From an uncultured Clostridium sp. (GTDB taxonomy: Bacteria; Bacillota; Clostridia; TANB77; CAG-508), in NCBI GenBank assembly GCA_930986425.1, contig CAKNJR010000009.1, positions 336 through 64,335 on the forward strand: DNA of 64,000 bases, given 5' to 3'. The notes under the pieces are model-generated. The model saw only the letters and a program-made list of their open reading frames with translations, was not told the origin of the DNA and ran no database searches. This document shows, one piece after another, positions 1 through 64,000 of the stretch (positions within the stretch are counted from its first letter, which is position 1; each line of letters opens with the position of its first letter). A program made the translations under genes and the position numbers.

Positions 1-18324: not shown

Positions 18325-20301
18325 ATGGGGTTATCTAATTCATCTACTGGTAAAAAGGTTTCCAATAGTCTGAATGATTTTTCTAATTTTGATTTTACCG
18401 TAGCCATTGCTGGGAATCCTAATGTAGGCAAATCCACTATTTTCAATGGACTTACTGGGCTTAATCAACATACTGGTAATTGGACTGGTAAAACTGTTGA
18501 AAATGCAGCAGGCATTTGTATACATAATAATCAAAAATTTTTGTTGGTGGATATTCCTGGCACATATTCTCTTATGGCAGATTCTGAGGAAGAAAAAATT
18601 GCCAGAGATTACATAGATAGCAACAAAGCCAATGCTACTGTGGTTATTGTTGATGCTACTTTACTTGAAAGAAATTTGAATTTAGTTTTTCAGATTATGA
18701 ATTTGACTAATAATGTAATTGTTTGCGTTAATCTTCTTGATGAGGCTAAAAAGAAAGGCATCAGTATTGATTTAGATAAACTATCGTTACTTCTTGGAGT
18801 TCCTGTTGTTGGAACTATTGCTAGGAAGAAGAAGACTTTGAATCATTTGATTAATACTATTGCTGATGTATGTAATAAAAAAATAGAGCCTATGCCTAAT
18901 ATTATTGATATTGATAATACTCTTCTTGGAAATACAGAAACCAAAACTGATAGTTCAAATATAGAAACAAAAAATCAAGAAAAAATCTTCCTTGATAAAG
19001 TTTTTGAAAGAGCGCATGAAATTGTTGCAGAAGTTGTTACTGTTAAAGATGAAAATTATAATGAAAGAGATAAAAAGATTGATAGAATACTTACTTCTAA
19101 GAAGTTTGGTATTCCTATAATGATACTTTTCTTTTGTTTAATTTTTTGGATTACTATTGTAGGTGCTAACTATCCATCTGAATTATTGTCCGCTTTTTTT
19201 ACAAATATTGGACCTTATATCAGAGGATTTTTTGTATACATTCAAACTCCTTCTTGGCTAGTCTCTTTGCTTTTTGATGGAATTTACAAAACTGTTACTT
19301 GGATTGTTAGTGTTATGCTCCCTCCTATGGCAATATTTTTTCCACTTTTTACTTTATTAGAAGACTTGGGATATTTGCCTAGAATTGCTTTTAATTTGGA
19401 TAAATGTTTTAAGAAATGTTGTTCTTCTGGAAAGCAAGCCCTTACAATGTGCATGGGCTTTGGCTGTAATGCTGCTGGTGTTGTTGGATGCCGAATTATT
19501 AGTTCTAAAAGAGAAAGACTAATTGCCATACTTACTAATAATTTTGTACCTTGTAATGGCAGGTTTCCTTTCTTAATAACTATTGCCACAATATTTTTTA
19601 CTAGCGCCGCCCATGCTGGTGAGAGTCTAAAATCTAGCTTAATTGCTACTTTTATAGTTTTTATTATTGTATGCATTGGAATTGGTTTTACTTTTTTAGT
19701 TTCATACATACTTTCTAAAACTATTTTGAAAGGTGCTACTGATTGTACTTTGCTTGAACTTCCACCTTATAGAAAGCCTCAGATTGGTAAAATACTTGTA
19801 CATTCTCTTTTAGATAGAACTTTATTTGTTTTAGGAAGAGCTTTATCTGTTGCTGTTCCTGCAGGAATTTTAATATGGATTCTTTCTAATGTACAAATAG
19901 CTAATATCAGCATTCTTACTTATATTGCAAATTTCTTTGACCCATTTGCAAAACTTATGGGGCTAGATGGATATATTTTAACTGCATTTTTACTAGGCCT
20001 TCCTGCTAATGAAATTGTGCTTCCTATTATTCTTATGTGCTATACTGGTGCTGGAAGTCTTATTGATACTAGTAGTATTCAAAGTTTGTTTGAAATTTTA
20101 TCTGCAAATGGTTGGACTATAATTACTGCTATAAATGTTATGCTCTTTTCACTTTTACACTTTCCTTGTTCCACAACGCTTCTTACTATTAAAAATGAAA
20201 CAAAAAGTTGGAAATGGACTGCTATTGCATTTTTAATTCCTACTGTGATTGGTATTGTAATGTGCATGATGGTTAATTTGATTTACCACATCATTTTATA
20301 A
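18325..20301 (+). CDS. feoB: ferrous iron transporter FeoB
   Basis: 658 aa, with an N-terminal G domain (IAGNPNVGKSTIFNGLTG, DIPGTYSL) and a polytopic permease domain. Confidence 0.92.
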   Translation: MGLSNSSTGKKVSNSLNDFSNFDFTVAIAGNPNVGKSTIFNGLTGLNQHTGNWTGKTVENAAGICIHNNQKFLLVDIPGTYSLMADSEEEKIARDYIDSNKANATVVIVDATLLERNLNLVFQIMNLTNNVIVCVNLLDEAKKKGISIDLDKLSLLLGVPVVGTIARKKKTLNHLINTIADVCNKKIEPMPNIIDIDNTLLGNTETKTDSSNIETKNQEKIFLDKVFERAHEIVAEVVTVKDENYNERDKKIDRILTSKKFGIPIMILFFCLIFWITIVGANYPSELLSAFFTNIGPYIRGFFVYIQTPSWLVSLLFDGIYKTVTWIVSVMLPPMAIFFPLFTLLEDLGYLPRIAFNLDKCFKKCCSSGKQALTMCMGFGCNAAGVVGCRIISSKRERLIAILTNNFVPCNGRFPFLITIATIFFTSAAHAGESLKSSLIATFIVFIIVCIGIGFTFLVSYILSKTILKGATDCTLLELPPYRKPQIGKILVHSLLDRTLFVLGRALSVAVPAGILIWILSNVQIANISILTYIANFFDPFAKLMGLDGYILTAFLLGLPANEIVLPIILMCYTGAGSLIDTSSIQSLFEILSANGWTIITAINVMLFSLLHFPCSTTLLTIKNETKSWKWTAIAFLIPTVIGIVMCMMVNLIYHIIL

Positions 20302-20352
20302 ATTTCAGGCACAATTTCGTGATTTCAAAAATAATTAGCTTGTATTTAGTCG

Positions 20353-20382
20353 TAGAGCAGATTCGCGGTCTGCTCTATTTTT
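20353..20382 (+). terminator. rho-independent terminator of feoB
   Basis: tagagcaga (20353-20361) pairs with tctgctcta (20369-20377), followed by TTTTT. Confidence 0.8.
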
Positions 20383-20385
20383 ATG

Positions 20386-20421
20386 CAAAAAAATAGTATG
20401 TGCATTCGCGGTACACATACT
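20386..20421 (-). terminator. minus-strand rho-independent terminator closing the polymerase-toxSAS-PanA operon
   Basis: The agtatgtg / cacatact stem (20395-20402 and 20414-20421) is preceded on the plus strand by AAAAAAA, which is a U run on the minus strand. Confidence 0.65.
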
Positions 20422-20597
20422 TGTTACATCTTGAATAACTAGCGACATTCAAGATTCATTCACTTGTACTTAAATAATATCATATATTTTCTTATTTGTT
20501 AAGTAATTTTTCAAAAATTTATGTTCGATTATTTAAGCTTTGACTAGCATATGCTTTATTATAGTTTAGTTATTTTTTATTAATAAATGTTTCTATT

Positions 20598-21350
20598 TTA
20601 TACTTGTTCATTTTTATGAAATTCTTTAATTGTTTCTAATTTTATTTGCATATATGGTAACCATCTACTTCTAAATGTTTTACTCCAAGGAGTATCTTGC
20701 CTGTGCGTTATTTCTATCAACCTTGAAGCTGATAATTTTCCATATTTTTTTAATGTTCTATCTATACTTATTATCTTTTCTGTTCCATCTTCTGCAAACA
20801 TTATTCTACTTTTAGAAGGCATTTCATATATACCTTCACTTTTTATATCTCCTTTTTCTTCTTCTATTGGTTTGTATCCGTATTTTTTATATTTGTCATA
20901 AACCGTTTCTACCACTGGTCCATATTGAAATGCATATATTTTGTCTGTAAATAACTCTTTATCGGTTTCACATAAGTAATCCGCAAAACATAAGTAAACT
21001 AATTTTTGTAACTTTAGTTGTGTACATTTTACTTTTGATAATATATATTTGGCAACATCTATTCCTTCTAATTTTCTATCTTTTTGTATTAACCTTATAA
21101 ATTCATCAAGCCTTTTTACTACTTTTACATCTTTAAAGAAATGATCTGCTTCACATACTGATTCCCACGTTTCATCTTTTGCTTGTATCATATGAGTTGA
21201 AATTGAAACATCTTTTCCGCACTTTTGCACTATTTCATCTAAGTCTTTTTTTAATTTTTCTTGTATTTCTTTGTCATCTACAATAAAGTCCAATGCTATT
21301 CTTGTTCCTTTAGAATATGAACTACTCATAAATATAAAGTGTGTTACCAT
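20598..21350 (-). CDS. Panacea (DUF4065/SocA-like) domain antitoxin, PanA-type, with a ~95-aa unassigned N-terminal domain
   Basis: The C-terminal 150 aa, KLQKLVYLCFADYL...YAFQYGPVVETVYDKYKKYG...LSASRLIEITHRQDTPW, matches the DUF4065 pattern. A strong SD AAGGAGG is present. The ATG overlaps the upstream stop (TAATG). Confidence 0.7.
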   Translation of the reverse strand: MVTHFIFMSSSYSKGTRIALDFIVDDKEIQEKLKKDLDEIVQKCGKDVSISTHMIQAKDETWESVCEADHFFKDVKVVKRLDEFIRLIQKDRKLEGIDVAKYILSKVKCTQLKLQKLVYLCFADYLCETDKELFTDKIYAFQYGPVVETVYDKYKKYGYKPIEEEKGDIKSEGIYEMPSKSRIMFAEDGTEKIISIDRTLKKYGKLSASRLIEITHRQDTPWSKTFRSRWLPYMQIKLETIKEFHKNEQV

Positions 21351-21964
21351 TAGTTATTACCTCCTTTACTCTCATTTTCCCATCTTACATAGTCTTGTTT
21401 ATATTTTTCGTGAGATTTTATATTATTAATTTCATCCGATTTATTCCAAACTTGTAATTCCCATTGATAACTATAATTATCTTTTTTAAAATATATATGC
21501 ATTGCTTTGTATTCTTTTTTAGAAGAGTCTATGCATTTTAATTTATCAAACTTGTCTGTTATTAATTTCATAATTTGTTCTTTTGTAAGTTCTATTCCAC
21601 ATATAATTCTTATTCCAAACAAATCATTAAAGCATTTATTTATTGGTACTCTTCCATTTTCATGATTCTTTATATAGTTCTCCATCTTATATTCGATAGA
21701 GTTTTTAGCTTTTGCTCTAATATTAACTTTAGAATTTTCATTGTTAAATTGCTTAAAGTCCATTATTAATTGTATTATATTTTCATTTATAAAATCTCTG
21801 TATTGTATTATATTATTAAAATTTTCTTTATTATCTATTAAATCACATACTAAATTACTTTTTAAGTTTATCTTTTTGTAATTTATGCTGTTTTCCCATT
21901 TATCTGTTATATTATTATATTCTGATTGTATAAAATTAATAAGCTTTTCTAAATCTTCTATCAT
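21350..21964 (-). CDS. RelA/SpoT-homologue small alarmone synthetase-like toxin (toxSAS)
   Basis: RelA_SpoT nucleotidyltransferase motifs are present in order: RAKAKNSIEYK, DLFGIRIIC, YKAMHIYF, WELQVWN, SHEKYK. SD AAGAGGA lies before the ATG at 21964; the track GTG at 22018 has no SD. Confidence 0.7.
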   Translation of the reverse strand: MIEDLEKLINFIQSEYNNITDKWENSINYKKINLKSNLVCDLIDNKENFNNIIQYRDFINENIIQLIMDFKQFNNENSKVNIRAKAKNSIEYKMENYIKNHENGRVPINKCFNDLFGIRIICGIELTKEQIMKLITDKFDKLKCIDSSKKEYKAMHIYFKKDNYSYQWELQVWNKSDEINNIKSHEKYKQDYVRWENESKGGNN

Positions 21965-22022
21965 ATATATTTTCCTCTTTATAATTTTATCATATATTTT
22001 TTTTACATGCAATATCACCTTT

Positions 22023-22337
22023 TCACATTATCTCAATCTCTATTATATCAAAAAAATTAATAGCACTCGTAGTCACGATGATTGTTCTGTTAATTTTATC
22101 TATTTTATTTACCTTTCCCTTAATTTTGGTATATTTATTTCCATCATAATAAGTAATTTGCACAATTTTATTAGTATCTATTGCATTTAATTTCATTGAT
22201 AATTCTTCATTTGCTTCATCAGACAATTCTTTTCTTTTTATATGCACTTGCTCTTTTTCTTTTAATGCATCTTTAAATCCTGTTAATGCATCAAATGGCA
22301 TAAACTGCCTTGCTCGTTCTGCTCTAATCATAGGCAT
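22023..22337 (-). CDS. YolD-like protein (accessory factor of Y-family polymerases)
   Basis: 104 aa. The RA..FMPF.AL.G N-terminus is typical of YolD. It overlaps the 3' end of the polymerase gene by 14 nt. Confidence 0.75.
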   Translation of the reverse strand: MPMIRAERARQFMPFDALTGFKDALKEKEQVHIKRKELSDEANEELSMKLNAIDTNKIVQITYYDGNKYTKIKGKVNKIDKINRTIIVTTSAINFFDIIEIEIM

Positions 22338-23589
22338 TATGACCTCCTATCAATTTGTTTCTAAGTATTGTTGTAGCTCCATTTTCTAAATCCATGCCCC
22401 TTACTATTGCGTTTTTGCCTAACTTTTGTTTTATATTACTTATTGCTAATTCTATTCTTCTTTCTTTTGTAATTTTTTCTTGATTTTCAAATAAACTAAG
22501 TTGCTGTGCTTCATCGCTCACTAATCTGTTAAAGCTAACTCCTATTCTTCTTATTGGAACTGTTTTATTAGTTGTGCTATCATAAAGTTTTAGAAAATAA
22601 GCCATTAAATCTGAATATGTATTAGTATAGTTTGCCAATTTCATACTTCCGCCAGTTGAATTTATTATATTTTTTGAATATCCAATATACAAACCTATTG
22701 TGTCTGTTATTAGATTTTTTTCGACTAATTTTATGCTATTTAATTCAACCATTTCTTTTAGTACTAGTCTTGCATTTTCAAAACTGTAATCTTCAAATAA
22801 AACTTGACTATTGGATATTGAAGTGTTTTTAGTTTTGTAATTTTTTATATCTTTAATTGTACAAGTTTCTCTACCCCATGAATGGTCTATTAAAAATTCT
22901 GCATTTACTCCGAATTCTTTATATAATATTTTAGGATTTGTATGTGCTATATCATACATATCGTATATTCTTTTTTTATTAAGCCTTGCTTCAATTCCCC
23001 TTCCTATTTGCCAAAAGTCTGTTAAAGGTTTGTGATGCCAAAGTTTCCTTTTGTACAATTCTTCATCTAAATATCCTATATTAGTTGGAGTATGTTTTGA
23101 CATTATATCTAATGCTACTTTTGCTAAATATAGGTTAGTTCCAATTCCTACTGTTGCAGTTAAACCATATGTATTGTAAATGTCTTTTAAAATAGTTTTG
23201 GCAAGTTCTATTTCGTCCATTTTATATAATTTAAGATAGTTTGTTACATCTAAAAATGCCTCATCTATTGAATAAACATATATATCGTCTTTTGACAAAT
23301 ATTTTAAGTAGATTGCATAAATATTAGCTGAATATTCTATATATTTTTTCATCCTTGGTTTTGCTATTATATATTTTATATTTGGTGGTATTTCATAAAG
23401 CCTACACCTATTTTTGACTCCAAGCATTTTCATTTTTGGCGATACAGCTAGACAAATTGTACCTTTTCCTCTTGTTTCATCTGCTACTACTAGATTTGTA
23501 CTAAATGGGTCTAACTTTCTTTCTACACATTCTACTGAAGCGTAAAATGTTTTTAAGTCTATGCATAAGTATTTGCTCAATTTTTTCAC
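22324..23589 (-). CDS. Y-family DNA polymerase (UmuC/ImpB/PolY2-UvrX-like)
   Basis: 421 aa, with CIDLKTFYASVECV, SIDEAFLDVT and finger/little-finger architecture. It is distinct from the dinB at 7734. Confidence 0.85.
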   Translation of the reverse strand: MKKLSKYLCIDLKTFYASVECVERKLDPFSTNLVVADETRGKGTICLAVSPKMKMLGVKNRCRLYEIPPNIKYIIAKPRMKKYIEYSANIYAIYLKYLSKDDIYVYSIDEAFLDVTNYLKLYKMDEIELAKTILKDIYNTYGLTATVGIGTNLYLAKVALDIMSKHTPTNIGYLDEELYKRKLWHHKPLTDFWQIGRGIEARLNKKRIYDMYDIAHTNPKILYKEFGVNAEFLIDHSWGRETCTIKDIKNYKTKNTSISNSQVLFEDYSFENARLVLKEMVELNSIKLVEKNLITDTIGLYIGYSKNIINSTGGSMKLANYTNTYSDLMAYFLKLYDSTTNKTVPIRRIGVSFNRLVSDEAQQLSLFENQEKITKERRIELAISNIKQKLGKNAIVRGMDLENGATTILRNKLIGGHNAYD

Positions 23590-23675
23590 CTCTTTTTACT
23601 TTTAAAAAGTTTTAATCATTACCTTTTTAAGCTTGTATTTTAGGTACATTTTTGCTTTTATCAGTTACTTTTTAT

Positions 23676-23715
23676 ATTATATCATCGTACAAGTGTTTTG
23701 TAAACATATGTTCTC
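23676..23715 (-). promoter_or_regulatory. SOS-type promoter with one strong and one weak LexA (Cheo) box upstream of the Y-family polymerase operon
   Basis: The minus strand reads AGAACATATGTTTA (23715..23702 region), then TTTACA, an 18-nt spacer containing AAAACACTTGTACG, then TATAAT (23681..23676). Confidence 0.6.
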
Positions 23716-23802
23716 AAATTTGTTAGTAGAAATTTATTCCTTTTGGTTCATTTGCTCCTTTATTTATGGCTAATTAAATTAACTTAAAGCTTCTCCTAAC
23801 GC

Positions 23803-23847
23803 AAAAAGAACTTTAGGGAGTATTCATCTCTCTCTAAAGTTCTTTTT
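23803..23847. terminator. bidirectional rho-independent terminator
   Basis: A 13+ bp stem aaaagaactttag / ctaaagttctttt is flanked by an A run and a T run. It lies just downstream of the minus-strand gene ending at 23852. Confidence 0.8.
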
Positions 23848-23851
23848 ATTT

Positions 23852-25399
23852 TTATTTATAAATAAGTACAAAATATCTTATTCTTTCTTTTTCATAATCT
23901 GACTCATAATTATTAAATTTTTCATTTGCCAATATTATTTCATCGTCTTGCAAGTTATCTATTTTTTCTTGTACTTCTTCTGCTGTTGTTAATCTAATAT
24001 ACTCTTTTGTTTCATCATTTCCCAATGTTAAATAGTATGTGTATCTCCCCCTAGGGTCAGTATCATCAAAATATACCTTCTTTTTATCTGTGTCATTTGC
24101 ATATATTAAGCTTTGATAAAATCCGTTTGAAAAGCATGTTGACATGTCTATTTTTGGTACATGATATTTATAAAAATATACTGAAAATAGTATAAATAAA
24201 ATTGCATATACTGCTATTGCATCATATTTGAAAACTTTTTTATTTTTTACTTCTTTATATGTTGCCCATATTCCTAGTGTTCCTATGGCTATAAGTACAT
24301 ACCAAATAGAGTTTAGCCTATTTGCATTTGTTTGATTTACTAAAAATCCTGTTAATGTACTCAATGTTAGCCAAGTGATTAACATTACTGATGATGTTTT
24401 ATCTTCATCAGATTTCTTCTTTAGTCTCTTCACGATATCTATTATTCCAAGTACCACAAATACTAAAGTTATATGATATGTTGTTCCAAATAATGATGTT
24501 GTATTCCATAAAATTTTGTCATCTTGAAGTATTATTAATGAGAATGTATCAAGTATATTTTGCAATAATTGCTCTAATTTATTCTCTGAAAATAATAACA
24601 TATCTGTTGTTCTATTTAGATTTTCATAGAATGGTATAGTTATATTGAATATTGTTATTGTTTTGTTTATTCCCAAACCATTTAAAAAGAACATTGTTAC
24701 AATAGGCAATGCAAAGAATATGAATATTGCTATACATACTATTAAATCTGGTATTCTTAATTTTTTCTTTTTTACTAAATATATTGCCATAATCAACAAG
24801 AAAAATGGAACAAAATAGATTGCAATTCCATAGCAATATAATGTTAATGCAAAGAAAAACATCGATAAGTAAATTAAGCCTCTTCTCTTTTCTTTAAGCC
24901 CTGTAACTAGTATGTCCATTGCAAATAGTAAAAAATGTGGAAACATATTACAGTCCAATGACCAAATTGATTGCATTATATGCCATGGTGATATAACTAA
25001 AAGTCCTAATCCTACTAATGCCACATTTTTATTATCCATTATTTTCTTTATAAAATCATAAAATACTACTAAAGAGATTATGCTAATTATTAATGTTGGG
25101 ATTCTTATAGCAAATAGTGTGTAACCAAAAATTTTCACACATATTGCCATCAAATATACAAGAACTACACTTTGTCCTCCCCAACCTAATAAATAAACTG
25201 GAAAGCTTTGTCCTAAAATATCTTTTCCTGTTTCTGCAATTGATTTTGCATTTACAGCTGTCATTATCTCATCAATATTTATTTCCGGAATTCCCTCTGG
25301 AAAATTCCAAACTCTTACGATTATTCCTATTATTAATAATATTGTGAATATAATTTTAGTATAATTCTTTTTTATTGCTTCTTTAAACTTTTCTTTCAT
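23852..25399 (-). CDS. polytopic glycosyltransferase, GT39/ArnT-PMT-like
   Basis: 515 aa with about 11 TM helices in the N-terminal 400 aa and a soluble C-terminal domain. This topology is typical of lipid-linked sugar transferases. The assignment rests on pattern only. Confidence 0.45.
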   Translation of the reverse strand: MKEKFKEAIKKNYTKIIFTILLIIGIIVRVWNFPEGIPEINIDEIMTAVNAKSIAETGKDILGQSFPVYLLGWGGQSVVLVYLMAICVKIFGYTLFAIRIPTLIISIISLVVFYDFIKKIMDNKNVALVGLGLLVISPWHIMQSIWSLDCNMFPHFLLFAMDILVTGLKEKRRGLIYLSMFFFALTLYCYGIAIYFVPFFLLIMAIYLVKKKKLRIPDLIVCIAIFIFFALPIVTMFFLNGLGINKTITIFNITIPFYENLNRTTDMLLFSENKLEQLLQNILDTFSLIILQDDKILWNTTSLFGTTYHITLVFVVLGIIDIVKRLKKKSDEDKTSSVMLITWLTLSTLTGFLVNQTNANRLNSIWYVLIAIGTLGIWATYKEVKNKKVFKYDAIAVYAILFILFSVYFYKYHVPKIDMSTCFSNGFYQSLIYANDTDKKKVYFDDTDPRGRYTYYLTLGNDETKEYIRLTTAEEVQEKIDNLQDDEIILANEKFNNYESDYEKERIRYFVLIYK

Positions 25400-25465
25400 T
25401 TTTTCCCCTAACCGTTACTTTATTTGCCTTTGACATTTTTGTTTCATAATTAGTTTTCTACCAAT

Positions 25466-26191
25466 TTATACTTTTTCTTCTTGCATATTTGTATCTTTAT
25501 TCATTTCTTCATTATATAGTTTCTTTATTCTTCTCTCAAGTTTCATTTTTCTGTATACTCTATTTTTCAATTCTTGTACATTTGCTTTTGAAATTTCTGT
25601 TTTTGGATATTCTGGTTCTAGTATTGTCAAAGTTATAAAAGGTTTTCTTTTTATAAATCTAATTATTCCTTCTGGTTCTCTATAAGTAAAAACTATTGGT
25701 AAAATTGGCACTTGATTTCTTACCGCAAAGTTGAAAGCACCATTTTTAAATTCTCTTATTCCATCATAATATGGTATTAAATGTCCCTCTGGATAAATTC
25801 CTACGATTTCTCCTCTTCTTAGTAATCCATCTATTGTATTTACCATCTTCTCTTTCCCAGACTTTTTTCTTGGTATTGGTATTCCTCTAAAAAGCATTAC
25901 TAAATATTTTATAAATGGTATTTCTAAATTTGATTGAAGTGTTAAAAAATATGGTATTCTTGGAAAAATAGCGAGTGCTATCATTGCGCAATCTATCATA
26001 TTAATATGGTTTGCGACTGTAATATATTCATCTCCCATTTTACTTAAATTTTCTCTTCCTTCTACTTTCAATCCTAGCCATAGCTTTGTTACTAAAAATA
26101 AAATAGGATAAGCAATTAAATATAATAAACTACTTAATATTTTATAAATTAATGAATGATGCAATAAGTCCCCTCTCTTATTCATTCTCAT
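25466..26191 (-). CDS. 1-acyl-sn-glycerol-3-phosphate acyltransferase family protein
   Basis: NHINMIDC (HX4D) and GIYPEGH motifs of the PlsC family. Confidence 0.8.
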   Translation of the reverse strand: MRMNKRGDLLHHSLIYKILSSLLYLIAYPILFLVTKLWLGLKVEGRENLSKMGDEYITVANHINMIDCAMIALAIFPRIPYFLTLQSNLEIPFIKYLVMLFRGIPIPRKKSGKEKMVNTIDGLLRRGEIVGIYPEGHLIPYYDGIREFKNGAFNFAVRNQVPILPIVFTYREPEGIIRFIKRKPFITLTILEPEYPKTEISKANVQELKNRVYRKMKLERRIKKLYNEEMNKDTNMQEEKV

Positions 26192-26252
26192 CTATCCTTT
26201 CTTTACTTTTGCTTCTTTTTTTAGGCCTTTTTGAATATTTTTATAGCATTCT

Positions 26253-27386
26253 TTATTTTATGTTTTTGTATTCTTCTATTTCTTCTTTAAACATTTCTTC
26301 CATTAATTTTACACTATTTTCTATTCTAAATCGATTAGCGAATTCTGCATATTCTTTTCTTTTTTTCTCTAAAATGTTAGGATTATCTAAAAAGTAATCT
26401 ATTTTTTTAGCCAAATTTTCACTATTGCCATGTTCAAATAAGCTGTCTTCGTCCATTGCAAATTGTACAGTTGCTGATTCATTACTGTTTGATATTATTG
26501 GTACATTTCCACATGCAATTGCTTCTAAGCAAGATATAGCCTCTATTTCTGCATCTGCACTATGTACATATATATCTGTATAAGATAATAAATTTACTAA
26601 ATCGTCTTTTGGATAAAATTTCAATATTGGTTTATTGGTAAGTTCTTCTGACTTCTTTTTGTATTCTTCAAAGCATTGGCCTTTTCCTGCTAATACTAAT
26701 TGAATTTTATTTTCATATTTAGATTTTTTTATTGCATCAATTAGTACATCTTGTCTTTTTTCTGGTGAATATCTTCCTACCATTGTAATTATTATTTTAT
26801 TCTTTAATTCTTCTGGCTTTTCAATTCTTGCAAACTTAAATTCTTCTCCAATACCATTGGAAATTACATGTAATTTTGCAGTATATCCATGTTCTTTTAA
26901 TTGGTTGGCGATGAAGTTGCTTGGGCAATGTATATGTCTAAATTTATTGTAGTAGTTTCTAAAATATGTGTATATTGTATCATTTATATGATGGTTAGTT
27001 CCTAATCCTACTGCATAAGTTATATTTTCTGGTTGAACATGAAAAGCTGTTGTATGAGGTATATGCATTTCTTCTGCAATTTTTACACCTTTTTTAGCTA
27101 GTCTAAATGGCATGTAGAAGTGTATTACATCTTGATTTTGGAAAACATTTTTCATTACTTCTTCATCTGGTTTTGCAAATACCATTTCATTTGCTTTAAA
27201 ATATTTATCTATTATTTTAGGAAATTTGTATGTTTTTAATGAGAATTTATCTGCTCCATTTTTCCCTGTGCTTAATATTTGTACTTCATTTCCTGCTTTT
27301 CTTAATCCGTCTACAAATCTTTTTGCTGAAATAGTTGTTCCATTACTTAAATTATCATACTGGTCAATTACAATTAATATTTTCAT
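26253..27386 (-). CDS. glycosyltransferase family 4 (GT-B), possibly a glycolipid synthase
   Basis: 377 aa with an MKILIV...NGTT N-terminus and a GT1/GT4 C-terminal E(X7)E-like region (SADAEIEAISCLEAIACG). It is adjacent to an acyltransferase. Confidence 0.7.
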   Translation of the reverse strand: MKILIVIDQYDNLSNGTTISAKRFVDGLRKAGNEVQILSTGKNGADKFSLKTYKFPKIIDKYFKANEMVFAKPDEEVMKNVFQNQDVIHFYMPFRLAKKGVKIAEEMHIPHTTAFHVQPENITYAVGLGTNHHINDTIYTYFRNYYNKFRHIHCPSNFIANQLKEHGYTAKLHVISNGIGEEFKFARIEKPEELKNKIIITMVGRYSPEKRQDVLIDAIKKSKYENKIQLVLAGKGQCFEEYKKKSEELTNKPILKFYPKDDLVNLLSYTDIYVHSADAEIEAISCLEAIACGNVPIISNSNESATVQFAMDEDSLFEHGNSENLAKKIDYFLDNPNILEKKRKEYAEFANRFRIENSVKLMEEMFKEEIEEYKNIK

Positions 27387-27421
27387 CTTCCCTCACCTAA
27401 AATTTATCTTATTATTATATT

Positions 27422-28819
27422 TTAATTAATTATTTCACCAATTAAATCATATTCTCTAAAATCTGTAACTTTGCAATTTACAAATGTATTAGGCTCTGCT
27501 TTTCCTTTTATATATATAACTCCATCTATATCTGGTACATCCATGTATGTTCTACCTATACACTCATATGAGTTTTTACTGTTTTTGACATTTGCCTGTC
27601 TACTTTCAACTAATACTTTTAATGTTTTTCCTATATGCTTTTTCATATTTTCTTCTGATATATTTTTTTGTAAAGCCATTATTTTATTATATCTTTTCTT
27701 TTTTGTCATAGGATGAATTTGATTTTCCATTTTATATGCCACTGTGCCTTCTTCTTTTGAGTATGTAAAACATCCTAATTTATCTAATTTTGCCCATTTT
27801 ACAAATTCATATAATTCTTCAAAATCTTCTTCTGTTTCACCAGGGAATCCAACCATTAATGTACTTCTAATAACTACATTTGGGATTTCTTCTCTTAGTT
27901 TTGTAATTAATTTTCTAATGCTTTCCCCTGTACTTTTTCTATTCATCTTTTTTAATATTGAATTTGAGATATGTTGCATTGGTATATCAAAATATTTGCA
28001 TATTTTATCATTGTTTTTTACTTCTTGTATTAAATCTTCTGTAATTGTTTCTGGATAAGTATACAAAAATCTAATCCATTTTATACCTTCTATTTTACTT
28101 ATTTTATGCAAAAGCTCAGCTAGCATTGACTTTTTATAAATATCTACACCATATTTTGATGTATCTTGTGCTATAATTATTAGCTCTTTGTAACCTTTAT
28201 TTGCTAGTAATTTTGCTTCTTCTAAAATATCTTCTATTTTCCTACTTGTAAATCTTCCTCTAATGTATGGAATTGCACAAAATGTACAGAAATTGTTACA
28301 TCCTTCTGCAATTCTTAAATATGCATAGTTTTTGCCTGTTGATATTACTCTATTTAAAAAGTCTAGCTTTTCGTTTGTATTAATGTGATTTTCAATTGTT
28401 ATTCTTTGTTCTTCATTGTTGTTATTTGTTTCGTTCTCTATTAAATTTATTGTTTTTGCATTGTTTTTATTATTAATTAATTGTGTTATTTGTTCCCATA
28501 TTGTATCATATTCACTAAATTTAATAAATAAGTCTACTTCTGGTAAAGATTTTATTAAATCTTCCTTATATCTTTCTGTTAAACAACCTGTTACAATTAA
28601 AAATTTGCAATTTTTCTTTTTATATTCTGCCATTTCTAATATTGTGTTAATTGCTTCTTCTTTAGCAGATTCAATAAATCCACATGTATTTATTACTATT
28701 ATATCGGCATTTTGTGGTTCATTTACTATTTCGTAATTATTCTTTTTAAATAAACCTATCATCATTTCAGTATCTACTAAATTTTTACTACATCCAAGTG
28801 ATACAAATCCTACTTTCAT
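27422..28819 (-). CDS. rimO: ribosomal protein S12 methylthiotransferase RimO
   Basis: 465 aa with an MKVGFVSLGCSKNLVDTE UPF0004 domain, the radical SAM CNNFCTFCAIP motif and a C-terminal TRAM domain. Confidence 0.85.
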   Translation of the reverse strand: MKVGFVSLGCSKNLVDTEMMIGLFKKNNYEIVNEPQNADIIVINTCGFIESAKEEAINTILEMAEYKKKNCKFLIVTGCLTERYKEDLIKSLPEVDLFIKFSEYDTIWEQITQLINNKNNAKTINLIENETNNNNEEQRITIENHINTNEKLDFLNRVISTGKNYAYLRIAEGCNNFCTFCAIPYIRGRFTSRKIEDILEEAKLLANKGYKELIIIAQDTSKYGVDIYKKSMLAELLHKISKIEGIKWIRFLYTYPETITEDLIQEVKNNDKICKYFDIPMQHISNSILKKMNRKSTGESIRKLITKLREEIPNVVIRSTLMVGFPGETEEDFEELYEFVKWAKLDKLGCFTYSKEEGTVAYKMENQIHPMTKKKRYNKIMALQKNISEENMKKHIGKTLKVLVESRQANVKNSKNSYECIGRTYMDVPDIDGVIYIKGKAEPNTFVNCKVTDFREYDLIGEIIN

Positions 28820-28854
28820 TTTGTGTTCCTCTCTTTTATTTTGTGCTCTTTTCT

Positions 28855-28917
28855 TTTTTACTTTTGGGACGGTCCTTTTCGTAAAATTTTACGTTTTAGT
28901 CTGTCACAAAAGTAAAA
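28855..28917. repeat. intergenic nested-palindrome repeat, copy 1
   Basis: ttttttacttttgggacggtccttttcgtaaaattttacgttttagtctgtcacaaaagtaaaa is about 90% identical to 54962-55027. It has an outer 13-bp stem and an inner perfect palindrome cgtaaaattttacg. Confidence 0.8.
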
Positions 28918-28918
28918 T

Positions 28919-30115
28919 TTATTCTATTATTTCATTTAGTCTATCTATTCCTCTAACTAACTTGTCATAAGTAGCTTTATCTAGTGTACTTCCGTCTCTT
29001 CTGTAGTTTGCAATTTCATTTTTCATATCTAATAGTTTATATCGATTTGTTTTATTTTTTGAACCATAATCATTCATGTATATAGGCACATAATCTACTT
29101 TATACAAAGATACTTCGTCATTTTCGCCATCATAATAAAGTTGAATATTTAATATTAATTCCAGATTAGAATTTTCATAGCTAAAATCTGATGTAAAGTC
29201 TCCTAATGAATATGCAACTAAACAATCTTCTCCTGCTTCATTTTGCATTATTTCCATAGGTTGTACAACTGATGGATGTGCCCCTATTATTATGTTTGCA
29301 CCATTGTTTACTAAAAATTGTGCTTGTTTTTTTTGTGTACTGGTAGGTTCACTTGTATAAACATCTCCCCAATGCATTAAAACTATTGAGAAGTCAGCAT
29401 TTTCTTTTGCATAGTCTAAATCTTGCTTTGCTAATTCTTCACTAAATATATTTATTCCTTCTGTGTTATCATTGTATGAGTATGATAACACAGCTATTTT
29501 TATGCCCTTTTCTTCTATGATTTTTACTCTATCTTTTGGTTCTTCTGCATATATGCCAATTGTTTGCATTCCTATTGATTCAAGATATTCTTTAGTATAA
29601 TTTAATGCTTCTTGTCCATTATCTAGTGCGTGATTATGTGCAAGTGTAACAAAATCAATTCCTGCTTCTCTTACAGCATTTGCAAAACTTAAAGTATCTT
29701 CTGTTATATTGGTTTCGTAAGTTCCCATTACTATGTCTGAATCGGCTAAATATCTTGATATGTTTTCAAAAATATTTGTATAAAGTCCTTCATTATTTTT
29801 TCCATTGTTCTTTAAATTATTGCCTAATAGAATGTCACCTATTGCAGAAATTCTAACTATTGAATCTAACTTAATGTTATTTTTTGCATCTATTTCAGCT
29901 TCCATTGATGAGTATATTTCTTCAACATGTGCTGCAATTCTTTGTTGTTCTTGTGCAATTTTATTTCTTTCATTTATATTTAAAATAACATTTATTATAA
30001 TGCAAATTATTATTACAGCTAAAAGAATAGAAGATATTATTATAAAATTTTTATTACTGATTGTATCTCTTATTATGTTTGATTTTCTTGTTTTTCTTCT
30101 TCTGTTATTAGCCAT
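28919..30115 (-). CDS. CapA/PGA_cap family metallophosphatase-like membrane-anchored protein
   Basis: 398 aa with an N-terminal TM anchor. GDILLG, HNHALD, LMHWG and GAHPSVVQP motifs fit the CapA family. Confidence 0.75.
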   Translation of the reverse strand: MANNRRRKTRKSNIIRDTISNKNFIIISSILLAVIIICIIINVILNINERNKIAQEQQRIAAHVEEIYSSMEAEIDAKNNIKLDSIVRISAIGDILLGNNLKNNGKNNEGLYTNIFENISRYLADSDIVMGTYETNITEDTLSFANAVREAGIDFVTLAHNHALDNGQEALNYTKEYLESIGMQTIGIYAEEPKDRVKIIEEKGIKIAVLSYSYNDNTEGINIFSEELAKQDLDYAKENADFSIVLMHWGDVYTSEPTSTQKKQAQFLVNNGANIIIGAHPSVVQPMEIMQNEAGEDCLVAYSLGDFTSDFSYENSNLELILNIQLYYDGENDEVSLYKVDYVPIYMNDYGSKNKTNRYKLLDMKNEIANYRRDGSTLDKATYDKLVRGIDRLNEIIE

Positions 30116-30270
30116 AAATTCCTCCTTATTTTTGTTTTGTTATTTTAATATTATTTTATTACAATATACTTTTAAATTATACAATATTTTTACTTTTTTT
30201 ACAAGTTTTTTAGTAAACATAAAATTTGTATGGTTGTTTTTATTTTACTAGCAAATTAGCTTTATAATTC

Positions 30271-30319
30271 AATAAAAATACTAGAAAATATTTAATTATT
30301 TTTCATATTTTCTAGTATT
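30271..30319 (-). terminator. rho-independent terminator of the 30325..31773 gene
   Basis: A perfect 15-bp stem, aatactagaaaatat (30277-30291) with atattttctagtatt (30305-30319), is followed by a U run on the minus strand. Confidence 0.75.
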
Positions 30320-30324
30320 ATTTT

Positions 30325-31773
30325 TTATTTATATAAAATTGGTCTTGATGAAGTACTATAACTTGCCGTTAAGCCATAACTAGGAAATGCTGTATTAGAA
30401 TCAATTATAGAATGTACATTTTCATCTTGTTGAAAACCTCCCCCAGATTTCCTATGTTCACTATTAGAATTAAATATTTCTGTTGACCACTCTTCTGCAT
30501 TTCCGCCCAAATCATATATGTTGTTATTGCTCCATTGATTTCCATTTTGAATATCTGCTCCTGTATACAATAATATTGTAAGTCCAACTCCAGCTCCTCC
30601 TAAATCAAAAGTACTTGTATAGTTTTGTATTTGTTCGCTTATTCCATAGTCTGGAGTTTCATAATATCCTCTGACATTAACACTACTATTATCATACCAA
30701 GTAGTGTTTGAATAATTACCACTTGTATTAATTCCACTAGTTGAATTTACCCAATTTAATGTAGTTGTCCTTGCGTAACTGTTCATCATTGCACTTTGCA
30801 CTTCTCCGTTATACATACTTTCTAGATTACTTTTTGCCGTTTCATAATCTATATTTATCCATGGTATTACATTTCCTATGCATACTGGTATTCCAGATAC
30901 ATTTCTTTCATCTATTTCTAATGTTGGCGCTTCTCCACTAACTTGTCCTGGCATTCCCATTTCATATCTTCCCATATAAAACCCACAATTTTCTAACACA
31001 CTATTTTTGAAATATGCAATGCTCTTCTTATCATTCACATCTCCATCATCTTCATACCAATCTGTATATCGTATATCTGAATATTCAGGTTCTCTAGTTA
31101 ATTCAGATATTTTTAGTGTAGTTTCATCTGATTTTGTTACATATCCACCATTATCTGTTGCTTCTACATATACGTCAAATGTTCCTGCTTTTACTGGAAC
31201 CCATACAAATTCATTTCCTATACTTGTATCTTTTATTACATAACCTGTATCAATTTCTCCTTCTGTATGCTCAAATCCTGTTGGTATATATGGTGTTTTA
31301 TTTTCTAATTCTATACTTATTGTATATTCTTTTTCTGATGTTTTTCCTTGCGACTCTCCGTTTATAAAGTATTCATATTGAGCTCCTTCTCCAAAATCGG
31401 TTAGCACTTTTATTGTTATGCTTTCAGTTGTATAACTAATATCTAAATAAAATGGTCTTTTCTTAGTTCCTGTAATTTTTACTCCATTTACATATGCAGT
31501 TTTTCCTTCTAATATATCTTCTGGTGTTGCCGTGGCATCTGATGTGTCTAATACTTCTAATGTTCCTGTTATTCCACCTATTGTTATACCATTTTTTATA
31601 TAACTAGCAACTAATGTAGAGCCAGCATTTGCTGTTGCATCAAGGTAGTCAGTATTTGCTACTTTTCTATTTTCTATTACATTTACTGTAATAATTGTAG
31701 ATAATATTATAATTAATACTAATATTGTTACTACAATAGTTATTTTTTGTTTTTTGCTTATTTTTTTCATCAT
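30325..31773 (-). CDS. signal-anchored surface protein with a C-terminal FGE-sulfatase (SUMF1-like) domain
   Basis: SD AAGGAGG lies before ATGATG at 31773. The anchor is KKQKITIVVTILVLIIILS. FVWVPV, GFYMGRYEMG, IYDLGGNAEEWSTE and SGGG motifs are present. Confidence 0.65.
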   Translation of the reverse strand: MMKKISKKQKITIVVTILVLIIILSTIITVNVIENRKVANTDYLDATANAGSTLVASYIKNGITIGGITGTLEVLDTSDATATPEDILEGKTAYVNGVKITGTKKRPFYLDISYTTESITIKVLTDFGEGAQYEYFINGESQGKTSEKEYTISIELENKTPYIPTGFEHTEGEIDTGYVIKDTSIGNEFVWVPVKAGTFDVYVEATDNGGYVTKSDETTLKISELTREPEYSDIRYTDWYEDDGDVNDKKSIAYFKNSVLENCGFYMGRYEMGMPGQVSGEAPTLEIDERNVSGIPVCIGNVIPWINIDYETAKSNLESMYNGEVQSAMMNSYARTTTLNWVNSTSGINTSGNYSNTTWYDNSSVNVRGYYETPDYGISEQIQNYTSTFDLGGAGVGLTILLYTGADIQNGNQWSNNNIYDLGGNAEEWSTEIFNSNSEHRKSGGGFQQDENVHSIIDSNTAFPSYGLTASYSTSSRPILYK

Positions 31774-31927
31774 TTTATCCTCCTTTGCTTTGTATTTATT
31801 TGTTAAAATTCCTAATTTTGCACATATATTGCAAAACAAGCTATGCACTTTAAACGCATTTTAAATACGTTTAAAATACATAGCTTGTTCTCTATGTCTA
31901 CATAATCTTATTTTGTTAAATCTTACG

Positions 31928-31950
31928 ATATATATATATATATATATATA
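31928..31950. repeat. (AT)11 dinucleotide microsatellite in a divergent promoter region
   Basis: atatatatatatatatatatata, 23 nt, read directly. Confidence 0.95.
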
Positions 31951-32132
31951 CAGCCTCAAGGGTTTTAGCGATTTTCATTTCTCTTCTCCTTTTTTAATTG
32001 TCTTTAGTATATCACAAAATTTTATTTATTTACAACATTTTTTGATTTCAAGATAAACTCTATTTTACTCTTGAAAATTTCCTATATTTGTAATACAATA
32101 CATATGATAAAAAAAGAGATTGGAGTTTAATT

Positions 32133-33836
32133 ATGAATAACAAATTATATGATGGTCAAAAGTTAAATGATTTTAGAGAGCTTGTTAATTTATATAAAAC
32201 TAAATACAAGGATTTAATAGCTTTTGAATACAAAGAAACTCCAGAGAGTACAGAGCATATAAAAATAACTTATGAACAATTTGCTAAGGATATTGAATCT
32301 TTAGCTTGTCGTTTGATGGAATTAGATTGTTCAAGAATTGCCGTTATATCTGATAATAGACATGAATGGTGTGTAAGCTATTTGGCTATTACAACCGCTG
32401 GTTTAGTAGTGGTTCCACTTGATAAATCTTTACCAGATAATGAACTTCTTGATTTACTAAAACGAAGTGAATCTGATGGTATTATTTTTAGTGATAAATA
32501 TGCTCATGTGCTAAAAGATTCAGACTGTAAATTCAAAATTTGCATGGATTATAGTGAAGATAAAGATGGCTTCTTATCTTATTCAAAATTGCTATCAGAA
32601 GGTTCTAAACTAGATAAATCAAAGTATAATGATTTGAAAATAGATAATAAATCTATGAGTATTATTTTATTCACATCAGGTACTACTACCATTGCTAAAT
32701 CTGTAATGCTTTCACAATATGCTATTTGTATGGATTTATATGCACTTAGTCAAATGATTAATATTACAACTGAAGATAAGTTTTTATCTTTTTTACCTCT
32801 TCATCATACATTTGAAAGTACTACAACGTTTTTATTTGGTACTTCTTGTGGCATTACTATTGCCATTTGTGATGGATTAAGATATATTCAAAATAACTTA
32901 GTTGAATATCATGTTACTGGTTTTGTATGCGTTCCTCTTATGCTTGAAATAATGTATAAGAAAATTTTAAAAGAAATTAAGGCTCAAAAAAAGGCAACTC
33001 TTGTTAAAATTATGAGATTTTTATTTAGGCATAGCAATATTGAGACTAAGAGAAAAGTTTTTAAATCTATAATTGATAATCTTGGTGGTAAGCTTCGTAC
33101 TATAGTTGCAGGAGGAGCTCCAATGGATAAAGAAACTATACAAGGTTATAATGATTTTGGTTTTGATGTCCATCAAGGTTATGGTTTAACAGAAACAGCT
33201 CCGGTTTTGGCTGGTGAAAATAGTTTTAATAAGAAAACAGGTTCTGTTGGATTTCCACTTCCAACGATAGAGCTTAAAGTAGATAAACCAGATGAAAATG
33301 GAATTGGCGAAATTATAGCTAAAACACCTGCTATAATGCTAGGATATTACAAAAATGAAGAAGCTACTAAAGAAGTTCTTAAAGATGGCTGGTTTTATAC
33401 TGGGGATTTAGGCTATATTGATAATGACGGTTATGTTTTTATAACTGGTAGAAAAAAAGATATGATTGTCCTTAAAAATGGTAAAAAAATATTTCCTGAG
33501 GAAATAGAAATACTAATCAATAAACTTCCATATGTTACTGAAAGTATGGTTTTCGGTTCTCTAGATGATTCTAAGCAAGATAGAAATACAGATATTGTGA
33601 TTTGTGCTGAGATTATCTATAATGAAGATGAATTAAAAAAAGTTTTTCCTAATATAAAAGACAGTGAATATTGTGATACTATTTGGAATGATATTAAAAC
33701 TAAAATCAATAAACAAATGCCTGCTTACAAATATATTAGAAGAATTCTAGTTTCAACTGAGCCTATTATTAAAACTACTACTCAAAAAATTAAGAGGAGC
33801 GAAGAACTTAAGAAAATTAAAGAAAAAAGCAAATAA
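32133..33836 (+). CDS. long-chain fatty-acid--CoA ligase (AMP-dependent synthetase family)
   Basis: 567 aa with the AMP-binding motifs ILFTSGTTTIAKSVMLS, GYGLTET and YTGDLGYIDNDGYVFITGRKKD. Confidence 0.85.
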   Translation: MNNKLYDGQKLNDFRELVNLYKTKYKDLIAFEYKETPESTEHIKITYEQFAKDIESLACRLMELDCSRIAVISDNRHEWCVSYLAITTAGLVVVPLDKSLPDNELLDLLKRSESDGIIFSDKYAHVLKDSDCKFKICMDYSEDKDGFLSYSKLLSEGSKLDKSKYNDLKIDNKSMSIILFTSGTTTIAKSVMLSQYAICMDLYALSQMINITTEDKFLSFLPLHHTFESTTTFLFGTSCGITIAICDGLRYIQNNLVEYHVTGFVCVPLMLEIMYKKILKEIKAQKKATLVKIMRFLFRHSNIETKRKVFKSIIDNLGGKLRTIVAGGAPMDKETIQGYNDFGFDVHQGYGLTETAPVLAGENSFNKKTGSVGFPLPTIELKVDKPDENGIGEIIAKTPAIMLGYYKNEEATKEVLKDGWFYTGDLGYIDNDGYVFITGRKKDMIVLKNGKKIFPEEIEILINKLPYVTESMVFGSLDDSKQDRNTDIVICAEIIYNEDELKKVFPNIKDSEYCDTIWNDIKTKINKQMPAYKYIRRILVSTEPIIKTTTQKIKRSEELKKIKEKSK

Positions 33837-33844
33837 CATAGATG

Positions 33845-33880
33845 AAACGAGGCAGTGAGTTATACCTGCCTCGTTTTGTA
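33845..33880 (+). terminator. rho-independent terminator of the CoA ligase gene
   Basis: An 11-bp stem aaacgaggcag / ctgcctcgttt is followed by a T run. Confidence 0.85.
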
Positions 33881-33914
33881 TTTTTATCAATACTTTTTCA
33901 TATATTGGGTAATT

Positions 33915-35075
33915 TTATCTTCCCAATATATGTTTTCTTGTTATTTCCAAAAGTCCTAGTTTTGTAAATTCTAATACTTGAACTTTTGACCTATCACTTT
34001 TAAAACATTCTATTATATAGTTTCTTATATCTTCTTTATCTTTTTCATCTTCCATGTCTATATAGTCTATTATGATTATTCCACCAATATCTCTTAATCT
34101 AATTTGTTTTGCAATTTCTTTTGTGGCTTCCTTATTAACTTTTAGCACTGTTTTTTCTAAATTTTTATTACCTGTAAATTTTCCTGAATTCACATCTATT
34201 GCAGTTAATGCCTCTGTTTTATCTATTGTTATAAAGCCTCCACAATTAAGCCATATTTTTCTTTCTAGCTTCATTTTATTTTTTACATCAAATTTTTCTA
34301 GAACATTTTTTTGAACTACAATTTTATCTTTTAAGTTTTCAAAATGTTCTGCTATTTCTTTGTTGTTTGTATATATTTTTTCAAGGTTATTCTCTGCTAA
34401 GTCTGTTATTATTTTTCCAACAATGCCATCATTATCATATATTTTTACTGGTGATAAGTTTTTATCTCTTATTTCATTTGCTCTTTCTAAAATGTTATTC
34501 CAAAATGTTAATAGCAAATGTGTTTCATTTATTATTTCTTCTGTTTTCTTTCCTTCTGCTGCTGTTCTTATTATTGCACCATATCCTTCTGGTAATTCTT
34601 TTTTTATTGCTTCTTTTAGCTCATTTATTTTTTCTTTGTCCTCAATTTTTTGGGATACTGTTATAAAGTTTGAATAAGGCATTAAAATAATTAATTTACC
34701 ATTTATTTTTATATCCTTTGTAACCCTTGGTCCCTTTTGCTCATTGCAATCTCTTTTTACTTGAACTAGTATTTCATCTCCTGGCTTTACAATTTTTGAA
34801 ATATCATATTTGGATGTATCTTCAAATACATTACCTGTTACATTGCTTGCTTTAGGAATTATGTCTTTTATATGTACCAATGCATTTTTTTCTTCACCTA
34901 TATCTATAAAAGCTGATTGCATTCCGGGAATTATATTCTTTATTTTTCCTAAATATATATTTCCCTCTAATCGTTTTTCTGCATTCTTTTCATTATATAG
35001 TTCAACAAGTTCTCCATCTTGAACTACAGCCACAATTGTATTTTCTTTTTGTTTATCTATTAAAATATTGTACAT
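33915..35075 (-). CDS. rng: ribonuclease G/E family protein (short form)
   Basis: S1 domain GNIYLGKIKNIIPGMQSAFIDIG, catalytic region TAIDVNSGKF and IIIDYIDM. The start was chosen at MYNILID; the track GTG start has no SD. Confidence 0.8.
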   Translation of the reverse strand: MYNILIDKQKENTIVAVVQDGELVELYNEKNAEKRLEGNIYLGKIKNIIPGMQSAFIDIGEEKNALVHIKDIIPKASNVTGNVFEDTSKYDISKIVKPGDEILVQVKRDCNEQKGPRVTKDIKINGKLIILMPYSNFITVSQKIEDKEKINELKEAIKKELPEGYGAIIRTAAEGKKTEEIINETHLLLTFWNNILERANEIRDKNLSPVKIYDNDGIVGKIITDLAENNLEKIYTNNKEIAEHFENLKDKIVVQKNVLEKFDVKNKMKLERKIWLNCGGFITIDKTEALTAIDVNSGKFTGNKNLEKTVLKVNKEATKEIAKQIRLRDIGGIIIIDYIDMEDEKDKEDIRNYIIECFKSDRSKVQVLEFTKLGLLEITRKHILGR

Positions 35076-35150
35076 TTCTATCTTATTTCCTCCAAAAAGG
35101 TTACAATTCACAGTTTAATTTTTCTATTTAGCATTGACTTGTAACCCACT

Positions 35151-35274
35151 GGTTGGAAAAGAATTGTGTGTTTGACTAGGCTAACAAGCAAGAAAACCGG
35201 AGGCGTGCTTTTTTGCACGTTGAGGATTTTCGAAGCGAAGTTAAACGACGTCAAAGCGCAATTATTTTTCAACC
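35151..35274 (+). ncRNA. candidate structured RNA: GC-enriched 124-nt extended hairpin, plus-strand polarity favoured
   Basis: 24 of 26 positions pair between 35151-35176 and 35250-35274. These include three G-U pairs that would be C-A mismatches on the other strand. The apical hairpin is ggcgtgc-tttttt-gcacgtt. No family was recognised. Confidence 0.3.
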
Positions 35275-35281
35275 CCATTTT

Positions 35282-35839
35282 TTAATTAAATTTATTCATT
35301 GCAATGTCTATTCCATCTTTTAAAATTACTGGTACCGCTTCTGCTGCTTTTTCTATTGATGGTATTAATTTCTCATATTCTTCGTCTTTTAATTTGCCTA
35401 TAACATGTGGTATAAGTAATTCTTTAAATATTGGCTTTCCTGTTCCTATTCTTATGTGTATAAATTCTCCTGTTTTTATATATTCTATAACTGATTTCAT
35501 TCCATTATGTGTTCCAGCTCCACCTTTTTTTCTAAGCTTTATTACTCCTACTTCTAAATCTATATCATCATATATTATTATTATATTTTCTGTTGGAATT
35601 TTATAATATTCTTTTACTTTTATGATACTTTTTCCACTTTCATTCATATATGTTTGTGGCTTTAGTAAAATTACTTTTTGGTTTTCGATTTCACCACTGC
35701 CAATCAGTCCGTCGAAATCTTTTTTACTAACATCAATATTATATTTTTCGCTCAATTTGTTTATTACATCGAATCCCATATTGTGTCTAGTTTTGCTATA
35801 TTCAGGTTCAGGATTTCCTAATCCAACTATTAAATACAT
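35282..35839 (-). CDS. pth: peptidyl-tRNA hydrolase
   Basis: YLIVGLGNPEPEYSKTRHNMGF is a canonical Pth N-terminus. SD AAGAGGA lies before the ATG at 35839. Confidence 0.92.
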   Translation of the reverse strand: MYLIVGLGNPEPEYSKTRHNMGFDVINKLSEKYNIDVSKKDFDGLIGSGEIENQKVILLKPQTYMNESGKSIIKVKEYYKIPTENIIIIYDDIDLEVGVIKLRKKGGAGTHNGMKSVIEYIKTGEFIHIRIGTGKPIFKELLIPHVIGKLKDEEYEKLIPSIEKAAEAVPVILKDGIDIAMNKFN

Positions 35840-35873
35840 ACTTTTTTCCTCTTTCATTTTAATTTATTTATAC

Positions 35874-36902
35874 TTATTCGATTACATTGTTTTCACATGC
35901 TCTTACTAGTCTATTCATTATGCTTAAGCCTAAATCCTTTTTCTCTACACCTTCTATAATTGCTAAATCAACATTTTCTTTATCTATTTTTCTAAGTGCT
36001 GAAAATACATTTTTTGCTATCTGATTCAAGTCATTTTTACTACCTAGATTTATGAATTTATTAGTATTTATTTTTTCTTTATCTTCTGAAAAACCAACAA
36101 CGCAAACTGATTTTTCTCCTTTTATTAATTTATTTATTTTGTTAATTTGCTCTGGGCTTTTTTCTACTAGTATACACTTGGTTCTTGGTGCATAATGTCT
36201 ATATTTCATTCCTGGACTTTCTACTTGAGCATCTTTAGAAACTTTTTTGAATAATTGGTTACTTAAAGCTGATATTCCCACCGCTTCTTTTATATCATCT
36301 TCTGTTATAAAGCCTGGTCTTAAAATTGTTGGTATATTATCTATTACTTTTACAACAGTTGATTCAATTCCTATTTTACATTCTCCACCATCAATAATAC
36401 AATCTACTTTGTCTTTTAGCTCTTCAAAAATGTCTTCTACACATGTTCCACTTGGTCTACCAGATATATTAGCACTAGGTGCTGCAAGTGGAATTTGACT
36501 CTTTTTTATAACTTCGTGAATTATGCTATTTGAAGGCATTCGTATTCCTATTGTAGAATTTCCGGCTGAAGCTGTTTTTGAAATGATGTCATTTTTTTCT
36601 AATATAAGAGTAAATGGTCCAGGCATAAAACTGTCTATTAACTTTTGTTCAATTGGTGAAATATCTTTAACTAATTTTTTTAGCATTTCTTTATCTGATA
36701 CATGTACTATTAATGGATTGTCTTGTGCTCTACCTTTAGCTATAAATATTTTTTCACATGCCTCATCTGAAAGCGCATTAGCTGCTATTCCATAAACTGT
36801 TTCTGTTGGCAACAAAGCTATTCCATCATTTTTTAATATTTCAATTACTCTATTTAATTCATTTTCGTTTATTTTTTCTTTCCAATCAAATAAATATTTC
36901 AT
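35874..36902 (-). CDS. tsaC: L-threonylcarbamoyladenylate synthase (Sua5/YwlC type)
   Basis: 342 aa with a YrdC domain (PTETVYGIAANA, KGRAQDNPLIVHV, APSAN.SG) and a Sua5 C-terminal domain. Confidence 0.88.
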   Translation of the reverse strand: MKYLFDWKEKINENELNRVIEILKNDGIALLPTETVYGIAANALSDEACEKIFIAKGRAQDNPLIVHVSDKEMLKKLVKDISPIEQKLIDSFMPGPFTLILEKNDIISKTASAGNSTIGIRMPSNSIIHEVIKKSQIPLAAPSANISGRPSGTCVEDIFEELKDKVDCIIDGGECKIGIESTVVKVIDNIPTILRPGFITEDDIKEAVGISALSNQLFKKVSKDAQVESPGMKYRHYAPRTKCILVEKSPEQINKINKLIKGEKSVCVVGFSEDKEKINTNKFINLGSKNDLNQIAKNVFSALRKIDKENVDLAIIEGVEKKDLGLSIMNRLVRACENNVIE

Positions 36903-36905
36903 AAT

Positions 36906-37715
36906 CTATCCACCATATCTAAAATGTCTATATTCTATTTTTAAAAGTATTTTCCATACTGGGTCTTCTAATGCGTACATTCTATGTAATCCATATAAAT
37001 TAAGTGTTTTGCTTTGGTTGATTTTACTGTCTGTAAGATTTTGTATTATTCCATTTTCTTCAAGTAATTTTCTTCCTTCTTCACTATATAGTCCACAAGG
37101 ATATGTAAACACTTTTTCTACCTCATGCCCTAGTTCTTTTTCTATTTGAGCTAATGAAGTGGTTACATCGTTTAATAAATCTTCTGGTTTATATTTATCA
37201 TAATTATCGTGTTTCATACTATGTGAATATATGCTAACCAATCCGCTTTTGTCCATTTCTCTTGCTTCGTCCCAACTATAATATCCATCAGTTCCTACTT
37301 TATTATTTATTAGAAAACTTGTTATTGGTATATTATTTTCTTTTGCAAATGGATAAGCATATTTATATACTCCTTCATATCCATCATCGAATGTTATTAT
37401 AAAGCTTTTCTTGTATAAGGATTTTTCCCCTTTACTATATTCAATTAAATCTTTATATGTAATTGGTTTATATCCATAATCTATTAATCCTGTAATTTGT
37501 TTTTTAAAAGTTTCGTAAGTTGTTTGCATATAATCATACTGTATTTGCTCTTCTGATTCTACTATATCATGATAGATTATTATTGGTATAAGTAAGTTCT
37601 TTTCATTTATTTTATACTGATTGTCAATTGTAGCTCTATCGCATACAAACATAATACTAATTATCAACACAATAATAATTAGCACAGTAGCAATAATTTT
37701 TAGTGCTTTTTTCAT
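36906..37715 (-). CDS. polysaccharide deacetylase (NodB homology domain), membrane anchored
   Basis: ITFDDGYEGVY and HS..H motifs, with an N-terminal TM helix. Confidence 0.8.
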   Translation of the reverse strand: MKKALKIIATVLIIIVLIISIMFVCDRATIDNQYKINEKNLLIPIIIYHDIVESEEQIQYDYMQTTYETFKKQITGLIDYGYKPITYKDLIEYSKGEKSLYKKSFIITFDDGYEGVYKYAYPFAKENNIPITSFLINNKVGTDGYYSWDEAREMDKSGLVSIYSHSMKHDNYDKYKPEDLLNDVTTSLAQIEKELGHEVEKVFTYPCGLYSEEGRKLLEENGIIQNLTDSKINQSKTLNLYGLHRMYALEDPVWKILLKIEYRHFRYGG

Positions 37716-37808
37716 ATTTAATTAACCCCTATTTTTAGTAATTTTCCCTTATTTTTAGTTTTTTCAAATATTAATTTGCTTAATGTCTATATGATTTTGT
37801 TTTTATAA

Positions 37809-40800
37809 TTAATCATTAACCCTTTTTGAAATTTCATCCAAAATTTCTTGTCTTGATTTTGTGCCTATATAATTGTATTTGTTTCCTGCAAGTTTTGGAT
37901 TAAACTGGCATATTGATTTATATTCACAATAACTACATGGTGTTTTTTTATTGTTTACAGCATAATATGGCTTTAAATCAATATTACCATCTAATATTTC
38001 TTTTGAAATTTGCTTGATTAATTTGATTGTGTATTTTTGCAAATTTTCAAATTCTTCTTTTGTAACTGTTTTTGAATTTTTATAATTTATTTCTCCACTG
38101 TTATTAAGCTCAACAGGAATGATTTCTGATTTTCCAGTCTGCAAGTTTTTATCCATCATTTTTATTACATTTATGTCTGCTAAAACTAAGCCATTCATTT
38201 TATAGTTCTTTTTAATAATTTGTTCTATTTCTTCTTTAGACATTTCCTTTTTTGCGCTTGCTAGCTTTGGCTCTATTAAAGAAAAGTACAATGCTCCTGC
38301 TGGCTCAGCTTCTTCTTTTTGAGTTATTGCATCTACATATGTAAGTAATTGTAGTTGTAAACCCGCAATTACTTTATTTAGCTCAATATCTTTAGTAGAA
38401 GATTTATAATCTATTATTCTTATATATTTTCCATTTGGTGCTTTTGCTATATCTATTCTATCTATTTTTCCTGTTATAGAAACTCTTTTTCCATCATCAA
38501 GTGTCATTTCTATTGGTGGATAAGTATTATTTCCAAACTCAAGCTCAGTCTGCATTACATCAAACTCGCTATTTTTTAAACTCTGCACTATGTATTTCAT
38601 TGAGTAGAATATAACTTTTTTTAATCTTCTTACTAAATTTCTATATTTAGCAGTTGCTGTAAATATGTAATTTCTAGGCAAAGATAATTTTTCTTCTATT
38701 ATTTTGTCTAATGTTTGCTTTAATTCTTCATCTAAAATTTCTTTTATATTTTCATTTTCTTTGAAAAATGTGTCAACTACATCGTGCATAAATGAGCCTG
38801 TGTCTACTGGCTTTATATCCATTTTTTCTTTTGAAGATAGCTTTAGTCCATATTTTAAATAATATGAAAATTCACATGATTTGTATTGTTCTAGCCTTGA
38901 TACTGTTGTGTGCAATGTGTCTCCATATAATTTTTGTACATTGTGCTTGCTTATTTTTTCTGGAAGGTTTGTGTATTCTAAGCCTTCTAATGCTTTTTCT
39001 AATCTATATGAATACTTTGGATTATTTTTATACCACTGGTAAACCTCATACCAACTTCCATTCATATTATTTATGTGTGAAAGAAGCTCTGAAAAAGTAA
39101 CTTCTTTTGTGTAAATGTTCATTTCAGTTTCTTTGCTATTTGCGGATTTTTCAGTTTCATTTAACTTCTCTTTGCTTAAAATCTCATTATCCACAAAAGT
39201 AGATTCTCTTAACTTAGGAAATATCTTTCTTATCTTTGAAATAACTGTAGATTTTCTAAGTGGTTTATCATCTACATCACTAGCAGGATATGAAATGTAC
39301 AATTTTTCTTCTGCAGTTGAAAATGCTTTATATATGTTAAAGTTTTCTTCATACATTTTTTCAATTGTACCTTTTGCAAGTTCTATACCTTCTTCTTTTA
39401 AGTTTTCTCTATCTCTATCATTGAAAAATCCTTCTGAGCTTGGCACGCTTGGAAATACGCCGTCATTTACCCCTATAATAAATATTGCTCTTACTTTATG
39501 AGTTTTAGACCTATTTACATCTCCTACTGTAACTTTGTCCTGTGTCTGAGGTATTTGACCTATTTCTTTAACTTGTATGCCTGTTTTTAGTAGTTTTGCA
39601 TATGTATCAAATGACATTTTAACATCTTTGAACAAATCTGCTATTTCATCTATTACATCAATAACTGCATTATAGCTGTCAACATTGATTGTTGTTTCTT
39701 CTGTAAATGGTTTATTAGACATTTGATTTTCTGCTACCTGGCTAATATTGTTTTTATTATTTTCACTAGTATTTTTAACTATGAACTTATATAATTCTTC
39801 ACTTATTTTATCTGCTGAATTTTTTGAGCTTAGATTTTTCCTAAACTCTAAAAGTGGAGTAATTACTTCTTTTTGCTCTGCTTCAAATGTATCTTCTTCG
39901 CCAAAATTCCATGGCTTTTCATACCATTTGCTTCCTTTTATATTCCACTTTATACAGTAATTTTCTAATTCATACAACCTATCTATTTTTACTATTCCTG
40001 ATTTCAAATAATTAAATACCGCTTCATATGACCAGTTCTTTGCAAATATATCTAATATTGCTAAAACATATTTTACAAATATATCACTTGTAATATCCTT
40101 TTTTTCATCTATGAAAACAGGTATTTCATACTCGCTAAAAATAGCTTTGCACAAGCTTGAATAGTCTTCTAAATTTTTTGTTATTACTCCTATATCTCTA
40201 TATCTGTAACCTTCTTTTCTTATTAGTTTTGAAATTTCTCTTGCAACATTTTCTATTTCTTCATATTGATTTTTGGCTATTGTAAGCTTTATGTTTTCTA
40301 CCTCTTTATTGTATGGCTTATATGGTAAATCAAAAATATTTTTTTCTAAGTGTTTCAATTCTTCATTTTTAAATCTATATGAACTTTCTAGGTGTATTTC
40401 ATTTTTTATATCTGCTATTTGTTTTAGAGTTTGAACAGTTTGCTTGTTATCATAAAAAATATCTGCTTCTGGGCTTTTAATAACTCTTAAGTCATCTGTA
40501 CATACTGTTACATATATGTCTTTAGCAATTCTGTCTAAGACTTGTATAACATTGTATTCTTGCTTAGTAAATCCTGCAAACTCATCTATATAAAATAGGC
40601 AATTGTCAAATAAATGGCTACTTTCTATATTTTGCTCCAATAGTTTTAGCAAATCATTTTCGTCAATATAATTATCTTTGAGCCTATCCTCAAACATGGA
40701 ATATATTGTGTACATATCTTTTATTTTTAATTTTAAATATGTATCTTTTGTGTTGTCCATTTTTTCTTTTAACATTGATGCTGTTATGCCATGTTTTTTG

Positions 40801-41189
40801 AACTCAGTTATTTGAGTTAATATTAAATCTATATTTTCTAGGTTTTTGCCTAAAAAGTTAAGCTCTTTTTGAGCTTCATCTAAAAGTGATGAAACAACCA
40901 TGGCTTTTCCGGATTTACCTATGTTTTTTAGGTTACCACCAAAAGTTTCCTGCAACACTCTATATGACATTCTTTCAAAAGATAATACTTCTACTTTTGT
41001 TGTAGCACCTTCATCTAAAGTTTCTAAAAGCTTTTTTTCTGCTGTGAAAGAAAATTGCTCTGGCGTTATTATGTATGTTTTAGGCGCTGTTTCTAGTTCA
41101 CTTTTGATTTTATTATATATATATTCACTTTTTCCACTACCGCTTCTACCATAAATAATGTTCAAAGTTTGCTTCCTTTCTATGGACAT
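37809..41189 (-). CDS. addB: helicase-exonuclease AddAB, subunit AddB
   Basis: 1126 aa with N-terminal GRSGSGKS and a C-terminal RecB-like nuclease domain carrying the Fe-S cysteines (C...CSYCEYKSIC). Confidence 0.88.
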   Translation of the reverse strand: MSIERKQTLNIIYGRSGSGKSEYIYNKIKSELETAPKTYIITPEQFSFTAEKKLLETLDEGATTKVEVLSFERMSYRVLQETFGGNLKNIGKSGKAMVVSSLLDEAQKELNFLGKNLENIDLILTQITEFKKHGITASMLKEKMDNTKDTYLKLKIKDMYTIYSMFEDRLKDNYIDENDLLKLLEQNIESSHLFDNCLFYIDEFAGFTKQEYNVIQVLDRIAKDIYVTVCTDDLRVIKSPEADIFYDNKQTVQTLKQIADIKNEIHLESSYRFKNEELKHLEKNIFDLPYKPYNKEVENIKLTIAKNQYEEIENVAREISKLIRKEGYRYRDIGVITKNLEDYSSLCKAIFSEYEIPVFIDEKKDITSDIFVKYVLAILDIFAKNWSYEAVFNYLKSGIVKIDRLYELENYCIKWNIKGSKWYEKPWNFGEEDTFEAEQKEVITPLLEFRKNLSSKNSADKISEELYKFIVKNTSENNKNNISQVAENQMSNKPFTEETTINVDSYNAVIDVIDEIADLFKDVKMSFDTYAKLLKTGIQVKEIGQIPQTQDKVTVGDVNRSKTHKVRAIFIIGVNDGVFPSVPSSEGFFNDRDRENLKEEGIELAKGTIEKMYEENFNIYKAFSTAEEKLYISYPASDVDDKPLRKSTVISKIRKIFPKLRESTFVDNEILSKEKLNETEKSANSKETEMNIYTKEVTFSELLSHINNMNGSWYEVYQWYKNNPKYSYRLEKALEGLEYTNLPEKISKHNVQKLYGDTLHTTVSRLEQYKSCEFSYYLKYGLKLSSKEKMDIKPVDTGSFMHDVVDTFFKENENIKEILDEELKQTLDKIIEEKLSLPRNYIFTATAKYRNLVRRLKKVIFYSMKYIVQSLKNSEFDVMQTELEFGNNTYPPIEMTLDDGKRVSITGKIDRIDIAKAPNGKYIRIIDYKSSTKDIELNKVIAGLQLQLLTYVDAITQKEEAEPAGALYFSLIEPKLASAKKEMSKEEIEQIIKKNYKMNGLVLADINVIKMMDKNLQTGKSEIIPVELNNSGEINYKNSKTVTKEEFENLQKYTIKLIKQISKEILDGNIDLKPYYAVNNKKTPCSYCEYKSICQFNPKLAGNKYNYIGTKSRQEILDEISKRVND

Positions 41190-41252
41190 TATGGCAATAT
41201 AAATGTTTTCATTGAACTGAAAAAAGCATTATATTGCTCATGCTTAGTTCAA

Positions 41253-42107
41253 TTAAGCTGTTTCTCTTTTCCAGTAAAACAAATATTGTTGAGCTAGTCC
41301 CTGATTAGTTCCAAATTTTTCATTTGCTAGCTTTTGAATTTCATTTTTTGTTACTTTGTTTTCGTCAGCATTTTTGATGTATAGTTCGTTCATAACTCTT
41401 CTTACCCACACATCTATTGGAAATACATCAAATCTTTTTAATGTTGAGAATAGTAAAATACAATCTGCTACTTTTGGTCCTACTCCTGAAAGTCTTAACA
41501 ATTCTTCGCGAGCTTTCTTTGTTGGCATTTTACTTAAGCCATTTAAATCTACCTCTTTGTCTAAAATCATGTGAGTAGTTTCATATAGCCTTATATCTCT
41601 AAATCCTAGTCCTAAATTTCTAAAATCTTGTACAGTTACATTTTTTAGCTGTTCTGGAGTTGGAAAAGTGTAATACTCTTTTCCTTCGTACTCTATTTTG
41701 TCTCCATATGCTTTTGATAATCTTTCTATAATTCCTTTTATTCTTGGAATATTATTGTTTGCAGATATTATAAATGAAATTATTGTTTCCCATAAATCTT
41801 GGTTTAGTATTCTTATTCCTTTTCCATATTCCACACTAGTTTTAAGATTATCATCTATTTTAGATAATTCTTCTTTTATCTTAGAATAGTCTCTATTTAA
41901 ATCAAAATAATCTGTACATATTTTTTCTATATTGCCTTCACATATGCCTTTGAATATTACTTCATCATCTTTTTTGTCCACATTTAGTACATTTTTGTGG
42001 AAAACCCCAGTGTAACTACCGTTTTCTTCTTTATTCCATCTAAAACATTGTCCACATTCAAAAATGTCTGCTAGTTCAAATGTATCTGATTTGATTCTGT
42101 ATTCCAT
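41253..42107 (-). CDS. ogg: 8-oxoguanine DNA glycosylase/AP lyase (Ogg, HhH-GPD)
   Basis: ECGQCFRW N-terminal motif and HhH-GPD LSGVGPKVADCILLF...D.H/W. The start was taken at MEYRIK (SD AGAGGTGG). Confidence 0.8.
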   Translation of the reverse strand: MEYRIKSDTFELADIFECGQCFRWNKEENGSYTGVFHKNVLNVDKKDDEVIFKGICEGNIEKICTDYFDLNRDYSKIKEELSKIDDNLKTSVEYGKGIRILNQDLWETIISFIISANNNIPRIKGIIERLSKAYGDKIEYEGKEYYTFPTPEQLKNVTVQDFRNLGLGFRDIRLYETTHMILDKEVDLNGLSKMPTKKAREELLRLSGVGPKVADCILLFSTLKRFDVFPIDVWVRRVMNELYIKNADENKVTKNEIQKLANEKFGTNQGLAQQYLFYWKRETA

Positions 42108-42171
42108 GTCCACCTCTTTGTAAAATAATAGACTCTTTTTTCTTATTACAATTTTAATTTTCATTTAACAC

Positions 42172-43212
42172 TTATTTATACGTTTCCACCACATTAATCT
42201 CAAACTTGCCCGGTTTCATATTTTCATCAGGCTTAACAGCTATGTCTACATCATACATTTCTTTTAATTTATTCAAGTTTTCTTTTTTGTGTCCTATTAC
42301 ATTGTTTACTGATTCTGGATTAACTGTTATTTCAACTTCTTTAACTTTCATGTTTATTTGTTTAATTTTCTCAGCAATGCTATCATACCACATACTGTCC
42401 TCAACAAGTTGTCTGAATGCTGGATGATATGGTCCTGCTAAAACTTCACTACCTTCTTTTTTTGGGTCAGTTATTTCATCTGTATTTTGAAGTCCTACTC
42501 TTATAACATCAATTTTCTTTTTTCTAAACATGTAAATTATTTCTTTGCAACGTTCTACTGCCTGCTCTACTGTAAGTGGTGTATACTCTCCATCTTTGTA
42601 TTCCTCTGCTAGTGCTGTGTCTTTTATTACTAAAACTGGATATATTCTTACCATTTTAGGTTTTAATCTAATTAAATCCTTTGCTGTATTTATTTCATCT
42701 AATTCAGTGCTTTCTGGCAAGCCTACCATCATTTGATGTCCTAATCTAAATCTATATCTTCTAATTAATTTTGATGCTTTTATTACATCTTTAAATGTAT
42801 GTCCTCTCTTGCTTTTTGCTAATATATAATCATTAGATGATTGTACACCTAACTCAATTGTTTTTACTTTATATTTTTTTAGCATTTTCAATATGTGTTT
42901 ATTAATATAGTCTGGTCTAGTAGAAATTCTAATACTATTTACTTTTTTAGCTTTTACATATTCATATGCTGCTTCCAACAATTCTTTTTGTATTTTCTCG
43001 CTTATTCCTGTAAAGCTCCCCCCAAAGAAGGCTACTTCTACATACTTGTTGTCATCTTTGAAGTTTTTTAAATAATATTCTATTGTTTCTTTAACATCTT
43101 TAGCTGTTACATTTGTTTCTTGACCTGTTATCTTCTTTTGACTACAAAAAGTACATTCCATTGGGCATCCTAAGTTTGGTACAAAAATTGGTATAATATA
43201 TTCCTTTTTCAT
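42172..43212 (-). CDS. radical SAM protein (ELP3-like family without acetyltransferase domain)
   Basis: IFVPNLGCPMECTFCSQ CX4CX2C-like cluster motif. SD GGAAGG lies before the ATG at 43212. Confidence 0.7.
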   Translation of the reverse strand: MKKEYIIPIFVPNLGCPMECTFCSQKKITGQETNVTAKDVKETIEYYLKNFKDDNKYVEVAFFGGSFTGISEKIQKELLEAAYEYVKAKKVNSIRISTRPDYINKHILKMLKKYKVKTIELGVQSSNDYILAKSKRGHTFKDVIKASKLIRRYRFRLGHQMMVGLPESTELDEINTAKDLIRLKPKMVRIYPVLVIKDTALAEEYKDGEYTPLTVEQAVERCKEIIYMFRKKKIDVIRVGLQNTDEITDPKKEGSEVLAGPYHPAFRQLVEDSMWYDSIAEKIKQINMKVKEVEITVNPESVNNVIGHKKENLNKLKEMYDVDIAVKPDENMKPGKFEINVVETYK

Positions 43213-43329
43213 ACTTATAGCCTTCCTTTCTAACAAAAAAATCCTCACCCTATCTTTCTATTATGTTTTTCTTTTGTATTTTTAACTTTTGATTTAAAGG
43301 ATTTACTTTACTATCTGTTTATTTTAAAA

Positions 43330-43998
43330 TCATTCTCCCAAAGCTATTTTAGCAGCTTGCATTTCTGCTGATTTTTTACTTTTTCCCTTTCCAACTGCTA
43401 AAACTTCTCCATTACATTTTACTTCTGCAGTAAAAGTTTTATCATGGTCTGGTCCTTCTTCATTTATAATTAAGTATTCTATGTGTACATCTCCGTGCTT
43501 TTGCAATTTTTCTTGAAGAACTGTTTTATAGTCCTTCATGCCTATGTGCATTGTAGCATATTGGGTTGCTTCCTTTAAATTTTCTACAATAAATTTTTCT
43601 GCTTCGTTTAATCCACCATCAAAATATATTGCTGCTATAACCGCTTCTACACAATCTGCCATTATAGCATCTTTTCTATTGCCTCCGTTTACTTTTTCAC
43701 TTTTTCCTACTAAAATATAATCATAGAACTTATGCTTTTTTGCAACTTCTTTTAGGCTATCTTCACAAACGACTTGCGCTCTTACTTTTGTAAGTTCACC
43801 TTCTGATAAATTTTCATATGTATTGTATAAATATTTACTTGAGATAAATTCTAATATACTATCTCCTAAAAATTCAAGCTTTTCATAGCTTTCTACATTA
43901 TTTTCATTTGCATATGATGTATGTGTTAAAGCTGTTTTCAAAAGCTTTTCATTTTTAAATTTATATCCTATACTTTTTTCTATTTCTTCTATATTCAT
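43330..43998 (-). CDS. rnc: ribonuclease III
   Basis: The ERLEFLGDS-type signature (here EKLEFLGDSILEF) and a C-terminal dsRBD (GKGKSKKSAEMQAAKIAL). Confidence 0.92.
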   Translation of the reverse strand: MNIEEIEKSIGYKFKNEKLLKTALTHTSYANENNVESYEKLEFLGDSILEFISSKYLYNTYENLSEGELTKVRAQVVCEDSLKEVAKKHKFYDYILVGKSEKVNGGNRKDAIMADCVEAVIAAIYFDGGLNEAEKFIVENLKEATQYATMHIGMKDYKTVLQEKLQKHGDVHIEYLIINEEGPDHDKTFTAEVKCNGEVLAVGKGKSKKSAEMQAAKIALGE

Positions 43999-44302
43999 AG
44001 CTTCCTCTATTTCTTTTATAAATCTTATTATTTTATATTTACTTTAACTTGTTTATCTGTTCTGTCACATTAATTATTTGCTTATTTTATGCGCTTTTCT
44101 AACTTTTCATATTATACTATAAAATTTACCTATTTACAATAATTAATGAAAATATATTTTGCATTTGTTTCTGTGAATCATCGCAAGTCAATTTTTCTAT
44201 GTAATGCTATTTTTTGAATATAAAAGCTTGATTTAATATAAAAATAAACAGCATAGGTCTCCCCATACTGTTTTAATTTTACGCGTAAAAAATTTATATA
44301 AA

Positions 44303-44545
44303 TTAAGCTACGTGATCTTTTATGTAGTCAACAACATCTCCTACTGTTACAACTTTTTCAGCATCGCTATCTGGAATTTCCATATCGAATTCCTCTTCTA
44401 ATGCCATGATAAGTTCAACTATGTCTAAAGAGTCTGCACCTAAATCATCTATGAAAGATGCTTCCATTGTTACAGATGTTTCAGCTACACCTAGTTGCTC
44501 AACTATAATTTTCTTTACTTTTTCTAGTATTTCTTCTGAACTCAT
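44303..44545 (-). CDS. acpP: acyl carrier protein
   Basis: 80 aa with the [19 protein letters not shown] phosphopantetheine site. Confidence 0.92.
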
Positions 44546-44700
44546 TTAAGTTCACCTCCCCTCATTTGCGGTAAATTCATACAATTACAATAATACATTC
44601 GCTTGCAAATGTCAAGCTCTTTTTTCAAAATATTTTTTTACTGCCAATTTTTTTAGTTTTTTTGTAAATATAATTTTGCTGTAAAGCCCTATTTTTAGCC

Positions 44701-45774
44701 TTATTTTGCCTCTAGTTCAGCTATAAATCCTTTTATCTCGTTCATCTTGTCTTTATTGGTTTGCGATTCATACACTTCGGTCAATTGGTCAACAGCCTTG
44801 TTTTTTACAAATTGTTCTGCCTGTTTTACAGTAAATTTGAATAATTTTTCATCACTGCTTCCATGTGCCTTAACTACTGGCTTTTGAACTCCTAGGAATA
44901 ATGCTCCACCATATTCTTTGTAATCCATTACTTTTGAGAATCTTTTAATTGCTGGTAAGCTTGGTATACTTCCTATCTTAGTCCATATATTATGCATTAA
45001 ACTTTCAACTAATGACTTTTTAACTAATTTTCCTAATCCTTCTGTTGTTTTTAGGAATACATTTCCTGTAAATCCGTCTGCTATTATAGCGTCAACTGTT
45101 CCTAAAAAGGCTTCTCTTCCTTCCATATTTCCTATGAAATTAATATTTAAGTCTTTAGAATATTTTGTAAGTAGCTTATATGAATTTCTTACAAGCTCAT
45201 TTCCTTTTGTTTCTTCTGTTCCAATATTTAAAAGACCTATTCTTGGTGATTCTATTCCTAATGTATTGTGCATATATATGCTAGCCATTTGAGCAAATTG
45301 TAGTAAGTTTATAGGCTTACAGTTAGTATTTGCTCCACAATCCATTAGAACTAGTCTTCCATGATATGAAGGTAATATTCCTGCTAGTGCTGGTCTATCT
45401 ACACCTTTAATTCTTCCAACTAAAAGTGTAGCACCTGTTAAAAGTGCACCAGAATTACCGGCAGATATGAATACATCTCCGTCTCCTTGTTTTAACATAT
45501 TAAATCCTACAACCATTGATGAGTCTTTTTTTGTTTTTATTGCATGTGTTGGTACATCTTCCATTTCTATTGTTTCTGTTGCATTATATATAGATAATCT
45601 TGGAGATATTTCTTTTATATCTTTTCCATAGAATTCTTTTATTTTACTTTTTATTATATCTTCTTTTCCAATAAGTACAACTTCTGCTTCGACCTCATTT
45701 ATTGCTGCTACAGCACCCTTTATATTGGCATCTGGAGCATTATCTCCACCCATTGCGTCTAATAGTATTTTCAT
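44701..45774 (-). CDS. plsX: phosphate acyltransferase PlsX
   Basis: 357 aa: MKILLDAMGGDNAP..., SMVVG, GNSGAL, DGFTGNV. Confidence 0.92.
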   Translation of the reverse strand: MKILLDAMGGDNAPDANIKGAVAAINEVEAEVVLIGKEDIIKSKIKEFYGKDIKEISPRLSIYNATETIEMEDVPTHAIKTKKDSSMVVGFNMLKQGDGDVFISAGNSGALLTGATLLVGRIKGVDRPALAGILPSYHGRLVLMDCGANTNCKPINLLQFAQMASIYMHNTLGIESPRIGLLNIGTEETKGNELVRNSYKLLTKYSKDLNINFIGNMEGREAFLGTVDAIIADGFTGNVFLKTTEGLGKLVKKSLVESLMHNIWTKIGSIPSLPAIKRFSKVMDYKEYGGALFLGVQKPVVKAHGSSDEKLFKFTVKQAEQFVKNKAVDQLTEVYESQTNKDKMNEIKGFIAELEAK

Positions 45775-46021
45775 GTTTTTCCCCCTACACTATATATGTA
45801 TATATCTATTATATTTTTATGCAATAATAATATAACTTATATTGTTTAAAGTCAAGAATAATCGGTCAGTTTTTTTGTTTACATTTTTCAAATATTTCAT
45901 TAAAATTGCTTGAATTTCGTTACATTTTATAGTGTAGTTATATTATTAGGAAATGATATAAGTAGATGTGTTCGTGTTCCACCTACATACACAAATTACT
46001 TTTAGAATGGAGGTGGTGTCT

Positions 46022-46135
46022 ATGGTAGAATTATCTTTAATTGAAATTATACAATTATTGTTTTTTGGACTAATAAGTGTAACTATCATAAATATTGCCT
46101 TAATTATAACTTTAGTTATTATTTTAGGTAAATAA
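46022..46135 (+). CDS. small hydrophobic protein (37 aa), unannotatable by homology
   Basis: Own translation: MVELSLIEIIQLLFFGLISVTIINIALIITLVIILGK. A strong SD GGAGGTG lies 6 nt upstream. A 10-bp hairpin (46139-46148 with 46166-46175) follows. It is below the ORF-track size cutoff. Confidence 0.45.
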   Translation: MVELSLIEIIQLLFFGLISVTIINIALIITLVIILGK

Positions 46136-46312
46136 ATAAAACGGCACATTTGCTTGGCAGAGCATTGTGTCGTTTATCCCATTATGGTGGTAACCGCATT
46201 ACTGCGATTGTCATTTCCTATGTTTATTATACTTAACTTTCACATATTTGTCAATCTGTTTTAAAATATAAATAGTCAAAGACGAATCACTTAAGATTCG
46301 CCTTTATTAAAA

Positions 46313-46681
46313 TTATTGTAATTCAACTGTTGCACCAGCTTCAGCGAATTTAGCTTTCATTTCTTCTGCGTCAGCTTTTGCTACGTTTTCTTTAACTGTT
46401 TTTGGAGCTCCATCAACTAAGTCTTTAGCTTCTTTTAATCCTAATCCTGTAACGTCTCTAACAACTTTGATTACTTGGATTTTGTTTGCTCCTACATCTT
46501 TTAATACAACATTGAAGTTGCTCTTTTCTTCAGCTGCTCCTGCTGCTGCTCCACCAGCTACTGGTGCTGCAACTGCTGCTGCAGATACTCCATATTTTTC
46601 TTCAATTTTCTTTACTAAATCAGCTAATTCAACTACTGTTAAGCTGTCAATAGATTCTAATAATTCATCAACTTTTGCCAT
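46313..46681 (-). CDS. rplL: 50S ribosomal protein L7/L12
   Basis: 122 aa with an Ala/Gly hinge and the canonical C-terminal domain ([24 protein letters not shown]). Confidence 0.95.
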
Positions 46682-46839
46682 TTTAAATTTCCTCCTTATT
46701 TTTATATTTTGTGAATTGGCTATTCACGTATTTTGCAGTTTTCCTGCTAATTGTTTTTAATTTGTTTTCATTTTTTAATTTTACAATTAATTAATGATTT
46801 AAATATTATTTTTGAAGATTTAAAGCTTTATTTTTATAT

Positions 46840-47397
46840 CTAAGCCTTTACTTCTTCTGTAACTTCTGCCTTTGCTTCTTCAGCTACTGGAGCGTCACCT
46901 TCTGCTTCTTTTTTGCTCTTAACTTGGTCAAGTGCAACAGCAAGTTTTGAAATAGTTCCAAGTAAGCTTCCAGCAAGTTTTGCAAGAAGTTCTTCTCTTG
47001 ATGGTAATTGAGCAAGTGTTATTAATTCTTCAACGCTTGTTACTTTTCCATCTATTATTCCACCTTTAATTTTGTAATTTTCATTTTCTTTTGAAAATTT
47101 ATATATTGCTTTTAAAGGTTGTAAATAATCTTCTTTTGCTGATACTACAGCTGTTGGTCCTTCTAATACATCATCTAATCCAGATTCATTGTTAGTGTCA
47201 AGAGCTCTTTTTATTATGTTATTTTTTATAACTTTAAGTTCTCCATTAACTTCTCTAATGTTTTTTCTTAATTTTGTATCAGCTTCAACAGTTGTTCCTC
47301 TGTAATCTACTAAAAGTACTAGCTTTGCATCTTTAATATGGTCTGCTAATTCTTTTACTTTTGCTTCTTTCATTGCTATAACGTCTTTGTTTGCCAT
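46840..47397 (-). CDS. rplJ: 50S ribosomal protein L10 with a short acidic C-terminal tail
   Basis: SD AGGAGGTG lies before the ATG at 47397 (MANKDVIAMKEAKV...). The track start is a GTG inside the SD. Confidence 0.9.
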   Translation of the reverse strand: MANKDVIAMKEAKVKELADHIKDAKLVLLVDYRGTTVEADTKLRKNIREVNGELKVIKNNIIKRALDTNNESGLDDVLEGPTAVVSAKEDYLQPLKAIYKFSKENENYKIKGGIIDGKVTSVEELITLAQLPSREELLAKLAGSLLGTISKLAVALDQVKSKKEAEGDAPVAEEAKAEVTEEVKA

Positions 47398-47409
47398 TTT
47401 AGTTTTCAC

Positions 47410-47520
47410 CTCCTAAAAAAATCAACCTCATAGCCATCTCGAGACTAATAGGTTGAATTTCTTCTCCTTATCAGCCTCGGTAGGACTTACGATATGCCTA
47501 CTGTCTATGGCTATTATAAA
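47410..47520 (-). promoter_or_regulatory. probable ribosomal protein L10 leader (rplJ 5' UTR structure)
   Basis: A GC-enriched ~105-nt spacer lies between rplA and rplJ, with complementary segments (catagccatctcgag... / ...ctgtctatggctat). An L10(L12)4 autoregulatory leader is expected at this position in Firmicutes. It has not been verified against a covariance model. Confidence 0.45.
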
Positions 47521-48204
47521 TTATTTTTGGTCTATATACAAACCAGGTCCCATTGTTGTTGCAATAGAAACACTCTTAATGTATTGTCCTTTAGCTGCTG
47601 CTGGTTTAGCTTTTATTATTGCAGCCATGATTACATCATAGTTTTCTAATAATTTGTCTGCACCAAATGAAACTTTTCCAAATCCTAAATGGATAATGTT
47701 ACTTTTATCTAATCTGTATTCAACTTTACCAGATTTGATTTCGTTTACTGCTTTTGTAACATCCATTGTTACTGTTCCTGATTTTGGGTTAGGCATTAAT
47801 CCTTTTGGTCCTAATACTTTACCAAGACGTCCTACAACACCCATCATATCTGGAGTTGCAACTACTACGTCGTAATCAAACCAGTTTTCATTTTGAATTT
47901 TTGGTATTAATTCTTCTGCACCTACAAAGTCAGCTCCTGCTGCTTTTGCTTCTTCAGCTTTAGGTCCTTTTGCGAATACTAATACTCTTTGTGTTTTACC
48001 TGTTCCATTTGGAAGAACTACTGTTCCTCTAACTTGTTGGTCTGCGTGTTTTGAATCAACACCTAATTTAACATGTAATTCAACAGTTTGGTCAAATTTT
48101 GTTTTAGGCATTTTTTCGATTATTTCAATTGCTTCTTTTGCAGAATACAATTTCTTAGAATCAACAAGTTTTGCACTTTCTTGATATCTTTTTCCTCTCT
48201 TCAT
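47521..48204 (-). CDS. rplA: 50S ribosomal protein L1
   Basis: 227 aa: MKRGKRYQE...[14 protein letters not shown].... Confidence 0.95.
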
Positions 48205-48277
48205 TTTTACCTCCTTTGGTTATAACGAGCATCTTGCTCTCCCAATTAATAATTTTTAGCTCTTTTAGGTATACTAA

Positions 48278-48724
48278 TTATTCTTCAACTGTTACACCCA
48301 TTGAACGAGCTGTACCTTTTACCATGCTCATTGCAGCTTCTAATGAAGCAGCATTTAAGTCTGGCATTTTTGTTTTAGCAATTTCTTCAACTTGTGCTTT
48401 TGAAAGTTTTGCTACTTTTTCTCTGTTTGGTTTTCCAGAACCTTTTTCAATTTTAGCTGCTTTTTTAATTAATACAGCCATTGGTGGTTCCTTTGTTACG
48501 AATTCAAAAGATTTATCTTTATGAACTGTAATAACAACTGGTATGATTAAACCTGCTTGTTTTGCTGTTCTATCATTAAATTGTTTTACGAAGTCCATAA
48601 TATTAACACCACTACCACCTAATGCTGGTCCAACTGGTGGAGCTGGTGTAGCTTTTCCTGCTGGAATTTGCAATTTGATAATGACATCTTTTGCTTCTTC
48701 TTTCTTTGAATCTTTTCCTGCCAT
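48278..48724 (-). CDS. rplK: 50S ribosomal protein L11
   Basis: [21 protein letters not shown] is the canonical L11 motif. Confidence 0.95.
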
Positions 48725-48775
48725 GTTTTTGCACCTCCTTTGGTTTGTATATCAAAAATAATTTATAAGATAGGC

Positions 48776-48837
48776 GTGCGTTTGCGAAAGCAAAGCTTTC
48801 GACGCACAAATGTGCATTTTGCTTCGCAAATATGCAC
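48776..48837. promoter_or_regulatory. two tandem GC-rich hairpins in the nusG-rplK spacer (candidate leader or attenuator)
   Basis: Hairpin A (48776-48807) has 6+7 bp with a 3-nt bulge. Hairpin B (48812-48837) has 11 bp with one bulge. Both open gtgc and close gcac. Confidence 0.3.
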
Positions 48838-48931
48838 TTTCTAAGGAAGCCTAGTCTTGTTAAATTGAAAAATAAAATTTTTCAATTTAATAAGAAATCA
48901 ACCTCTTTATTTAATGCCTTCTTTTCGAATG

Positions 48932-49468
48932 TTATTTGACCTTTTCTACTTCTGAGAAATCCAACTCTAATGGTGTTTCTCTTCCAAACATAGATACTAA
49001 AACCTTAACTTTGTTTTTGTCTTTATTTATTTCAGTAACAGTACCTATAAAGTCTGTGAAAGGTCCATTTATTACTCTAACTTGGTCATCAATACCATAG
49101 TCAATGTTGATTGATTGTATATCAAATCCCATTTTTCTTATTTCACTATCTGTAAGTGGAATAGGGTCTGTTCCTGAACCAACAAATCCAGTAACACCTC
49201 TAGTATTTCTTACTATATACCAAGTTTCTTCAGTTACAATCATTTTGATTAGGACATATCCTGGGAATACTTTCTTTAGGTTTGTTTTTCTTTGTCCTTC
49301 TTTTATTTCTATTTGTTCTTCCATTGGAACAACAATATCAAAGAAATAATCTTGTAACTCTCTATTTTTTATTGTTTTTTCAAGGTCTGTTTTTACCTTG
49401 TTCTCATAACCAGAATATGTATGTACTACATACCACCTTGGCTTTTTGTCATAATCTTTTTGAGACAT
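48932..49468 (-). CDS. nusG: transcription termination/antitermination factor NusG
   Basis: 178 aa: WYVVHTYSGYENKV, a KOW domain, in secE-nusG-rplK context. Confidence 0.93.
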   Translation of the reverse strand: MSQKDYDKKPRWYVVHTYSGYENKVKTDLEKTIKNRELQDYFFDIVVPMEEQIEIKEGQRKTNLKKVFPGYVLIKMIVTEETWYIVRNTRGVTGFVGSGTDPIPLTDSEIRKMGFDIQSINIDYGIDDQVRVINGPFTDFIGTVTEINKDKNKVKVLVSMFGRETPLELDFSEVEKVK

Positions 49469-49547
49469 ATTTTAGCCTCCTTTAATAATTAGTATTACAA
49501 TATTTGCAATATTTTAAAGCATTAATTAGCTTCTAAGCTTAAATTAA

Positions 49548-50141
49548 TTATTCTGAAACTGAATTTTCTGTGTTTTCACTGTTAGTATTTTCTTCTACAC
49601 TTGTATTGTTTTCTGTTGTTGAATCATCTGATGTAGTGTTAGTATCTTCAGTTGTATTTGCCTCATCAGTAGTATTATCTACTGTTTCATTAGCGCTTAT
49701 ACTATTTTGAAGTTTTCTAACTTGCTCTACTTCAAATTTATTCATATAATCAAATGCTAAATCCAATAAGAAAATGAATAAAGAAACTACAACAACCATA
49801 ACAATAACAACAGCTGTATTTGAAAATAGTTCTTTTCCTTTAGGCCATACTATTTTTTTAAGTTCAGCCTTAAAGTCTTTGAACCAACTCTTCTTAGCTG
49901 ATTTGTCATTTTTGTTTTTCTTGTCTTTTTTGTTTGTTTTGCTTTCTTTATTTTTCTTTTCTTTTTTATTATTTTTGTCTGCTTTTTTTGTAGATTCAAC
50001 AGTTGTAGTTTCATTTTTTGATTCTACCTCTGCTACTTCTTCTACTTTTTCAGTTTCATTTTGCTTTAATTCTTCAGAAGCATTTGTAACTTTTTTAGTG
50101 TTTTTACTTTTGTTTTGCTTCTTTTTATTATTTTTAGGCAT
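49548..50141 (-). CDS. secE: preprotein translocase subunit SecE, unusually long (197 aa) with low-complexity N- and C-terminal extensions
   Basis: The SecE core FKAELKKIVWPKGKELFSNTAVVIVMVVVVSLFIFLLDLAFDY is flanked by a K/N/E-rich N-tail and an N/T/E/D-rich C-tail. It lies in the rpmG-secE-nusG position. Confidence 0.8.
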   Translation of the reverse strand: MPKNNKKKQNKSKNTKKVTNASEELKQNETEKVEEVAEVESKNETTTVESTKKADKNNKKEKKNKESKTNKKDKKNKNDKSAKKSWFKDFKAELKKIVWPKGKELFSNTAVVIVMVVVVSLFIFLLDLAFDYMNKFEVEQVRKLQNSISANETVDNTTDEANTTEDTNTTSDDSTTENNTSVEENTNSENTENSVSE

Positions 50142-50168
50142 TTTTATTCCCCCTTAAAAAGGCTTTAC

Positions 50169-50333
50169 TTATTTTGTTTCTTTATGTGTTGTGTGTTTTT
50201 TGCAGAATTTACAATGTTTTTTTATTTCTAATCTTTCTGCATTATTTTTCTTGTTTTTATCTGTAACATATGTTCTATTGTGGCACTCTGTGCACTCTAG
50301 TGTGATATGTTCTCTTGCTCCTTTTGCAGCCAT
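50169..50333 (-). CDS. rpmG: 50S ribosomal protein L33
   Basis: Own translation, 54 aa: [54 protein letters not shown]. It has a zinc-ribbon CxxC...CxxC, and SD GGAGGTG lies upstream. It is below the ORF-track cutoff. Confidence 0.9.
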
Positions 50334-50528
50334 TTCATACACCTCCAGCTATAAGTTAATTGTTTATTTATTTTTTAACTTTTACTAGCGTATGCATTTT
50401 TACCTACATACGCTAGATTATTTTATCATATTATTTAGTTAATGTCAACCTTTTTAGAAAATTTGTGTGTTATGTCTAGTTTTTCTCGTAATTGTTCCTT
50501 ATTTTTTTCTGCATTTTTTATTTTCATT

Positions 50529-52361
50529 TTATTTATTAAAAATTCTAATCGAATTTATTACAGTTATTAATGTTATTCCCGTATCTGCTGCAACAGCTAG
50601 CCATACTGGAGCAATTCCTAATATTCCAAGAATTAAAACTATTAATTTTGCCAAAAGTGATATTGTAATATTCTCATTAACAATTCGAATCGTTTTCCTT
50701 GCTACTTTTATTATTTGTGGTAAACTGCTAATATTGTTAGATATTAATATGCTATCTGCTGTTGTGCTTGCTATATCTGTTCCTTCTCCCATTGCTATGC
50801 TAAAGTCTGATGTGGCTAGTACTGGGCTATCATTAATTCCATCTCCTATGAATATAACCTTGCCTTCTTCTTTTAATTTATTTATTTCTTCTACTTTATT
50901 TTCTGGCATTAGTTTTGCCCTATACTCTATTTTTCCACATGCTTTTGCAATTTTCTCTGCATTTGTCTTGCTATCTCCTGTAAGCATTACAACTTTTTTT
51001 ATTCCTGTTTCATATAATTTAGTTATTGTTTCTTTGACACCTTCTCTTATTCTTTCATTTAAAGTAATATATGCAGATATTTTATTATTTACTGCTATTA
51101 ATATTGCATTTTCCGGAATTTTGCTATCTACTTCTATTTGATATTTATCTAGCATTTTTTTGTTTCCAATTATAACTTGTTTTTCTTCCATTTCTCCATA
51201 TATCCCACAGCCAGCAATTTCTTTTTGGTTTTCTACTTCTAATTTTTTCAAATTGAATTCACTTGCAAATTCTATAATTGCTGTTGATACAGGATGATTT
51301 GAATTACTTTCTAAGCTATATGCATATTGCAACAATTTTTCTTTGTTTAATGTTTTATCAAGTACTTTTAATTCTTCAACTTTCATTTTCCCTGTTGTTA
51401 TTGTTCCTGTTTTATCTAGTGCCAAAATCTTAGCTTTTGCTAAATCTTCAATGTGCTTTGTTCCTTTTATTAATAATCCTTTTTTAGATATTGCGCCTAT
51501 GCATGAAAAATATGCTAGTGGTATTGAAATTACTATACTGCAAGGACATGAAGCTACTAAAAATACTAATGCTCTATTAAGCCATGTCACAAAATCTGCG
51601 CCAAATAATGCTGGTATAATTGCTAATAGTACTGCTATGATTATTACAACAGGAGTATATATTTTTGAAAATTTCGTTATATATTCTTCTTTTTTACCTT
51701 TATTATTTGTTGCTTCATATACTAAATCTACAATTTTAGCTATTGCTGAATCTTTGTATTCTTTTGTGACTTTGCAAATCAATGTGCCTGTTTGATTAAT
51801 GGCTCCTGAAAGTATCTCTGTTCCTTTATTTACATATACAGGTTCGCTTTCTCCTGTAAGTTTTGATGTATCTAATGCGGATTCTCCTTTTATAATTTTG
51901 CAGTCAACTGGTACAGTTTCACCAGGTTTTATTAATATACTGTTTCCTATTTTTAATTCTTCTACATTTACAATTGTAGTATTTTTTCCATCAATTAGAT
52001 TTGCTGTTTTTATTTTTAATGATGCTATACTATTTATATTTTTATTAGCTTTTTCAACTGCTTTATCTTCTATAAACTCGCCTAATTTAAACAATAATAC
52101 TATTGCAACACTTTCTGGATATTCACCTATGATAAATGCTGCTATAATAGCGATTGTCATTAATGTATCTTCTTCAAAATTTAAGTGAAAGATATTTTTT
52201 ATGCCTTCTATTATTAAGTCATATCCAGATAAAATCACTGCTAATAGATAAATTACTAGCTTATAACTCTCTAAAGCAGGTATAAAACCTACTGCAAATA
52301 ATATTAAGCTTATGACATACAAGAATATTTTTAGCTTACTACTCTCTTTCTTGTCTTCCAT
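50529..52361 (-). CDS. heavy-metal translocating P1B-type ATPase (Cd/Zn/Co type), no N-terminal HMA domain
   Basis: 610 aa: CPC in ASCPCSIVISIP, DKTGTIT, GDGINDSP. Confidence 0.88.
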   Translation of the reverse strand: MEDKKESSKLKIFLYVISLILFAVGFIPALESYKLVIYLLAVILSGYDLIIEGIKNIFHLNFEEDTLMTIAIIAAFIIGEYPESVAIVLLFKLGEFIEDKAVEKANKNINSIASLKIKTANLIDGKNTTIVNVEELKIGNSILIKPGETVPVDCKIIKGESALDTSKLTGESEPVYVNKGTEILSGAINQTGTLICKVTKEYKDSAIAKIVDLVYEATNNKGKKEEYITKFSKIYTPVVIIIAVLLAIIPALFGADFVTWLNRALVFLVASCPCSIVISIPLAYFSCIGAISKKGLLIKGTKHIEDLAKAKILALDKTGTITTGKMKVEELKVLDKTLNKEKLLQYAYSLESNSNHPVSTAIIEFASEFNLKKLEVENQKEIAGCGIYGEMEEKQVIIGNKKMLDKYQIEVDSKIPENAILIAVNNKISAYITLNERIREGVKETITKLYETGIKKVVMLTGDSKTNAEKIAKACGKIEYRAKLMPENKVEEINKLKEEGKVIFIGDGINDSPVLATSDFSIAMGEGTDIASTTADSILISNNISSLPQIIKVARKTIRIVNENITISLLAKLIVLILGILGIAPVWLAVAADTGITLITVINSIRIFNK

Positions 52362-52421
52362 TTAGATTCTCCCTTCTATCTAGTTTTTATTTAATATCTG
52401 TGTTTTTATTATACAGATTTT

Positions 52422-52793
52422 TTATTTACCAGTTTCTTCTTTTTCTTTAATGTGAGCTATTGCCATTCTAAGAATTGCATCAATGTGTTCATCTTCTAAT
52501 GTATAATAAACTTGTTTTCCCTCTTTTCTATATTTTACAAGTTTAGATGTTCTTAGAGTTTGTAACTGATGAGAAACTGTTGATTGGTTTAAGTTTAATA
52601 ATTCGCATAAATCACATACGCATAGTTCTTCATTTAATAAACTGCAAATTATCCTTAATCTTGTTTCATCTGCAAATACTTTAAACATTTCTGCTAAACT
52701 TCTATTCATCTCAGTTGTAATTTCTTTCTTTCTCGCCTCATATAGCTCATTTTGATGTAATTCTTTATCTTCGCATACAAAATTTTCTTCCAT
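52422..52793 (-). CDS. ArsR/SmtB-family metal-sensing transcriptional repressor
   Basis: ELCVCDLCELLNLNQSTVSHQLQTLR is a wHTH with a CVC metal site. It is upstream of the P-type ATPase. Confidence 0.88.
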   Translation of the reverse strand: MEENFVCEDKELHQNELYEARKKEITTEMNRSLAEMFKVFADETRLRIICSLLNEELCVCDLCELLNLNQSTVSHQLQTLRTSKLVKYRKEGKQVYYTLEDEHIDAILRMAIAHIKEKEETGK

Positions 52794-52997
52794 TTTATCT
52801 CCTTTTTTTAATTTTTATAATATATATTTTGAATATTAAAGTCTTTCATATTATCATATGCACATCTATTCATATGTTATACCTATTAATTTATTTTGTC
52901 AAGCTATTTTAGAAATAAATTTTACAAATGCAAAAAACTATATATTTTAGTGCCTTTCATACATCTAAAATATATAGTTTTGCTTTTAATTCTTTTT

Positions 52998-53876
52998 TTA
53001 TTTTAATTGTTTTGCAACTTCTTCTGCAAAGTTTTCTTCTTTCTTTTCGATTCCTTCGCCTTTTTCAAATCTAACAAATTTATTGATTTTTGCTTTTTTA
53101 GAAGCTACTAAATCTTTAACTTTTTGGCTTGGGTCTTTTACAAATTCTTGGTCAAGTAAGCAAATTTCTCCGTAGAATTTTCCAAGTCTTCCAGCTACTA
53201 TTTTCTCAGCAACTGCTTCTGGTCTACCTTCATTTATAACTTGAGCTTTTAAGATTTCTTTTTCTTTTTCAACTCTATCTTGTGGTACATCTGCTTCTGA
53301 TAAAAATTCAGGTTTTGCTGCTGCTATATGCATGCAGATGTCTTTTGCTAATTGTTCATCAGCATTTTCTATATCTAATAGAACACCTATTTTTCCGTCT
53401 CCGTGAATGTAGCTTGCAACAGTTCCTTCTGTTTCAAATCTTTCAAATCTTCTTATTGACATGTTTTCACCAATTGTTGCTATTTTGTTTGTTAATTCTT
53501 CTTGAACTGTAAGTGATTCATCATTGATAAATTTTTGTGCTAGTAATTCTTCTACATTTGCTGGATTGTTAAGTGCTACTTGTTTTACTACATCTTTTAC
53601 AAAAGCTTGGAAGTCTGCATTTTTGGCAACGAAGTCTGTTTCTGCGTTAACTTCAACAATTGCTCCTAATTTTGCGTCTTCTGAAATATATGTTTCAACT
53701 AAACCTTCTGCTGCTATTCTGTCAGATTTTTTAGCTGCCTTCATAATTCCTCTTTCACGTAGTAATTCAATTGCTTTTTCTTCGTCTCCATTTGTTTCTG
53801 TTAAAACTTTTTTGCAGTCCATCATGCCTGCACCTGTTTTTTCTCTTAACTCTTTTACTTGAGCTGCAGTAATCAT
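52998..53876 (-). CDS. tsf: translation elongation factor Ts
   Basis: MITAAQVKELREKTGAGMMDCKK is a canonical UBA-like N-terminus. Confidence 0.95.
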   Translation of the reverse strand: MITAAQVKELREKTGAGMMDCKKVLTETNGDEEKAIELLRERGIMKAAKKSDRIAAEGLVETYISEDAKLGAIVEVNAETDFVAKNADFQAFVKDVVKQVALNNPANVEELLAQKFINDESLTVQEELTNKIATIGENMSIRRFERFETEGTVASYIHGDGKIGVLLDIENADEQLAKDICMHIAAAKPEFLSEADVPQDRVEKEKEILKAQVINEGRPEAVAEKIVAGRLGKFYGEICLLDQEFVKDPSQKVKDLVASKKAKINKFVRFEKGEGIEKKEENFAEEVAKQLK

Positions 53877-54034
53877 AATAAATTCCTCCCTTTCTTAAGT
53901 TTTATTATTGCAATTTAATATTATTTTATTTCAAAATATTCATAAACTGCTCATAAAACTATTTTATCAGCTTTTATATTAAAGCCTATTTTTATACACT
54001 AAATAGGGAAAATAATTTCCCTATTTAACATTTT

Positions 54035-54811
54035 TTATTCTTCTGAAGTTTCTTCATTTTGAGCAACTTCTTCCATACTCATTTCTTCGCTTTCTTCTAC
54101 TGGTTGCTCTTCTTCAGATTCTAAGCTTTCGCCTTGTTTTCCTTCAATAACTGCATTTGCTAATACGTCTGTAACTAATTTAACAGCACGGATTGCATCA
54201 TCATTACCTGGAATAACGTAGTCAACATCATTTGGGTCACAGTTTGTATCTACTAATCCAACTAAAGGAATATTTAATTTTCTAGCTTCTTGAACAGCTA
54301 TATGTTCCTTTTTAGGGTCTACTACGAATATAACGTCTGGAATTTGTGTCATTTCTTTAATTCCGCCTAAGTTCTTTTCTAGTTTATCCATTTCTTTCTT
54401 TAATAGGATAACTTCTTTTTTAGGTAGAACTTCGAAAGTTCCATCTTCTTGCATTTTTTCTAATTCTGCTAATCTTTCAATTCTTTTTCTGATAGTTTTG
54501 AAGTTTGTTAATGTTCCTCCTAACCATCTTTCATTTACGTAGAACATTCCGCTTTTTTCAGCTGCTTCTTTAACACATTCTTGTGCTTGTTTTTTTGTTC
54601 CTACGAATAAAATTGTTTTTCCTTCTTCTGCTTGTTCTTTGATGAATGCATATGCCTCATCTAATTTTTTTGATGTTTTTTGTAAATCGATGATATGGAT
54701 ACCATTTCTAGCTTGGAATATATATTCAGCCATTCTTGGGTCCCATCTTCTTGTTTGGTGTCCAAAATGTACACCTGCTTCTAGTAATTGTTTCATTGCA
54801 ACTACTGCCAT
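54035..54811 (-). CDS. rpsB: 30S ribosomal protein S2 with an acidic C-terminal tail
   Basis: [22 protein letters not shown] is a canonical S2 N-terminus. The final ~35 aa are E/S-rich. Confidence 0.95.
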
Positions 54812-54961
54812 TTTAAATTCCTCCTTTTAGTTTTGTTCCTCCACAAACTTCAACATTTAAAATTACCTTTTGGCACTATTTTAAACTCCATTTGTGTGTG
54901 TATTTTTCAACGTATATTATTATATCAAAGAAAAAGCCTTTTGACAAGGCTTTTTGTGAAT

Positions 54962-55027
54962 TTTTTTACTTTTGGGACGGTCCTTTTTGTAAAATATTTT
55001 ACGTTTTGCTCCGTCCCCAAAGTTAAA
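54962..55027. repeat. intergenic nested-palindrome repeat, copy 2
   Basis: ttttttacttttgggacggtcctttttgtaaaatattttacgttttgctccgtccccaaagttaaa. The outer stem is acttttgggacgg / ccgtccccaaagt and the inner palindrome is gtaaaatattttac. Confidence 0.8.
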
Positions 55028-55124
55028 TATTACAAAAATGTAACATTAACTTAATATTATTGTAATTTATATTTGCACTACATGGTGCTATAATGTAAGT
55101 AATTAAACTAAGGAGAAGTATTTT

Positions 55125-56222
55125 ATGGATACATTCAATTCAGATTTAGAAAAGGAAGGCATTAAAGTTATATGTCCAATTAGCACCTTAAATGTAAATG
55201 AAATTGCAACTTATGTTGCTAGACTTTTGTGCTCTAAAATGCCTGAATTAAAATTAAAATATAATACTGTATTTATGAGCATTGCAAGACTTCCAATGTA
55301 TATTGCAGAAATGCCACAAGGACAGTCTGACGCTTGCTATTATTATAAAAATTCATCTATTTATTTTAGAAAAGGTCTTACTTTTGATAAAATTAAGAAA
55401 CTTGCCGTTCATGAATCTATTCATCATCTTCAAGAAGTAAAAGATAATAAAGGCAATTTAAAGAAATTAGGATTATGCACTTATGTTGGTAACAAAGCTT
55501 ATGGCGAAGCTTTAAATGAAGGTGCTGTTCAACTCATTTCATCATATTTAACTGGTGAAAAATCTGATGTTGTTAAATATTATGATGTTACATTGCCTAC
55601 TGATAGTCCTTCATATTATCCTTTAGTTTGTAATTTAGTTAAGCAAATTGGTTATGTTTCAAATTTTGCTACTATGTTTGATAGTACTGTTTTTGCAAAT
55701 ACTGCATTTTATGACAGATATATTGCTGCTTGTGGTGAAGATGAAGCATATAAAATTCAACAAAATCTAGATAAAATAGTTTCATATGAAGGCAAAATAG
55801 CTGATTTAAATACAAAAATTCAAACAGAAGATTTATCTTATAAAAAGTTTAAAGCATGCACTGATAAAATTACTAATTATAAAAGTAAAATAAAAAATAC
55901 TTTTATATCTACACAGAATTTAATTATAACTTCTTTCTTTGATAGAGAAACTAAGAATCTATTATCTATTACAAGAATTGAAGAATATAGAAAATATTTA
56001 TATAGCTTTAAAAATTTAATTGGTGTTATTGATAATTATTCATTCTTTAATGACTTCTACATCAAGAAAATGAATGAATTAGATGACAGATATGAGGCTA
56101 TTGTAAATAACAGAGCTTTGGCTATTGTTCCTCGTTCTAAAGTTAGTATTTTCTTTAATTCTATTAAGAATTTATTTGTTGGAAATGCTAATGAATACGA
56201 GAGGCAAAGTAATAAATTTTAA
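55125..56222 (+). CDS. hypothetical protein with HExxH...LNEG gluzincin-like metallopeptidase motif
   Basis: 365 aa. AVHESIHHLQE is followed 31 residues after the second His by EALNEGAV. The C-terminal half is predicted helical or coiled. SD AAGGAG is present. Confidence 0.4.
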   Translation: MDTFNSDLEKEGIKVICPISTLNVNEIATYVARLLCSKMPELKLKYNTVFMSIARLPMYIAEMPQGQSDACYYYKNSSIYFRKGLTFDKIKKLAVHESIHHLQEVKDNKGNLKKLGLCTYVGNKAYGEALNEGAVQLISSYLTGEKSDVVKYYDVTLPTDSPSYYPLVCNLVKQIGYVSNFATMFDSTVFANTAFYDRYIAACGEDEAYKIQQNLDKIVSYEGKIADLNTKIQTEDLSYKKFKACTDKITNYKSKIKNTFISTQNLIITSFFDRETKNLLSITRIEEYRKYLYSFKNLIGVIDNYSFFNDFYIKKMNELDDRYEAIVNNRALAIVPRSKVSIFFNSIKNLFVGNANEYERQSNKF

Positions 56223-56314
56223 ACAGATTTTCTCAAGAAATAAAAATTAAAGCAATAAATTGTTTTTACAGTTTATTGCTTTTTATTTTTTCTTATTTAT
56301 TTGAGTTCTTTATT

Positions 56315-64000: not shown

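Follow-up and report, generated by a model that had tools for sequence, protein, structure and literature searches.

A toxSAS-Panacea Toxin-Antitoxin Cassette behind a Putatively LexA-Controlled Polymerase Operon in an Uncultured Gut Clostridium

Introduction

The locus described here raises the question of whether a toxin-antitoxin (TA) pair of the toxSAS-Panacea type can come under the control of the SOS response by lying on the same strand behind a Y-family polymerase gene whose promoter carries LexA-type boxes. The biochemistry of toxSAS toxins and PanA antitoxins is well characterised and their trigger in the cell is an acknowledged open question (PMC11782079). The genes concerned are found in a 64,000-nucleotide stretch of DNA from an uncultured Clostridium sp. 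(contig CAKNJR010000009.1), referred to as the window:

18325-20301 (+): feoB, flank
20598..21350 (-): putative PAD1-Panacea antitoxin gene (panA), 250 aa
21350..21964 (-): toxSAS toxin gene, 204 aa
22023..22337 (-): YolD-like gene, 104 aa
22324..23589 (-) from GTG, likelier 22324..23580 from TTG 23580, 418 aa: Y-family polymerase gene
23852-25399 (-): PMT_2 glycosyltransferase gene, flank

The explanation favoured here, which we regard as reasonably probable, is that these genes form two separate units placed head to tail, a LexA-boxed polY-yolD operon followed by a 1.5-kb toxSAS/PanA cassette that would be transcribed both from a proximal promoter (P2) and from the polymerase promoter.

Gene Content of the Locus

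A preliminary description of this DNA had recognized four tightly packed minus-strand genes between feoB and a glycosyltransferase gene, and their identities, overlaps and spacing are borne out by the open reading frames and Pfam domains. The polymerase gene and yolD share 14 nt (22324-22337), 58 nt (22022-21965) separate yolD from the toxSAS gene, which has AGAGGA 8 nt 5' of its ATG, and the toxin stop codon overlaps the antitoxin start codon in the TAATG at 21350. TTG 23580 is the likelier start of the polymerase gene since the Shine-Dalgarno sequence AAGAGGTG precedes it and gene callers give 418 aa. The IMS, YolD and DUF4065 domains that had been proposed are all supported by HMM searches, with the values given below.

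The Pfam domains IMS (E 3.2e-28) and IMS_C, the little-finger domain (E 8.1e-16), place the polymerase in the Y family. All NCBIfam Pol IV/UmuC models fall below their own cutoffs for the 22324..23580 polymerase, and its assignment as a DinB/Pol IV equivalog was rejected, the best match being PRK03103 (215 bits; cutoff 381). The product is thus best regarded as a YolD-associated PolY rather than a DinB orthologue. Its neighbor belongs to the YolD family (PF08863, E 1.4e-11; score 44.7 bits, cutoff 27.5). The window contains a second polymerase gene, which is DinB-like:

7734-8915: DinB-like polymerase gene

The RelA_SpoT assignment of the toxin stands in substance but not by its Pfam score, which at 23.6 bits is under the gathering score of 27. 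The protein is nonetheless identified as a toxSAS because its homologs mostly carry PF04607, FaRel2 is its closest match in both sequence (best phmmer match in the PDB, E 8e-8) and fold, and the catalytic motifs RxKxxxSxxxK, DxxGxR, YxxxH and ExQ are invariant (R83xK85, S89, K93, D114xxGxR119, Y152xxxH156, E169xQ171). Foldseek searches with the AlphaFold model (pLDDT 80.5) returned FaRel2 in all top five positions (probability 1.0; TM 0.70 normalised to target length), and FaRel2, RelQ, RelP and CapRel all matched with probabilities of 0.99-1.0. Over its full length the toxin is ~32% identical to proteins of Paenibacillus, Geobacillus and Streptococcus phages, including the toxSAS proteins of Paenibacillus larvae phages (relatives of phage Lily), and it is itself paired with a protein of the PAD1-PanA type. 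A panA gene lies directly downstream of toxSAS in 59/59 species loci, so that the two genes constitute a conserved module. The toxin is predicted to be a PhRel2/FaRel2-like tRNA 3'-CCA pyrophosphokinase, tRNA being the expected target on account of the pairing with PAD1 and the similarity to FaRel2 and PhRel2 (PMC11782079).

The antitoxin contains a SocA_Panacea domain (PF13274, E 7.7e-20; score 72 bits, cutoff 25.7) at residues 114-222, preceded by an N-terminal region of ~100 aa, the putative PAD1 (pZFD-fold) domain, that is highly conserved across homologs, with invariant His4, His53 and His70. Its alignment with phage Bloom gp24 covers the full length including the N-terminus (36% identity, E 7e-47). 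The top three Foldseek matches of the antitoxin model are to the pZFD antitoxin ATfaRel2, with a probability of 0.97 but an E value of 0.06, in a model whose N-terminal pLDDT is ~75. PAD1 has been described as neutralising toxSAS through the ATP-donor site (PMC8832971; PMC11782079), and a role as a toxin-binding pZFD is now ascribed to it (PMC11782079). By homology, the toxin would stop translation by pyrophosphorylating tRNA 3'-CCA ends, PAD1 would block the ATP site of the toxin, and the Panacea domain may sense the trigger.

The TA Cassette as a Separate Unit

Natural presence/absence polymorphism delimits the segment that carries the TA pair:

20520..22024 (-): 1.5-kb TA cassette

This segment, beginning exactly at the stop codon of yolD, comprises the 58-nt leader with P2, toxSAS, panA and a tail of ~78 nt without a terminator. 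In TA-less contigs (L014-L016, L018, L020 and L021) position 22025 of the window is joined directly to 20519, and the YolD protein encoded by the TA-less contigs L014-L021, of the same species, is identical to that of the window. The four-gene form is seen again in L022-L030, L022 being 100% identical to the window throughout the region. Among 59 species-level genomes the polymerase/YolD genes lie upstream of the TA pair in only one and are missing from that position in the other 58; the cassette occurs at many unrelated sites elsewhere, and the spacer between yolD and feoB is a hotspot, occurring in at least four allelic states. No recognisable prophage context was seen for the chromosomal TA pair or the polymerase/YolD genes of the window. 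What had been taken for a compact accessory island of ~3.3 kb is thus to be divided, the TA pair being a separate within-species indel, and its pairing with the polymerase appears to be a strain-variable accident.

Promoters, Terminators and Read-Through

The following elements bear on the transcription of the two units:

23676..23714 (-): polY-yolD promoter carrying a pair of LexA (Cheo)-type boxes; no promoter match in 20200-24000 scores higher
21984..22012 (-): candidate cassette promoter P2, TTGCAT 22012-22007, 17-nt spacer, extended -10 TGATAAAAT (TGaTAAAAT) 21992-21984
20395..20502 (-): small promoter/two-hairpin/terminator unit, promoter TTAACA-17-TGaTATTAT and terminator 20421-20395

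The polY promoter consists of a -35 element TTTACA (23704-23699), a 17-nt spacer and an extended -10 element TGaTATAAT (23684-23676), agreeing at 11/12 positions plus TG. Palindromes of the GAAC-N4-GTTC type characteristic of Cheo boxes cover this core promoter: box 1, GAACATATGTTT (23713-23702), overlaps the -35 element, and the weaker box 2, AAACACTTGTAC (23698-23687), lies inside the spacer, as the preliminary description had reported. The window has 6 copies of GAAC-N4-GTTY where 1.7 would be expected, and 3/100 shuffles reach 6. The TA-less strain L014 keeps the polY box with a different N4 (GAACAAGTGTTT), and there the two boxes together make a 10-nt inverted repeat without mismatches. 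The same type of box is present at the DinB-like polymerase gene of the window (8961-8933) and, in the related genome L042, at the promoter of recA (one recA example only); with polY of other strains, these are the canonical SOS genes at which the lineage shows the motif. A YgjP/SprT-like peptidase gene carries it too. Since two Cheo-type boxes cover the sigma-A promoter of polY, repression by LexA and induction by DNA damage are most likely, and polY-yolD most likely represents a LexA-repressed translesion polymerase operon; no lexA gene was located.

No terminator-like sites were found from 23676 down to the hairpin at 20421-20395, in agreement with the distal position previously given for the first terminator, and neither the 58-nt gap (z -0.24) nor the cassette tail (z +0.67) is more stably folded than its shuffles. 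The 20395..20502 unit (fold z -2.48; 0 Rfam matches) stands directly after yolD in TA-less alleles and so is a resident of the spacer, outside the TA cassette. One metatranscriptome contig spans 23578 to 21967, across the yolD-toxSAS junction; such contigs are unstranded assembler output in which DNA may be included, and they are uninformative on induction by DNA damage.

P2 has a poor -35 element (3/6) and a predicted start at ~21977, just before the Shine-Dalgarno sequence AGAGGA (21978-21973), which would make the leader very short. Its -10 region is conserved: four genomic contexts that are unrelated to one another all keep TGATAAAAT(A/T)TATA 18-26 nt 5' of the toxSAS start codon, and TGnTAnAAT is found 23-36 nt upstream of toxSAS in 29/43 species loci. 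P2 is a predicted promoter of the TA cassette. The earlier statement that the only convincing promoter lies upstream of the polymerase gene does not survive this conservation, which supplies, at the level of sequence, the internal promoter that the preliminary description had itself named as evidence against its model.

With no terminator between yolD and toxSAS, two promoters most likely serve the TA pair. P2 would provide constitutive and probably autoregulated transcription, and DNA damage would act through the LexA-controlled polymerase promoter, from which transcripts would read through into the TA pair. An explanation that we consider unlikely is that adjacency has no regulatory effect, in which case the pair would be expressed from P2 only under autoregulation, polymerase transcripts would not be productively extended, and the arrangement would be a neutral accident at a variable site. 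The several allelic states of the yolD-feoB spacer, the landing of the cassette at many unrelated sites and the conservation of P2 are all consistent with this, and Rho-dependent termination or RNA processing would be invisible to sequence scans; the 58-nt gap, however, holds neither an intrinsic terminator nor a stable structure, analogous read-through from PdinB occurs in E. coli (PMC2814082), and the LexA-type boxes found across the TA family (see below) suggest selection for SOS input.

A Putative LexA-Box Promoter across the TA Family

Upstream of the cassette in 29/55 species loci, as 28 distinct sequences, lies a promoter termed P1 with the design TTGACA-N5-[RAAC-N4-GTTY]-TAnnnT (TATWAT), the LexA-type box fitting its spacer exactly. 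Variation falls in the flanks, the 5-nt spacer and the centre of the box, and the half-sites are kept. The pattern has 45 matches in 820 kb, all of them at TA cassettes except at one other ORF and at the DinB-like polymerase gene of the window, whose promoter has the same architecture. The majority of P1 boxes read AAAC...GTTT, with both half-sites weakened relative to the classical GAAC...GTTC; the extended palindrome AACA-NN-TGTT agrees with the Cheo consensus. P1 is not present in the cassette of the window, which most likely lost it, nor was a LexA box found at the two phage promoters inspected, and the toxSAS/Panacea literature that was found makes no mention of one.

As most cassettes of other species carry a LexA-type promoter of their own, a link between DNA damage and this toxin family is plausible. 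P1 is better support for the SOS idea than adjacency to a polymerase; the argument is made at the level of the family and does not apply directly to the copy in the window, which lacks P1. A broader reading, which we hold tentatively, is that a gut-Clostridia subfamily of PhRel2-type toxSAS/PAD1-PanA modules belongs to the LexA regulon. The ancestral order would have been P1 with a LexA box in its spacer, an RNase H-like gene, P2, toxSAS and panA, and SOS induced by DNA damage or phage would directly raise transcription of the toxin system. The window's copy would have lost P1 and kept the proximal P2, its species regaining SOS input behind the LexA-controlled polymerase operon; within this reading, the same control would have been reached twice independently, which argues for selection on SOS input. 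According to LeRoux et al. (2020), as cited in PMC11782079, inducing the transcription of a TA operon does not on its own free the toxin.

The P1 palindrome could also serve as operator for a repressor other than LexA, such as the TA complex acting through PAD1 or a lineage-specific regulator, leaving the TA family without a link to SOS. The prevalence of AAAC...GTTT over GAAC...GTTC fits this proposal, as does the DNA-binding function once suggested for PAD1 (PMC8832971). It is rendered improbable by the occurrence of the same box at recA, the DinB-like polymerase gene (in the exact promoter design), polY-yolD and the SprT-like peptidase gene, none of which encode PanA, by the reassignment of PAD1 as a toxin-binding pZFD (PMC11782079) and by the fit of AACA-NN-TGTT to the Cheo consensus.

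The original proposal of one dedicated LexA-controlled operon in a single 3.3-kb island, with the TA pair driven by the polymerase promoter alone, draws on the shared strand, tight spacing, lack of a terminator, strength of the upstream promoter and the metatranscriptome contig across the junction, but is very unlikely given the conserved promoter-like P2 in the gap, a gene order found in 1/59 species and polymorphic within that species, and TA-less strains in which pol-yolD retains the same LexA-box promoter.

Comparison with Known Systems

Under the favoured two-unit reading, the parts of this locus and its regulatory logic are already known, and the new element is the family-wide LexA-box feature. 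The pair resembles the PhRel2 : PAD1-PanA (ATphRel2) modules of B. subtilis Ia1a, Clostridium hylemonae and Paenibacillus phage Lily, where a PAD1 + Panacea antitoxin of ~250 aa comes after a small toxSAS; homology to the Paenibacillus phage pair is full-length (toxin ~32%, antitoxin 36% identity, E 7e-47), and tRNA CCA pyrophosphorylation with neutralisation by PAD1 would be expected here too (PMC11782079; PMC8832971). It differs from them in being chromosomal in uncultured gut Clostridia and in belonging to a family that often has a LexA-box promoter. FaRel2 : ATfaRel2 of Coprobacillus sp. D7 is the closest solved structure by sequence and fold, and ATfaRel2 is the best match to the N-terminal domain of the antitoxin (E 0.06); ATfaRel2 is, however, a stand-alone pZFD of ~75 aa without Panacea, and toxin identity is only ~23%.

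Y-family polymerases paired with YolD-family proteins under Cheo-box promoters are represented in B. subtilis by YolD-UvrX (SPbeta) and YqzH-YqjW; in the window, by difference, the polymerase gene comes first and a TA cassette is appended.

The coupling of a TA pair to a translesion polymerase under SOS, whose novelty had been implied, is preceded by dinB-yafNO-yafP of E. coli, a type II TA operon under SOS regulation that follows DNA polymerase IV. Experiments there showed that DNA damage induces the downstream TA mRNA from the LexA-controlled polymerase promoter and that the TA genes have a proximal promoter, the arrangement of two promoters predicted for the window (PMC2814082); which genes the operon contains differs among E. 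coli strains (PMC3105422). Both loci place a same-strand, translation-inhibiting TA pair with its own promoter after a Y-family polymerase gene with a LexA promoter, in the window as a prediction from sequence. In E. coli the antitoxin gene comes first and YafO is a ribosome-dependent mRNA interferase, whereas here a toxSAS gene comes first and the antitoxin is of the predicted PAD1-Panacea type; a YolD partner is present here, and the host belongs to the Clostridia rather than the Proteobacteria. If the boxes are non-functional, the locus is just another PanA-toxSAS pair landed beside a polymerase operon. A LexA-type operator in the cassette promoters of ~30 species would instead give the family an upstream signal, namely DNA damage or phage-caused SOS, with the window's species offering a second, independent route to putative LexA control, and would carry the dinB-yafNO paradigm, in which SOS, a mutagenic polymerase and a halt to translation go together, beyond the Proteobacteria into the Clostridia, where the toxin would work by a different mechanism.

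Genes of the locus

The block under study consists of four minus-strand genes flanked by feoB and by a glycosyltransferase gene, as follows:

18325-20301, plus strand: feoB, one flank of the four-gene block
20598-21350, minus strand: Panacea protein (PanA), 250 aa, whose ATG overlaps the toxin TAA
21350-21964, minus strand: RelA/SpoT-like protein (toxSAS), 204 aa, preceded by a 58-nt gap and provided with its own Shine-Dalgarno
22023-22337, minus strand: YolD, with a 14-nt overlap with the polymerase gene
22324-23589, minus strand: Y-family polymerase, 418 aa according to the gene callers; the likelier start is TTG at 23580, behind a AAGAGGTG Shine-Dalgarno
23852-25399, minus strand: PMT_2 glycosyltransferase, the other flank

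The identities given to the four genes in the preliminary description were borne out. Pfam recognizes the polymerase (IMS, 3e-28; IMS_C, 8e-16), YolD (E 1.4e-11) and the SocA_Panacea domain of PanA (E 7.7e-20). The RelA_SpoT match of the toxin is sub-threshold (23.6 bits vs. a gathering score of 27), and this assignment was therefore examined by further tests. A precomputed PF04607 match occurs in most of 433 homologs, the best solved relative is the tRNA-modifying toxSAS FaRel2 (E 8e-8), and the RSH synthetase motifs are all invariant across the family. The AlphaFold model of the toxin (pLDDT 80.5) retrieves FaRel2 as first match, followed by RelQ, RelP, Rel, and CapRel (prob 0.99–1.0). PADLOC returned zero matches for the four proteins and NCBIfam none for toxSAS or YolD; the polymerase is not a DinB equivalog by NCBIfam. 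Together, polymerase and YolD form a PolY-YolD module of the ordinary Firmicute sort.

The antitoxin appears to have two domains, a putative PAD1 and Panacea. The key histidines of its N-terminal ~100 aa are invariant among homologs, and it aligns over its full length with the partner of a Paenibacillus phage toxSAS (36% identity, E 7e-47). The best structural match of the N-terminal domain model is the pZFD antitoxin ATfaRel2, with prob 0.97 but E 0.06. Beyond this domain the AlphaFold model is poor (pLDDT 51), so the Panacea part was left without structural comparison; a PDB sequence search with PanA gave no match. By homology, the toxin would be a PhRel2/FaRel2-like tRNA 3'-CCA pyrophosphokinase that blocks aminoacylation. 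PAD1 by itself neutralises PhRel2 via the ATP-donor site, and a trigger-sensing role has been proposed for the Panacea domain (PMC11782079, PMC8832971). In toxin-antitoxin (TA) systems transcription can rise without toxin activation. In several related loci (L071, L072, L080-L088) the 250-aa PanA is intact, as an orphan antitoxin, and the toxin gene is truncated or almost gone, which suggests repeated toxin loss with retention of the antitoxin.

A strain-variable TA cassette

Contigs from other samples (L014-L021) encode a YolD identical to that of the window followed directly by convergent feoB, with no TA pair, and the four-gene form recurs in contigs L022-L029. Alignment reveals a clean indel: in the TA-less alleles, window position 22025, which falls within the stop codon of yolD, is joined to ~20519. 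The cassette therefore extends over ~20520-22024 and comprises toxSAS and panA with a leader of 58 nt and a tail of 78 nt. At least four allelic states exist for the yolD-feoB spacer. The TA-less junction is also present in one chicken-gut metatranscriptome sample; chicken-gut RNA libraries represent the locus as unstranded assembler contigs, which are uninformative on co-transcription and start sites.

With one genome taken per species, the toxSAS family occurs at 59 loci, in all of which (59/59) a 250-aa PanA lies directly downstream. At other sites the pair follows an alaS-like gene or an ABC transporter, or lies between feoB and feoA. A polymerase or YolD gene is found upstream at 1/59 loci, namely in the species of the window itself, a MAG of an uncultured gut Clostridium. 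In view of this count and of the TA-less strains, the polymerase/TA linkage is species-specific and strain-variable, and the single 3.3-kb island proposed earlier resolves into a separate within-species indel beside a polymerase operon.

The indel junctions show neither an integrase nor direct repeats or a target duplication, and the window contains no tRNA genes and thus no tRNA-linked island. Homologous recombination between two similar promoters, P2 in the 58-nt gap and that of the small unit at 20395-20502, which have in common the 13-mer AAAATATATGATA, was rejected, the junctions lying outside the 13-mer. A recent insertion is no more plausible than a cassette long resident at the site and deleted later in some strains, given that the TA pair neighbors feoB in other species as well. 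This adjacency is seen in at least 12 species (L005-L013, L036, L042, L049, L051, L052, L074, L083-L088 and the window) in three arrangements (convergent, on the same strand downstream of feoB, or between feoB and feoA) and could reflect a site inherited from a common ancestor or a target used repeatedly. Another indel lies upstream of the polymerase operon, where the PMT_2 and GT4 glycosyltransferase genes (23852-27386) are missing in the ~95%-identity relatives L023, L024, and L026.

Promoters of the four-gene block

The top sigma-70-type promoter within 20200-24000 precedes the polymerase gene (TTTACA 23704-23699, 17-nt spacer, TGaTATAAT ending at 23676). As described earlier, a LexA-type box, GAACATATGTTT at 23713-23702, overlaps its -35; a weaker box, AAACACTTGTAC at 23698-23687, occupies most of the spacer. 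The reported lack of a terminator likewise stands, the terminator scan having found no such site between this promoter and a hairpin at 20421-20395. No stable RNA structure was detected in the 58-nt gap (z -0.24) or in the cassette tail (z +0.67). On the minus strand, directly past the PMT_2 stop codon, aaagaactttag ... ctaaagttcttt form an inverted repeat with a T-run behind it (23805-23845), which probably terminates the PMT_2 gene and insulates the polymerase promoter; the repeat is missing from the terminator scan because it has too few G-C pairs.

A second putative promoter, P2, lies in the 58-nt gap (TTGCAT 22012-22007, 17 nt, TGATAAAAT 21992-21984, then the Shine-Dalgarno). The motif TGATAAAAT(A/T)TATA occurs 18–26 nt ahead of the start codon in four unrelated contexts with toxins only 67–75% identical, and 29 of 43 full-length species loci have TGnTAnAAT 23–36 nt upstream of toxSAS; among the others, several carry classical TTGACA/TATAAT promoters at the same place. 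P2 is presumably the cassette's own promoter. The preliminary description had regarded the polymerase promoter as the only convincing one and had named an internal promoter as evidence against its reading; the conserved, promoter-like P2 counts against it at the sequence level. Upstream of the toxSAS of Paenibacillus phage Bloom (L089:2300-2400) TGTGATATCAT occurs twice, once overlapping a TTGACA promoter, and this repeat may be an autoregulatory operator; GGTGATATTG at window 22019-22010 resembles it.

Downstream of the cassette there is a further small unit:

20395-20502, minus strand: promoter TTAACA-17-TGaTATTAT plus a pair of hairpins, of which the second is the terminator 20421-20395

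Its fold has a z of -2.5, and Rfam has no match for it or elsewhere in 20340-20620. In TA-less strains it lies directly 3' of yolD and its promoter reads TTGACA instead of TTAACA; its middle differs in L017 and it is missing from L019. It is possibly a small RNA, in convergent orientation to feoB.

A LexA-type box promoter in the TA family

Many cassettes of other species carry, upstream of P2, a promoter (P1) of near-consensus design, TTGACA-N5-[RAAC-N4-GTTY]-TATWAT, whose 17-nt spacer is made of 5 nt and a 12-nt palindrome. It is wholly missing from the window's cassette. The palindrome occurs within 200 nt of toxSAS at 21/43 loci vs. ~0.9 expected (background 0.108 per kb), and the full P1 at 29/55 species loci when searched to 1.5 kb upstream of panA. 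The P1 set comprises 28 distinct sequences with variable flanks, 5-nt spacer and box center and with the half-sites kept, a conservation that is partly circular as the search pattern fixed hexamers and half-sites; the independent features are the variable flanks, spacer and center and the extension of the half-sites to AACA-NN-TGTT, the Cheo-box core. In the 820 kb examined the pattern occurs 45 times, always at TA cassettes save for a single further ORF and the second Y-family polymerase of the window. An ORF of L060 (minus strand, 259 aa) that starts 19 nt past TTGACATTTGCAAACATAAGTTTTATAAT has a P1-type LexA-box promoter and, with a weak PemK/MazF-like match only (E 0.04), may be another SOS-boxed toxin-like gene.

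In one species group the gene driven by P1 is RNase H-like (157 aa; RVT_3, E 8e-8), and P2, toxSAS, and panA follow it:

L042:4496-4969: RNase H-like ORF between P1 and P2; also in L048, L049, L084, L085, L087, and L088

In L005-L013 and L052, which lack the gene, short remnants of its beginning (ATGGAATATATAATATTTG) are still found between P1 and P2. Gene and remnants together suggest an ancestral unit P1/rnh-like/P2/toxSAS/panA.

The same type of box accompanies SOS-type genes, two of them in the window:

7734-8915, minus strand: DinB-like second Y-family polymerase (IMS, IMS_C, IMS_HHH_1)
17242-18034, minus strand: YgjP/SprT/WLM-like metallopeptidase, promoter TTGACA-17-TAAAAT

The promoter of the DinB-like gene matches the P1 design exactly (TTGACA-aataa-AAACAAACGTTC-TATAAT, 8961-8933). 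GAACAGAAGTTC (17998-17987) is located just past the peptidase -10, at the predicted start site, and is kept in seven related contigs; the peptidase is a candidate for SOS control, with DNA-protein crosslink repair as a possible role. Calibration relies on one canonical SOS gene, the sole recA in the DNA examined (L042, minus strand, start at plus-strand coordinate 1691), with AAACAAAAGTTC 9 nt after the -10 of its promoter TTGACA-16-TATAAT. The polY-yolD box is kept in TA-less strains with a different center. Based on these occurrences, the palindrome would most simply be the LexA operator of the lineage, commonly carried by the TA family. As a separate observation, the ribosomal protein L19 ORF (8967-9494, minus strand) encodes 175 aa with the Pfam domain confined to residues 2–111 and a charged C-terminal extension of ~60 aa.

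Regulation and relation to known systems

The window's TA pair would receive two transcriptional inputs, the proximal P2, probably autoregulated, and read-through from the LexA-boxed polymerase promoter, proposed because no terminator lies between yolD and toxSAS. The SOS link suggested earlier is plausible, on better grounds than those first offered, namely the P1 boxes across the family; the part of that proposal that made the polymerase promoter the sole route does not hold.

No relevant paper turned up when the literature was searched for LexA in combination with toxSAS or Panacea, and the phage toxSAS promoters inspected (Bloom, GBSV1) have no LexA boxes. What appears to be new, judging from promoter sequences, is a putative LexA-type operator in the promoter of this toxSAS-PanA subfamily in ~30 species, together with a possible second route to SOS wiring in the window's species, where the cassette sits behind a LexA-boxed polymerase promoter. 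The TA pair is a further member of the known toxSAS/PAD1-PanA kind, with homologs carried as morons by phages of Paenibacillus, Geobacillus, and Streptococcus. SOS-controlled coupling of a TA pair with a translesion polymerase, the novelty of which was implied earlier, is already known from E. coli, in the dinB-yafNO operon (PMC2814082).
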